Of a DNA stretch of 64,000 bases, positions 1 to 64,000 are shown piece after piece. The stretch's first letter is position 1. Each line of letters opens with the position of its first letter. This stretch comes from Mobula hypostoma. Its lineage: Eukaryota. A program made the position numbers and the translations under genes. The stretch is from positions 127,412,001 to 127,476,000 of the forward strand of contig NC_086097.1 of NCBI RefSeq assembly GCF_963921235.1, read 5' to 3'. The notes under the pieces were generated by a model. The model had not been told where the DNA came from. It made no database searches and saw nothing but the letters and a program-made list of their open reading frames with translations.

Positions 1-879
1 GAAGCTGGGAGTGTGTAGTTGATTCCAGCCAATCTCAACCCAGAGTATGAGGGAGCCGTAAGGGATTTTTTTATTATTAAGTGCAATCGTGTACAATAGC
101 CAGATCAGAAATGCTGATCAAGTCAACTAGTTCCTAAAGAGAAACTCTGATAGGCCAATCAGATGGTTTACTGCTGCTCAGCGATAGAACACAAAAAAAA
201 CCATACGTACAACTAAGAAACATTAAAAAATAGTAGAAGTACTGGAGTCATGATGATCATGATGAGGTCTGCTGGAGAGAGACAATTATATATATTCTGT
301 CCTCCATATTTCAAAGAGATTGAAGGATAAGGTTGCAGGGTGACAAAACGTGGCAGGAGCATTTGGAACTAAAAACTAATCCCTACTGGGAGAAAACAGC
401 ACCTGTTCTTTCTGCACTGTTCTCCAGCAGTTTAAGGACTAAGTCCAGCCAGAACATAACTCACAAGTGCTCACAAGTCAGGTATTAACCCTACCTACCA
501 ACAACCAAACATTGCCATCCTGGTCCCCTTCATGATAGTTTATGAAGAAGTATGTGACTTCCCTCCCAGAGATGATAGGTGTTTGTGCACTCGACTCTTG
601 AACCTCAATGGCCCTGGTGAAGTAAGTGCTTTAAGGGCTGGTATTTCCCTACGTACCATTTGTTTAATTGGAAGGTCCTGACTCTTAAAGTGATTTTTCC
701 ACCTGGCAGAGTGTTGGTGTAGGTGGTAAGTTGAGGACAAGTACAAGGTTCAAGGTGGATGGCAAGTGTGAGCAGGAGCAGTATCCTAGGGTGGCTGTGT
801 CTATGCCAGATGGTGTTGCAATGCTGGGCACTTGTTGGCCTTTATTGGATATGGAATCCCTAGGCCTACTCATGGTGCG

Positions 880-1340
880 GTTGATATGTGGTGCCGTATG
901 TGTAACACCCAAGTGCCCTAGGATGAGAACTTTACCCATGCTGGTTGGTGAGAGGGCTATTACAAAGGCAGGAGGGTTTTGAAGGATAGCCTTCCTCAGC
1001 GTAGGGCAGCCAGACTGTCCTGGGAACTGACTTTAATGACCTTAGCTCACCTGTTTACAAAGGAAGGTGGCATTCGTGGTGTTATTGGTCAAGAATGCTG
1101 CACGTACATTCTTGATGGATCGGGTAACATCACTCACCTGGTTGATCATATCTCAGAGTCAATGTATAAGTGGGGGACCAGCTCATTAGCTATTTCACTC
1201 CGTGGTGGGGCTGGTGGCCTGTTGGGGAACAGGGATGCTGGTGTAGTACACTGGGAGGTGACTATTGGGTTTACAGTACTGGGTATTCCACTTTTATGTT
1301 TCAGATGTAACTTAGGGAGTTTGCGAGAGCCATACTAGTC
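880..1340 (+). pseudogene. Endogenous retrovirus env (TM subunit) remnant
   Basis: ORF 979-1338 contains TLAHLFTKEGGIRGVIGQECCTYILDGSGNITHL, a decayed immunosuppressive-domain/CX6CC region of a gamma/epsilon-type env. A GYVVPY-like segment lies upstream near 880-900. Confidence 0.7.
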
Positions 1341-1382
1341 TGAGGGTTGGATTATCATGTTCACAACTTTTGAGGGGTGTCT

Positions 1383-1772
1383 TGTGAAGGTGTGGCTCAT
1401 TCTGATTGTCAACAGTCTCTTCCGTCATGATTGGTTAGTTGAGAAGCTGCAGATGCTTTCCCATTGGTTAGCTGCCTGGTGTCCAGTTTCAAAATATCCT
1501 GGGTGTCCAGAGAGCACATGTGGGAGGTTCATGTTCTCTTCCTTTGTTTAAGGCAACTGGTGCACATAGCCATTGGGAAGGTATGCTCTTCGCGCGCTTT
1601 TAATATGTTCATTGAATGTTTGTTAGTTGAATATTCAGTTTTGTAGTTTCTGCAATTTGGGGGACGTGAATGTTTGGTTGAATTTTTGCTGTTAGTAAAT
1701 AAATAATGAATATACTTTTTCGCAGTCGGTATTTTCTGACTCACTCACCAGACTCGTGAACCTGATTCAACA
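1383..1772 (+). mobile_element. Probable 3' LTR of the ERV remnant
   Basis: Follows env and a short purine run (gagggg). Begins TGTG, contains AATAAA near 1698, ends TCAACA. No second LTR in the window to confirm. Confidence 0.45.
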
Positions 1773-1788
1773 TTAGGAAGGCATAATC

Positions 1789-1880
1789 CTTTGTGCTCCC
1801 TGGAGTACAAATCGACAGTAAATATTTATAATTTAAATTTTTCATATTTAATATTGATTTGTACTCCAAGGAGCATGAAG
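1789..1880. repeat. Short foldback (MITE-like) inverted repeat
   Basis: tgctccctggagtacaaatc (from 1794) pairs with gatttgtactccaaggagca (to 1875) at 19/20, around an AT-rich centre. Confidence 0.75.
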
Positions 1881-3064
1881 AGCAGAATCAAATATCGCTG
1901 TGATGATTGTACGCTCTAGCATCAATTGTTTGGCGACAATAAAGTATAAAGTATCCTCTCCACAGTTTTAGTTACCTCACGAGCACACTGGCATTGCATT
2001 GTAATAAATGGAATAAGGCTGACAAGAAGTGATAAAAGTGAAGAGAGTGAGAGGCCACTGGTTCTGTCATTCATAGGAGCAAATGTATGCACGTACATCT
2101 GGACTTCTGAATTTAATAATACTGTGGGAACTTGTTCATATATAGGAGTGCCCATAAGTCAGATGTTTGTAACCTATGGATGGCCTGTAGTAGTATTACT
2201 ACTTTATTCAGTCATCGCTTAAGTTACTGCTTCCAATAAAGAACACTTTGTTTATACCTTTACCTCAGATGAAAGGGTAGATTGTATTGAAAACAGAAAT
2301 TGAGGGCAGAATTCAGCTGATGAAAGCATTGTCTGTGGGGATAGGATATTAGAGCTAACATTACAGTGTATGTACCATAGGTGAGGATTGCAGACCTGTG
2401 AGGCCACAGCACTACCTGGTAGTCACCGTGTTGCTCCATTAAGGCCAAATTTCAACAATGTCCAAAGAGATCAGGATAGATATTTATGTCAACAGTAGAG
2501 TTCTTAACACTGGTCTTGCACTGAGCAACCATTGTACTTTACTGAGCTGACTGGAAGAAGTGAATGGGATCTCAGATGCATGAAAATGGAACAAGAAGTG
2601 ACGTGGAAACCTTTGAAGCATGACCACCAAAGGCACAGTTGTTAATGAGGGGATGTTAAAATCAGACTTCTGCGAGGGTCAGATTGGAGCAGCGCAGAAT
2701 TCGAAGGCTGTTGTGGACTGGCAGAGGTTACAAACAGAGAGGGGTGTGTGGGGTCATGAGGGACTAGAAAACTACGATCAGAATTTTTAAATTGTGTGGG
2801 ATCAATTTCTTTAGGTAAAGCTTTGAAGCTTTCTTTAAAAATATTTGTCACCCTTAAATAATTGCTGTGAAGTTTTAATGCAAGGTTATTACTGGAAGCA
2901 CCTTGAGGTATGTAGTTCCAGCTGCTGAAGGACTTCCACTGAACTGAAAATATAATGTAATCTCACAGTGAAATTTATGGATTGTAGATGGTATCTATAT
3001 AGGTCAATGCCTAACCATTTAATAAAATGCCATTTACTCCAATCACTCAAGGTGCTTTTGCACA

Positions 3065-3500
3065 GGAAAGGTTCACCAGGATGTTGCCGAGATTGTAGGA
3101 TGTTAGTTGTGGGAAGAGCTTAGACAGATTGAATTTGTTTTCCCTGCAGGCCAAGGGGTGAAGTATCTAAGAGTAGGAAAAGCATATTTGGAGCAGATGG
3201 TTTTAATCTTTTTCTTTCATGATAGGAGTATCAAAACAAAATGCTTAAGGTTAGAGGAATGATTTTTAAAGGGAATCTGAGGAGTAATTTTCTTACACAA
3301 AGTGGTTGATATCTGAAACATGCTGCCAGAGGAGGGGGTAGAATCAGATATAATTATCCCCTACAGACAGATTTAGAAAACACTAACATAGTTAAGGCAA
3401 AGAGGGATATTGCTGTAATGATGGCAAATAGGACTTACGCAGATGGACAAAATGATCAACGTGAATGCAATGGGATGAAGAACCCATTTCTGTGCTGTGA
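3065..3500 (+). mobile_element. Old CR1-type LINE 3' fragment
   Basis: Degenerate match to the RFTRMLPG..ERLDRLxLFSL..FFTQRVV tail shared by the other CR1 copies in the window. Confidence 0.65.
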
Positions 3501-3799
3501 CAATGAAGTTCAGTACTCAGCCCACTACATATATTACTCCTTCATGAAATGAGGATGTCACTGACAAGGCCAGTAATTACTTACCCTCAGTTGTTGCCCT
3601 TGAGACAGTGGTGGTGAGACACTTCAATAAACCACTGCGGTCATTGTATTCTGGAAATTCTCACCAATTCGTATCCTGGTTTGATAATGTGCTTTGTTAC
3701 AACTGAATGCTATTCCAGAAAGCCGATAACTCAACCACCTTGATGGTCTGGAGGGCGATGCCTTAGATTTTCTTTCCCAAAGGACGTTGGATTATAAAA

Positions 3800-4450
3800 A
3801 CAAGAAAATCGGTAGATGCTGGAGATCCAAAGCAACACATTCAAAATGCTGGCGAATCTCAGCAGGTCAGGCAGCATCTATAGAGAGGAATAAAGGGGTG
3901 ACATTTTGGTTCGGGACTCTTCTTCAGGACTGAGAAGGAAGGGGAAAGATGCCAGAATAAAAAGGTGGGGGGAGGGGAAGGAGGCTATTTGGATGGTGAA
4001 AGGTGAAGCCAAGTGGGTGGGAAAGGTCAAGGGCTAGAGAAGAAAGAATCTGATAGGAGAGGGGAGTAGAGCATAGGTGAAAGGGAAGGAGGAGGGGACC
4101 CTGGGGGAAGTAATAAGGCAAGTGAGAAGATGTAAAAGGTCAGAATGGGGAAAAGAGGAAGGGGGTGGGATTTGTTTACCAGAAGGAGAAATTGATATTC
4201 ATGCCATCAGATTGGAGGGTGCCCAGACAGAATATAAGGTGTGCATTCTTCACCCTGAGGGTGGCCTCATCTTGGCACGAGAAAGCCATGGGCCAACACA
4301 TCAGAACGGGAATCGGAATTAAAATGTTCGGCCACCTGTAGTCTCGTTTGTAGTGGATGGCGCTGAGGCGTCAACGTAGTGGTCCCCCAGTTTACGACAG
4401 GTCTCACCAGTGTACAGGAGGCTGCATCAGGAGCACTGGACACACCAGAC
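3800..4450 (-). mobile_element. Older Penelope-like element 3' fragment (GIY-YIG end and pLTR)
   Basis: Similar to the reverse complement of 23880-24590 (catgccatcag.ttggagg..cccagac..aatataaggtg), with a degenerate hammerhead region at about 3895-3932. Confidence 0.8.
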
Positions 4451-7400
4451 ACAGCAGTTTTAAAGATATCATACTGTCTTTGTCCGGTCTTATCCTTGTT
4501 TGATTTTTAGTTGCTCAGTGGCAGGTTTGAGATTCCTGACTGCTTGTGTCATGGTCTGGTACAGTAATTGGAATGTGTAGGAACGTAGAAACTGCAGAAG
4601 GTGGTAGCCTCATCCATTACAGGCACATCCCTCCCTACCATCAGAAGTATTGAAAGAAGGCAACAACCAGCTTCAAAGATCCCACTAGCTGGGCCAAGGT
4701 TTCTTCAGAGACTTGGGCAGGAGGTACAGAAACCTTAAGTCCCACATCACCAGCTTCATGAACAATTGGTTTCAGCCACTTGGTTCTTCAGCAAACTGGC
4801 ATAACCCTAATGACTACCTTGGTATAGCAATACCATGTCCTCTAGGATTACTTTCCAATAAAATGGACTTTGTATTTTGTTGTTCTTATAGTGTTCTTTC
4901 CTGAATAAGTATGTATAATTAGTTTTGTTCTTATTTTGATTGCTGCTTATATGATACCATGTGGCTGAGATGCTGCAGCAAATTCACCTTTCGTTCCACC
5001 TGTGTGGACGCATGTTTATTGCCAAATGCACAACTATATCTTTGTTTCCAGTTCTTTACTCCAGGCTTCTGGATTATATAACCACCATGTGACTCTTTCC
5101 TGAAGTTTGGCAGCATCTCTGAAGCAGTGTTTGAAGGACCGATTCTCTGAGAGTGGAATGAACCTACAGGGTTCATGGTTCTTAGACTTTGCTCAAACCG
5201 AATTCTGTGATGGCAGCTCATTTCCAACACACTGAAAGGCTAAGAAGGAATTTGAATCATCATTTTACACAATTAAAAACACAAGCTAATAAACAACCAA
5301 CATTGACACAGGGCTCAGCTTAAGACTTTGAAATGTTGGATTCAGTTTGTGTTCCTTCCTTTGTTTTCCTGGTTTTGTTTTATTACAACAAAACTGGCAC
5401 TTTTCCTCCATAAGCTTAATTATAAATTTCCGGATTCCTCAATTGTTTGTTGACTTTATGTATGGTTACTTGGCATACACATATGACCATCACAAATTCT
5501 TCTGAAAATGCATTAACTCTTCTTGCCCTATTAATCCATAACTGCTTTGCTGACCTACATCGACAGGGTTAAACTCCATTTTGATGTTAAATTATTCACT
5601 GAATTTTCTAAACTCTCCCCACATACAAACCCCTATCACTGTAATCACCTCCAGCCCTTTAACCCTTTAGGATATAGGCACTCCTTTAATTCTGGCCTCT
5701 TACTCCCCTTCGCACAAAATTTCCTTACCATTGCTTTCAACTTTGCTTCCAGTAACCAAAGAACTCCCAACCAAGACTTTTCCACCATTTGTCTCTCTCC
5801 TTAACACACTTGTTTTAGCCCTTCCCTTTTACCAAGTTTATGGCTTTCCACCATCAGCATCATTTTTTCGCCATAAAAAGTCTTGCAATATTTGTAAGGG
5901 TGTTCTATAAATGGAAGAGCTTGTTGTGAGGGCTTCAGAAATGTAGCAACAGATACAATCAGGGCAGCCATATTGGTGAATGTAATCATGTGACACAATG
6001 TAACATATGAGCACTTTTTCTGGATACCAAGTAATAAATATCTAAAAGGCGTAACATAGCTTGGATTTATTGGCTTTGAACATTCCCCATGATTGGATGA
6101 ACCTGTTATGGAAGTGTGGATTCTATTAATCTTGGGCCTCCCAATTTTTCATCTAAGCTGTGAGATCCAACAAGGCTTCAGGGGTGACTAGGCAGCAGGA
6201 GGTTCTCTGCTGTACACTGAATATCTTTGAATATTCTGATAGCCTGAGACAGAAGTCAAAGGTATAGGAATCATATTTTGATTGACTCTGTTAGCCAGGC
6301 ACATTGATAAGCCCATAAGATTGAAATAATTTTAACACATCACTAAAACATTAAAAACAAATGGCTAACAAATCATTTCAAACACTTAAAATAAAGTAAA
6401 TTAATTCCAGTACCTCCCTGCATTTACCTATCAGTACAAAGTAAGTGACCATGTTCAGCTGAATAGAACTATTATTCCTGCGCCAGCACTCGCCTGGTGT
6501 AGAGCTGGTGATGGTGGGTGGGGACAGGAGCGAAGTGCATCCTGAAATTCCAGAGAGCTGTGGACACAGCTCTGTCCACGAGATACAATCTTACCTGCAT
6601 GAACTCTGTCTACACTTCTCACTGCCTCAGAAAAGCAGCCAAAGTAATCAAAGACCACTTCCCACTCCAGCCATTCTCTCTTCTCCCTGCTTCCATCAGG
6701 TAGGAGATACAAAAGTTTGAAAACACGTGGCACCAGGCTCAAGGACAGCTTCTGTGCTGCTATTATAAGATTATTTGATGGCCCTCTTGTACGTTAAAGA
6801 TGAACTCTTAAGCTCAGAATCTTCTTCATTATGGACCTTGCACTTTATTGTCTGCCTACATTGCACTCTCTCTGTATCTGTCATACACTATACTGTATCT
6901 TGTTATTACCTTTCACTTTGTACTAACTCAATGTGCTTATGTTTTGAAATGATATACATGGAAGGCTTGAAAAACTAATCTTTTCAGGGTATCTTAGCAC
7001 ACATGAAAATAATCAAGCCTTCCAACACATTTTTTGGGGATGTGGGATGTAATTGAAACTCCCAGGGAAAACCCACCACATCACATTTTTGGGATGTGGG
7101 AGATAGTTGAAGCTCCTGGGGGAAACCTGCCCAGTCACATTTCCAAATAAGAGCCTTGGAAATGTTTTTGTTTGTCTATTTCTCGGGGTGTGAGGGTTAT
7201 TAACAAGGACAGCACTTACTGCCAATCCTTCAGTTCCCCTGGTACATGTGGTTTGCTACGTTACTTTGGAAGTCAACCATACCAGTGTGGATCTGGAATC
7301 ACATACAGCTGAGGTAAAAGCAACAGATTCCACCGCCCCCATGAAAGGCTTCAGTGAGCCAAATAAGTTCTATAACAATCTAATGTTTTTGTGGTCCTAG

Positions 7401-8319
7401 CTGGTTATTTTCAAGTTATTAACTAAAGTTCTACTACAATGGGATCTGAACTCAGATGTCTGCATTACCAATGCAGTAATTTAACTGCTATGTCATCACT
7501 GCACCTTACATCAGAAAGTTGTGTGATATGTCAGTTAGCTAGTGAGCAGAGCTTGTTTCCACAGTCATCCTGAGGACAGGACAGATTATGGCTTGGTAAA
7601 CTGAGAATCACTCCTCTTTAGTGTTTGGCAGTGGCGCAACTCAGCGTGCGAACTGTTGACTGTACAAACAAGCAAAGTAAAAGCCAGAGGTGAAGCTTGT
7701 GGCCTGCCCTGTATGGGATCAAGGATGATGCAGTGCCTTGTCCACTGTCACTTGATCTACACATCCCTGCAGTATATTGAGTTGTGCAATGTGTAGATTG
7801 TGGCACATAGCTATTGTGCTGGCTTCCTAGCAAGGGGAGTTTGGGGGAGAATAAATTTGTTGCAACCAAGGGTCAGTCTCCTACTTAACTATTATACAGA
7901 AAGTAACTGAGAAGTTGCGGCAGGCAATGAGGAGGGCAGGAGGAACACCAGCCTTTGCTGGGAGAAGAATAATGGGCTTCTGTTGCATGCATGGTGCATT
8001 CCTCATTACAATTATAGTCCCCTGATTTACTTGTGTGCATTCATCTACAATCTCAGTCATAAGGGTATCTAGTGCCTGAGTATCTACTGTTCTTTATGAT
8101 AAGAATATCATAGAACACAGAAGAGTATAGCACAGGAACAAGGCATTTGGCCCTCAATATCTGTGATAACTACCAGGCCAAATTAAACTATATCTCTTCT
8201 GTCTGCAAATGATCCATATTCTTCCCCCTACTCTATGCATATTCATGTGTCCAACAGCCTCTTAAACACCACGATTGAATCTGCTTCCACTACTCGAGTG
8301 AACTTGACCTTTTCTTCTT

Positions 8320-8725
8320 GGAGTGACAGAGGATGAGAGGTGACCTGATAGAGGTGTATAAGATGATGAGGGGCATTGATCGTGTGGATAGCCAGAGGCT
8401 CTTTCCCAGGGCTGAAATGGCTAACACGAGGGGGCAGAGTTTTAAGGTGCTTAGAAATAGATACCAAGGGAATGTCAGGGGTAAGTTTTTCACACAGAGA
8501 GTGGTGGATGCGTGGAATGCACTGCTGGCAGCAGCGGTGGAAGAGGATACAATAGGGTCTTTTAAGAGCCTCTTAGATAAGTACATGGAGCTGAGAAAAA
8601 TAGAGGGCTATGCACTAGAGAAATTCTAGGCAGTCTGTAGAGTAGGTCACATGGTCGGCACAACACAGTGGGCCAAAGGGCCTGTAATGTGCTGTAGATT
8701 TCTATGTTCTATGTCCTATGTTCTA
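8320..8725 (+). mobile_element. CR1 LINE 3' end
   Basis: ORF MRGDLIEVYKMMRGIDRVDSQRLFPR..FFTQRVVDAWNAL, followed by a (TTCTATG)n-type tail. Confidence 0.9.
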
Positions 8726-8999
8726 CTCCTGTGCAAAAAAAAACTTGCTCTTTTAAACTTTCCCCCTCCTAATTAAGTCCATATCCTCTAGTATCTGATA
8801 TTTCTGCCCTTGGAGAAAGATTCTGACTGTCTCCCCCATCTAAGCCGCTCATAATTTTAGAAACTTCAATATGGTCTCCCCTCAGCCTTTGACATTCCTG
8901 AGAAAACAACTAAAAGTTGTCCAAACTAATTTCATAATCCTTGTTTCAATTTCATAGTGATGAAATTCCTCTGGCCCTTGAACAGCAGCCAGGATGTGA

Positions 9000-9550
9000 G
9001 ACATAAATTACAACGGGAGACAGAAGAGGCATGTAATAAGTGCAATATTATGATAGTTATGGAGAATTTCAATATGCAGGTATAATGGGAAAATCAGGTT
9101 GGTGCAGGATTCCAAGAGAGTGAATGCCTATGAAATAGCTTTCTCAAGCAGCTTGTGGTTGAGCCCACTAGGGGAGAGACAATTCTGGATTGGGCGTTGT
9201 GTAACGAATCAGATTTGATTAGGGAGTTTAAGGTAAAGGAACCCTTAGGAGACAGTGATCATTATGTGATAGAATTCGCCTTGCAGTTTGAGAGGGAGAA
9301 GCTAAAGTCAGATGTATTAGTATTAGAGTTGAGTAAGAGGAATTACAGAGGCATGAGAGAGGAGTTGGCCAAAGTTAACTGGAAGGGACACTATCAGGGA
9401 TGACAACAGAAAAGGACTTAATAATGGACTCCAACATCTTCCCAACCATAGAAGTCAGGCTAACTGGCCTATAATTTCCTTTCTTCTGTCTCCCTCCCTT
9501 CTTAGAGAGGTGAGTGACATTTGCAATTTTCCAGTCCTCCAGAACCACTC
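9000..9550. mobile_element. CR1 ORF2 fragments (endonuclease/linker on +, RT N-terminus on -)
   Basis: VEPTRGETILDWALCNE..LGDSDH (+) and DWKIANVTHLSKKGGRQKKGNYRPVSLTS (-). Confidence 0.8.
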
Positions 9551-11124
9551 TAGAAACTAACGAAATAGACAGTTGATGATTCAGACTGGGACCCTTCACT
9601 TGGACTGTAGGGTCTTGACTTGAAAAGTCGAAGGTTCATTTCCCTCCAAACATACGACCTGTTGAGTTGCTGATAACTGCTGAATTCCTCCAGCAGTTTG
9701 GTTCATTTGCTCCAGATTTCAGCTTCTGTGGTCTCTTGTGTCTCTATTAAATCACTCGTAAAATACTGTAAATTCAAGGCAACCCATGTCAGGTTTATGT
9801 AAGGGCTTCAATATTCAAATGCATTAATTTTTCATTTTACCCTATGCTGGTTTGCGAATTGATAGCTTTTGTGAGATGCAGCTACAATGATCCTGAGAGA
9901 TCGTGTGTCTTGCATTGACAAGGTCAGCTGGCTAATTGCAATACTGCATTTTATACTCAGTAGTAGCCAACAGGATCCCAGAATGAGAGGCTTGGACATA
10001 CCACCTTAAATGTATAATTTTTAAAGTGGATTTCAAAAGGATGGATTTGAATATTGTACAAAATCACACAGTGTTATTAATTTGTCTTTTCCTATTCATA
10101 AGATGCTAATGAATCTACTCTGCATTTAAAACTTTGCTTGACTAACTTTCAGATGGCACTACTGCAACGGTGCTATTCTGGTTGTTGAGCACGTGGAAAT
10201 TTGAGCCTCTCAGAAGAATTTCACCTTACCATCTCTCTGCTCACCTTTATTCATCCATGTAGAACTTCATGGACTGAAAGTGTGCCTGAAATGACCAATT
10301 CAAGTGTCCATTACTGCAATATGCCTGATATCACCAGGGACTAATCTGGAGCAATAGAAGGTATGATGTACAATTCAAAGCAGTGTACTATAGGTATAGA
10401 AGTGGAAGAGGTATGCAACGAGGTACGCAACAAGGTATGCAGACACATGCAATAAACAACAGGTTAAAAAAATAGGAACAGCATCCACATGTGGTGCTTC
10501 ACTAAATCTGTCCCCACAAACAGCATGACCAGAAAGCAGCAACAGAAATTTAAAAAAAAAGATTATGGCTGAAATTCAAGTATTGGAAGTAATCCGGAGA
10601 GGGAAGGAGAAGGGTGATTCAAGATTCAAGTATATTTATTATCAAAGAATGTATAAATTATACAACCTTGAGATTTGATGACGTTTTAGTTTCAACGGGG
10701 ACAACAGGAAAGAGATGTTCATTGCCAACAGGATGTGAGTCAGGAAGACTAGGAGGCATGAAAGTGGAAATTTTAAGAAGGAATCAAAATAGGAAATGAC
10801 ATGGTTGAATTTTTACAGATTATCTTTATTTGTCCAACGTACATCAAAACATCAACATACAGTGCAACAAGTTGTTTGCGTCAATGACCAACACAGCCTG
10901 AGGGCATGCTCACAGCAGCCTGCAAGTGTTGCCTGTCTTCTGGCGTCAACATAGCTTGTCCACACCTTACTAACCCTAAACCATATCTTTGGAATGTGGG
11001 GGGAAATCAGAGCATCTAGAGGAAATCCACATGGTCACAGGGAGAACATACAAACTCCTTACAAGCTGTGACAGGAATTGAACCCAGGTTGCTGGCAATG
11101 TAAAGCATTAATGGGGAGGAGGGG

Positions 11125-11790
11125 AGAAGAAGATGGCAGCGTGCGCAGCTGCTCTGAAGTGATATCGTATTTGTTAAGTAGGGGCCGTGCACAATCCTGA
11201 TTTGATGGAGACAGACGTGAGAAGCACGGAGGAACATCTGGAGAAATTTCTGAAATGCCTGCTTCGCTGCTGTTGCTACTGTGCGATCGAGAATCTCCGG
11301 AGGGGAAGGCCCCAAATCCTTGGCTTTGCCTATTGCTTGTTGCCGGGGCCAGGGTCGAAGCACTTGGTGGAGATGGTGCTCGGTGCTCGGAGGGCTGGTC
11401 GGAGGCTCAAAGTTTTCGGACGGACTCAAGAGTCGGCTGTGGTTGGGTGCTTCCAGGGTGCTGCATCGGCAGGTTTGCGGCACTAGAGGTTCATGGCAGA
11501 GAGAGTTTCTCCACCTGCGTGAGATGATGGGACTTTCGAGAGACTTTGAGACTTTTTTTTACCGTGCCCATCGTCTGTTCTTTATCAAATTACGGTATTG
11601 CTTTGCACTGTTGTAACTATATGTTATAATTATGTGGTTTTTGTCAGTTTTTTTTAGTCTTGGCTTGCCTTGTGTTTCTGTGATATCATACTGGAGGAAC
11701 ATTGTATCATTTCTTAATGCATGCATTACTAAATGACAATAAAGTAATAAAGTAGAGGACTGCGTGTCCTCATAATCTAATCTAATCTAA
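11125..11790 (+). mobile_element. Young non-autonomous retroelement with (TCTAA)n tail, inserted in a SINE
   Basis: GC/CpG-rich head (aagatggcagcg), AT-rich 3' half, AATAAA, then TCTAATCTAATCTAA. It interrupts a minus-strand V-SINE-like copy (about 10970-11105, resuming near 11790). Confidence 0.55.
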
Positions 11791-13067
11791 TTTAACCACG
11801 ACACTAACATTTCACCCTTTGGAAATATAGTGAAAACAAGGTATAATTGTAAGTGTTGTTGTTATAAGCATTATTAGCCTGTGTGAAGTTTAGCTGGCAT
11901 TTCAAAAATTATATAAAACAATATCTGTAGAGTTGTGCATAGTTAAGGTAACAATTGAAGTACAAGATATGAGTTTAGTGTGTGAAAATGGAAGCAATCA
12001 AAAACTGGAATGAGTACTGAGTTAAGATTGCCATATTAGATTGAGCTTGTAATTGACAGGATCTAAAGAAATGAGTAAGTTTATAACTCAGCATCCATCT
12101 CCATAAACAATTAGCATTGTAATTTTACCCATTTTTACCCATGTGAATAGTTGACTGCTGATATCATTTAATGTATATAGCTAGCTGGTAGTTTGGATGG
12201 GTTAACATTTTTTAAGTGAACGAACCGTAGCTTGAGTTGTGACTTTTGATTCATCATTGCATCAGCCACTGCTGTTGTTTGAATATCAATTTCCAATTTC
12301 CGTCAATAAAGGATGCGTTATCAATGGCCCTGCTTGCTAGTCGTTTTAGTAAACAGCGACACTCTACTGCTTGGAGGTAGGGAATACTGGGCATCTCCAG
12401 GGAGAGGAGGTCTGTGAAAGATTGAGGAAAGGAGGGTGATGAATTGGGCCAAATTCTCCAAGTGAATGTGATGGATATCTGCAACTGGTCAACCATATTC
12501 ACAGTTGGGAGACTGGACTGGAGCCATCTTTAAAGGTTAGTACATTAACAGTAAGATCCATTTGTTTTGTTGAACCTCCCTGGCCCATTAAAGGAACCGC
12601 CTGAAAAATGGGAATTAAATTTAAGGAAAATTGTCCAAACATTGACATAAGGATGTGGGATGCATCTTTGTCTCCCTCCACAGGGGTAAATGCAAATGCA
12701 GGAGGACACTCAGCTGGTCAGGCAACATTTGTGGAAAGACCACTTTTGTCAGAATTGGGGAAGAGAGAGGATTAAAGAAACAAGACAAGTTGCATAGAGG
12801 GTAGTGCAGGGATGGGGAGGACAAAAGAATATTTCTGATTGGGTGAGGCCAGGGTTGCTATGGAGACAAGATGGCATCAAATGCATCAACAGCTTATCTC
12901 CATAGCAAACTTGGACTCATCTTATCAGATAAATTCTCGCAGTCTTAAGCAACCCTTTGCCTTTCTTGCAGCTAAGAGGTCTTTCATCTGAAAATTTAAC
13001 TGTTTCTCTTTCCACAGATGCTGCTAACCTGCTGAGTGTTTCCAGCATTTTATGTTTTTATCTTGTA

Positions 13068-13340
13068 GCACGATAGCATAGTGGTTAGCACTATACAGTA
13101 AAAGCAACCCAAGTTCAATTCCCACCGTTGCTGTAAGGAGTTTGTTCTCCCCATGACCACATGGGTTTCCTTCAGGTGCTCCGGTTTCCTCATACAGTCC
13201 AAACACGAACTGGATGGTAGGTTAATTGGTCATTGTAAATTGTCCCTTGATTAGGCTAGGATTAAATTCAGAGTTGCTGGGTTACACAGCTTTAAGGGCC
13301 AGAAGCACTCCCATGGGTATCTCGATAATTAAATATAAAA
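13068..13340 (+). mobile_element. tRNA-derived V-SINE (HE1-like)
   Basis: A box (tagcatagtgg), B box (agttcaattccc) and V-core gggtttccttcaggtgctccggtttcctc..cagtccaaa. Related copies on the minus strand near 11000, 34300 and 44820. Confidence 0.75.
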
Positions 13341-13846
13341 TCTCAATTTTATAAGACCATAAGCAGAAGTAGGCCCATCAAGTCTGCTCCACCATTCAAT
13401 CACGGGCTGATCCAATTCTTCCAGTCATCCCCACTCCCCTGCCTTCTCCCCATATCCTTTGATGCCCTGGCTAATCAAGAACCTATCTATCTCTGCCTTA
13501 AATGCACCCAATGACTTGGCCTCCACAGCCGCTCGTGGCAACAAATTCCACAGATTTACTACCGTCTGACTAAAGTAATTTCTCCGCATCTCGGTTCTAG
13601 ATGGACATCTTTCAATCTTAAAGTCGTGCCCTCTTGTCCTAGAATCCCCTACCATAGGAAATAACTTTGCCATATCTAATCTGTTCAGGCCTTTTAACAT
13701 TCGGAATGTTTCTATGAGTTCTCCCCTCATTCTCCTGAACTCCAGGGAATACAGCCCAAGAGCTGCCAGATGTTCCTCATACAGTAAGCCTTTCATTCCT
13801 GGAATCATTCTCGTGAATCTTCTCTGAACCCTCTCCAATGTCAGTA

Positions 13847-14872
13847 CAGTCGACCTTCACTAATCCGACTACCTGTAATCCGGTTCCTTCGATAATCCGG
13901 CACTGATTTCAAATTTTCCGCGCAACTGTAATTTCAAATTTCCTGGGCCACCGTACCAATCTGCTGCATATTGTTTTGGTTGCGCTAGATCTGTTCACGT
14001 GTTGGCGCACTCTTGTAAGCACAGACAGACGATTCCTGCTTGTTTTCCTGCATGTATTAATATCATTTGCGTGGGGTGTGGCTGCCTGGCACCCGCCCAT
14101 CTCACCCGCCAGCAGCGGGGGAGCTGGTGTGCGCTGGGCCAGACTGCCTTCTCGCCCGCCTGCCGGCACTCGCACACTGCCCTCTGGCGTAGCACGGCCG
14201 GTGCTCCGTTCTCTTCTGCCTACGACCTCAGATCAGACATGGTGACCCACTGAATTTAAGCATATTACTAAGCGGAAGAAAAGAAACTAATGAGGATTCC
14301 CTCAGTAACTGTGAGTGAAGAGGGAAGAGCCCAGCGCTGAATCCCCGGCCGCCTGGCGATCACGTGAAATGTGGCGTATAGAAGACCTCCTTTCTCCAAC
14401 TTCTGCTTCCGCTCACCCAGATGTGCTGCCACCAACATCAACAGTTTTTTGAAGAAACTGTTGCGCCAGTTTCAGCAGTTCCTGATGCTTCACTCATTTT
14501 TCAAGACAAAGATGTTGGTGATCCTGACAACCCCACACTTGCAGACATGCAACTTTGCCTGAAGGTATATTAAACATCTCACTTTAGAAGCCGAAGTGCT
14601 CAACTGTTCTGTACAAGTTAATTCCTGTACATTTACCTATACCCTTTATTTAATCTGTGCCTGTACAGTATATTACTTCATTAAAATTTCACTTGCTACT
14701 CATTTACTATTTCTGTTTCATTATTATCCAATTTGTACCGATTTACATGATATTTTAAAGGTATGATGAGGCGGTTAGCTATTGCTTGATGTGATCCTTC
14801 TATAATTCGGCATTTTCACTAATCTGGCACTCCTCAGGTCCCAATGGTGCCGGATTATTGAAAGTTGACCTG
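13847..14872 (+). mobile_element. Non-autonomous pogo/Tigger-like DNA transposon carrying an rDNA fragment
   Basis: Imperfect TIRs CAGTCGACCTTCACTAATCCG / CGGATTATTGAAAGTTGACCTG. TA target duplication at 13845-46 and 14873-74 restores the LINE sequence tcagtatatcct. Subterminal taatccgg repeats. Confidence 0.85.
14223..14387 (+). pseudogene. 28S rRNA 5'-end fragment, preceded by GC-rich ITS2-like sequence (about 14070-14222)
   Basis: CGACCTCAGATCAGAC..GACCC.CTGAATTTAAGCATATTACTAAGCGGA.GAAAAGAAACTAA..AGGATTCCCTCAGTAAC..GAGTGAAGAGGGAAGAGCCCAGCGC.GAATCCC is the conserved LSU 5' end. Many differences are CpG to TpG/CpA, so it is probably non-functional. Confidence 0.95.
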
Positions 14873-16519
14873 TATATCCTTTTGAAAATAAGGAGCCCAA
14901 AACTGCACACAATACTCCAAGTGTGGTCTCACGAGTGCCTTATAGAGCCTCAACATCACATCCCTGCTCTTATATTCTATACCTCTAGAAATGAATGCCA
15001 ACATTGCATTCACCTTCTGCACCATCAACTCAACCTGAAGGTTAACCTTTAGGGTATCCTGCACAAGGACTCCTAAGTCCCTTTGCATCTCTGCATTTTG
15101 AATTCTCTCCCCATCTAAATAATAGTCTTCCGTTTATTTCTTCCACCAAAGTGCATGACCATACACTTTCTAACATTGTATTTCATTTGCCACTTCTTTA
15201 CCCATTCCCCTAAACTATCAAGGTCTCTCAGCAGGCTCTCTGTTTCCTCATCACTACCCGCTCCTCCACCTATCTTTGTATCATCGGCAAATTTAGCTAC
15301 AAATCCATTAATCCCATAGTCCAAATCATTGACACACATCGTAAAGAGCAGCGGACCCAACACTGACCCCTGTGGAACTCTACTGGTAACCAGCAACCAG
15401 CCAGAATAGGATCCCTGATCAGCCAGTGCTCCACCCATGGGGAATTTTGCTCCTGACAATTAAATTTATTGGTGCTTCAGATGAGTGGTATAAGAAAGTT
15501 AAGAAAAATTTAGACTACTAACACTAGTGCTAACTTCGTGAGGAAGAATACCCTAAAATGGAGACCAGTCAGAGGAAGACTTGCATTGCTATTCTCCCCT
15601 TTAGGGGTATCAAACCTTTAGGGTTGGATGCCTCTTTACAGGTTCATTGGAAGATGGCAGCAGTAGACACTCTAGTATACAGTGTCATGCCAGCGCAGAG
15701 AAGCTAAACCATGCTTAATGTCTATTGAGATCACATGTCCAAATTTCCACCATGTATCCAGGTTCATAGTGGCATGGGCTTTGAGCACTGGAGTAGGTTT
15801 TAGCGGAATCATCTGCTTCACCACCACATTTGTCCAGAAGTTATCCCTTTAAGTGTAACTTTAAGTGAAAATCCACCCTTTACATTCTGCCCAAATCTTT
15901 ATTTCCTCACAAAGCTTCCTGCAATGTTTCAGTATTTAAATGTGGATTATTATTTTTAATTCCTTTGCGCAGGTGCAGTTTTTTTTACCTCCAGATCAGT
16001 CTGAATCCTTGTGAGGCAGGCTGAGAATCACCAGCCAGGAACGACAATGATCTTCATTAGTCCATCGTTGATGAATAATGAACTTGACCAACACAGAGAT
16101 ATCTGTCAGAAGCACAGGCTTGTTATTGTCTTTATTACAGAGTCTGCCTGATTCCTGTGCCACCACAGTTGAATAATGTACATGAGTGCACAATAGTCTC
16201 AGGACTGGCTGCGGCACAGTTAACAAACATACACTTTGTACACAGCAAGGAATGCCATGAGAAAAGGAAAAGCATAGTGTGGTTTTCCATTATAAATCTG
16301 CTCACCATAAGTTACTTTGTTTGCAAACTATTCAAAAATAAACTGAATGGAACCCAGGCATTGTGAATGAAATTACTTTGACCTGCTCTCTGGTTGAATT
16401 CACTACGTGTTTATTCCAAGTTCTCATTTAAAGAGCAGAGGGTGAAGACTAAAAGGTATCTCCAGTATGTGCAAAACATGCAGTGGAGACTCAGAATCCG
16501 GATTATTATCACTAACATA

Positions 16520-17068
16520 CACTCAGTGGCTACTTTATTAGGTACCTCCTGTACTTACCTCATAATGTGACCACTGAGTATATGTTCATGGTCTTCTGCT
16601 GCTGTAGCCCATCCACTCCAAGGTTCAACACGTTGTGCCTTCAGAGATGCTCTTCTGCACACCACTGTTGCAATGTATGGTTATTTGGGTTACCGTCGCC
16701 TTCAGTGTGAGCCAGTTTGGCTATCCTCCTCTCACCTCTCTCACTAAAAAGACGCTTTTGTCCACAGAACTGCTGCTCACTTGATGCTCGTACCACTCTC
16801 TGTAAACTCAAGAGACTATTGTGCATGAAAAGCCCAGGAGATCATCAGTTCTGAGATACTCAAATCACCCTGTCTGGCACCAAAAATTATTCCACAGTCA
16901 AAGTCACTTTCTGATCCCCATTCTGATATTTGGCCTGAACAACAACTGAACCTCTTGACCATGTCTGCATGCTTGTATGCATTGAGCTACTGTTGTATGA
17001 TTGACTGAATAGATATTTGCATTAACAAACGGCTGTACAGTTTTGCCTGATAAAGTGGGCACTGTGTT
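16520..17068. mobile_element. Tc1-like non-autonomous element
   Basis: TIRs cactcagtggctactttattaggtac / ttgcctgataaagtgggcactgtg, flanked by TA. Confidence 0.7.
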
Positions 17069-17169
17069 TACGTCGTGTAATTAGTTGTTTTTTGGCAGCG
17101 GGGTCATGCAAGGAATAAAAATTACTACAAGTTATAAACACTATAAATAAATAGAATTAAAGAGGAATG

Positions 17170-18500
17170 ACAAGATAGTCTTCACGGGTTCATGGTTTGT
17201 TCAGAAATCTGATCACAGAGGGGAAAGAATTGCTCCTAAAATGTTGTGTGTGGTTCTTCAGGCTCCTGTACCTCCTTCCCAATGTTCGTAATGCTTAGAG
17301 GGTATACCCTGGATGGTGAGGGTCTTTAATGATAGGTATTGCCTTCTTGAGTTACTGTCCCCTCAGTGGGAGGGCGGTTGTATCAGCGATGGGGCTGGCT
17401 GAGTGTCCTCTGCATCCTTTCTCGATCCTGCACATTGGAGCCTTCATACCAGGTTGTGATGGACACAGTCAGAATGCTCTCCACCATACATCTATAGAAA
17501 CTTCCAACAGATTTTGGTGATATACCAAATCTCCTCAAGCCCCTAATGAAGCAGAGATGCTGGTATGCTTTCTTCATGGTTGCATAAATACATTGGCTCC
17601 AGGATAGCTTCTCTGACATGTTGACATCCAGAAGCTTGAAGTTGTTCACCCTTTCCACCACTGAGACCCCAATGAGTGTGTCTGTGTTCTCCTGACTTCC
17701 CCTTCAAGTCCACAACGAATTTTTTGACCTTGCTGTCAAGGTTGTTGCGGCGACACACCTTAACCAGTTGATCTATCTCACTCCTCATCGCCAGGTGAGA
17801 TTCTGTGAACATCAGTGGTGTCATTAATGAACTTGTTGCTGGCATTTGAGCTGTGCCTATTTTCTAAGGAAGCTGAGATTCTTCAATGTGTGCAGCAGGA
17901 TGTTGGAGATGTTTTATCAGTCTGTTGTAGCAAGTGCAGTCTTCATGGCTGCTTTATGTTGGGGGAGCAGCTGTCACAAGGATCGTTACAGAAAATCTTT
18001 CCTACCAAGTGCAATAAGCATTTACAACAGTTCATTTCTGTGCGACAGGAGAGCACGTATCACAGTACAATAGTCTCTGTTTTATTATTTCTTGAATTAT
18101 TATTGCACAGTATTGCATATTGGCAAATTATTATTGTGTATATCATTATTCTGTACTTTATTATTAGTTATTATTATTATAACTTATTATTATTGCTAAG
18201 TGTATTTTTAAATGTTACTGCTGTAACGAAATAATTTCCCACTTGGGATCAATAAAGTACTTATTATTGTCATTATTACTACCGATCTGCACGGACATGG
18301 ACTCCCGATAAGCAAGTCAAAGATCCATTTGCAGAAGGAGATACATAGGCCCAGATTTTGAGCTTTGTTAGTTACTACTGAGGAGATGATATTGTTGAAC
18401 TCTGACCTGTAGTCAATAAACAGCAGTCTTACGTATGTCTGGCTATTGTCTAGGTGCTCCACAGCTGAGTAGAGAGCTGATAAGATTGCATCCACCATAG
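17170..18500 (-). mobile_element. Degenerate L2/Rex-Babar-like LINE RT fragments
   Basis: VERVNNFKLL..KKAYQHLCFIRGLRRFG..FYRCMVESILT..ITTWY and HLDNSQTYVRLLFIDYRSEFN. A plus-strand piece of a related family lies at about 17850-18260. Similar 3' fragments occur near 4.6, 6.6, 36.5, 40.8, 53.6 and 58.2 kb. Confidence 0.7.
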
Positions 18501-20720
18501 ACTTGTTGTGAGCGGGCATCATGTCCATTTGATAAAAAAGACTTTGCAATGAATGCAAGGTTATTAATTGCTCCCTGCATCAATTAGAAACAAGTTCATG
18601 CCAGTGCAAAGTTTTGTCTCTCCCACCTTTTGGTTATCGTAGGAAGGAAGTGAACCATGAAGTTCCCCTTTGGAGAACTCCGGTAGTTTTGCTGATTATT
18701 GTTATGACATTGGGATTCTATTACTTTCTTTTCAGAGAACTATACAGTAAGTAGAATACTTTGATGCACAGTTTATTGTGAAGAATGCTTTGGGTAATGT
18801 TTAAATGGGCTTTTGAATGGAAAAATCACAGTGCCATTTTAACTACCCCTTCTTGGTGGGTTTCCCAAAGTCATATTCCTTAAATACAACACTTAAATGT
18901 TGTTCATTAGTGTAGTCTTAGTAGGCCAAAGAGCCTGCTTCCATACTGAATCTCTCTATAACTCAATGTCACTTTACGTGAATGGAACATCACCTGACAT
19001 ACTATACAAGGCAAAACAATTCCTAGATTACTACAATCTGCCCTACTGCATAATCTTCATTGTTAGTCTGTTCTCATCTCATGTAGCACATCTCAAATTA
19101 CCAGATTTAAGGTCTTCGTAATCTACTAGCAATTTTATTGAAAGTAATTCAGACTCCTGGGCTCCTGATCTGGAGGTGTTACGCCAGCTTTGGCAGCTGG
19201 GGAACTTTAAATACAGTTAACTTTCTAAATCTGTAGTAAATGGTGATATCCGTAATGATTACAGTTAAAGTAATGAATTGCTGAATACCCCATCTGTTTC
19301 ATTACCGTGTTTTGCAATTCTTACTTCTTGTAAACATAACCAAGAAGAGAGTACACTTCAGAGCATAAGATCATAGTAAAGGTGTCGTGGTAAGCAACTG
19401 GGTCATAGAACCCAGCTTTAGCTTTAGCTAGGAGGCATACGGTAGATAATGTGGAGTAAGTGAGATCTGAAATGGATCTACCATTAGGAGAGTAAGGCTG
19501 GAAATAGAGGAATAATTTTACTCTCCTTCAGCTGACGCATGGTAGTTAATGGTAAAATAAAATAATGGTAATAAAGAATAATAAAAAAAAAATTGACATA
19601 ATTTTTCCATGCAAAAAAAAACAAATTGAAAAATCAAGGCCAATTTTGCACACAATGTTCTTAACATCAAAAAGATTCAGCCCTAAAGGGCTGTAGATTT
19701 AGATTCCATAACTTTTACCAAAGGGAATTGTATAGATACTTGAAAGATGTAAATCTGCAGGGCATTTTGAAATGGAACTAGTTTGGAAGCCCTTTCAAAA
19801 ATACAGTAGTGACACAATGGACCAAATGGTTGGTGTTTGTCATTTTGTGAACACCTGGCACAGAATCCATTGGGAGGTTAAGAAGCTAATTTGCACAGGG
19901 TGCTGTGGGAATGGGGTCTCACAACCTGCTCCCACCTACTGTTTTCATTGGGTGATTGCCAGTAAACATGGCACCAGCTTGGCTCAGCAGCCATAAATCA
20001 CTCAAGGGAAAAGGCACCTCTCCTTAGGATCCAGGGTCCAAGGTGAAGACTACCAGCTTCCAGATTTAGGCACACCCATGAATTGATTAATTAGTGAGGT
20101 TGCCCTTGTTAGATCACAGGCAAGTGATCTGATGAAGTTGCCACATACAAATGAGGCCACACTGGTGTCAGTTATAGTGGTGCAGGCAGTGGAAGGGGAC
20201 TAGCTCAGAGTCAGTTAATTCCTGCAGGATGTGGACAAGCATCTGGACAGGAAAATCAAATGATTCACTTGCAGCCTGAGGACAACAGAATCGAAGTGGG
20301 ATTAATAGCCATGGAAAAACACGTTTTTTGGTCAAGTACTTAGAGCACAAAAACAGACAGTTTTGCTCAACAAACCCTTTCCAACAGAACATAGAAAAGT
20401 ACACACAGGAACAAACCCCACAGCCCACAATGTCTGCTCTGAACACAATTCCTAATTAAACTGAATCTCTTCTGCCTGTACATGACTCATATCCCTCCAT
20501 TCCCAGCATATTCAAAGTTCAACATTCAAAGTAAATTTATTATCAAAGTTTGTATATGTCAAAATATACTATCCTGAGATTCATTTGCCTGCAGGCATTC
20601 ACAGTAGGACAAAGAACCACAATAGAATCAATGAAATTTACACACAAAGACTGACAAGCAATAATGTGCACAAGAAGACAAAGTATAATACATAAAAAAA
20701 CAAATAATAATAATAATAAT

Positions 20721-21490
20721 AGCTTAAGAGTCAGACTCCCACAAATTATATTACATTATTACAGATAGGACAATCCACAATAGCCGTCCGGATATAATAA
20801 TACAAGATAAGTGTTGGCGCGTGGCCAAGTGGTTAAGGCCTCGGTCTGGTGATCTGAAGGTCGCTAGTTCGTGCCTCACCTGAGGCAGCGTGTTGTGTCC
20901 TTGAGCAAGGCACTTAACCACACACTGCTCTGCGACGACACCGGTGCCAAGCTGTATCGGCCCTAGTGCCCTTCCCTTCGACAACATTGGTGGCGTGGAG
21001 AGGGGAGACTTGCAGCATGGGCAACTGCTGGTCTTCCATACAACCTTGCCCAGGCCTGTGCCCTGGAAACCTTCCAAGGCGTAAATCCATGGTCTCATGA
21101 GACTAACGGATGCCTATTAAACAAGCAAAAACAACTTATTTAATAGATATAGCCATTGCAAACACAAATGACAGACAGAAATCAGTAAGTGAAGAACACC
21201 AGAAATATACTGAATTAAAAGAGGAAATTGAAAGACTTTGAAACATGAACACGGTATACATTGTCCCAATAGTAATATTTACAACTGGTGTCATTTCAAA
21301 GTCACTACACAACAGCATGAAACAATTTGGTCTCCACAGCAATATTCATGTAAATCTTCAAAAAGCCACAATACTAAACACCACTAGAATAGTCCAAAAG
21401 TTCCTAGCAATTGAGAAATGAGTGCACTTGGCTAAGCCCATACCTCAGGTTTTACCAGCTTGAGCAAAGTAAAAATATATTGCTATAATA
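20721..21490 (+). mobile_element. R4/Dong-like RLE non-LTR retrotransposon 3' fragment in a (TAA)n site
   Basis: Joined across the SINE it reads ITDRTIHNSRPDIIIQDKQAKTTYLIDIAI..KYTELKEEIERL..VPIVI.TTGVI..LQKATILNTTRIVQKFL (PD..D/E..K RLE domain). Flanked by aataataataataataat upstream and ataataa downstream. Confidence 0.75.
20812..21118 (+). mobile_element. Young tRNA-derived SINE
   Basis: A box TGGCCAAGTGG, B box AGTTCGTGCC, core gttgtgtccttgagcaaggcacttaacc. CpG-rich. Interrupts the RLE reading frame. Confidence 0.8.
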
Positions 21491-22708
21491 ATAAGTAATT
21501 AAATAATTAATACTGAGAGCATGAGTATGACCAATATTCTTCACTCAGCTTTTTGCCATAACCAGTCTCCAGTTCTTACTGGAAATTGCAAGCCACAATC
21601 AGTTTGAATTTAGAGGCACAGCTTTGCAAAGTGAAGTGATTAGGAGACTTCTTATCAGTATTAGCCAAACACAAGACAATGGGGTTACATCACTTAGCAC
21701 ATCAAACATGGTTACAAGTTGGAATGTTTGTGTACACAGAGGGCCAGCCCTCTCAGCATTAATTGTGGATCTTTGGGATCTCTGTCATCAGAATCTATTA
21801 AGACACGTGTTTGAGCTACATTGTCCCAGCAAAGGTATCTGGGAAACAACTTATGCAGATTATGTCATCTTGTCGAAAATAATGTAAATATTAGAAGTAC
21901 TGGGGATTGTTAGGAGTGACAAGGTGCATGACAGAAAGAAGAACTAGAATTCATTCCTCAACTTCCCGTTTATGCAACGGATAACTCATTCATCTACAAC
22001 TCATTGGTATGTTCTTTTAGTTCGTAAGAATTGTACCAGTGTTCAGAAAACCTTAATAGTTTTTGTAAATCTTTTGTAATTTGAATATCTTTTATAAACT
22101 AGAAATCTTCTGTGACTGTTAAATGTGCGTGGAGAATTATTTGTCTAAATTTGAACATGTATCATTAAAAATAAAATAACCATGTTTAAACTACTTCATT
22201 GGCCGGAAGTATCTCCTGATTGGTAAGGAGGGGGGACCCATCAGTCAGCACTGTCTATTAGCAGTTAAACTTCACTAGACAGGGATGTAAATTAATCTTT
22301 GAAGATTAGGTTGATATAGTACAACCTCCCTATAGTGAGGGTACCTATAGATATCAATATTGAATAGGGCTTAAAATCTCCTTTTGAGTTTAGGGCTTTG
22401 CAGACAGAGAACCCAATACCATCAGAAGTTCAGGGTTGACGTGAGTGAAGTTAACCACATTGGTTCAGAAGCCTGATGGTTGAAGGATAATATCTGTTCA
22501 TGAACCTGGTGGTGTGGGACCTAAGACTCCTGTACCTACCTCCTAATGATAGCAGTGAGAAGAGAGCATGGACTTAGATCAGTGGTTCCCAAAGTGGGCG
22601 ATATAGTCCCCCTAGGGGTGGTGGGAGTTTCTAAGGGGACAATAAAGATAAAGTGGATGGTGGGGGGAGATGCTTGGTAATAAGAGGGTGAAGCAGAGGG
22701 ATACAGAC

Positions 22709-24595
22709 TTATCCCCCCTTGTTCAATCCCTTCCTACCTATGTTCGTGACACTTCTCACGCTCTTAAACTTTTCGATGATTTTAAGTTCCCTGGCCCCCA
22801 CCGCTTTATTTTCACCATGGATGTCCAGTCCCTATATACTTCCATCCCCCATCAGGAAGGTCTCAAAGCTCTACGCTTCTTTTTGGATTCCAGACCTAAT
22901 CAGTTCCCCTCTACCACCACTCTGCTCCGTCTAGCGGAGTTAGTCCTTACTCTGAATAATTTCTCCTTTGGCTCTTCCCACTTCCTCCAAACTAAAGGTG
23001 TAGCTATTGGAACCCGTATGGGTCCTAGCTATGACTGCCTTTTTGTTGGCTTTGTGGAACAATCTATGTTCCGTGCCTATTCTGGTATCTGTCCCCCACT
23101 TTTCCTTCGCTACATCGACGACTGCATTGGCGCTGCTTCCTGCATTGACTTTATTAACTTTGCCTCCAACTTTCACCCTGCCCTCAAGTTTACCTGGTCC
23201 ATTTCTGACACCTCCCTCCCCTTTCTAGATCTTTCTGTCTCTGTCTCTGGAGACAGCTTATCCACTGATGTCTACTATAAGCCTACTGACTCTCACAGCT
23301 ATCTGGACTATTCCTCTTCTCACCCTGTCTCTTGCAAAAACGCCATCCCCTTCTCGCAATTCCTCCGTCTCTACCGCATCTGCTCTCAGGATGAGGCTTT
23401 TCATTCTAGGACGAGGGAGATGTCTTCCTTTTTTAAAGAAAGGGGCTTCCCTTCCTCCACTATCAATTCTGCTCTTAAACACATCTCCCCCATTTCACGT
23501 ACATCTGCTCTCACTCCATCCTCCCGCCACCCCACTAGGAATAGGGTTCCCCTGGTCCTCACCTACCACCCCACCAGCCTCCGGGTCCAACATATTATTC
23601 TCCGTAACTTCTGCCACCTCCAACGGGATCCCACCACTAAGCACATCTTTCCCTCCCCCTCTCTCTCTGCATTCCGCAGGGATCGCTCCCTACGCAACTC
23701 CCTTGTCCATTTGTTCCCCCCATCCCTCCCCACTGATCTCCCTCCTAGCACTTATCCTTGTAAGCGGAACAAGTGCTATACATGCCCTTACACTTCCTCC
23801 CTTACCACCATTCAGAGCCCCAAACAGTCCTTCCAGGTGAGGCAACACTTCACCTGTGAGTCGGCTGGGGTGATATACTGTGTCCGGTGCTCCCGATATG
23901 GCCTTTTATATATTGGCGAGACCCGATGCAGACTGGAAGACCGCTTTGCTGAACACCTACGCTCTGTCCGCCAGAGAAAGCAGGATCTCCCAGTGGCCAC
24001 ACATTTTAATTCCACATCCCATTCCCATTCTGACATGTCTATCCACGGCCTCCTCTACTGTAAAGATGAAGCCACACTCAGGTTGGAGGAACAACACCTT
24101 ATATTCCGTCTGGGTAGCCTCCAACCTGATGGCATGAACATCGACTTCTCTAACTTCCGCTAAGGCCCCACCTCCCCCTCGTACCCCATCTGTTACTCAT
24201 TTTTATGCACACATTCTTTCTCTCACTCTCCTTTTTCTCCCTCTGTCCCTCTGAATATACCTCTTGCCCATCCTCTGGGTCCCCCCCCCCCGTCTTTCTT
24301 CCCGGACCTCCTGTCCCATGATCCTCTCGTATCCCCTTTTGCCTATCACCTGTCCAGCTCTTGGCTCTATCCCTCCCCCTCCTGTCTTCTCCTATCACTT
24401 TGGATCTCCCCCTCCCCCTTCAACTTTCAAATCCCTTACTCAATCTTCCTTCAGTTAGTTCTGACGAAGGGTCTCGGCCTGAAACGTCGACTGCACCTCT
24501 TCCTAGAGTTGCTGCCTGGCCTGCTGCGTTCACCAGCAACTTTTATGTGTGTTGCTTGAATTTCCAGCATCTGCAGAATTCCTGTTGTTTGCGTT
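22709..24595 (+). mobile_element. Penelope-like element, 5'-truncated (RT, GIY-YIG, pLTR)
   Basis: Open frame to 24163 with RT motifs (TMDVQSLYTSIP, GVAIGTRMGPS, LRYIDD) and GIY-YIG endonuclease (GVIYCVRC..LYIGET..RFAEH). Pyrimidine-rich 3' region with a hammerhead motif. Confidence 0.95.
24457..24492 (+). ncRNA. Minimal type I hammerhead ribozyme in Penelope pLTR
   Basis: AGTT-CTGACGA-AGGGTCTCGGCCT-GAAA-CG-TC-GACT: intact core, short stem II, palindromic ACGT in place of stem III. Predicted cut after 24488. Confidence 0.8.
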
Positions 24596-25265
24596 AAGAA
24601 ATGAATTGCTTATTATAAGCATTTGAACCTCAGTGCCTCATAATTGATTATAATCATCAAGGAATCACCTCATCCCTTGCTAACCACCATTCTTTTAGAC
24701 TTTCCTTGAAGCACGTTGTAGTTGTTGAAAAGGAATGTGACACTTCTTTATTTGGCACATGATAAGAAATCTGGACTGAAGAAATTGTGTTATTTCCAGG
24801 GCCAGCCACACATTATTGCCATTCACTAGTGTAGTCCAGTGTTAGCTGGTACAATTCACATACCCTAATCACATAGAGTCACAATTCTTGTGAATTGGGA
24901 TATGGTTTTCAATGGAATAAAGTTCAGAATATGCCCTTTCAAATGGTCTTGACTGCATTTCTCCAGCCCAAATGAGATATCAGTGCTCCACTTTCTGTAC
25001 CTTCAGTCTGAGAGTCAGGTTTTGCCTGAGCTATGATGATGTCATAACTTTCCCCTTTATTGATTGCAGTGCCTGAGGTTGGACTTAAACAACAGACGAT
25101 TGATTGTGGTCATTAATCCATAACAAAAATGGCAGAAGCAGAACAAATGAAAAAGTAGTGTAGACAGTATAGTGTGGAGTATCTGAAATATTGATTATTT
25201 TCAATCACTTCATGAAAACTTTTAGAAACAAAAAACACTTCAAAATGTTTGCCAGCACTTTGCAA

Positions 25266-26021
25266 CATCATCATCATCATCAGGTGCCATGCCCAGTTTG
25301 AGCTTTGAATGCCACGGCCCACACACTCCCGTTTCGGGTCAAGTGGATCAATTCATTGGTATTTATTTCCAATTCTCTGGCTGCTGTCTCCATCAACATT
25401 TGTCTTTGTCTTCCTCTTGCTTTCTTCCCTTCAATCTTTCCCATAATTACCGCTCATTCTAACTCCTCTTTCCTAATCACATGTCCAACGAAGTTATGTT
25501 GCCTTTTCATGATCTCATACATTATTTCTCTTTTTGTGTTTGCTCTGTTCATGACATCCTTGTTAGATATTCGCTTTGTCCATGATATTCTTCGCATCCT
25601 CCTCAAAAACCACATCTCTGCTGCTTCATTTCATTTCCTCATGTTACTTAATATTGTCCAACATTCTGAGCCATATAACATAACTGGATAAACGTAACGT
25701 TTCAGTACTCTGAGGCCGGTTGTCATGCCTAGTTTAGTATTAAGTCAGTATACTCTTCATTCTCGTAAAGGTGTCTTTTGCCATCCCTATTCTTCTTTTG
25801 ATGTCCGTGTCGCACCTGCCATCTGATGTCACCCAGCTTCCTAAGTAGCAAAAGTTCTGTACTTGTTTTATGTCTTCCCCGTTGATTCTCAGCCTGCAGA
25901 TAGGATTCTCCTTCTTTTTGGATATCACCATACATTCTGTCTTTTTGCAATTGATAGATAGAACCATTTTTGTACTTTCTTCAACAACCATATTAATTAA
26001 GTTTTGTAGTTCTTCCTCCGT
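25266..26021 (-). mobile_element. RTE-clade LINE 3' fragment with (GAT)n tail
   Basis: EEELQNLINMV..LSINCKKTECMVISK..FCYLGSWVTSDGRCDTDIKRRIGMAK, with a (CAT)5 tail at 25266. Interrupts the hAT transposase. Confidence 0.9.
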
Positions 26022-26908
26022 AAAAATCAAAACAGTGATAATTTGCATGCTGCATACAACATTTCATTGCTTATTGCTAAATCTGGAAGCCAGATACAAT
26101 TGGAGAAGAACTGATTCTGCCAGCAGTAAGGGAGGTTCTAAATACAGATTTGCAGAAGTCACTAAACCAAATAACTAAAGCAATTCCACTCAGTGACACT
26201 CTGTTCAAAGACAAATAGATGAAAAGTCTGAGAATATGGAAGAAACATTGTGCAACATACAGAGGACAACAGAATTTGCTTTGCATTTGGACGAGTCAAA
26301 TTTGGCAGCAAAGAATCTTTGCCTTATGGTTCAAGAGTTGTTATTTACAAGGGAAATATAAACAGATACAAAGAGAGAGTCAATATTTTGGATTGTTGAG
26401 CCATTTTTCAAAGAGAATGACATTCTGCTCACCAACATTCTTGCTTGTGCAACAGATGGGGTTGCCACCGTGGGGTTAATACTTTCTTGGAAAAAAGCTG
26501 TTGCTAACATACTTACCATTCACTGTGTAACGCTGCGCAACTCTCCCTCACTTAAATCCAAATCACTAGCTAGTCTCGACACCATCATAATGGTGTCAAG
26601 GTCTTCATCGATGCCAATGATGGATGAACAACAACATAACACATACTCACAGATAACATATCGTCACAAGAAAACCCAAGTGATCAGTTGCACAAATGCT
26701 GTTATCACAACAGTAAATAAAATCAAGTCCTATGCTCTCAATTCTTGACTATTTCGAGAGCTTTGTATTGAGAAAGATGAACTGTTCGAACACTTGCTGT
26801 TGCACACAGAACTCAGGTGGTTTTCAAAAGGAAACTGGCTAAGATGCTTCTGTGCGCTTTTTGAAACTGATAAGATTCTTTGAAGACTCGAATGCTTCAT
26901 TTAATAAT

Positions 26909-28565
26909 CAAGTTTAGCCTCCAAGTTCAGGGTGAGGTCATCCCTTTCATCGAAGATTACCCGATAAAATGCTTGGGGAAGTGGTTTAATGTGTCACTAA
27001 CAGATGGGGCCAATGTCACCAATGCTGTGAAGCAGACAGACGAACGGCTGAAGAAGATCAACAAATCCAGACTTCCCGGTAAATTCAAGACCTAGCTGTA
27101 CCATTACGGCCTTCTGTCCAGGCTTCTCTGAGTCTTCACACTTCATGAGTTCCCCATGACTGCTGTAGAGGGCATCGAGAGGAAAACCAACAATCACCAG
27201 CTTCTCTTCAGTGGGCCTTTACATTCGTTCTGGGTAACTGCAGCTTCCCCTGTCGTTTGTTGTGGAGGAATTCAAGGTGGCAAAATGCAGAGCCTTATTA
27301 AGCTTGAGAGATTCCAGTGACGTCTTGGTAAAGCAAGCAGTCGTTACAACCAGATCTGGGTGCAAGTGGGCAGCCAACACAGCTGTGGAGCAGGCAGTGT
27401 GTTCTCTGAAGCTGTGAGATATCATCAGCAACTCCTGCGTCGAGTGGCAAGGCCTCGGCTCAGTTCACTTCCAGCAGTGGGGAAACGCAAGCATAAGGAA
27501 CAGGTGAGACATGGTACAGGCAGAAGTACGGATCCGTGAGGAAGAGAAGGGGATGTCAAAGGCAGTGGAACAAGGGTCCCAGGGCGCCTGGACAAAATGG
27601 GATCTGCCTAAGTGCAAGATCTCATAGGCAGAGTTATGGAGACTGGAGCCCTTCCATATTTCCTTCCTCTTGCGATCAGTGTATGATACCCTGCCTTCAC
27701 CATTACATCTGTACTCATGGGGGATGAGAGCGGACCCGAACTGAAAGCTCTGTGGTCAAAAGTGGACACTGGCTCATATACTGTCCAGGTGTAAAACAGC
27801 TGTAACTCAAGGACGGTATGGGTGGTGCCATGATAAGGTGCTTCTGGCTGTTGCTGACACACCAGAGTGGGAGAGATGCAAGAAGAGGGCGGCTGGCACA
27901 GATTTGAGGAAGACCATCACCTTCATCAAGGAGGGAGCCAGGCTTTTCGTAACCAAACAATCTGCTGCTAACGGCCAGGTCCTGGGAGATGAGGGTCGAT
28001 GTGGGAAGGAGGCTGCAGTTCCCGGATGTGGTGTACACAACCCTACGCCCGGACATTGTACTGCGGTCAACTGAAAACAAGAAAATAATTCTGGTTGAGC
28101 TGACTGTGCCGTGGGAGGAGGGATGGGAAGAGGCCCACGAGAGAAAGGCCTTGAAGTACCAGCCCTTACTGCAGGAGTGTAACGAGAAGGGATGGCAGGC
28201 ATGGTTGTTCCCTGTGGAGATCGGCTGCAGAGGTTTCCCAGCCAAATCAGCATGGCGGTTGTTGTCAGATCTGGGCGTGGACGAAAGGAGCAAAAAACAA
28301 GCAGATCGTAGGATGGGGAAGAGGCAGAATGAGCCTCTTGCTGGATTTGGAGTAGGTGAGAGGAGGGAAGCTGGAAGCCAGGAGCAGATGGGCAGTGATT
28401 TGGCCACCACTGCCGGCCCACCAACTGGAGAGTGTCATGGTTAAGGGTCGAAAACACTCTGAGAAGGTTGGGAGCCACCCGATGACATTTGCTCCTGGCT
28501 GAAGGCTACAGTTACTTTATAAGGTATCTGGAGAATGCACCCGAACAGGTGTATGTAACAAGTAA
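26909..28565 (+). mobile_element. HERO-like RLE non-LTR retrotransposon, upstream 5'-truncated copy
   Basis: Colinear with about 30445-32115. Contains RT thumb (KCLGKWF) and RLE (LRPDIV..ILVELTVPWEE..KALKY..FPVEIGCRGF). Multiple stops. Confidence 0.9.
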
Positions 28566-31500
28566 TCTCTGTTTTGTACCAGTGGCTTCCAGGAAAGACT
28601 GGATGGCAACCGAGGAAGGTCAGTGACGCTGGAGAGACAGCTGACCTCCAGGAAAGACTGGTACGGGCTCACAAGGCTAGCAACCTTGTGGGCAGCACTC
28701 GCAAGAGGGAACCACTCAAGCTACGATTGAACACAAAGAGCAATACCCTCAGAGTCTCCTGAGAGGGAGGGGAGAGGATGAGAGACGCAACAGGATGAGA
28801 GATGGCCAGGACAGGAAACACAACTACAAGGAAGCTAAAGCAAACAACACTGACTGGAGAGGAATTCACAGTAAGGTGTCATTGCAGGAAAGTCTGCAAA
28901 AACATCAGAGGGCTCAAGATACACCAGAGCAAATCTAGATGTGGATCAATGGTGACCCAAGTGCAGCACATGGACTTGGTGTCCAGTGAGACGAAAGAGA
29001 ATTCCAGCCAGGAAGCATCCCACAGAGCTGAAGATCTCTCCGCACTCGAGTCGCCTCAGCACCGAACAACAGACCAAGTGAGTTCCTCTTTGGCTACCCC
29101 AATCCATTCATCAAGGAAAGGCAGGATCAAATGGCCTAGATCGTCAGACAACGTCACCTGGATGCAACCAAATAGGAGGGAAAGGGAGGTTCGTCGCTTG
29201 AGAGGTGAATTACAGACGCTCAACAAGAGGTTTAAAACCAGCTCACCGGCCGAAAAAGTGCCCTCTTAACCAGCATGTTGTGGGAAAAGCTGTGCAAACT
29301 CTGGAGGGCGGAATATCTACGACAGCAAAGAGGGAAGAAAGAGAAAAGGGGAGCGCAGTTTGTGAGAGATCCATTCAGTTTCACCAGGACTCTTCTCAGC
29401 CAACAAAAATCTGTTATACTATCCAGCTCAAAGCCAGAGGTAGAGGAGTTCCTGTGGGAGGCACACAGTGACCCATGGAGGGATCGGGACTAGGAACCAA
29501 TGGGCCTGTGCGAAGACCGGAAAAACCATCAAATGAGCTGAATGTGAAGGAGCCTACGTGGCAGGAAATCCAGGACATCATCCGTAAAGCTAAAGCATCA
29601 GCTGCCCCAGGCCCAAGTGGCCTACCTTATAAGGTGTATAAGAAATGCCTAAAACTTCTTCGGAGGCTGTGGAAGGTCATGAGAAAGATCTGGGCCAAAG
29701 GTACTATTCCATCAAGTTGGAAATTGGCAGAGGGATGCTTTATTCCAAAGGAAGAGGATTCTTCTACAATTACTCAGTTTAGGATAATTTCTCTCCTGGA
29801 TGTGAAATGTAAGTTTTTCATTTCTGTGCTCGCAAGAAGGCTGATTTCTTACATGACACAGAACTGCTATATCAACACATCCATCCAGAAAGGCGGTATT
29901 CCAGGCTTTTCGGGGTGTCTGGAACACACCTCAATGATTAGCCATTTGATCAGTGAGGCCAAGCAGAAAAAAGGCAACTTAACAGTTGTCTGGTTAGACC
30001 TTGCGAGCGCCTACGGGTCTATTCCACATGACCTCATCCTAGAAGGACTCGACCACTACTATATCCCAGTGGCTATTCCAGACATGATCACCAGCTACCT
30101 GGGAGGATTCCAACAGATTTACATCAGCCCATTTCACAACTAGGTTGGCAGGACCTCCAGAAGGGGATTCCAACAGGGTGCACCATCTCCCCCACCCTAT
30201 TTATTATGGGAATGAACCTCCTACTATCAGCAGCAGAAGATGTAACCCGCGGCCCGACGTTGGAGTCGGGCATTGTTCAGCCGACTCTACGAGGGTTCAT
30301 GGACGACATCACTATAACAACTCTGGCACATGTCCAAGCAAGATGGGTATTGGAATCCCTGGATAATGTAGCCACTTGGGCGAGGATGTCCTTCAAGGCC
30401 AAGAAGTCCAGGTGCATGGTGATCAGAAAGGGCAAAGTTACTAGCAAGTTTAGCCTCCAAGTTCAGGGTAAGGTCATCCCTTCCATCGAAGCTAACCCGA
30501 TAAAATGCTTGGGGAAGTGGTTAAATGTGTAATTGACAGACGGAGCCAATGTCACCAATACTGTGAAGCAGACAGACGAATGGCTGGAGAAGATTGACAA
30601 ATCAGGATTTCCTAATAAATTCAAGACCTGGCTGTACCAATACGGCCTTCTGCCCAGGCTTCTCTGGCTCTTCACACTTTATGAGTTCCCCATGACTGCC
30701 GTACAGGGCATCGAGAGGAAAACCAACAAACACTTGCGGAGATGGTTGGGAGTTCCCCCAAGCTTCTCTTCAGTGGGTCTCTATATTCGATCTGGGCAAC
30801 TGCAGCTTCCCCTGTCATCTGTTGTGGAGGAATTCAAGGTGGTAAAATGCAGAGCCTTATTAAGCTTGAGAGATTCCAATGATGACTCGGTAAAGCAAGC
30901 AGGTGTTACAACCAGATCTGGGTGCAAGCGGGCAGCCAACATAGCTGTGGAGCAGGCAGTGTGTTCTCTGAAGCTGTGAGATATTATTGGCAACCCCTGC
31001 ATTGGGCGGCAAGGCCTCGGCTCAGTTCACTTCCAGCAGTGGGGAAATGCAAGCATAAGGAACAGGCGAGACATGGTACAGGCAGAAGTACGGATCCGTG
31101 AGGAAGAGAAGTGGATGTCAAAGGCAGTGGAACAAGGGTCCCAGGGTGCCTGGACAAAATGGGATCTGCCCAAGCGCAAGATCTCATGGGCAGAGTTATG
31201 GAGACTGGAGCCCTTCAATATTTCCTTCCTCTTGCGATCAGTGTATGACACCCTTCCATTGCCATTCCATCTGTACACATGGGGGATGAGAGAGGACTCG
31301 AACTGTAAGCTCTGTGGTCAAAAGTGGACACTGGCTCATATACTGTCCAGGTGTAAAACAGCTCTCACTCAAGGATGGTATGGGTGGTGCCATGATAAGG
31401 TGCTTCTGCCTGTTGCTGATACACTAGAGCGGGAGAGATGCAAGAAGAGGACGGCTGGCACAGACTTGAGAGAGAGCCAGGCCTTTCGTAACCAAACAAC

Positions 31501-32227
31501 CAAAGCCCAATCTGCTGCTAACGGCCAGGTCCTGGGAGATGAGGGTCGATGTGGGAAGGAGGCTGCAGTTCCCGGATGTTGTGCACACAACCCTACGCCC
31601 GGAAATTGTACTGTGGTCAACTGAAGACAGGGAGTAATTCTGGTTGAGCTGACTGTGCCATGGGAGGAGGGATGGGAAGAGGCCCACGACAGAAAGGCCT
31701 TGAAGTACCAGCTCTTAATGCAGGAGTGCAAAGACAAGGGATGGCAGGCATGGTTGTTCCCTGTGGAGATCGGCTGCAGAGGTTTCCCAGCCAAAGCAGC
31801 ATGACGGTTGTTGTCAGATCTGGGCCTGGATGAAAGGAGCAAAAAACAAGCAACTTGTAGGATGGGGGAAGAGGCAGAACGAGCCTCTTGTTGGATTTGG
31901 AGTAGGCGAGAGGAGGGAAGCTGGAAGCCAGGAGCAGATGGGCAGTGATTTGGCCACCACTGCCGGCCCACCAACTGGAGAGTGTTGTGGTTAAGGGTCG
32001 AAACACTCTGTGAAGGTTGGGAACCACCTGATGACATCTGCTCCTGGCTGAAGGCTACAGTTACCTTATAAGGTATCTGGAGAATGCACCCTAACAGGTG
32101 TATGTAACAAGTAATCTCTGGTTTGTACCAGTGGCTTCCAGGAAAGACTGGATGGCAACCGAGGAAGGTCGGTGACACTGGAGAGACAGCTGACCTCCAG
32201 GAAAGACTGACAGGTGTACGTAACAAG
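28566..32227 (+). mobile_element. HERO-like RLE non-LTR retrotransposon, near full-length copy plus terminal redundancy
   Basis: Frameshifted single ORF from about 28802 to 31948: N-terminal zinc finger CHCRKVCKNIRGLKIHQSKSRC; RT (AAPGPSG, QKGGIPGFSGCLEH, WLDLASAYGSIPH, GCTISP, FMDD); CCHC CKLCGQKWTLAHILSRC; RLE domain; stop in ..KPGADGQ*. Clade assignment is from motif recall. Confidence 0.9.
31926..32049 (+). ncRNA. Candidate non-circularly permuted (pseudoknotted) hammerhead ribozyme; second copy at 28376-28500
   Basis: Core CTGATGA (32028-34) and GAAA (32000-03). Stem III AGAGTGT/ACACTCT, stem I GTGGTT/AACCAC, stem II GGCCC/GGGTC, 15-bp outer stem. The GTC triplet is retained in the 28434-36 copy. 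Confidence 0.7.
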
Positions 32228-33514
32228 CAGAAATGACATTGCTTATTTGTCAGAATTATTCGCAAAGTTTAATGAAATCAGTTTTCAATCGCTAGGAAAT
32301 GAAGTGTACCTTGTCAATGTCAAATCCATCATCTCCACATTTCTGTCCAAGTTAACCCTATTCAAGTGCAACATTGGCCATTGCAACCTTTTCCAATTTC
32401 CGAACTTCTCGCACTTGGAAGAGAAAAAAAAGAGTACTAGGTGATCATCATCAAGAATACTGAGCCCACCTGGGAGAGCTGCATCAAGACATGTCAGGGT
32501 GATTTCAGGATCTTCTCTTTATCAGAATTCCAGATTGGATAATAAATCCATTCTTCCACACTCTTCCATAATCCATTCTTCCACATTCTTCCATAAATCC
32601 ACACTTGAAATGAGGAACCAACAGGAAGGATGGAGTTAGAACTGATCTTGCTACGAAATGACTTTGAGCTGAAGCTGAGCTACAAAAAGCCATATCAAGA
32701 CTTTTGGTTGCAGAAAGAAACCCCTGATCCTGCACTGTGGAAAAAGGTCAAGATGCTCCTTATGCCTATCCAACATCGTACTTAGTGGAGTGTGGTTTCA
32801 GTGCGGTTGCCAACATCTTTCAAAGCAATGAAACAGACTGGAAATTACTGAGTGTGGGGAACTGAGACGCCATCTGAGTGACAGTCAGCCTGATGTTGGG
32901 AAACTACTATCACTGCACCAAGCCTATCCATCTCATTGAAAGGTGAAAGAGCAATGAAGTAGTGAATAGTTGGACTGCTAATGTACGCTCTAAAATTGTT
33001 TACCATAATTTAATAAAGAAACAATTTTATTTGCAGCTTTAAATAGATTTGAATATTTTTGCAATGATTTAGGAGGTGACAAAGGGCTGCACATGATAGA
33101 ATCTGATGGGAGAGGAAAGTGGAGCATGGAATCAAGCAAGGGAAGTGGGGTAGGCAGATGAGAACTTCCATCTGTTCCTCATTCCGACATTGGCAGACAC
33201 TTGCACAGGGAGTTGCACACTCATAGTAATCAGCTTTAGCCTTGGTTGCTGTGATGAGCTCAAGGTTTCTGCTGCATCTCATCCCTCCCAGTAACTCAGA
33301 CAGGCTGTCTACTTAAACAAGGCAAGAGCCACTTGACGACCTATCAGCAGCAGACACATCCTATGCTATAGGCAAACCTTTTCCGCATTTTCAGCAGGAT
33401 TTTGGTCAGAATCACTCAGCGGTTGAAAAACGTTAGCCTAATTCCAACTTCAGCACATCAACCAACTCACTCACAGGAAAGAGATTTTCAACCAGACTTC
33501 TGCTTTCAAACGTC

Positions 33515-33890
33515 GCTGCAGTGCAAGAAACTATAGGTGTAATTGTGGGTAAAATGTAGGAATTGTAGATGTAAGGCCAGGGAATTGCAGACACTATACA
33601 GAAACAATACAGGAAATTGGAATAATTTGCAGGAAGTAGAGGTATTATGTATAGAGGAACCGATGGTTGCATTTGTAAAGTAGGAAATTGCAGATTTAAT
33701 GCACGAAATTACAGATGCATTGCAGGAAACTGTAGACATAATGAAGGAAATTGCAACAGCTTTGAAGTAAGTTGAAAGGTATATTGCAGTCGAATGCAGG
33801 AAATTGTCGATGCATTGCAGAAAATTGAAGATGCAATGCAAGAAAATGGAGATGCATTGCAGGAAGCAGTAGGTATAATGTCATGCATGG
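33515..33890 (+). repeat. Degenerate 21-bp tandem repeat (consensus near GATGCATTGCAGGAAATTGCA)
   Basis: caggaaattg/gatgcattg recurs at about 21-bp spacing. Reads as heptads EIADLMHEITDALQETVDIMKEIATALK, with stops and frameshifts. Confidence 0.65.
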
Positions 33891-34507
33891 AAGTGGTGCA
33901 ATTTTCTTTTTCCATTGTATCTAAATTTCTGATTCTGGGTGGAGCATAAGTTAAGTTCAGGGAACAGATTAAGCCAGCTTGCATCTGTGAAGGTAGGCAG
34001 ACTTTTTTTGTAATCCTGGCAACAAAGGTCTAAGACATCATCGGAGGACAAGAAGGGGGACTAACAACAATGAATTTCAACAAGAGATAGTATTACAGAG
34101 TCATAGAGCACAGAAACAGGCCCTTCAGCCCATTGCTTCCGCACCAACCTATACAAATCCCTTTTTTCATCTGACATCCTATCGACTCCCCTCTAATTTC
34201 CCTCAACCATCTGGAGACAAGGAGTACTTTACAGTGCCAATTACACTACCTCAACCTGCACATCTCTGGGATGTGAAAGGAAACTAGAGTACTGTGCAGG
34301 AAACCCACACAGAAACAGGATGAACATGTAAACTCCACACAGTCAGGAACTGAGGTTAGGATTGAACATGAGTCACTGGAGCAGTGAGCCATCAAAAGAG
34401 CAAGAGTATTTTTATTACATTAACTTACATAAATGTCAGCACCTAGGGAATCTGCTTATCTCACTTTCCCAAACCCCTTTTCACCAAACCCCTATCTGCA
34501 TAATCCT

Positions 34508-36315
34508 AGCAACACACATCAAAGTTGCTGGTGAACGCAGCAGGCCAGGCAGCATCTCTAGGAAGAGGTACAGTCGATGTTTCAGGCCGAGACCCTTCGT
34601 CAGGACTAACTGAAGGAAGAGTTAGTAAGAGATTTGAAAGTGGGAGGGGGAGGGGGAGATCCAAAATGATAGGAGAAGACAGGAGGGGGAGGGATGGAGC
34701 CAAGAGCTGGACAGGTGATAGGCAAAGGGGATATGAGAGGATCATGGGACAGGAGGCCCAGGGAGAAAGACAAGGGGGTGGGGAACCCAGAGGATGGGCA
34801 AGGGGTATATTCAGAGGGACAGAGGGAGAAAAAGGAGAGTTAGAGAAAGAATGTGTGTATAAAAATAAATAATGGATGGGGTACGAGGGGGAGGTGGGGC
34901 ATTAGCAGAAGTTAGGGAAGTCGATGTTCATGCCATCAGGTTGGAGGCTACCCAGACGGAATATAAGGTGTTGTTCCTCCAATCTGAGTGTGGCTTCATC
35001 TTTACAGTAGAGGAGGCCGTGGATAGACGTGTCAGAATGGGAATGGGATGTGGAATTAAAATGGGTGGCCACTGGAAGATCCTGCTTTCTCTGGTGGACA
35101 GAGCGTAGGTGTTCAGCAAAACGGTCTCCCAGTCTGCGTCGGGTCTCGCCAATATATAGAAGGCCACATCGGGAGCACCGGACGCAGTATATCACCCCAG
35201 CCGACTCACAGGTGAAGTGTTGCCTCACCTGGAAGGACTGTCTGGGGCCCTGAATGGTGGTAAGGGAGGAAGTGTAAGGGCTTGTATAGCACTTGTTCCG
35301 CTTACAAGGATAAGTGCTAGGAGGGAGATCAGTGGGGAGGGATGGCGGGGACGAATGGACAAGGGAGCTGCGTAGGGAGCGATCCCTGCGGAAAGCAGAG
35401 GCGGGGGGAGGAAAAGATGTGCTTAGTGGTGGGATCCCGTTGGAGGTGGCGGAAGTTATGGAGAATAATATGTTGGACCCGGAGGCTGGTGGGGTGGTAG
35501 GTGAGGACCAGGGGAACCCTATTCCTAGTGGGGTGGCGGGAGGATGGAGTGACAGCAGATGTACGTGAAATGGGGCAGATGCGTTTGAGAGCAGAGTTGA
35601 TGGTGGAGGAAGGGAAGCCCCTTTCTTTAAAAAAGGAGGACATCTCCCTCGTCCTGGAATGAAAAGCCTCATCCTGAGAGCAGATGCAGCGGAGATGGAG
35701 GAATTGCGAGAAGGGGATGGCATTTTTGCAAGAGACAGGGTGAGAAGAGGAACAGTCCAGATAGCTGTGAGAGTCAGTAGGCTTATAGTAGACATCAGTG
35801 GATAAGCTGTCTCCAGAGATAGACAGAAAGATCTAGAAAGGGGAGGGAGGTGTCGAAAATGGACCAGGTAAACTTGAGGGCAGGGTGAAAGTTGGAGGCA
35901 AAGTTAATAAAGTCAACGAGTTCTGCATGCGTGCAGGAAGCAGCGCCAAGGCAGTCGTTGATGTAGCGAAGGAAAAGTGGGGGACAGATACCAGAATAAG
36001 CTTGGAATATGGATTGTTCCACAAAGCCAACAAAAAGGCAGGCATAGCTGGGACCCGTACGGGTTCCCATGGCTACACCTTTAGTTTGAAGGAAGTGGGA
36101 GGAGCCAAAGGAGAAATTATTAAGAGTAAGGATTAATTCCGCTAGAGGGAGCAGAGTGGTGGTAGAGGGGAACTGATTAGGTCTGGAATCCAAAAAGAAG
36201 CGTAGAGCTTTGAGACCTTCCCGATGGGGGATGGAAGTATATAGGGACTGGACATCCGTGGTGAAAATAAAGCAGTGGGGGCCAGAGAACTTAAAATCAT
36301 CGAAAAGTTTAAGAG
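34508..36315 (-). mobile_element. Penelope-like element, 5'-truncated and frameshifted
   Basis: Near-identical reverse complement of 22761-24555. ORFs 35795-36193 (RT) and 34902-35795 (GIY-YIG). Hammerhead at 34572-34607. Confidence 0.95.
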
Positions 36316-37247
36316 TTCTCTCACTGCGTAATCCTAAATGCCTTTCTCTCTAAGGTATTGCATCTCCATTTCAGATACTAGACTGGGGCTTAAGGAAAGT
36401 GCAAGGAACAGCTCAATTCAGCTGACGTTTCTGTGGTTTTCACCAATGGAGATCTTCCCTCCATGGACTCAGTCTACACTTCCTGTTGTCCAGATAAAGT
36501 AGCTAGCATAATCATTGATCCCTCTCACCCTGAATATTCTCTCTTATCCTGTCTTCTAACAGAAGAGCTTAATAACATGTCACAGCAGACTCAACGACAG
36601 CTTCTATCATAATGCAGCCAGACTCGAATGGACCTCCTGTACAACAAGATAGACTCCTGATCTCTCAATCTATCTCGTTGTGGCGTCCCACTTCATTTGT
36701 CTTCCTGAACCGCATTTTCTCTGTGACTGTAGCATTATATCCTGCACGTTGTTATTGCACTTCCTTTTGTACTACCTCAAAGTACTTTTGTTTGGAACCA
36801 TGTATCTGAGTGACACACAAAACCAAGATTTTCACTGTATTTCTGTATATGTGACAATGATAAACCAATCTCCAACTACCTGTCCTTCCAAAGCAACAAA
36901 GCCGTTCATTTCAACTAGTTTTTTGTAGTGGTGAGCTACACATTCTAACCACAGACTGGGCACCTAAGCCTCTTTCAGAATCTATCAGTAAGTCTGGGAC
37001 ACTGTGCTCGACAATTCATATACTGTTTCAGGAATTACTGTAGTTTCAAAGAAATGACAATGGCTCTGAGAGGAGCTATCAGTTAGTTCGATGTAATAAC
37101 AGCTAAGATTATAATGTGATTCTTGCAAGTACAAGGAACAGAATGCCTGTGACCTTGAAGTTCCTCCCTCCTGGTTACAACACTCGCTCTTGCACACCTT
37201 GGGAGAGTCAGGATGGTCCTAACGCTCAAGCCTCTGGAGTGAAATCA

Positions 37248-37590
37248 CAAACACAAGAAAATCTGCAGATGCTGGAAATCCAAGGCAACATACAAAAATG
37301 CTGGAGGAACTCGGCAGGTCAGGCAGCATCCATGGAAAAGAGTAAACAGTCAACGTTTCCGGCCAAGGCCCTTCAGCAGGATTGGGAAAAAAAAGGATGA
37401 GAAGTCAGAGTAAGAAGTTAGGGGTGAAGGGAAGAAGAAGTGAAAAGTGGTAGGTGATAGGTGAAGCTGGGAGGTAAAGAGCTGGGAAGTTGATTGGTGA
37501 GAGAGATAAAGGGCTGGAGGAGGGGGAATCTGATAGGAGAGGGTAGACGATCATGGAAGAAAGGGAAGGAGTAGAAGCACCAGAGGGCTG
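37248..37590 (-). mobile_element. Solo Penelope pLTR-like fragment
   Basis: aaatctgcagatgctggaaatcc..gctggaggaactcggcaggtcaggcagcatc, with a degenerate hammerhead (CTGCTGA..GAAACGTT on minus). Confidence 0.7.
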
Positions 37591-37949
37591 CTGGAGTGGA
37601 ACTTGAACTCACGACTTTTTGACTCAGAGGTGAGTGCCCTGTCTATTGCGCCATGGTCAGTGGTGAGGAGAAGCAGTCACAGCTGCAATGAGGAGGTGGG
37701 ACATCTGAACTTGGCCCCATCTCAATGTTGAAAGCAAAAAAGCAACTTGTAAGATCACTGAGCCAACACAAAAAGTTATCCAGTGACTTCTATGGTGAAA
37801 TCCTACTGCCCAGTACTAATACTTTTCATCAGAGGGCAGAGAGCTGAAGAGTAGCACTGGTATGTTCCCTGGAATAAGTTTATCCTAATCACCCTGAACA
37901 GTGTAACTGTTGAAGAAATAGAGTATTGAACCCCAACAGTGGAATACGT

Positions 37950-38445
37950 TGTGGAGTCCTGCTCACCTAGTATGGGAAGGATTCTATTAAGGTGGAAAAG
38001 GTGAAGGGAAGATCCACGAGGATGTTACCAGGACTGGAGGGCTGAAGGTATAAGGAAAGGCTAAATAGGCTGAAGGAAAGGGGCTGAGCAGGACAAAGGT
38101 CTATAAAATCATGGGGGCATAGGTGGATGGTGACAATCTTTTATTCTTAGGGAGTCTGAAACTAGAGCACTTAGCGTTAAGGTGAGAGGGAAGAAATTCT
38201 AACTGGACCTGAGGGGCAACATTTTCTCACAGTGGGTGATGGATGGGTCAGTTACGAACTGTCAGAGAAAGTGGTTGAGGCAGACGCAATTAAATCTCTT
38301 AAAAAGCATTTGGATTGAGTACATAGATAGGAAAGATTAAAAGGAATATGGCCAAACATGGGAAAATGGGACCAGCTCGGTTAGGTAGGTTGGTCGGCCA
38401 AAGGGCCAAAGGACCTTTTTGCATGCTACATAATTCTTTGACTCT
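37950..38445 (+). mobile_element. Old CR1 3' fragment
   Basis: Degenerate RMLPGLEGL.YKERLNRL segment and 3' UTR. Similar fragments at about 46755-47210, 47470-47960 and 49345-49565. Confidence 0.7.
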
Positions 38446-39539
38446 TTAACACTCTGAAAAGTTCCCCATTTCATTTGATGGCCTGAGCTTCCACTGTTGG
38501 ACCAGTGGAACTGGCCTGGGACATCAACACCCCTCTAATTTCTGTGGGGTCACAATGAGAGACAGTGGGATTAGTGTGATTCCCCTACACGTGAGGAGCC
38601 TACAGATCCTCTGTTAAGTTCACACATGGAGAATGCCCAGGACTGAGGCATGGTAATGGAAAGCAGGCGGTTGGCTTTTATGACTCTGTACCTCAATCAA
38701 ATTCCCCAGCATAAGTTTCATCAGAACATTGAGAAGAAATATAGATGAGGGAGTCTGTTTCTCCACCAAAATTCTCAGGATTGAATTTCCACCCTCCTTT
38801 CCTGTCTTTTGAGTTCCCTGCTATAGATAAATCTACCAATCTTGGCATTCTGAAAATTTACGGTCTCTGGGTAAAGGAATTTCTCCTCAGCCCCGTTCTG
38901 AGATTATGCCCCTAATTCTAGATACCTCCGTGGAGGAAGCACTCTGTTGCATGTACTCTGCCAATTCCCCCTCAGAGCCACAAGTATCCTTCATTCTTCC
39001 CAACAGCACTGAGTATTGGAGCAAAGTCTAAGATAACACAAGAGTACTTGTTTACTTTCAGGCCCATATATTTTCCAGATAAGGGAGCTTCAGAATGGCA
39101 ACAACAGTAGGTCTTTAATGATTTCTAGCACAAGTCCATGAAGGAAGCCGTAACTTAATTCATTCTGTCACCTGTGGTTTCTTTAGGAAGTTGACAAGTT
39201 TAAAAAGAATTTCAGGAACTAGCGTTTCAATTACTTTTTTGGCTTTAGAATAACATCTTCATTGTGTGGAAAACATGATTAATAATGTATTGTTCACAAA
39301 TTGGCGTCAGGAAAATTGTAATCTTTTTTCACACCAGACTGAGCTATACTGACGTTAGGTTATGCATGGTGCTGAACGAGGAACGATTATGCACATTTAC
39401 TTACAAGGATCCCACTTCAGACCAACCAGTAAAATGCCCCAGACGTTATGTCTTGTTATCACAATTGAAGTCAAAATAGAATTCCCATCTCCATCATTTT
39501 AATGAGTCTCGAAGGAAGTCCCAGTTGATCGCTGTAGTC

Positions 39540-39553
39540 CAACAAGGGGGCAG
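39540..39553 (+). promoter_or_regulatory. CTCF-like motif
   Basis: CAACAAGGGGGCAG matches CCACYAGRGGGCAG at 12/14, preceded by TGTAG, in non-repetitive DNA. Confidence 0.3.
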
Positions 39554-39959
39554 TGCCAACTAGACATGAAACCGCCAAAACTAACATGCTCAGATTTGAG
39601 ATAAAAGTTCGCAGAGTTCAAAGGAAGGCAGCAAAAAACAAAAGTGAAAGGAGACAAATTGACATATAAACTGAGGACCATCCTGAGTGATGTGGAAATC
39701 CAATTGTACACAAATGATGCTAAGTGTCAGGAAGAAATGGAAAAACAGGCGCAAGTTCTGATATTCTGTCAGAAATTCAGAACTAAACTTCAAAGGCAGA
39801 TTGTGTAATACATTTAACATAGCATAATATTGCAATAGTAAGCCTTTCGGGTTTGCTCCACAATTCAATAAGTTGATCCCATGTCGCAAGTCCACTTTCC
39901 CTCTCAATCCCCATGTACCTCATTTGTGGTTTTTGGAGGTTCTCCAAGACAACACTTCA

Positions 39960-40400
39960 GGAGATGGTCAGGGCAGGTCCTTGGCCCGACCATCACCTAC
40001 TTCATTGATCTCACAAGGACAGAAATGGGAATGTTCACTGCTGGGTGTACAATGCTCAATTCTATTCATGGCTCCTCGGGAAACGAGACAACCCTTGCAG
40101 TAAGATGAAGAAATCATCCAGGCATGGACTGATAGGTAATATTTGTGACATGAATGAAGTGCCAGAGACAGTAGCCACCTCTTATAACATCTCAGCAGTA
40201 TTATCATTACTGACCTACGTCTACACCCTGGAAGGGATTTCACCTTTGGCTAAAAACTGAACAGGATCAACCCATGAATGTGGTGGCTAATTGTGGTCAG
40301 AGGCTGGGTTTCCAGTGACATATGACATTGCAGCCCTTTTCCACCATCAACAACACACCCGTAGGGAGTATGGTCAGCATCAATAGCATTCAAAAACCAC
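39960..40400 (+). mobile_element. Ancient CR1/L2-group RT fragment
   Basis: QG.VLGPTI..FI.DL..EMGMF..CTM and IQAWTDR motifs, frameshifted. Confidence 0.55.
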
Positions 40401-40720
40401 CGAGGATGAGAGAGGCTGTCTGATTCAGTACCTGAAATACTCACTCTCTCCTCCAATGGCACCACTGACGATGAGACAGTCTGTCTCATTCATTAGCAGA
40501 AATACTCACTCTCTCCTCCAATGGCACCAGCGAGGATGAGACAGTCTGTCTCATTCATTAGCAGAAATACTCACTCTCTCCTCCAATGGCACTAGCGAGG
40601 ATGAGACAGTCTGTCTCATTCATTAGCAGAAATACTCACTCTCTCCTCCAATGGCACCAGCGAGGATGAGACAGTCTGTCTCATTCATTAGCAGAAATAC
40701 TTACTCTCTCCTCCAGTGGC
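40396..40720. repeat. Minisatellite, 65-bp unit, about 5 copies
   Basis: Unit atggcaccagcgaggatgagacagtctgtctcattcattagcagaaatactcactctctcctcca, starting at 40456, 40521, 40586 and 40651. Confidence 0.95.
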
Positions 40721-42747
40721 CCCATGGCTGAAGTGTGTACAAGGCAGTATGAATTTTCGGGAATGTAAGGAACTGCAGAGAGTTGACGGCTCAGACCAAT
40801 ACATTGCAGGCACACCCCTCCCCACTGGCAGAAGTTTCTACATGTGCAGCATCTGTCATCAAAATTCCTCACCTTCAGGGCTATGCCATCTTCTCAGCGC
40901 TACCATCAGGCAGAAGATACATAAGCCTGAAGTCCCACACTACCAGTTTCAAGAGCAGCTGCTTCTCTTCAACCATTCAGTTCCCAAGCCAATCTGCACA
41001 AGCCTTACCACTACCTTGGCATAGCGACACTATGACCACTGTGCCCACTTTGCACTATTGCTTGTTCTAATTGTGTTCTGTTTGTATAATTTATGTCTAA
41101 TTTACATTTTTACTTGTGAATGTCATGTATCAGATGCTACGATCTGAACCTGATTCAGATGTGCCTGTGATGCAGCTGCAAGTTTTCCATTGCACCTACG
41201 CATACATAGCAACAAACTTGACTCTGACCTTCACAAAATGCACTGCAGCTACTCACAGAAACATAGAAAACCTACAGCACAATACAGGCCCTTCGGCCCA
41301 CAATGCTGTGCCAAACACGTACTTACTTTAGAAATTACCCAGGGTTACCCATAGCCCTCTACTCGTCCAGTCTATTCTGACAGCATCTGTCAAACTCGCT
41401 CTCTCTGTCACCAAGGGCAGCAAGTGCATAGGAACCCCATCAACTGCAGATTCCTCTCAAAGTCACGTGCCATTCCGACTTTTTACCATTCTTTTATCAT
41501 CACTGCGGCTAAATATTGGAGATTTCCCCCCTTTTCCGCCCTCCGACAACATTGTGTGAGTATCTCCACTGGAAGTAGTTCAGGAAGGTAATTCACCAAC
41601 ATCTTCTGGAGGGAAGAGGCCATAAATGCAGACCCTAGCACTGATCTCCTCACCCTGAAAAATAAATAACATACAAGGCTCTAATTTCTTGAGTGTCTGT
41701 CCTGATTATCCCTGAATAAACTAATCACTAAAATTCAAAGTTCAAAATACATTTATTATCGAAGTATGTATACATTATATAATCTTGAGATCCATCTCCT
41801 TACAGCAGCCACAAAACAAGAAACCCAAAGGAACCTGTTAAAAAAAAACAACAAACATCCAATATGCAGAGAGGGGTAAAAAGACAAATCATGCAAACAG
41901 CAGCATTAAGAATGAAAGTGAGTCCACAGACACAAAGCCCAAAGCAGCAGGAGCAGGCCACAGCCTCGGCCTCAGTTCATTACACGGTGGAGCAAAACGT
42001 TATGGAGCTTGGAGACAAGAAACCTGGAGCAGCTGAAGCAAGCCACAGCTTCAGCCTCAATCCGGCGAAGAGTGGAGCAAACATCATGGTGCAGTGAGCA
42101 GAAATGGCCTGACCTTCGCCTCTAGTCCTGACAGTTAAATCATCCAAACATTGGGTGGTTTCTTGCTCTAAGACTCAGGCCCTGTCGTGTCAAAACGTTT
42201 CGGGCCTGGACCCCACTGCCACCTTCTGGTCCTTACCCGATCTTTCCAAATTGGCCTGTCGCTTAGATCAATCGGACCTCACACGTGGTTTAGCTGGACA
42301 GGCTCCGAAACTCCTCCACTATGACTTTTCCCCATCTTGTACTCCTCAATTCCATCTTGACCTCACTCCAACCACTTCTCTTTGAACATGCCTCTACCTC
42401 ACTTCAACTTTGCATCGCACCTGCATGCCTTGACGCTCGAGTCAGCCTCTTCATTGTTGGCGGTGATCATTTACCATAGTTATTTTTACAGAAGAGGTGT
42501 TATTATTAAATTATTTAGTTGTATTTCTTGTTTTGTTAACCTCTAGTAAGTTGTCACTTATGTTCAGTAGAGCCCTCTTACAATCAGAATCAATAGCTCT
42601 CTATGTCATGAAGAAGCTTCCCTTCTGCTCAGTCCTGTAAGACCAACTCTTATCCTGAAATAATGTTCCTAATTTCCTGAAGAAACAGGAATTTCTGCTT
42701 TTAAGCATCTTCTTAACAATTCCCTTTTAGGATTTGCGTGTCTCTAT

Positions 42748-42842
42748 TTGACACATTTTACGGAAGTCTAAAAAAGAGAGGTGATTTGATTGAGACTCTA
42801 TCAAAACACCTCTCTCTTTTAGACTTTTATAAAATGTGTCAA
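42748..42842. repeat. 95-nt near-perfect hairpin
   Basis: ttgacacattttacggaagtctaaaaaagagaggtgatttgat pairs with atcaaaacacctctctcttttagacttttataaaatgtgtcaa. Confidence 0.85.
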
Positions 42843-45800
42843 TCACCCTTGTTGTCTCTTCCCACTAATCCCAGATATTAACACAGTGAAGTTCATATGA
42901 AGTGTTTTTGATATGATTACAAGGAAATGCAAAGCTGGGTATCTCCACAATTAAAGTCAGCCAGTACTGCAATCAGGCTAACACTTCAATACAAAGTAAT
43001 ACATCTGTCCTGTACTTCTGGCGCACCAGTCTTACTGAGACACAAAGGAAAACCGAACACTACTGCGGATACTGGAATTAATACAGAAAATTCTGGAAGC
43101 ACTCAGCAGGTTTGGTAGCAGAAACAAAATGAATGTTTTGTCTGGGACCCTTTGTCAGAAGTACAAGTAAAGTTACAACTCTCATCAATTTACTGGTGAG
43201 AATGACAATTAAATATTTTCTATTGGCTTTTAAGACTTTAGAAAGAATATTGAGTCCACAATAAAAGTTATCTTCTAACAATTTTAATATTAGTAAATAT
43301 TTAGTATTTACTATATTGCCACGGACAGTGATCTGGGTTTTAGTTGTACAACTCTGCTCTCTGGTGGTTAAGTCCATACACTGCAGCCAATAGCTGTGCA
43401 CTGCCCGAGGTTTCATGGTAAACCTTTTCTGTTGCAGTACACATTTTCTGTTCATATTTTTGTGCTGCAGAGACAACTAGAGCTTCTGGTGTGTCACACA
43501 TTGAGAAGAAGGGAACTGGTAATTCCTTAAATAATACAAAAGAATTGCTGTGGTATTTAGATTAAGGAAAGCCAATGGAGGGAATACAATCAGCTGGAAG
43601 AACTGAGCAGGTGGAGGAATACCAGAAGGGGAAAGATACTGCTAATACTTCAGGTCAAAATCCTGCATCAAGACTGAAAGTAGGAAGAAGTAATGAAATT
43701 GGGGCCAGTAGGAGAGGTGAAAGGTGAAGGCAGGTTGGCGGGGGAGCGGTGTGAGGGATGACGCAGTGATGATGGAGTGGGCTGCTGGAGGATGTTAAGT
43801 AGGAACACAAAAATTGCCAATGCTGGAATCTGATAAGTGTAGAAGGTGATAATGGTAGGTCATAATCTCCCTCCACTCTCAGTCCCGATGCAGGGCTTTG
43901 ACCCAAGTCATCGACAATTCCTTTCCCTCCACTGACGCTGCTCAGCCGGCGCAGTTTTGCCAGCAGATTGTTTGCTGCTCCAGATCCCAGCATCTGTCGT
44001 CTCTTGTGTCTCCGATGGAGAGGCAAAAACAAGATGAATACTTCAGCTTACTGACAGATCATCAGATCCCACCTTGTGTGCATTAGCCACAGTGAAAGCA
44101 AGGCACAATTCAAAGCTCAGCGGGGGTGTGACCCTGCAGTACAGACTGCTGTCCAGTGGTGTTGCACAGTCTGGGTCTCACCACAATCATGGGTCCCAGG
44201 CATTGTCATATAGCCCCTATCTCTCCACGGTGATTCTACACCTGGATTTAGAGGGTGGTTAGGACCTTTCAGAAAGTCCATCTCTTCTCTACCTCTGCAG
44301 AAATCTCTTTAGCTGAGCTTATGTCTATGTTGACACTGTGTCTTTGTTATATGATCATGTCCACTGTCAGAGCGTGTGAGCCGAGGAAGGTGTGACTCAA
44401 AGACCCTGACAGTGGATACAGTCATTGAACACATGCTAACACGAGGAAATCTGCAGATGCTGGAATTTCAAGCAACACACAAAAAAGTTGCTGGTGAACG
44501 CAGCAGGCCAGGCAGCATCTCTAGGAAGAGGTACAGTCGACATTGCTGACTCATTTACACTAAGCCTGCACAGATCCCTTCACAGGGGTTCAAGTGTATA
44601 TGGATAGTCAATTATGGAGTATCAAGGTATTGTAATAATGTGATCTTCTAATCACTAAATAAACCTCCTTTGTAAAAGACAATAAAAAGCCAAAAAAATC
44701 CCATTTTCTTCTCCCTTAATTCCCACCAATTTCCCCCATATGCTACCCCTGAACTACACAGTAGGAACAATTTACAGTGATCGATGGCCCTACCCAACAG
44801 GTTGGCCTAGGGATGTGGGAGGAAACCGGAGCACTCGGAGGAAACCTAAGTAGCCTCTGGGAGAATGTGCAAACTCTATGCGAACAGCACACAAGGTCAA
44901 GATTGAACCCAGATCTCTGTGCAGTGAGATTGCAACACTTGTTTCATATTAATCATTCATTCAGATCCATTTGTTAATTTCCATAATTTAAGTTTTCTAA
45001 CATATCTTTGCTATGTCTGAAGTATGTTTATGAGATTATCTGTCAGATAAATTTCACCAGATATGATTCCTAGATCTTTCTTCTGAGGATCAGCCTCTTG
45101 ACTGACCCTTGCACTAACTTTCAGAGTATTAACTTCTCCAGTCAACCTGAACTGAACGCTGTTATTTCTGGCTGGAACAATGCACCATATGATCAGGAGC
45201 TCAACTTCTTGCACCTGGATCTCCCAGATTTGACCAATGTTTTGTGAAACTCCCTGTTCAGTCAGAGTGGTTCCTGGTGCAGGAAGGAAACAAGTCAGAA
45301 AGATCAAAGCTGCTGTGTTCCTGCTCCTGATTGCTCTTCAATACTCAATGAAGTAGGTCAAAAGAACTTGTATTTCCTTATTGGCTAGCCACCAAATCTA
45401 TCAACACATTGGCTGCATTGACTACATACATCTTGAAGATATTTACAAAGTAAGCACAAATTTCCAGCAAGGAAACTTGCGATATTCAGCTGAAGTTTAG
45501 TGTGCCGTTCCCTTCACCACATTGCACAGAGGGTTTTAGCTTTAGAAAGGAGCGGAGAAATTTTGTAAGTTGTTGCCAGAGTTTAGTAGGCTGGGCTTGT
45601 TTTCTTTGGAACAAAGAGGCCAAGGGGAGATCTAAGTGATATTTATAAACAGGAGAGCTATAATTTGGATGAGGGAGGGAACTATTTCCCTTGGCAGAGA
45701 GGTTAATAACAAGAAGATATAGATTGGAGATAATTGGAATTTGAATTAGATGGAAACTGAGGAAAAACTTTTTCATCCGGAGATGTGTCTAAACTCATTG

Positions 45801-48800
45801 CCCGAGAGTTAAGTTAACCCAAACAACAATCCCTTACAAGGTTGAACAGTCTCCTACATGGGTGTAAATTTCTCTGGTTTTAAATTGCTTAACAATTTCC
45901 TACCTCCCTGTAAAATTTGGAGAGGTCATTATTGACTGGACTTAACACTTAAATGATCAAAGGACAAGCACGCCAATATCATGGAGTTGGTGCACCCACT
46001 TCTAAGGAGCAATCCTCTTCAAGTGAAACTATTCTGGAGTTATTCTACTTTGGTAACAACCCAACTACCAAAAAGAAACCCAAGTCATCACCACCAGATA
46101 AACTAACACTAACTAAACCATGTATTATGTTAAAAATACCCCAACATTTATGGCAGCAAATTTGCCTCTAATGCTAAGCAACAACAACAAAAAAAAACAG
46201 CCACCACTCCTAGGAGTGGTTTAAAGCATTAAAAATGTGCGAAACAGTTAGAAACTGGAATCTGATCACTAATATTCCTTGGCCAGGATTAATTCATTCA
46301 GTTAATATAGATAAATTTCTTCATCTATTGGGTCAAACCCCCAAAGTTTGCTGATGGTCCACAACTGAACTCAGAACACTTGCTTTTACTTTTACTCACC
46401 CAACTGAAGAGCTGTGGTCCTCTTCAATATCTTCTGTGGATCATGAAATCTAATGCTGAACTCCTCACTTGCCTTCCTCAAAGTACATAATCATTATATA
46501 ACCATGGCAGCAAATGGATATATTTTCTCCAGTTTTCTTGTGAAGAATTAATTAAAGATGATTTTATTTGTTGAGTAAGTTAAACTTGTATCTTGTATCT
46601 CAGTTGCAGGCAGAAGCAGACTGCCCTCAGAGTTAAGACAAATAAATTCTCAAAGTTGCTACCAACTGTAGATTTGTTTGATTGTGAATGCAGTTTAGGT
46701 GTAGATGCTGAGCTCCTGATTTGGTAAATCAAGTTGCTCCATTAAGGGAAGGATTTGGTGGCTTTGGAGAGGAAGCTTACCCGGATGCTGCCTGAATTAG
46801 AGGGCATGTACTATAAGGAGAGGTTGGACAAACATGGGTTATTTTCTCTGGAGTGGCAGAGGTTAAGGAGAGACCTGATGGGTGTTTGTAAGATTATGAG
46901 AGGCATATATGAAGTAGCAGCCAGTTTCTTTTTCCCAGGGTTGAAATGTCTAATACTGGAAGGTATTTAAGGAGAGAAGGGTTACGTTCAAAGGAGACAT
47001 GCAGCACAAGTTTTTTTTACACAGAGTGGTGGATGCCTGTGATGTGCTGCCAAGTGTGGTGTTCAAGAGGTTCATAAATAGGCACATGAATGTGCAGAGA
47101 TTGGAGAGACACAGTCACTCTGTAGGTAGAAAGGACTAGTTTAGTTAGGCATTTAATTACTATGTTAATTGGTTTGGCACAACATTGTGGCCGAAGGGCA
47201 TGATCCTGTTCTAGGAACTACACAGATCCAAATGTGGCAGTATTGTCTGAAGGAATGCATGTCATCTATGAGCCTTAATCCTATTCAACATGCCTGACCA
47301 AGAACAGATTACCTTAAAGCACCAGCCCTGTTGCTTGAGGGATTCAATTAGCTGTTCCGTTGGACCATTTGACTCCAATGGCTAAGGCCTGCTCCTACAC
47401 CAGTGTTAAGATCTGGAGGTCCCTAGGAACAGAGATGCCTTGTAGACAGTAATTCTCATAGAGTATTGTGAGTGTTTCGGGTCCCTTATCAAAGAAAGGA
47501 TATGTTGGCATTGGAGAGGGTCCAGAGAAAATTCATGAGAAGGATCCCAGGAATGAAAGGATTAATATATGAGGAGTGTTTGTTAGCTCTGGCCCTGTAC
47601 TCGCTGGATTTTAGGGAGGGATATCATTGAAATCTATTGAATATTTAAAGGTCTAGATTGAGTGGATGTTTCCTATAGTGGGAGAGTCTAGGACCAGAGG
47701 GCACAGCCTCAGAATACAAAGACGTCCTCTTAGAACAGAAATGAGGGGGAAATTTCTTTAGTCAGAGGGTGGTGAATCTGTGGAAGCCAACATTGACTAC
47801 ATTTAAAGTGGGGGTTGATAGGTTTTTGATTAGTAAGGAGGTTACAGGGACAAGGCAGGAGAATAGGGTTGAGAAGGATAATAAATCAGCCACGATAGAA
47901 TGGTGAAGCAGACTCAATGGGCTGAGTGGTCTAATTCTGCCCCTATGCCTTACAGTCCTGTGGACTTATTGTAGCATGAATGGTTACTTCAAGAAGTATA
48001 ATCTCCAATAGCAAGGGAATGAAAATCCACTGGCTTCAGAACTCTACAAAATTGATAGAAACTGTATGATTGGTGAACTTCTATCACCCACTCTAATTGA
48101 CATACAAAGTACTTGTCATATTACCTCAGGAGGATTTTCAATTGATGAAAAATAGCAGTTGACTCTCCAGATTATGGTGTGAGTTGGGATATATTAGAAG
48201 TCCTCTAAGTTACCAAAATGAATTAGATTTCATTATCATATTGATAATGAGATAAAAGATCCAATGCATTTGCAGCTGAAGACAGAAATTCAATCGTTAA
48301 GTGACATATTAACATTTCTACACAGATTAGCGTTAGAGATGTGTCAATATCCATGGAAAACCATTGACTCACTCTAGTGATAACACGCTCTAATTAATTG
48401 TCACATTTATTAGATGGTGTTTCCAATTCTCTTTATAGAACAACCTGGGGCATTTTGTAGACAAGAGATGTGCTGATAATAGTGCTGTTTAAGATTCTGT
48501 CCATATAAACTTTCACCATACTTATTTATAAGCACGTCAAATAAAAATGAAATGACATTCCAATGGGCTATATCACAGTTAAAGGAGCCTTCTGTATCAC
48601 CTCAGGTAGTAATCAGAAACACATTTCAATTATAGATAAATGACCTGTTCTGCTTGCATTGGGTTTCAAGCAAATCCCATTCACTGGCATTTTAAAGATA
48701 CTAAGGGCCATAACTCACAGCCAACCACAAGCCAGAATGACAGAGAATGTCCAGAATGGCCTGTGACAATTGAGATACACTATTTATAACAAATTATTAG

Positions 48801-48869
48801 CTATTCTCAAAACAAAGATTCTTCAAAACCAGAGTTTGTTTTCAATTGAGAAATGTGATCTGCACTGGA

Positions 48870-49170
48870 CAAACTTACCTACTGCCCATTATGCAACTGG
48901 TGTTAAAGGCAGCAATGAATGTCTTCCTTCTCTGTCTGTATAGAAGGATTCTTTATTGCTGTTTCTGTAATAATTGTTTTTGCCTAGTCAGGATTGTTAG
49001 CCCTGAGATGAACCCCCAAACCTGGACCACTCTACCCTTTGACCTGTTTGGCATGGGTGACCCTACCAAGAGCCAAAGCACAAGACCCTGACTCCAGCCA
49101 ACATAGCTCTCTGGGTCACTGAGGCACGCAAGCTTCCAAACACTATGACAAGGTTGTGGTCCTCTTGGAG
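48870..49170 (-). mobile_element. Short non-autonomous RTE derivative (5' leader fused to 3' end)
   Basis: Minus strand ggaccacaaccttgtc..gcttgcgtgcctcagtgacc..gagctatg..agggtcacccatgccaaacaggtc resembles RTE/BovB/Expander 5' leaders. Ends gctgcc..cataatgggcagtaggtaag, like RTE 3' ends. Confidence 0.6.
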
Positions 49171-50938
49171 GGCACTGGACAAAGGAGACTCTATTTTCAT
49201 GTTAATCCAACAGTTGATATTCAGGCTGCTAAACTAACCAATCACATAAAAGATTAATAGTTTCTATCACATACAGTAGCAGAACTGAGTGAAAATCTGC
49301 CATTTTACATCCAATCATAAGGAAATCGTTTCAAAAACAGTTGCGGGGGTGCAGGTTTAAAGTGAGGAGTTATTTTTCCCCCACAGATTAAGGTGCATAA
49401 ATGGAATGAGCTACCAGAGGAAATGGATGAGGCAGGTACAGTAGCGAGATTTAAATGATACTTTGACAGGTACTTGGATAGAGGGTTACGAGCCAAACAC
49501 AGGAAAAGTGGGACTAGATTAGATGGCATCTTGGTCGGCATGGATGAGTTGGATCAGAGATCCTGTTGCAATTGGACTGCATTTAAATGTAATTTGGATA
49601 CAGTCAAATCTCTACTGAGATTAGCTGTACCGATCTGATTGTATTAAAATTCTGTCTGCATCCTTTGTATCAAAATGAAAATACAGGAAACACACAGACA
49701 GCACTTGTGGAAGGAGGAATAAGTTACCATTTTGGATCAAAAACCCTTGAGCTGAAACTATGACTATGTATTTAAACACTGTCACCAGATATTGGGAATG
49801 AAATTCTGGAATAACATAGCAGATTGAAGAGTGACTGACAGAACTATCACCTTGCTAGTGTGAGGACTTCAGTAATCTTACTCTGATCAAACTTTTCCCT
49901 TGAAATGAAATAATGGCTCAATTACTTCTGTGTAATGGCAGGGAAATTAGTCCAAATATTAATGGCAGTTTGAAAAGCTGTATGAACTGATCTAGAGAAC
50001 AAAGACCCTATCCAACTCCACCCTGCCAATAAATTAAAACAACACCAAAGCTTTTGCTTTAAACTCAGGTTACACTACAGCAGGCTCTCTGCTTGGGGTG
50101 CATACACTTTGGATGCCACTGAGTGATTGATGTTGGATGAAAACTATGACTGTGCTTCAATGGTATCAAAACAGATCTGAAATATTTATTTCATCTGCTC
50201 CAACACTTCAACATGCTGACAAGAATGGAACTCCACAATAACCCCTACATAGGGACAGGCACTCAACTTTAGGCTTTTCCCCCCTTCTCTATTGTGGGCA
50301 TGAGAAATCCATGAAGTTAACAGGACACTTTAATGTGCAGATCGGAAGAAGCACGTAAAATTGCTAAAATTTTTTTAACAAAATGCCTCCTATTGGGCCC
50401 CCTCCTGCCCTCCCCACCTCATTTATTTGGCTCCATGCTCCACCTTTCTTTTCAATCACATTCCATCACCTCAGCCCTTTGCTGTCTCCACCTCCCACCT
50501 CACAGCCTCTGTCACTATTTCCACTCTTCCCTCCTCACCTGGATCCACACAATGCTTGCCACCTCTTTAGCCTGGCCATCTCCCTCTCTACCTTTCAGTC
50601 CAGATGAAGTGTCTGAAACATCGACTGTTCATTTCTCTCCAGACGCAGCTTGACCCACCGATTTCCTCCAGCATTGTTTTTTGTTCCACAGAGACAACAT
50701 CCACTGTCCTGACCTCATCCATCCTCTTGAAACATTCAGTCACATTTGTGGACATTATCTCTCACAAATAAAGCTGTGTTCATTATCTGTAATCAGTCCT
50801 TGCCATTACAAATGCAAATAAATCCTGTCCATTCAGTAACTTTACCATTATTGATGAAAACAGTATTTGCATGAGAGCATAGGAGTTCCATGTCTATCTT
50901 TATCTAAGTGCAAGGTGGAATGCTGTTCCCTCTAGCAT

Positions 50939-50944
50939 TTTATT
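50939..50944 (-). promoter_or_regulatory. Candidate polyadenylation signal (AATAAA) of BLOC1S5
   Basis: First minus-strand AATAAA I found downstream of the stop codon (about 360 nt). No clear GU-rich downstream element. Confidence 0.25.
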
Positions 50945-51304
50945 TCTTGTTCCAGTCCAACTTTTAAGTATCATTTTTCAATACCCATGTATCCATAATG
51001 AATATGTGCAATTAATGACAAAGCACTGCAGTTGGTGGTTGTAGGTTTTTATAGAAATAATGTCACATAGTGCTTGCATAGATGGTCTGTAATTGTATAC
51101 AAGTCTGCTGCTGCAGCGTGTTGGAGAACTTGCCGTATAATTTCCTTCAGCCACCATAAACACGACAGAAGTCAGTATTGCACCCATTCTTAAAGTAATT
51201 CGAGAATGGAATAACTTCACTTCACTTTCCTCTCTTGCCGTTTTCAGTTTTAGCATCGAGCACCAATCTCACATCCAAAAGGTGAGTCTGAGTTTGAGGA
51301 CCAC

Positions 51305-51478
51305 TCAGAACGTCTTGAACTTTGCCAAGTCCTTTTCCATTGCCGCGTACTGCTGAGTCAGCCAATCAGCTGCTTTTGTATGCTCCACCTCCACCTCGGC
51401 AGCTTTGTGGTGCTGCTCTTTCACAAAGGCCTCCCATTCAGCCTTGCGCCTCTCTCTACTGGCTTGCAGCCGGTCAGT
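51305..51478 (-). CDS. BLOC1S5: BLOC-1 subunit 5 (Muted), last coding exon
   Basis: Translates to TDRLQASRERRKAEWEAFVKEQHHKAAEVEVEHTKAADWLTQQYAAMEKDLAKFKTF*, which matches the vertebrate Muted C-terminus (..EQYAEMEKDLAKFSTF). Preceded on the minus strand by a polypyrimidine tract and acceptor (ttttcctttgcattgccttcAG|ACT). Phase 0. TGA at 51305-51307. Confidence 0.95.
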   Translation of the reverse strand, partial: TDRLQASRERRKAEWEAFVKEQHHKAAEVEVEHTKAADWLTQQYAAMEKDLAKFKTF

Positions 51479-52298
51479 CTGAAGGCAATGCAAAGGAAAA
51501 CATGCAATTAAGCAGATGCCAACAGGTCCCAATGTTACAGAGTGTCCTGACAGTTCATGAGCAAACATTCCTTTTATCAACCGTGCTTAAGGAACAATTT
51601 GTGATTTATTTGCTGTATAGTCAACTGCGTTCACCAGCCCTGCCAGGGTGTGAGACTATGTGCTGAGAGATGTACCTAATCAGTGCAGCCGTTGCAGAGT
51701 TTCTGTGCGAAAAGACTGAAGTCTGGCATTCAAGCATAGCTTAGCTACTAAGCTTGGCAGAACCATTTCTACAGATGTTGAAGCTGAGCAAAGGTGGGTA
51801 AAAGGTGGGTTAAAGGTGCCTTAAAACCAGTTGCTTTGAGCAAATGAGGCTTGTCAGCTATGGTTGGCAGCTCATCTAGAAGAAAAATTCTGATTTCAAA
51901 CCTCCACTGCTTTATGGGCATACCCACTCATCACACTTATTGGGAAGGCTTGAGGAGTAAACCCTGAGGAAAAATCTGGAGCTGGAGTCCCTAAGACAGT
52001 CCTATGTTGACTTCAATGCTAGCTGAGAACTCCTGTGATGCCAGTGGTGCCAAACTGTATCAGTCTCTGCCGTTCCTTTGGATTCATCAGCTGTGCAGAA
52101 AGGGAAAACCTGCTGCATGAGCAAAAGCCTGCTCTCCATATCGTACTGCCCTGACTCATGTAGACAGCTAGGACACAACATCTGTTATTGTCCCTAATCA
52201 GTAAAGGGCCTACCAATGGTACAATATATGCAAAGTGGGTATGCATTGCTTGTGATACTTTTTTTAAAAAAAGTATACCTTTCAAATTAATGCAAATA

Positions 52299-53285
52299 TA
52301 ATTGATTCTGGTTAATTGGGGCACATCGGGACAGGTATATTTTGGCCCAATTAAGCAGCTACCGCAATTAGCTTCATGGAAATAGTTTGAAAGGTATAAA
52401 AAAGACAAACTGAGAAACAAATTATGTGATGATGATGATGATAATGATGTCGACTCAGACCTGAGAGGCCGGGCCAGCATCGGGTATTTACATGCCTTAC
52501 AAGGCGCAGTTTGAAAGGCTGTGTGGGGCCACTCCTTGCACAGACATTTTGCAGTATTATTTTACGAGGCCGAGTTGCGAGCTCGACATCAACCCGGCGT
52601 GGATGGAGAGCGCACACAGGGGCAGTCTGTCACTGGATTGAACTCGGGAACCTCCGTTCTTGAGCCCGGCACTGATCTCACTGCACCACCAGCTGACCTA
52701 ACTATGTACTTAAATGAAATACAGAATAAATTAGCACATTATCAATGGTACTAAAGAGGAATTCATCAAGAGTCCGCAATGAACAAAATCAGTGTAGAAA
52801 CCTAGAGCAAATAATGGACTGGCCTCATGCAATGCTTTCAATGACTGCATCTCCCAAATCTTCATTTTTATTGTAACATTAAAGATGATTGTTGATACCT
52901 TAAAAATTCTTCATAGTTCCTAACTTGTCAAAGTGGTGAAATCATTTCATTTTCACTCTTGGCCATTGAAAATGCAGTAAGCAAAACAGTTCAGAATTAT
53001 CTTATTGATTATTTCTCGCTAACTATCAGTGACAAGAATCACTGCTTTTTGAACACAAGTACAGACAACTGACGCTACTTAAAAACTGTTCGTTCTAAGC
53101 ACCACGTAGCATCTAGCAGCCACACAAGTGATTGATGCTAGTTGGAACCTATTCAGTCTCCTGCCCCAATTAAGCAGCACAGCACCCCAAGTAAACAGAG
53201 GGAATCCTGGCAATGTTCCCAATTAATTTTTGTTCTTTAAGAGTTGTCCAGATTAACCGATAGTCTAATTAACTGGAATCTACTG
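52299..53285. mobile_element. Tigger-like non-autonomous DNA transposon in a BLOC1S5 intron
   Basis: Degenerate TIRs (t)aattgattctggttaattggg / ctaattaactggaatctactg, with subterminal cccaattaagcagc repeats. Confidence 0.65.
52426..52698 (-). mobile_element. tRNA-derived SINE with (CAT)n tail
   Basis: Minus-strand A box TGGTGCAGTG and B box GAGTTCAATCC. Tail appears as (GAT)n at 52426-52450. Confidence 0.7.
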
Positions 53286-54529
53286 CATCTTACTGACCCT
53301 GCTATAACTGTGAGTTGAAGGAACAGCAATCTACCACTGAAGGGCTCTGTATTATTGGATCACTATCGTCAGATGTAATGAGGTGCAGTGAATAGCTTTT
53401 ATTTTGTGTGCCATACGGATAGATGATGCAATACAAAATTATATCGAGGTACTGAAAAGAAAACAGAATGCAGAATCCAATATTCTAATTGCAGAGCAAG
53501 TGCAGTGCAGGTACACAAATAAAGTTCAAGGGTCACAATAAGGAAGCCTGGAAGATGAAGAGTTCATCTTCTCGAAAGGTTCATTCAAGAGCCTGAACAT
53601 TGGGACAGAAGATCTCCTCGAGACTGGTGGTTTGTGCTCTCAAACTTTTGTACTTTCTGCCTAATGGGAGAGGAGGAAAGAAAGAAAAACCGGGGTGTGA
53701 GGAGTTTCTGATTATGTTGGCAGCTTTCCTCAGACAGTGGCAAGTGTAAACAGAAGGGGTGCTTTGTTTGTATGACGGATTAATCTGTGTGGTTGGCTGG
53801 TTTGATAGAAACACAAGATTACTTTCTTGGTCACCAAGTTGTGCTTTGTTTAATTAAAATGGAGATAAGTCAGCTAAACTTGCGACATGTGGGGCAGGTT
53901 TTCTAATCAGTAGCCCAGAGATATACTGACAAATAATACAGAATCTACAGACAAAACATCAGAATTTATTCAGACTTCTATATTCTCTCTACTCCAATTT
54001 TACTTTGGAGTAAATCTTTAAAGATGGAACCAGGGCAGTAAAACTCCATATAAACACTGCATGCCCTCACCAGTTTATACATTTTTTTAAAATTAGAAAG
54101 CACGTCACTTTTGATAAGTTATTAAACATCAAAATAAATCAGTTTGGGAGACCCATATGACGTGAATAGTGTAATCTATCTGCAAGCTTTTTTCCCCCTT
54201 CTATTTTTCTTGTCACTTTGGACCACGATTACTAAGGCCTACATTGTATCAAAGGCTGAAACTAACGCAACTTAGAATCGAGAGACATTAATATAAAGTT
54301 GCACTCAAGCACGGTTAACCATGCCTTGCATTGCTGTTGTAGACATACAGCATGAAGAAAAATCCTCTTTGGCATAAATAGTCCACGCCAACCATTTATC
54401 TAAGCTAGCCCCATTTGCCCCATATCCCGCTAACCCTTTCCTATCCGTGTTGTTACAGTACAGGCCTCAACCACTTCTTCTGGCAGCTCATCCCACACAC
54501 ATTTTACCCAACAAAACAATGCTGGAAGA

Positions 54530-57500
54530 ATTCATCGGGTTAAGCTTTCACAAAGTGGAAAAGGATAGCTGAAGTGAACGTAGATCCTTTGGAAATTGAG
54601 AAAGTGGAATTAAAATTGGGTAAGGCGGAAATGGCTGTGTTGGTCTTCACGGTGGAGGACACATCTAACATGCCAAAGGAAGATGTTATGGACCTGCTGG
54701 GAGGTAGGACCTTGATGCAAATCTGTCACTAAAGAGGTAGTGCTGAGCAAACTAGCAGGTCTAAAGGTAGACAAGTCCCCTGCCCCCAATGGAATGCATC
54801 TCAATGTAGTGAAAGAAATGACAGAAATTATACTAGAGGCATTTGCCATCATTTGCCAAAAGTCACTTGTCTCTGGGCAGGTCCCAACAGATTGGACGAC
54901 AACAAATGTCACACCATTATTTTTTAAAAAGGAGGATGTAGGAAAAAGTACAAACTATAGGCAAGTCAGCTTAACACCTGCAGTTGGGAAAATGCTTGAA
55001 GCTATCATTAAGGAAGAAATAGTGAGACATCTAGATAGAAATTATTCCATCAGGCAGACACAGCGTGGATTCAGGAAGGGCAGGTCCTGTTTGACAAAAT
55101 GACTGGAATTGGAGGTAATGAACAGAGTGGATAGAGGGAAGCAGATGGACGCTGTATCCTTGGATTTCTAGAAGGCATTTGATAAGGTGCTGCATGAAAC
55201 AATTTTCTCATAAGGATGGATGGAGCTGGGTAACATATTAAGCATGGATAGAAGACTGAGTAACCAACGGAAGCATAAAGTTGGGGTAAAAAAGTTTTCT
55301 CTGGTTGGCAGTCAGTGCTCAGTGACATAGGGTTGGTGCTGGGTTCACAGCTGTTCACCATATACAGCTGCAAGAAAAGGTTTATAAACCTTTAGCAACT
55401 ACCTGGTTTTCTGAATTAATTACTCATAAAATGTGGTCTGATCTAAGTCACAATAATAGACAAGCACAATCTGCCTAAACTAATAACACACAAAAAATAT
55501 TTTTTTCATGTCTTTATTGAACACATTGTCTAATTGCTCACAGTCCAGGCAAGAAAAAGTACATGAATCCTTGTATTTAATAATTGGTAGAACCTCCTTT
55601 AGCAGCAATAACCTCCATCACATATTTCCTGTAGCCGCTGATCAGAATTGCACAACCGAGAGGAGAAATTTTAGATCGTTCCTCCATACAAAACTATTTC
55701 AGTTCATCAATATTTCTGGAATACCTTGCATGAACAGCCCTCTTCAGGTCATGCCATAGCATCACAATTGGGTTAAGGTCTGGACTCTGAGTTGGCCATG
55801 CCAAAACACAAATTTTCTTTCTTTTAAAATCATTCTGTTGTTGATTTACTCTTGTGTTTCGGATCATCGTCTTGTTGCATCATCCAACTTCTATTAAGCT
55901 TCAGGTGATGGACCACTAGCCTGACATTCTCCTGTAAAATGTCTTGATACAAATTTGAATTCATTGCTCCCTCAACAACTGCAAGCTGTCCCAGGCCCTG
56001 AGGCAGCAAAGCAGCCCCAAATCATGGTGCTCCTTCCACCATGCTTCACAGCTGGGATGAGGTTTTGGCATTGGTGTGCACTGCCCTTTTCCCTCCAAAC
56101 ATAGTGGTGTGCACTTCTGCCAAAATGTTTTGTCTCATCTGTCCACAGAACATTGTCTTATAAGCGTTGTGGAACATCTAAGTGGTCTTCTGTAAACCTG
56201 AGATTGCAGCAATTTTTTTTTGGAGAGCCGTGGTTTTCTCCTTAGAGTCCTTTCATGAACACTATTCTTGTGCAGTTTTTTTCTTATAGTGGACATATGA
56301 ACAGAAACTTTAAAAAGTTCTAGAGATTTCTGCAGGTCTTTTGCTGTTACCCTTGGGTTTTTCTTCATTTCCTTCAGCACTGCCGTTGTATCTTTGGTGT
56401 GATCTTTACAGGATACCCACTCCTAGGGAGAGTAGCAACAGCACTAAATTTCCTCCATTTGTAGACAATTTCTCTTACTGTGGACTCAAGTCTTCAGAAA
56501 TGCTTTTGTAGCATTTTCCAGCTTCATGCATCTTTACAATTCTTCTTCTAAGGTATCTGAATGTTGTTTTGATCGAGGCATGGTGCACACAGACAGATCT
56601 TTCTTGAGAAGAGCAGGCTTTCTCAGTAACCAGACTTTGTGTGCCTTTTTTTTATAGGGCAGGGCACCTCTACAATGCACACCTTCTAGCTCATCTAATT
56701 GCGTGGAACAACTGACTCCAAATGGCTTTTGTAGAAGGTATTACCCCAGAGGTTCACACTCTATTTTGAACCTAGACTGTGATTGTTTAAATGGTGTACT
56801 CAGTATTGACAAAAAGTAGTACAAATGTTTGTGTGCAACTTTTAGTTTAGGGAGATTGTGCTTGTCTATTATTGTAACTTAAATGAAGATCAGATCACAT
56901 TTTATGAGCAATTAACGCAGAAAACCAGTAATTGCAAAGGGTTCACAAACTTTCTTTCAACTGTGCATGTTAACCATTTGGAAGAGGGGACTGAGTGTAG
57001 TGATCTAAGTTTTCTGATGACACTAAATTGAGTGGAAAAGCAAACTGTGGAGGATGCAGAGAGATATAGATTGGTTAAGTGAGTGGGCGAGGGTGCGCCA
57101 GATGGAGTAAAATGTTGGTAAATGCGAGGTCATCCACGTTGGAAGGAGAAATAGAAGATCAGATTATTGAAAGCTCACAGGATGCTGTTGTGCAAAGGGA
57201 CTTGTGAATGCTTGGACATGAATTTCAAAAGGTTAGTTTGTGGGTGCAACACCTTATCAAAAAAAGATAAATTGAATATTGGTCATTGCTAAAGACTGAA
57301 GTTTTGCTGCAACTGTAAAAACTGGTGACGACACATCTGGAGAACTGTGTGCGGTCCTGGTCTCCTTACTTGAGGAAAAATTCACTGGCTTTGTTGCCAG
57401 TGCAGAGGATGCTCACCATGGTGATTCCAGAGATGAGGAGGTTAGCACATGATTGGAGATTGATTCACCTGGGACTATGCTCACTGGAATTCAGAAGAAT

Positions 57501-57810
57501 GAAGGGATCCTACAGCAACATATAAAATTATGAAAGGAATAAATAAGATAAAAGTGGGAAAGTTGTTTCCAATGGTAGGTGAGACCAGGGTTCGAGGGCA
57601 TAGTCTCAAGATTCAGGGGAGTGGATTTAGAGAGTAGTGAATATGTGGAATGCTCTACCCAGGGAAGCAGCAGATACTGCCTTATTAAATATACTTAAAA
57701 CACAGTTAGATAGATTTTTGCACTGTAGGTGATTAAGGGCTATGGGGAAAAGGCAGGTAAGTGGAGCTGGCTCCACAGCCAGATCAGCCATGATCTTATT
57801 GAATGGTGAA
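54530..57810 (+). mobile_element. CR1 LINE ORF2/3' fragment split by a Tc1 element
   Basis: LKVDKSPAPNGMH..NYRQVSLT..GFRKGRSCLT, resuming after 56965 with SDDTK and HLENCVRSWSPY. Confidence 0.85.
55365..56963 (-). mobile_element. Tc1-family DNA transposon, decayed, about 1.6 kb
   Basis: Long TIRs over 100 bp (CAGCTGCAAGAAAAGGTTTATAAACC.. / ..GGGTTCACAAACTTTCTTTCAACTG), TA at the left end. Transposase remnant KKNPRVTAKDLQKSL..VHMSTIRKKL on minus. Confidence 0.9.
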
Positions 57811-58107
57811 TGAGTCAGTCATTTAAAACTGAGGTGCCTGGAGATTTTCTCTCTCAAACTCTCTGGAAATCTCCGCTCCAAGGGTGATTGAACTCGGATC
57901 ATTTGATATATTTAAACAGATAAATATTTGAAAGATAGAGGAACTGAGGGGTTATGGAAACTGGCGCAGAAGAGGGATTGAGATCAGTCATGATCATATT
58001 CAATGGTGAGGTAAGCTTGTGGAGCCAAGAGGCCTGTTCCTACTCCCATTTTACCGTGTTCTTATGCTTAAACTTGGAGTGAGATTGCTTAGTTCTGTGG
58101 TACCGAC

Positions 58108-58166
58108 CTGGTCTGCCTCCTGTTCTTTCTGCTGGATCCTGTTTGCAATCTGGTTTGCAGTTTCCA
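58108..58166 (-). CDS. BLOC1S5: BLOC-1 subunit 5 (Muted), penultimate coding exon (59 bp)
   Basis: ctctttgtttttcAG|TG GAA ACT GCA AAC CAG ATT GCA AAC AGG ATC CAG CAG AAA GAA CAG GAG GCA GAC CAG|GTcggt gives xETANQIANRIQQKEQEADQ, similar to human LQAANDSVCRLQQREQERKK. It ends in phase 0 and joins the 51478 exon in frame. The ORF track did not report this frame. Confidence 0.9.
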
Positions 58167-59254
58167 CTGAAAAACAAAGAGTGTAAACCTTGTGAGCTTT
58201 CCCAAGTACCTACAGAAAGAGCTGCTCAGGATAGCAACATCCATCACCAAAGATCCCCACCATCTGGGCTGCACCATCACCTTGCAGTTATCATCAGACA
58301 GGGGGTACAGAAATCTGAAGTTCCACACCACCAGGTTCAAAAACAGCCATTTCTCTTCAAACGCTTGCTTCTCCGACCAACTCGCACAACCCTCAACACC
58401 ATCTAGAGCAACACCATGCACTTTGCACTACAATGGATTTTGTTTTTATTTCTTGTATAACTTATGCTTAATTTGTGTTTCTGATGCCATGTATCTGTTA
58501 TGCTACTGCAAGCAAGTTTTTCCATCGCACCAGGACATACATGTACTTGCGCACATGACAATAAAATCTACTTTGATTAGGGAGAAGCACTAGGAGTGAA
58601 ATTTCTGTTTGGCAGGACGCCACTGAAGTGAGAAATTCTCACTGAGTGATGGGACTGCTGAAAAGGGCTGTGACCAGAACATGAACCAAAACAGTACAGG
58701 TACAAGGACTGCAACCAGACACAACTTAGTCACTTGGGAGTTCCCCATTTGAACTAACTTTTTTCGCACATTACAGAACTGACAAGCTTCCAGTGATTTG
58801 CTGCATTTAGGACAGTATGTATCCTTTGTCACGTGGAGATGTGGCTTGTTTGCCAGTCGAAAGCCAATTCCCACCTGAAAGTTGCAGCCGCTCTTTTCCA
58901 CTAGTTCGTTGGCCAGCACCTAGTGTCTGGTTCCAAGTACCTCAGGGGTATAAAATTAGCATATGTGAGATGCTTGCTCCTTATCCCTCTGTCCCCAGGG
59001 TATGCACCACACATGCATTGGGAAAGTATGCTCCAGACTTAAAAGGCGGGTGCACTCTTAGCTGAGTATCTGTTTGCTGAATATTTAGCTTTGTCGTTTG
59101 TGTAACTTGGAACAAGTGTTTGGTCGAATTTTTTACGGTTTGTAAATAAATGATTAATATGCTTATTCATAATTAGTGTCTTCTGCCTCACCGACCAAAC
59201 CCGCAAACCTGCTTCCACATTACATCTGTGAAGCTGGGCAAAAAAAGGCCTCAT

Positions 59255-60375
59255 CACCAGAACATAAGAAATAGGAGCAGGAGTAGGCCAGCTGGCCCAT
59301 CTAGCTTGCACTGCCTTTCAATAAGATCATGACTGATCTGACCATGGACACATCTCCACCCACCTGCCTTTTCTCCATAACCCTTAATTTCCCTACTATG
59401 CAAAAATCTATCCAACCTTGTCTTAAATATACTTACTGAGGTAGCCTCCACTACTTCATTGGGCAGAGAATTCCACAGATTCACCATTCTTTGGGAAAGG
59501 CAGTTCCTCCCCATCTCCACCCTAAACTTATTCCCTCGGATTTTGAGGCTATGTCCCTAGTTCTAGTTTCACCTACCAGTGGAAACAACTTTCCTGCCTC
59601 TATCTATCCCTTTTATAATTTTATATGTTTCTACAAGATCTTCTCTCATCCTTTTGAATTCTAGTGAGTATAGTTCAGGCTACTCAAACCCTCCCCATAG
59701 TATAACCCACTCATCTCTGGAATGAACCTGGTGAACCTCCTCTACACTGCCTCCAAAGCCAGTATATACTTCAAGTAAGGAGACCAGAGCTGCACGCAGT
59801 ACTCCAGATGTGGCCTCACCAGTACTCTGCACAGTTGCCGCATAACCTCCCTGTTCTTAAATTCAATCCCTCTAGCAACAAAGGCCAACTTCCCACCATT
59901 TGCCTTGATAGAACATGAGAAACAGGAGCAGGAGTTGGCCACCTGGTCCATTGTGCCTGCTCCGCCATCAATAAAATTATGGCTGATCTGGCCATGGAAT
60001 CTCCACCTGCCTGCCTTTTCCCCATAACAGGACCCAGCTTTGCTGAATCCATGCTGCGTCTGCCTGATGGGTCCATTTCTTTCCCAGATGCCTTGCTATT
60101 TCTTCTTTAATGATAGCTTCAAGCATTTTCCCAACTACAGATGTTAAACTAACTGGTCGATAGCTACTCGCCTTTTGCCTACATTTTTTTGAACCGTGGC
60201 GTGACATTCACCTTCTTCCAATCTGCCAGGGCCTGCCCAGAATCCAGAGGATTTTGGTAAATGATCACCAAAGCCTCAACTAGATCCTCTGCCATTTCTT
60301 TCAGTACCCTGTTATGCATTAAAACAAGACCAGGGGACCCGTCTATCTATCTTTAGGCCCACAAGTTTGCTCAGT
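59255..60375 (-). mobile_element. CR1 LINE fragments
   Basis: SQRMVNLWNSLP, VLVRPHLEYCVQLWSPY and YRPVSLTSVVGKMLE. Confidence 0.85.
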
Positions 60376-60879
60376 GATAGTGATAGTTAGAACAGAGGTT
60401 GCTACCTAAAGGTCGGAAGTACAGTAGTTTTGGCTATAGGCCGTAGGCTGAGCTTAGAAAACCCTTTTTTGGAAAGAAGAGTTTGTTGGAATTCACAGTG
60501 CAGTGTCAAAGAGGTGCGGTGAGGGGGAGAAAGGGGACAAGTGGAGTGGGATGGGAAGTTCTATTTTGTGGCACCCACTCGATCCATCTATTTTGATACC
60601 AGAATGTTCACAAAGTCAGCTCTTCAGGGGCGCACAAAAGTGTCGGGCAACTTCTGTTTTCGAACTTTCTGCTGCATTCTGCTTGAACAAAGTGAACAGC
60701 AAAGGAACAGTTTGAGTATTACTGCTGAACTGGTCCAATGGTTTTTCAGGTGGTTCCAAAGAAGTTTTACTGTAAAGAGTTCATCAAATATCTTTCACAA
60801 AGGACAAAAGACAAGAGTTGATTCACTTAATGGTTCATTGGGTCAAATAATTGCCTTCCAAGAAAGCTCAAATTGTAGT

Positions 60880-63235
60880 CATAGAACACTATAGCACAGA
60901 AACTGACCCATCGACTCTGTGCTGAACTGTTATACTGCCTAGTTCCATCAACCTGCACCTAATCATAGCCCTCCATAACCCACCCATCCACCTTTCTCTT
61001 AAGTATTGAAACCCAACCCAGATTCTCCACTTCCACTGGCAGCTTGTTTCACACTCTCACCACTGTGAATGAAGAATTCTCCCTCGGGTTCCCCTTGAAT
61101 ATTTCACCTTTCACCCTTAGCCTATGACCACTAATTCTAGTCTCACCCAAATTCTCTCCGCACTCTTTCAATCTTATTGATCTTTCCTGTAGGTAGGTGA
61201 TCGGATCTACACATAATACTCTAAATTAAGGTTCACCAACATCTTATTCAACTTCAACATAACATCCCAACTTCTAAACTCAGTACTTTGATTTATGAAG
61301 GCCAATGTGCCAAAGCCTCTCTTTACGACATTATCTACCCGAGACACCATGTTAAAGCAATTATGAACCTGTATTCCCATATCCCTTTGTTCTACCCCAT
61401 TCCTCAGTGCCCTGTTCACTTGTAGTCCTACCCTAGTTTGTCCTCCCAAAGTGCAACAGCTTATAATTGTCTGCATTAAATTCCACCTGCCATTTTTCAG
61501 CCCATTTTGCCAGTTGGTCCATATCCTGCTGCAAACTTTGATAGTCTTCCTCACTGTCCACTATATCCCTAACCTCGTTGTCATCCACAAATTTGCTGAT
61601 CCAGTTAACCACATTATCATCTAGATCGTTGATATAGATGACAAACAACAGTGGACCCAGCACACCACCAGTCACAGGCCTCCAGTCTGAGAGGCAACCA
61701 TTTACAACCATTCTCTGACTTCTCCCATAAAGCCAATGTCGAGTACTATTTACTACTTCATCCTGAATGCAAAGCAACTGATCCTTCTTGACAGCCTCCC
61801 ACCTGGGACCTCATCAAAGCCTTGCTAATGTCTGTGTAGATAATATCCAATGCCTTTCCTTCATTAACTTTCCCAGTAATATCCTTAAAAGACTCTGTAA
61901 GATTGGTTCGACACAACACGTTGACTGCCCCTCATCAGGCTCTGTCTATCTAAATGCTTATAAATCTGGTTCTTTAGAATACCTTCCAATAATTTACCCA
62001 TTACAAATGTTTGGCTCAGCATCCTATAATTTGCTGGCTTATTCGAAGAGCCACTCTTGATCAACAGAACAGGTTTATCAATCCTCCAGTTCTCCAGCAC
62101 TTCGCTCATGGCTAAGGATATTTGAAATATCTCTGCTAGGGCCCTTGCAATTTCTGCATTAGTGTCCCACATGGCAAAAGGGAGACCTTGTCAGGCTCTG
62201 GGGATTTATCCACCCTAACGTGCTTCAAGACAGCAAGCACCTCCTCTGTAATCTATATATGGTCCAAGATCTCACTGCTGTTTTGCCTCAGTCTATCGAC
62301 TCTGCGTCTGTCTCCCCGGCAAATAGAGATGCACAAATCTATTTATGATCTCCTCAGCTGTTTCGGTTCTATGAAGAGATGACCACATTTTTCTTCACGA
62401 GGACCAATTTTTCCCTTGCTATCCTTTTCCTTATAGTATCTCCAGAAACCCTTAGATTCTCCTCCACCTTGTCTGCCAGAGCAACCTCAAACCTTCTTTT
62501 ATCCCTCCTGATTTCCCTCTTAAGTCTTCTCTTGCTTTTCTTATACTCAAATACCTCATTTATTCCTGCCTGCCCATACCCGCTATGCACCTCCTTCTTT
62601 TCCTTAACCAGGGCCTTAATATCTCTTGAAAACCAAGGTTTCCAAAACCCGTTTGGCTTTCCTTTTATTCTAACAAGAACATGCAAACTCTGTACTCTCA
62701 AAATTTCACTTTTGAAGGCATCCTACTTACCAATTATGCCTTTTCCAGAAAACAACCGGTCCCAATCTTTGGTCTTTCGCCAGTTTAGAATCTCAACCTG
62801 AGGACCAGACCACTCCTCCCTAATTACCTTAAAACTAATGGAATTATGATCACTAGACCCAAAGTGTCTCCTTACAAAGCGTCTTCTGTCACTTGTCCTG
62901 CCTTGTTCCCTAACATTGATCCAGTATCACACTTTTTGTAGTTGGGACCTACATTCTGTCCCGGCTAAGAGCTGTGTGACATTTTCTTTGACTAGTAATG
63001 CTACACCCACCACCCCCGCCCAACCCCTCCAGGCTAACATGTCTAAAACAATGGAGCCCAAAAACACTGAGCTGCCGGTCCTACCCCTCCGACAACCAAG
63101 TCTCAGTAATGGCTACAATGTCATAATTCCACGTGCTGAGCCATGCTCTAAGCACATCCGCCTTACCTACAGAACTCTTGGCATTGAAATAGACACAGCT
63201 CAGAACATTATTCCTATCCTGCTCAACTTTTGACT
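60880..63235 (-). mobile_element. CR1 LINE ORF2 remnant (APE to RT)
   Basis: YFNAKSSVGK..YDIVAITETWL (APE), KPWFSRDI, VLGPLLFVIYINDLD..KFVDD. Confidence 0.85.
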
Positions 63236-64000
63236 CAAACAACAGGAATTCTGCCGATGCTGGAAATTCAAGCAACATACATCAAAGTTGCTGGTGAACG
63301 CAGCAGGCCAAGCAGCATCTATAGGAAGAGGTGCAGTTGACGTTTCAGGCCGAGACCCTTCGTCAGGACTAACTGAAGGAAGAGTGAGTAAGGGATTTGA
63401 AAGTTGGAGGGGGAGGGGGAGATCCAAAATGATAGGAGAAGACAGGAGGGGGAGGGATAGAGCCGAGAGCTGGACAGGTGATAGGCAAAAGGGGATACGA
63501 GAGGATCATGGGACAGGAGGTCCGAGAAGAAAGACAAGGGGGGGGGGTTGACCCAGAGGATGGGCAAGAGGTATATTCAGAGGGACAGAGGGAGAAAAAG
63601 GAGAGTGAGAGAAAGAATGTGTGCATAAAAATGAGTAACAGATGGGGTACGAGGGGGAGGTGGGGCCTTAGCGGAAGTTAGAGAAGTCGATGTTCATGCC
63701 ATCAGGTTGGAGGCTACCCAGACGGAATATAAGGTGTTGTTCCTCCAACCTGAGTGTGGCTTCATCTTTACAGTAGAGGAGGCCGTGGATAGACATGTCA
63801 GAATGGGAATGGGATGTGGAATTAAAATGTGTGGCCACTGGGAGATCCTGCTTTCTCTGGCGGATAGAGCGTAGATGTTCAACAAAGCGGTCTCCCAGTC
63901 TGCGTTGGGTCTCACCAATATATAAAAGGCCACATCGGGAGCACCGGACGCAGTATGTCACCCCAGACGACTCACAGGTGAAGTGATGCCTCACCTGGAA
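63236..64000 (-). mobile_element. Penelope-like element 3' end (runs off the window)
   Basis: GIY-YIG ORF 63668-63994, nearly identical to the copy at 23.8-24.6 kb. Hammerhead at 63335-63370. Confidence 0.95.

Follow-up and report, generated by a model that had tools for sequence, protein, structure and literature searches.

A 1.5-unit, head-to-tail HERO-like LINE copy in Mobula hypostoma with a predicted rewired hammerhead ribozyme in its tail

Introduction

Penelope-like elements with pLTRs and hammerhead ribozymes occur as partial head-to-tail tandems without poly(A), in which the hammerhead lies in the repeated end, and a circular template for longer-than-unit copying, reverse transcription that starts internally and a short tail at the terminus have been proposed or seen for them (PMC4209133; PMC11167929). 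Their protein joins a reverse transcriptase (RT) of telomerase-like type with GIY-YIG, and their ribozyme is a minimal dimeric type I hammerhead. In the Anolis Penelope element, ribozyme cleavage is dispensable in vitro and no RNA ends are found at the cut (PMC11167929). R2, an RLE LINE inserted in rDNA, has a 5′ HDV-like ribozyme whose self-cleavage processes a longer transcript, according to the available parts of two reports (PMC6765202, PMC6795142). Hammerheads of type SGC (HRIMA-1; Eckert et al. 2023, PMC10085705) have the block order cut site, GAAA, CUGAnGA; they come from metatranscriptomes, none from the genome of a known organism, and the same study took the CUGAnGA/stem II block as unsplittable, a rule that leaves no place for a break between A9 and G10.1 in known hammerheads. 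The HERO clade (HEROFr, HEROTn, HERODr), as described in the available parts of four reports (PMC4640811, PMC3636483, PMC2790886, PMC9004415), has a single ORF with RT, a C-X2-C-X7/8-H-X4-C knuckle and a PD..D RLE, no fixed target, and reportedly no N-terminal Cys/His motif (PMC2790886); those parts mention no ribozyme, tandems or terminal redundancy.

Here we analyse an insert in a window of M. hypostoma DNA, by which we mean the whole stretch of 64,000 nucleotides. A first-pass annotation had suggested that the insert could be a longer-than-unit copy reverse-transcribed from circular or multimeric RNA made by hammerhead cleavage. At about even chances, we believe that it is a 1.5-unit head-to-tail copy of a HERO-like element, made by one reverse transcription of an RNA running from tail into leader, that this tail holds a predicted rewired hammerhead, and that the element follows a Penelope-like cycle.

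Results

The insert interrupts a transposase which we take to be hAT-like by resemblance (Pfam gave 0 matches for the pieces tested), and the host reading frame resumes beyond it (Table 1). As first annotated, it starts mid-RT at 26909, lacks both a poly(A) and a simple-repeat tail, has units that abut without intervening host DNA, and repeats the leader at its right end; we place the start in the RT thumb region (residue ~640-650 of P0013). The right end, annotated as circularly permuted, is not a random point of the unit: the last 18 nt are a copy of the family's normal 3′ terminus (one change between 32210-32227 and 32094-32111). Compared with the empty site, which is provided by multicopy contigs covering the flanking transposon elsewhere, the insertion is accompanied by a target deletion of ~11 bp, 3-nt microhomology at the left and no target duplication. 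The annotated period of 3550 bp holds between the two predicted cut sites, but the full unit that it spans is not intact: Unit B contains stops, frameshifts and, relative to its closest relative L030, a 150-bp ORF deletion at 29163, and an intact unit would thus measure ~3.7 kb. The ORF of Unit B, whose start is uncertain (homology begins at 28673) and whose stop codon lies at 31946-31948, encodes in order an N-terminal Cys/His motif, RT, a CCHC knuckle and a PD-(D/E)xK RLE. Unit A has 9 stops within the compared part.

Table 1. Features of the insert and its surroundings (window coordinates).
Feature	Position	Strand	Description
hAT-like transposase, left part	26070..26908	+	decayed; start approximate
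Whole insert	26909-32227		5′-truncated unit, second unit 3550 bp on, third leader, 18-nt 3′-end repeat
Unit A, 5′-truncated	26909..28562	+	RT thumb, CCHC knuckle, RLE domain, ribozyme-like fold, 3′ end
Fold copy A	28376..28500	+	predicted cut 28436/28437
Short spacer and leader array	28563..28660	+	five small hairpins with purine-rich loops
Unit B	28563..32111	+	leader, 5′ UTR, single ORF, ribozyme-like fold, 3′ end; decayed
Fold copy B	31926..32049	+	core intact; predicted cut 31986/31987
Copy B helix e	31926-31940/32035-32049	+	
Copy B hairpin h	31941-31964	+	
Copy B stem II	31965-31969/31995-31999	+	
Copy B helix b	31971-31976/32015-32020	+	
Copy B stem III	31979-31985/32003-32009	+	
Copy B stem I	31987-31991/32023-32027	+	
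Copy B core blocks	32000-32003; 32028-32034	+	GAAA; CUGAUGA
Family's normal 3′ terminus	32094..32111	+	TGTAT + ~8 nt; depth drop past bin, loose end at 32112, fixed 3′ ends in related loci
Third leader	32112..32209	+	hairpin array only; 3 changes vs first leader
18-nt repeat of family 3′ terminus	32210..32227	+	outer insert end
hAT-like transposase, right part	32228..32940	+	end approximate

By architecture and pairwise RT identity, the element is placed as a HERO-like RLE LINE. Its single ORF with RT, then CCHC knuckle, then PD-(D/E)xK endonuclease is that of the R2 group, Pfam matches RVT_1 and zf-RVT in it, and R2 proteins are its best PDB matches. The RT is 50% identical to Danio BAC82600.1, presumably HERODr; a literature search for this accession found no paper. 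Relatives occur in fish, lancelet and molluscs, and none was found among viral contigs. As in HERO, the knuckle has the spacing C-X2-C-X7/8-H-X4-C and the RLE the PD..D motif, and the target sequence is not fixed, with varied flanks beyond the fixed 3′ ends and the window copy in a hAT-like element, and a slight preference for the element's own leader could exist beside this. In contrast to HERO as reported, the window element and its relatives carry an N-terminal Cys/His motif. A literature search, limited largely to open journals and not reaching Repbase Reports or the first description of HERO, found nothing on HERO hammerheads or tandems.

The tail, just past the stop codon, holds the ribozyme-like fold that had been annotated as a hammerhead cut at GUC. 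A complete core and covarying stems support the motif, but it is not a classical permutation: the strand order differs from types I-III (the fold is pseudoknotted), and Rfam, at gathering and E-value thresholds, matched nothing relevant. GUC stands at the cut of copy A, whose core is mutated, but copy B has GUU. Copy A is probably inactive, because U4 is changed to C and GAAA has one extra A. A descriptor search gave 33 genuine matches, against 0 in each of 5 shuffles (327,792 bases); an AT-rich minus-strand match in the window was discarded as spurious. L023 and L063 had no fold downstream of the ORF. Plain MFE folding, which misses pseudoknots, indicated no special stability.

Over the six helices 93.7% of pairs were formed (35-43% in a slid control) and double changes affected 34 of the 39 pairs, the percentage being inflated by stems I, II and III, which were partly used for row selection; their pair types still vary on both sides, and covariation supports all three. 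Helices e, h and b played no part in the selection, and 23 of 29 rows had a helix e of 6 bp or more, compared to 13% in controls. G10.1, G12, A13, A14, A15.1, C3, G5, A6, G8 and A9 were invariant in 28/28 rows and C11.1 was present in 26/28, while N7 and N17 varied, N17 being other than G in 27/28 and 35/38. Thus CUGAnGA, GAAA, A15.1-U16.1, an NUH triplet and G10.1-C11.1, the components of the hammerhead core, are all there, and within the window the core is intact in copy B and mutated in copy A. The stem II strand is supplied from upstream and covaries; the published SGC register for stem II was tried and rejected (0/27 paired at 10.1-11.1, 51% overall, no better than shuffles).

With type SGC (PMC10085705) the fold has in common the block order, the core bases, a short linker between stems I and II, and an additional helix that connects the remaining strands of these stems. 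It differs in that stem II takes its 5′ strand from upstream of the cut site rather than from after CUGAnGA, that A9 enters a separate helix closing a four-way junction, and that it belongs to animal retrotransposons. The model therefore predicts a rewired hammerhead, in which the core is interrupted between A9 and G10.1 and the four-way junction closes it; we did not find an earlier description of this strand order. Such a fold likely cuts the element's RNA and, taken alone, the ribozyme half of the hammerhead and circular-RNA reading appears to us quite probable. Because four helices (e, II, b, III) bridge the predicted cut, the two ends of a monomer cut at both sites (28437-31986) could pair with each other again, for which −31 kcal/mol was predicted compared to −6 for shuffles.

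The direct repeat within the insert (26909-28660 and 30445-32209; no further copy in the window) is 89.8% identical by blastn, with a K2P divergence of 7.3%. Private changes numbered 55 and 45 in the two units (p = 0.37), differences by codon position were 42/20/43, and pN/pS was 0.55, within the neutral range of 0.46-1.07. This mostly private, neutral-looking divergence fits one insertion event, and the units look like copies of the same family that decayed independently, not like members of different subfamilies. The upstream unit is no younger than the downstream one. Of 23 listed sites where Unit B departs, Unit A keeps the family letter at 17, and of the 4 listed sites where both depart together from the family majority, 3 are CpG; two derived non-CpG changes common to both units (31382, 31325) hint at one source copy. 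Both passages of the insert across the predicted cut are scar-free, and depth shows no step there.

Checking whether the junction recurs, as the first-pass annotation had proposed, we found that 15 of 17 aligned metagenome leaders follow the family's own tail, and that the tail-to-leader junction, which recurs in many families, has one and the same form at its two positions in the window. TGTAT-to-leader spacing was 27-30 nt in 7/7 loci with both found, and of 28 informative ORF ends 11 lead into another unit and 17 into other DNA. The leader hairpin array itself is conserved across families (92.3% paired, 12/19 pairs with double changes, 18 rows). The opposing picture, of monomers with fixed ends and a unique tandem, holds in part: most family copies are ordinary 5′-truncated monomers, whose fixed 3′ end follows the predicted cut at a distance of ~125 nt, but the junction is family-wide. 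Since the fixed 3′ end lies past the cut, ends are not generally permuted, and copying appears to start internally or on uncut RNA. Like that of any LINE, the depth climbs towards the 3′ end, by ~45-fold over its value at the 5′ end, with near-full-length copies amounting to only a few percent by depth. Leader depth appeared 2-3x that of the ORF start, an excess we disregard since the leader is conserved and could attract sequences of other families in mapping.

L005 joins two units of different families (68% identical) with the crossover between tail and leader; it is one short-read contig, in which a chimera in the conserved leader is possible. As a heterologous tandem, it could not be produced by one circle. 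The first leader hairpin is where L001 and L065 begin, which an RNA starting at that point would predict. L002, L004, L015, L029, L035 and L037 show the junction, not longer-than-unit inserts, because short-read contigs collapse repeats. The joint from 32209 to 28663, present in all four runs, connects leader to 5′ UTR only, not tail to leader.

Discussion

One reverse-transcription event on a continuous tail-to-leader RNA most likely laid down the insert, and our best reading is a Penelope-like cycle with an internal start. Copies with an upstream tail stump or in tandem would be transcribed across two ribozymes, and cleavage is predicted to release a monomer with the tail at its 5′ end, whose ends helices e, II, b and III would join into a ligated or base-paired circle. 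The protein would then nick DNA without site specificity and copying would begin internally at TGTAT+8, within the family 3′ terminus that we take as the start point of reverse transcription. The internal start is suggested by the fixed 3′ end, which sits inside the continuous junction, and by the 18-nt tag. Copying would pass the cut site and mostly halt early, leaving 5′-truncated monomers; occasional passage beyond the leader would leave stumps and, rarely, another round would follow, as in the window insert. The leader and 18-nt tag at the right end may represent an early 116-nt slip on a template extending 3′ of the start site. For the annotated origin from circular or multimeric RNA, then, the recurrent junction, the independently decayed same-family units and the cut-spanning helices speak in favour, but the fixed 3′ ends and L005 do not. 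Also against the cycle stand the 17 ORF ends that lead into other DNA, the LINE-like depth profile, the starts of L001 and L065, an A9/G10.1 break that falls outside the published rule (PMC10085705), and, in the Anolis Penelope element, the dispensable cleavage and the absence of RNA ends at the cut (PMC11167929).

The alternative closest to this cycle, unlikely but the strongest of those considered, is that readthrough transcripts of existing tandems are copied uncut from an internal or processed 3′ end, with no circle, by an element whose real ribozyme trims only the 5′ end, like the HDV-like ribozyme of R2, or cuts slowly. The DNA anatomy, the fixed 3′ end and the depth profile without a step at the cut are equally accounted for; type SGC hammerheads cleave slowly (0.007-0.19 per min; PMC10085705), and uncut RNA is the main substrate of the Anolis Penelope protein (PMC11167929). 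However, the same fold must then cut upstream and not downstream, a prior source of tandems is required, and four cut-spanning helices are left unused. Also unlikely, and ranked next, is a monomer RNA from leader to 3′ end that forms tandems through end-to-end template jumps of the RT or through preferred insertion just upstream of another copy's conserved leader. Template jumping is known for R2 RT, which gives a precedent, the leader is conserved enough to serve as a DNA target, and L005 with its crossover and the starts of L001 and L065 agree with such a process; set against this, the window needs three jumps, or three insertions and a deletion, and its two junctions are identical and without scars, near-full-length copies are rare, the upstream unit is no younger, and L005 may be a chimera.

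It is improbable that the fold has no catalytic role and only docks the protein, its hammerhead letters being a relic or coincidence. The missing SGC stem II, unpaired at the core-adjacent position, and the lack of an Rfam match would suit docking, yet the upstream strand provides a covarying stem II with its G10.1 and C11.1, cleavage chemistry would lead one to expect just this pattern of a free N7, an N17 restricted to NUH and catalytic bases that do not vary, and the tandem is left unexplained. That the insert was duplicated locally once in place, or that the assembly is at fault, is very improbable and largely refuted. The four departures common to both units could point to it, as could, for an artefact, that no read or contig was seen to bridge the window's own junctions; but an X-Y-X layout in the register of the element is impossible by simple tandem duplication, changes are mostly private with 3 of the 4 common sites CpG, indels arose independently in the two units, which are 7% apart, and the identical junction is present in unrelated samples.

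Judged by how it would work, the insert resembles the Penelope-like elements, having a partial-tandem layout with repeated ends that hold a hammerhead core, no poly(A), and a circular template, internal start and short terminal tail likewise proposed or seen. It differs from them in its R2/RLE-type RT and endonuclease and in its large self-contained pseudoknotted fold; it has no Penelope protein, and GIY-YIG is present only in a neighbouring element (22652-24160). With R2, as far as the available parts of the reports go (PMC6765202, PMC6795142), it shares the RLE LINE type and a self-cleaving RNA, here predicted, and differs in ribozyme class, in the position of the ribozyme directly after the stop codon and in having no rDNA target.

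Tentatively, at somewhat less than even chances, we propose that HERO-like LINEs of fish, lancelets, molluscs and M. hypostoma carry a seventh hammerhead connectivity (A9/G10.1 split, four-way junction) and use ribozyme-made circular RNA with an internal RT start, a Penelope-type cycle evolved independently. RLE proteins are already used as gene-insertion tools, and one with an internal start and longer-than-unit copying would be of practical interest. If true, this would be a hammerhead wiring that the 2023 enumeration of permutations left out by assumption, and a non-circularly permuted hammerhead present in many copies in animal genomes and missed by Rfam. The HERO clade, on which little work exists, would also gain a concrete mechanism of RNA processing, and there would be a second, independent system in which to probe the circular-template model of Penelope tandems.

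Structure of the insert and relation of its units

The head-to-tail repeat described in the first-pass annotation proved genuine, since 26909-28660 aligns with 30445-32209 at 89.8% identity (K2P 7.3%), and no third copy was found within the 64-kb window. The target site, reconstructed from contigs of other copies of the flanking transposon, lost about 11 bp; it was not duplicated, and its left side shows a 3-nt microhomology. The flanking transposon is presumably hAT-like, a name given by resemblance; Pfam showed no match for it.

Features of the insert and its neighbourhood (window positions)
Feature	Position	Remark
Unit A	26909-28562	starts in RT thumb
Unit B	28563-32111	
Third leader	32112-32209	
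18-nt copy of family 3′ end	32210-32227	outer end of insert
Leader, aligned part	28563-28745	
Fold, copy A	28376-28500	predicted cut 28436/28437
Fold, copy B	31926-32049	predicted cut 31986/31987
TGTAT+8 terminus, unit B	32094-32111	
Penelope-like copies	22652-24562; 34502-36315; 63230-64000	RT + GIY-YIG
28S rRNA piece	14246-14325	80 nt, 5′ end (Rfam)

The single ORF carries an N-terminal Cys/His motif, RT, a CCHC knuckle and an RLE motif. Its closest proteins are from Pimephales (76%) and Epinephelus (79%), followed by lancelets and molluscs, and the closest solved structures are R2 proteins. Because the RT is 50% identical to BAC82600.1, which we take to be HERODr, the element appears HERO-like by pairwise identity. 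Unit B has three stops in the compared part, frameshifts and a 150-bp deletion relative to L030, a related metagenome locus. Though decayed, the element shares 78% DNA identity with L030 and 76-79% protein identity with teleost copies (P0001, P0002), although it lies in the genome of a cartilaginous fish; horizontal transfer is possible. The three Penelope-like copies are 3.6-5.3% divergent and have minimal hammerhead motifs, and two of them flank the region in inverted orientation. The 28S rRNA piece may belong to a SINE or be a retroposed fragment.

Relative to L030, unit A has 55 private changes and unit B 45 (p=0.37). Among the 23 sites with B off the family majority in the 40 of 695 rows listed (one minority site omitted), A shows the family letter at 17 and a third letter at 2; at the other 4, of which three are CpG, it agrees with B. 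Changes in conserved columns were A-only in 16 cases, B-only in 9 and shared in 6. Several shared changes are family traits also present in L030, and two, at 31382 and 31325, seem to be derived. The pN/pS ratio (0.55) and the distribution over codon positions (42/20/43) are within neutral range. This comparison of inter-unit with family divergence is consistent with two copies from a single source that decayed next to each other; the A/B change pattern is at odds with different subfamilies and with a late duplication. The units could also be separate insertions from the same family.

A conserved hammerhead-like fold and a structured leader

A descriptor with the order cut site, GAAA, CUGAnGA and an upstream stem II matched 34 times (32 times in metagenome loci, once in copy B and once spuriously in AT-rich sequence) and not at all in five shuffles. 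A profile detected the fold, complete or in part, in 43 of 69 records, with 47 copies in all. We aligned 28 rows, 23 matching the descriptor and 5 failing it, leaving out 10 other matches as cut, near-duplicate or long-linker forms. The six helices were 93.7% paired (slid controls, 35-43%), with both sides changed in 34 of 39 pairs; stems I-III were partly used in row selection. Helices e, h and b played no part in it and were above shuffles. Ten core positions are invariant with N7 free, and N17 is not G in 27 of 28 rows (35 of 38 without filter).

The strands run e′, hairpin h, stem II 5′ strand, b, stem III strand, cut, stem I strand and a short linker, followed by stem II 3′ strand, GAAA, stem III, b′, stem I, CUGAnGA and e. 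Helices e and h abut with no unpaired base in most rows. Four helices (e, II, b and III) bridge the predicted cut, and re-pairing of the monomer ends is predicted at -31 kcal/mol versus -6 for shuffles. The cut-site difference between copies A and B (28435-28438, 31985-31988) matches decay of an ancestral CpG on a different strand in each copy, in which case the ancestral triplet would be GUC; GUU stands in L005, L022 and L030, which are close relatives. In one distant family (43%) the fold is kept in a longer UTR (L033, 2460-2545), and in another (42%) it was not found (L023, 3269-4001).

In the passages compared, the type SGC hammerhead (PMC10085705) has block order, linker and I-II helix in common with this fold, whereas its stem II strand follows CUGAnGA and ours lies upstream of the cut. 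The published SGC register of stem II paired in 0 of 27 rows at the first pair. By sequence, the hammerhead core is complete once stem II is formed with the upstream strand, and the fold is the SGC circle opened between A9 and G10.1 and closed by helices e and h. From the geometry of four-way junctions and the metal site at A9/G10.1, we infer that the core would still form, since stacking in a four-way junction might hold A9 in place on the 10.1-11.1 pair. Passages on known hammerhead alignments give no insertion above 1-2 bases at A9/G10.1 (PMC10085705), and the core insertions listed in another source are small only (PMC3088659, in part). No link of HERO to hammerheads or tandems occurred in passages of PMC6765202, PMC7650587, PMC4640811, PMC3636483, PMC13580325, PMC5678591, PMC2790886, PMC9004415, PMC6795142 and bioRxiv 10.64898/2026.07.22.740005; terminal repeats could be mentioned in the first description of HERO or in Repbase.

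Besides this fold, the leader also forms a conserved structure, made of five small hairpins. Its conservation exceeds that of the surrounding UTR across distant families; the hairpins covary, have purine-rich loops and are each followed by a TGAC-like motif, with more hairpins beyond, including one with a GNRA-type loop. The leader probably acts as an array bound by protein or as an internal promoter, though it could also serve as a DNA target.

Junctions and ends of other copies

The metagenome scan confirmed 394 stretches, the best 80 of which gave 68 loci, and in 8 of these an ORF end is followed by a new ORF start. A loose core match follows 34 of 44 ORF ends in metagenome loci; of these 34, 11 lead to a leader or ORF and 17 to other DNA, while the remaining 6 have too little sequence for a decision. 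The family's own tail precedes 15 of 17 aligned locus leaders (those of L001 and L065 begin at the first hairpin), and the TGTAT-to-leader distance is 27-30 nt in all 7 loci where both were found. Solo copies have a fixed 3′ end, TGTAT plus about 8-11 nt (L060/L061, L034/L043/L059, L008, L038, L044). Since short-read contigs collapse repeats, they prove the junction and not the length of a single insert.

In contigs of four runs, depth over unit B climbs from 1,767 to 80,666 (run X1) toward 32111 and drops beyond, and the majority of copies are thus 5′-truncated monomers; no depth step was seen at the predicted cut in these contigs. The joint from 32209 to 28663 is present in all four runs, proving only continuity of leader and 5′ UTR. 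The tail-to-leader junction recurs across the family, among copies that are mostly truncated monomers with a fixed 3′ end. L005 (3426-3806) contains a head-to-tail junction of two families, with units 68% identical and a crossover in the tail-leader region; its unit 1 begins beside a CT microsatellite. The copy in L066 (1290-1360) terminates about 7 nt past the predicted cut site, and L065 holds two related elements (1-2946 and 3883-7311) back to back on opposite strands.

Possible origins of the insert

The first-pass annotation had suggested that the insert could derive from a circular or multimeric RNA made by hammerhead cleavage. An uncut multimer serving as template is a less probable source, though one to be taken seriously. 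Template jumps or self-targeting are nearly as probable as the uncut multimer; a monomer model requires three jumps, versus one slip on a re-joined template. That the fold is non-catalytic, an account overlapping the other rivals, is more doubtful still, as the upstream stem II gives a full core. Duplication is very improbable. Another possibility for the right end is that a third unit was once present and was deleted afterwards.

If the RNA were cut efficiently between the ORF and the start of copying, a simple linear template would be destroyed; the fold has nevertheless been retained in distant animals, which leads to a cut-and-rejoin reading. Predicted cleavage would leave the monomer with the tail in 5′ position, the ends would re-join, and reverse transcription would begin internally at TGTAT+8 and then cross the junction; for the leader and 18 nt of normal 3′ end at the right of the insert, a single slip of 116 nt during this copying would be required. 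In the passages compared, a similar cycle is proposed for Penelope elements (PMC4209133), and for one of them an internal start is shown with ribozyme cleavage dispensable (PMC11167929). We consider the whole cycle of cutting, re-joining and internal start, with about even chances of being correct, the most coherent reading; the family would then be expected to leave truncated monomers, tail stumps ahead of full-length copies, and rare longer-than-unit inserts.

Follow-up and report, generated by a model that had tools for sequence, protein, structure and literature searches.

Hammerhead ribozymes with core blocks in the order S-G-C were established and validated by Eckert, Friedrich, Weinberg and Weinberg (2023; PMC10085705), who reported CSG forms and one GCS form as well. 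Type-SGC ribozymes have a linker, typically of three nucleotides, between stem I and stem II, a further helix that connects these stems on their other sides, and two pseudoknots; the blocks themselves are assumed to be uninterruptible, the known alignments having no more than one or two inserted nucleotides at A9/G10.1 (PMC10085705). They came from metatranscriptomic sequences that carry hairpin ribozymes (viroid-like circles), plus a few others (PMC10085705).

In the hammerheads of Penelope elements one additional nucleotide is often present at 9/10.1, and the paper by Cervera and de la Pena (2014) places minimal hammerheads in the pLTRs of Penelope-like elements, where precursor cutting, possible circles and more-than-unit reverse transcription are proposed (PMC4209133). 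Retrozymes, which are non-autonomous elements of plants and animals made of tandem hammerhead-bounded units, have likewise been proposed to pass through circular RNA intermediates.

The only ribozymes known to us from the R2-like group of LINEs are HDV-like and, in schistosomes, twister. HDV-like ribozymes of the R2 type lie at the 5' end of the element and free the element RNA from a longer transcript. Such ribozymes, in R2 and in other non-LTR retrotransposons, were reportedly described by Eickbush and Eickbush in 2010 and by Ruminski et al. in 2011.

Here we describe a motif from the ray Mobula hypostoma, at 31926-32049 on the + strand of the window (the whole stretch of 64,000 nucleotides that was analysed). 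We consider it rather probable that this segment encodes a self-cleaving RNA of the hammerhead class, with a cyclic order like that of type SGC and a chain opened between A9 and G10.1.

Layout of the motif and its relation to type SGC

The sequence-only reading that drew attention to this locus had named a set of helices and core letters; a check of the sequence found each of them in place and in register. From 5' to 3', followed by a second copy upstream, the parts are:

31926-31940, + strand: 5' strand of the outer (closing) stem, AGCCAGGAGCAGATG, the exact reverse complement of 32035-32049
31941-31964, + strand: hairpin GGCAGTG/CACTGCC, flush with G10.1 and containing the ORF stop TGA (31946-31948)
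31965-31969, + strand: stem II strand 10.1-10.5, GGCCC, pairing with GGGTC at 31995-31999 with one G.U
31971-31976, + strand: 5' strand of the extra helix (P4), CCAACT, part of the MFE fold and pairing with 32015-32020 with one U.G
31979-31986, + strand: stem III strand 16.7-16.1, AGAGTGT (31979-31985), and H17
31987-31992, + strand: stem I strand 1.1-1.6, GTGGTT, pairing with 32022-32027
31993-32002, + strand: AA linker (31993-31994), stem II strand 11.5-11.1, GGGTC (31995-31999), and G12 A13 A14 (32000-32002)
32003-32009, + strand: stem III strand 15.1-15.7, ACACTCT, pairing with 31979-31985
32015-32020, + strand: 3' strand of the extra helix (P4), GGTTGG, the complement of CCAACT
32022-32034, + strand: stem I strand 2.6-2.1, AACCAC (32022-32027), and core C3-A9, CTGATGA (32028-32034)
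32035-32049, + strand: 3' strand of the outer stem, CATCTGCTCCTGGCT, immediately 3' of A9, giving a perfect 15-bp closure
28376-28500, + strand: second, decayed copy of the motif, with U4>C, G1.1>A and one A too many in GAAA

Short spacers separate these parts (A after GGCCC, GG after CCAACT, GTGAA after ACACTCT and G after GGTTGG), and the extra helix, one nucleotide from 10.5 and one from 2.6, links stems I and II on their free sides. Stems I, II and III show complementarity over 6, 5 and 7 bp and abut the core, keeping the register 16.x-U16.1-H17 / 1.x; 11.x-C11.1-G12-A13-A14-A15.1-15.x; 2.x-C3-U4-G5-A6-U7-G8-A9; and G10.1-10.x. All core letters (C3 U4 G5 A6 N7 G8 A9, G12 A13 A14, A15.1-U16.1 and H17) are present in the downstream copy, copy 2, and the predicted cut falls at 31986/31987, after position 17. 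The 5' strand of the outer stem is coding, with K-P-G-A-D-G as the last codons of the ORF. What sets the motif apart is that A9 runs into the outer stem without direct continuation into stem II, G10.1 lying 63 nt upstream of C3. The earlier view that the core parts do not follow the order of types I, II or III is supported. The same reading had taken both genomic copies to be probably crippled, which fits the upstream one: copy 1 looks dead from its three changes. It does not fit copy 2, where H17 is U, a letter allowed by the published descriptor and by the NUH rule.

The MFE fold of 31926-32049 has an energy of -60.1 kcal/mol (z -4.65) and was equalled by none of 200 shuffles. It consists of four nested helices (the outer stem, the hairpin, CCAACT/GGTTGG and AGAGTGT/ACACTCT) and keeps all four stem I and stem II strands single-stranded, free for the GTGGTT/AACCAC and GGCCC/GGGTC pseudoknots, which we presume to form in the RNA. 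Copy 1 folds in a like manner (z -4.99).

We re-implemented the type-SGC RNAmotif descriptor published in the supplement of Eckert et al. (2023) and made a single change to it: the partner strand of stem II was placed upstream of the S block, with the published minimal stem lengths kept. The modified descriptor matched one locus in the window (31965-32034, + strand), with none on the other strand, and had no match in 1471 block-shuffled windows (188 Mb, both strands). In its unmodified form our re-implementation found no match in the window, the motif satisfying every element of the descriptor but the last, which calls for CUGAUGA to be followed directly by G and the stem II strand. Nor did the hammerhead models of Rfam 15 find the motif, as the sequence-only reading had left to be checked: there was no match at E<=10 over 27000-33500, none at the gathering score over the whole window, and none at E<=1 in a related metagenome contig (L103, introduced below) or in two full copies of the host element (L061 and L062). 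No match is expected from these models, because the motif is a pseudoknotted permutation.

Set against type SGC, the ray motif shares the cyclic block order S-G-C (cleavage block, GAAA block, CUGAUGA block), here with a stem II strand leading, as well as a short linker between stems I and II (2 nt in the ray), a fourth helix, two core pseudoknots (predicted in the ray), an identical set of conserved letters, and the UH of the cleavage site. In contrast to that type, its chain opens within block C, between A9 and G10.1, rather than between blocks; a 15-bp stem and a hairpin span this gap, and 2 nt join the S block to the fourth helix. The host also differs, being a vertebrate retrotransposon, and the published descriptors cannot match the layout. 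The layout is new only in part: the S-G-C order, the 2-nt linker and the extra helix have counterparts in type SGC (PMC10085705), whereas the break between A9 and G10.1 appears to be new among the known hammerhead forms. Our search of the literature outside subscription journals found no helix at A9/G10.1 and no hammerhead in a HERO, NeSL or R2-type LINE.

The host retrotransposon and the ends of its copies

The motif lies within one of two head-to-tail units of a retrotransposon:

26909-28564, + strand: 5'-truncated copy, head-to-tail with the full unit
28565-32113, + strand: full retrotransposon unit (leader at 28565-28660, broken ORF, putative ribozyme motif, tail)
32050-32113, + strand: 3' tail to the true 3' end of the element (..GTAACAAG), where the full copies L061, L062 and L064 stop
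32114-32227, + strand: further leader fragment (32114-32209) and an 18-nt copy of the 3' end (32210-32227), followed by unique DNA

Pieces of the ORF match Pfam RVT_1 and zf-RVT, and by its sequence the host is a non-LTR (LINE-type) retrotransposon. In matches to solved proteins, its reverse transcriptase is about as close to R2 as to LINE-1 ORF2 (E 5e-10 to 7e-8). By eye, the protein carries a zinc-finger-like motif at the N terminus and, towards the C terminus, a CCHC-like motif (C..C..H..C near 31300) and a PD..E..K-like motif (RPD..ELTVP.E..K..KY in L103). The C terminus matches no Pfam family and gave one insignificant match to a solved structure, the Atlas protein clusters returned for the host protein are all unnamed eukaryotic ones, and pieces of the element have no GIY-YIG match. 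The reverse transcriptase matches, the zinc-finger-like and CCHC/PD..E..K-like motifs and the lack of a GIY-YIG match together make the host a candidate LINE of the restriction-like-endonuclease type, the nuclease motif having been recognised by eye. A true Penelope-like element, which does carry a GIY-YIG match, lies nearby at 22652-24163.

The location given by the sequence-only reading stands in part: the motif is at the end of the ORF of a LINE-type element, but not at the end of the element, which lies 64 nt further on at 32113, so that the predicted cut would release a 3' piece of 127 nt. Like the HDV-like ribozymes of R2, the ray motif is predicted to be doubly pseudoknotted and self-cleaving and belongs to a candidate LINE of the restriction-like-endonuclease group; unlike them, it is of another class and sits near the 3' end, coming to lie upstream only through the tandem arrangement. 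With the Penelope-like pLTR hammerheads it shares a position in a part repeated by head-to-tail, more-than-unit insertion and the same proposed role, whereas those elements encode a GIY-YIG nuclease and the ray host, with no match to one, has a different C terminus. Retrozymes encode no protein and carry hammerheads of type I or III; the ray element, in contrast, encodes its own reverse transcriptase.

The element is abundant, with more than 1000 copies in the 3.48-Gb genome that holds the window, where a first look at its 3' region gave 1619 candidates. In the same genome a 22-mer of the motif has 330 exact copies, and the 56-nt core with GUC has 35. The 3' part of a copy continues directly into the leader and body of the next unit in about 28 of 30 loci, and in 30 of 30 loci when junction loci are taken. 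The usual insertion thus consists of a full unit with a 5'-truncated copy fused to it head-to-tail, the arrangement seen in the window, and the head-to-tail junction is shared by L103. No target-site duplications were found around the composite insertions.

If the RNA were cut at the predicted site, reverse transcription would be expected to run off at G31987. Four independent insertions start at this position, G1.1 (L042, L043, L109 and L110). Two of them are upstream copies among the 30 junction loci, one starting exactly at the site (L042) and one beginning with A, which we read as G>A (L043); 19 of the 30 read through it. The other two (L109 and L110, within 1-2 nt of microhomology on either side) came from pattern searches that demanded non-element letters upstream of the site and were followed by inspection of the flanks; a further locus from these searches, L108, is ambiguous. 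Elsewhere within 10 nt of the site on either side, insertions start at 31980 (L092), 31981 (L114) and 31989 (L116). The excess of starts at G1.1 has a combined p of about 0.001, which allows for the double coverage of the site by two pattern designs. Among the best copies of the 127-nt 3' piece (38 retrieved, plus L002), 36 of 38 extend upstream and two start at about 31964 and 31980; none of the 38 starts at the predicted cut, where a large pile-up would be expected from efficient cleavage. The excess of starts at the cut is small, and most templates were uncut. Contigs of run X15, which we guess to be RNA, span the site, contigs being unable to show RNA ends.

Conservation and covariation

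Our alignment (A1) has 48 rows: the two copies in the window and 27 further loci, which make up a young lineage of 29 rows; 18 copies of an older lineage; and L103. The loci L001 and L011 are the window's own copies and were entered once, and L025 was omitted. The older lineage was recovered from the same genome by pattern search, which gave 40 exact matches, of which 20 were retrieved and 18 aligned, L127 and L131 being left out for large deletions. L103 is a metagenome contig (ERZ506812 NODE-45) that was recovered with a 20-mer of the core, has the same arrangement as the window motif and adopts the same nested fold (z -4.45). Its identity to the window is 63% at the ORF end, 91% over the core (31965-32034), 52% in the 3' tail and 92% in a leader block (32130-32209). 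The raw DNA reads of organism F match on 31955-32040 only and diverge on both sides (27 of 27 reads), with letters that agree with those of L103. A by-eye reading of the conserved leader block as an HDV-like ribozyme was dropped, for it offered no way to form P1.1.

All three lineages agree in their majority letter at C3, U4, G5, A6, G8, A9, G12, A13, A14, A15.1 and U16.1, and in the core of A1 the lineages differ at three positions only:

N7: U in 27/29 young rows; C in 16/18 older rows; U in L103
H17: C in 24/29 young rows; A in 14/18 older rows; U in L103
C11.1: C in 21/29 young rows; U in 11/18 older rows; U in L103, U giving a G.U pair

N7 and H17 are core positions that the hammerhead consensus leaves free. 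The chance that the fixed differences between the young and older lineages would include both is about 0.005, on a count, made by reading, of about 10 such differences in 124 nt. The G10.1-C11.1 pair is intact in 21 of the 29 young rows and is G.U in L103. U16.1 is changed to C in 2 of the 18 older rows and in four further older-lineage copies (L104-L107). The 29 young rows have C (24) or T (5) at position 17 and G (23) or A (6) at position 1.1, in agreement with the proposal of an ancestral GTCG, and hence of a GUC triplet.

Among the cells of A1 that should pair, 92.9% do so, as against 27-47% when the partners are slid. The covariation that the sequence-only reading had asked for across six helices was recovered for the outer stem and not for the set as a whole. 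In the pair counts, changes on both sides occur in six outer-stem pairs, in one stem II pair (a single cell) and in one extra-helix pair, with none in stems I and III or the hairpin across these 48 closely similar rows. Comparison of the outer stem with L103 gives four double compensatory pairs (A-U>U-A, C-G>G-C, A-U>G-C and U-A>G-C), the terminal pair being lost. Covariation is proven for the outer stem only, and this stem dominates the overall signal. Elsewhere, stem II position 10.2 is G in 29 of 29 young rows and A in 18 of 18 older rows and in L103 (G.U versus A-U); the pair closing the hairpin is G-C in 21 of 48 rows and G.U in 26 (31964 C/U); and the terminal pair of stem III, 15.7-16.7, is unpaired in 21 of 48. 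In stem I, position 2.6 changes from A to G in L103, which is compatible with G.U, and is C in the older lineage, where the end pair is lost and stem I has 5 bp. The pseudoknot helices thus appear conserved at sequence level, with changes of wobble type (10.2 G/A, 11.1 C/U and 2.6 A/G) and the exception of 2.6=C in the older lineage, their covariation falling short of proof.

More distant relatives were sought in two ways. A search of viral contigs for divergent forms gave no match, and the outer stem of the L103 type is absent from the window's genome. A search of public proteins, for which the antisense frame that stays open across the motif served as query, gave four: in P0003 and P0004 CUGAUGA and GAAAC are kept, P0006 has decayed and carries a deletion, and P0005 spans 35% of the query only. 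The ambiguity of the amino-acid letters precluded pair counts.

Predicted function, competing readings and significance

If the motif acts as a hammerhead, the 15-bp stem and the 7-bp hairpin would abut the core at A9/G10.1 in a closure resembling a four-way junction, and the 2-nt linker and the 6-bp extra helix would keep stems I and II next to each other. Cleavage after position 17 would leave a 2',3'-cyclic phosphate and a 5'-OH. More-than-unit head-to-tail insertion places the motif both upstream and downstream of the ORF, and by analogy with Penelope-like elements the upstream motif may trim longer-than-unit transcripts that start in or before the truncated copy. As read-through of the site is seen in most retrotransposed copies, any cleavage has to be partial or reversible, and uncleaved RNA is the usual template. 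It is tempting to speculate that translation to the stop codon in the hairpin could unwind the outer stem and so spare the downstream copy of the motif. The four insertions that start at the predicted cut are the only hint from in vivo events that the element may use the motif to process its RNA.

Several observations count against a ribozyme: stems I and III have no double-sided covariation, most copies read through, some carry U16.1>C, L103 has a G10.1.U11.1 pair, the X15 contigs span the site, and a helical insertion at A9/G10.1 has no precedent in the literature searched. By our own estimate the geometry also looks tight, as the path between the ends of stems II and III has to be covered by nine nucleotides, of which six belong to the extra helix.

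Some of these observations would suit a different role. The 3' UTRs of R2 elements are recognised by their own reverse transcriptase for target-primed reverse transcription, and it is possible, if clearly less probable to us than a ribozyme, that the structure serves the same purpose in the ray element, its hammerhead-like core being a non-cleaving relic or a reused protein-binding scaffold. The motif does lie 64 nt from the 3' end, where reverse transcription begins, most copies were made from RNA intact at the site, and the proof of covariation is confined to the outer stem; moreover, the non-coding block at 32130-32209 is equally conserved (92%), which argues that high conservation is not special to a ribozyme. 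Such a role, however, leaves unexplained why three lineages keep all 11 nt of the invariant hammerhead core, why core variation falls at N7 and H17 (plus C11.1/U, which keeps a G.U pair), and why there is an excess of insertions starting exactly at G1.1. Recognition by the reverse transcriptase and self-cleavage are also not mutually exclusive.

A further reading accepts a real ribozyme and gives it mainly an end-joining task, in which RNA cut to unit length at two successive copies of the motif re-forms the hammerhead from its ends and is ligated to a circle, and rolling reverse transcription yields truncated-plus-full insertions. We hold this to be doubtful. It draws on the fact that more-than-unit insertions are the rule, in L103 as in the ray loci counted above, and on the same model having been published for Penelope-like elements (PMC4209133). 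No circular RNA has been observed, however, and read-through transcription of tandem DNA would give the same DNA pattern. End-to-end template jumping is known for the reverse transcriptase of R2, and this too would produce that pattern; target-site duplications, which would show single-event insertion, were not found. Equally tentative is a broader proposal, that cartilaginous fishes have an autonomous LINE whose hammerhead, opened in the CUGAUGA block, is a fourth topological family next to types I-III and the SGC group, and that the element uses it for retrozyme-like cutting of longer-than-unit transcripts to unit length, circle formation and rolling reverse transcription, a use that would explain the truncated copy seamlessly fused to a full one in nearly every insertion.

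Chance resemblance, in which a stable hairpin region merely happens to hold CUGAUGA, GAAA and complementary words, is most improbable: the sequence-only reading had searched freely over any order of parts, and stems I and II, of 6 and 5 bp, are short and lack covariation, but the shuffles gave no match even at minimal stem lengths, our analytic estimate at the stem lengths seen here comes to about 1e-12 per position, and the core is conserved in three lineages as its flanks diverge.

Should the hammerhead we favour indeed cleave, the CUGAUGA block would not be indivisible, and a helical junction could replace the A9/G10.1 step. The search space for natural ribozymes would be wider, as current descriptors and Rfam models miss this layout, and ribozyme design would gain a new place for attaching sensors. 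For the retrotransposons themselves, the R2-like group of LINEs would gain its first hammerhead; the design of Penelope-like elements, with a ribozyme in a terminal repeat and more-than-unit insertion, would have arisen independently in another class of retroelements, and the long-standing circular-RNA model would become testable in a second system.

Leader sequence and a probable further unit downstream of the full copy

Directly past the 3' end of the full copy of the LINE-type element, we identified a short composite segment:

32114-32227, a 96-nt leader fragment and then 18 nt that duplicate the 3' end of the element; unique DNA begins after it

Its make-up resembles that of a unit with an internal deletion, which would be the third in the same head-to-tail series. 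The first part of the leader, at 32130-32209 (equivalent to 28581-28660 in the full copy), is 92% identical to L103, a metagenome contig carrying a distant relative of the element, while identity on both sides of this block is just 44-52%. The block has a fold z of -2.98 and found no match in Rfam; it may act as a promoter or be another functional RNA besides the putative ribozyme.

An antisense frame and a junction at the putative ribozyme

We found that an open antisense frame, at 31369-32268 on the minus strand, spans the entire putative ribozyme. Public protein sets hold similar antisense 'proteins' (P0003 in JGI, P0004 and P0005 in Logan, and P0006 in NCBI), so some annotations wrongly treat the motif as coding. 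Additionally, in sequencing run X14 of organism E, one contig fuses 31791 directly to 31986, adjoining the predicted cut, a junction that may represent either a template switch at a cut end or an ordinary deletion.

Other repeats in the window

The window also carries copies of a Penelope-like element, which have no relation to the LINE-type element studied here and whose RVT_1 and GIY-YIG matches are weak and below cut-off:

22652-24163, plus strand, Penelope-like element copy
34508-36315, minus strand, Penelope-like element copy
63230-64000, Penelope-like element copy

In the flank of the insertion, 33661-33880 is a 21-nt tandem repeat run (7 copies of a 62-nt register). Elsewhere, the plus strand at 14246-14325 holds an 80-nt piece of eukaryotic large-subunit rRNA sequence (an 82-bit match to positions 24-103), with no rDNA context around it.

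A sub-branch of the older lineage

Within the same genome, six loci forming a sub-branch of the older lineage of motif copies (L104-L107, L121 and L132) read GTGCA|GTGG, that is, U16.1>C. This change should disable a hammerhead, and therefore the sub-branch may be a dead side branch.
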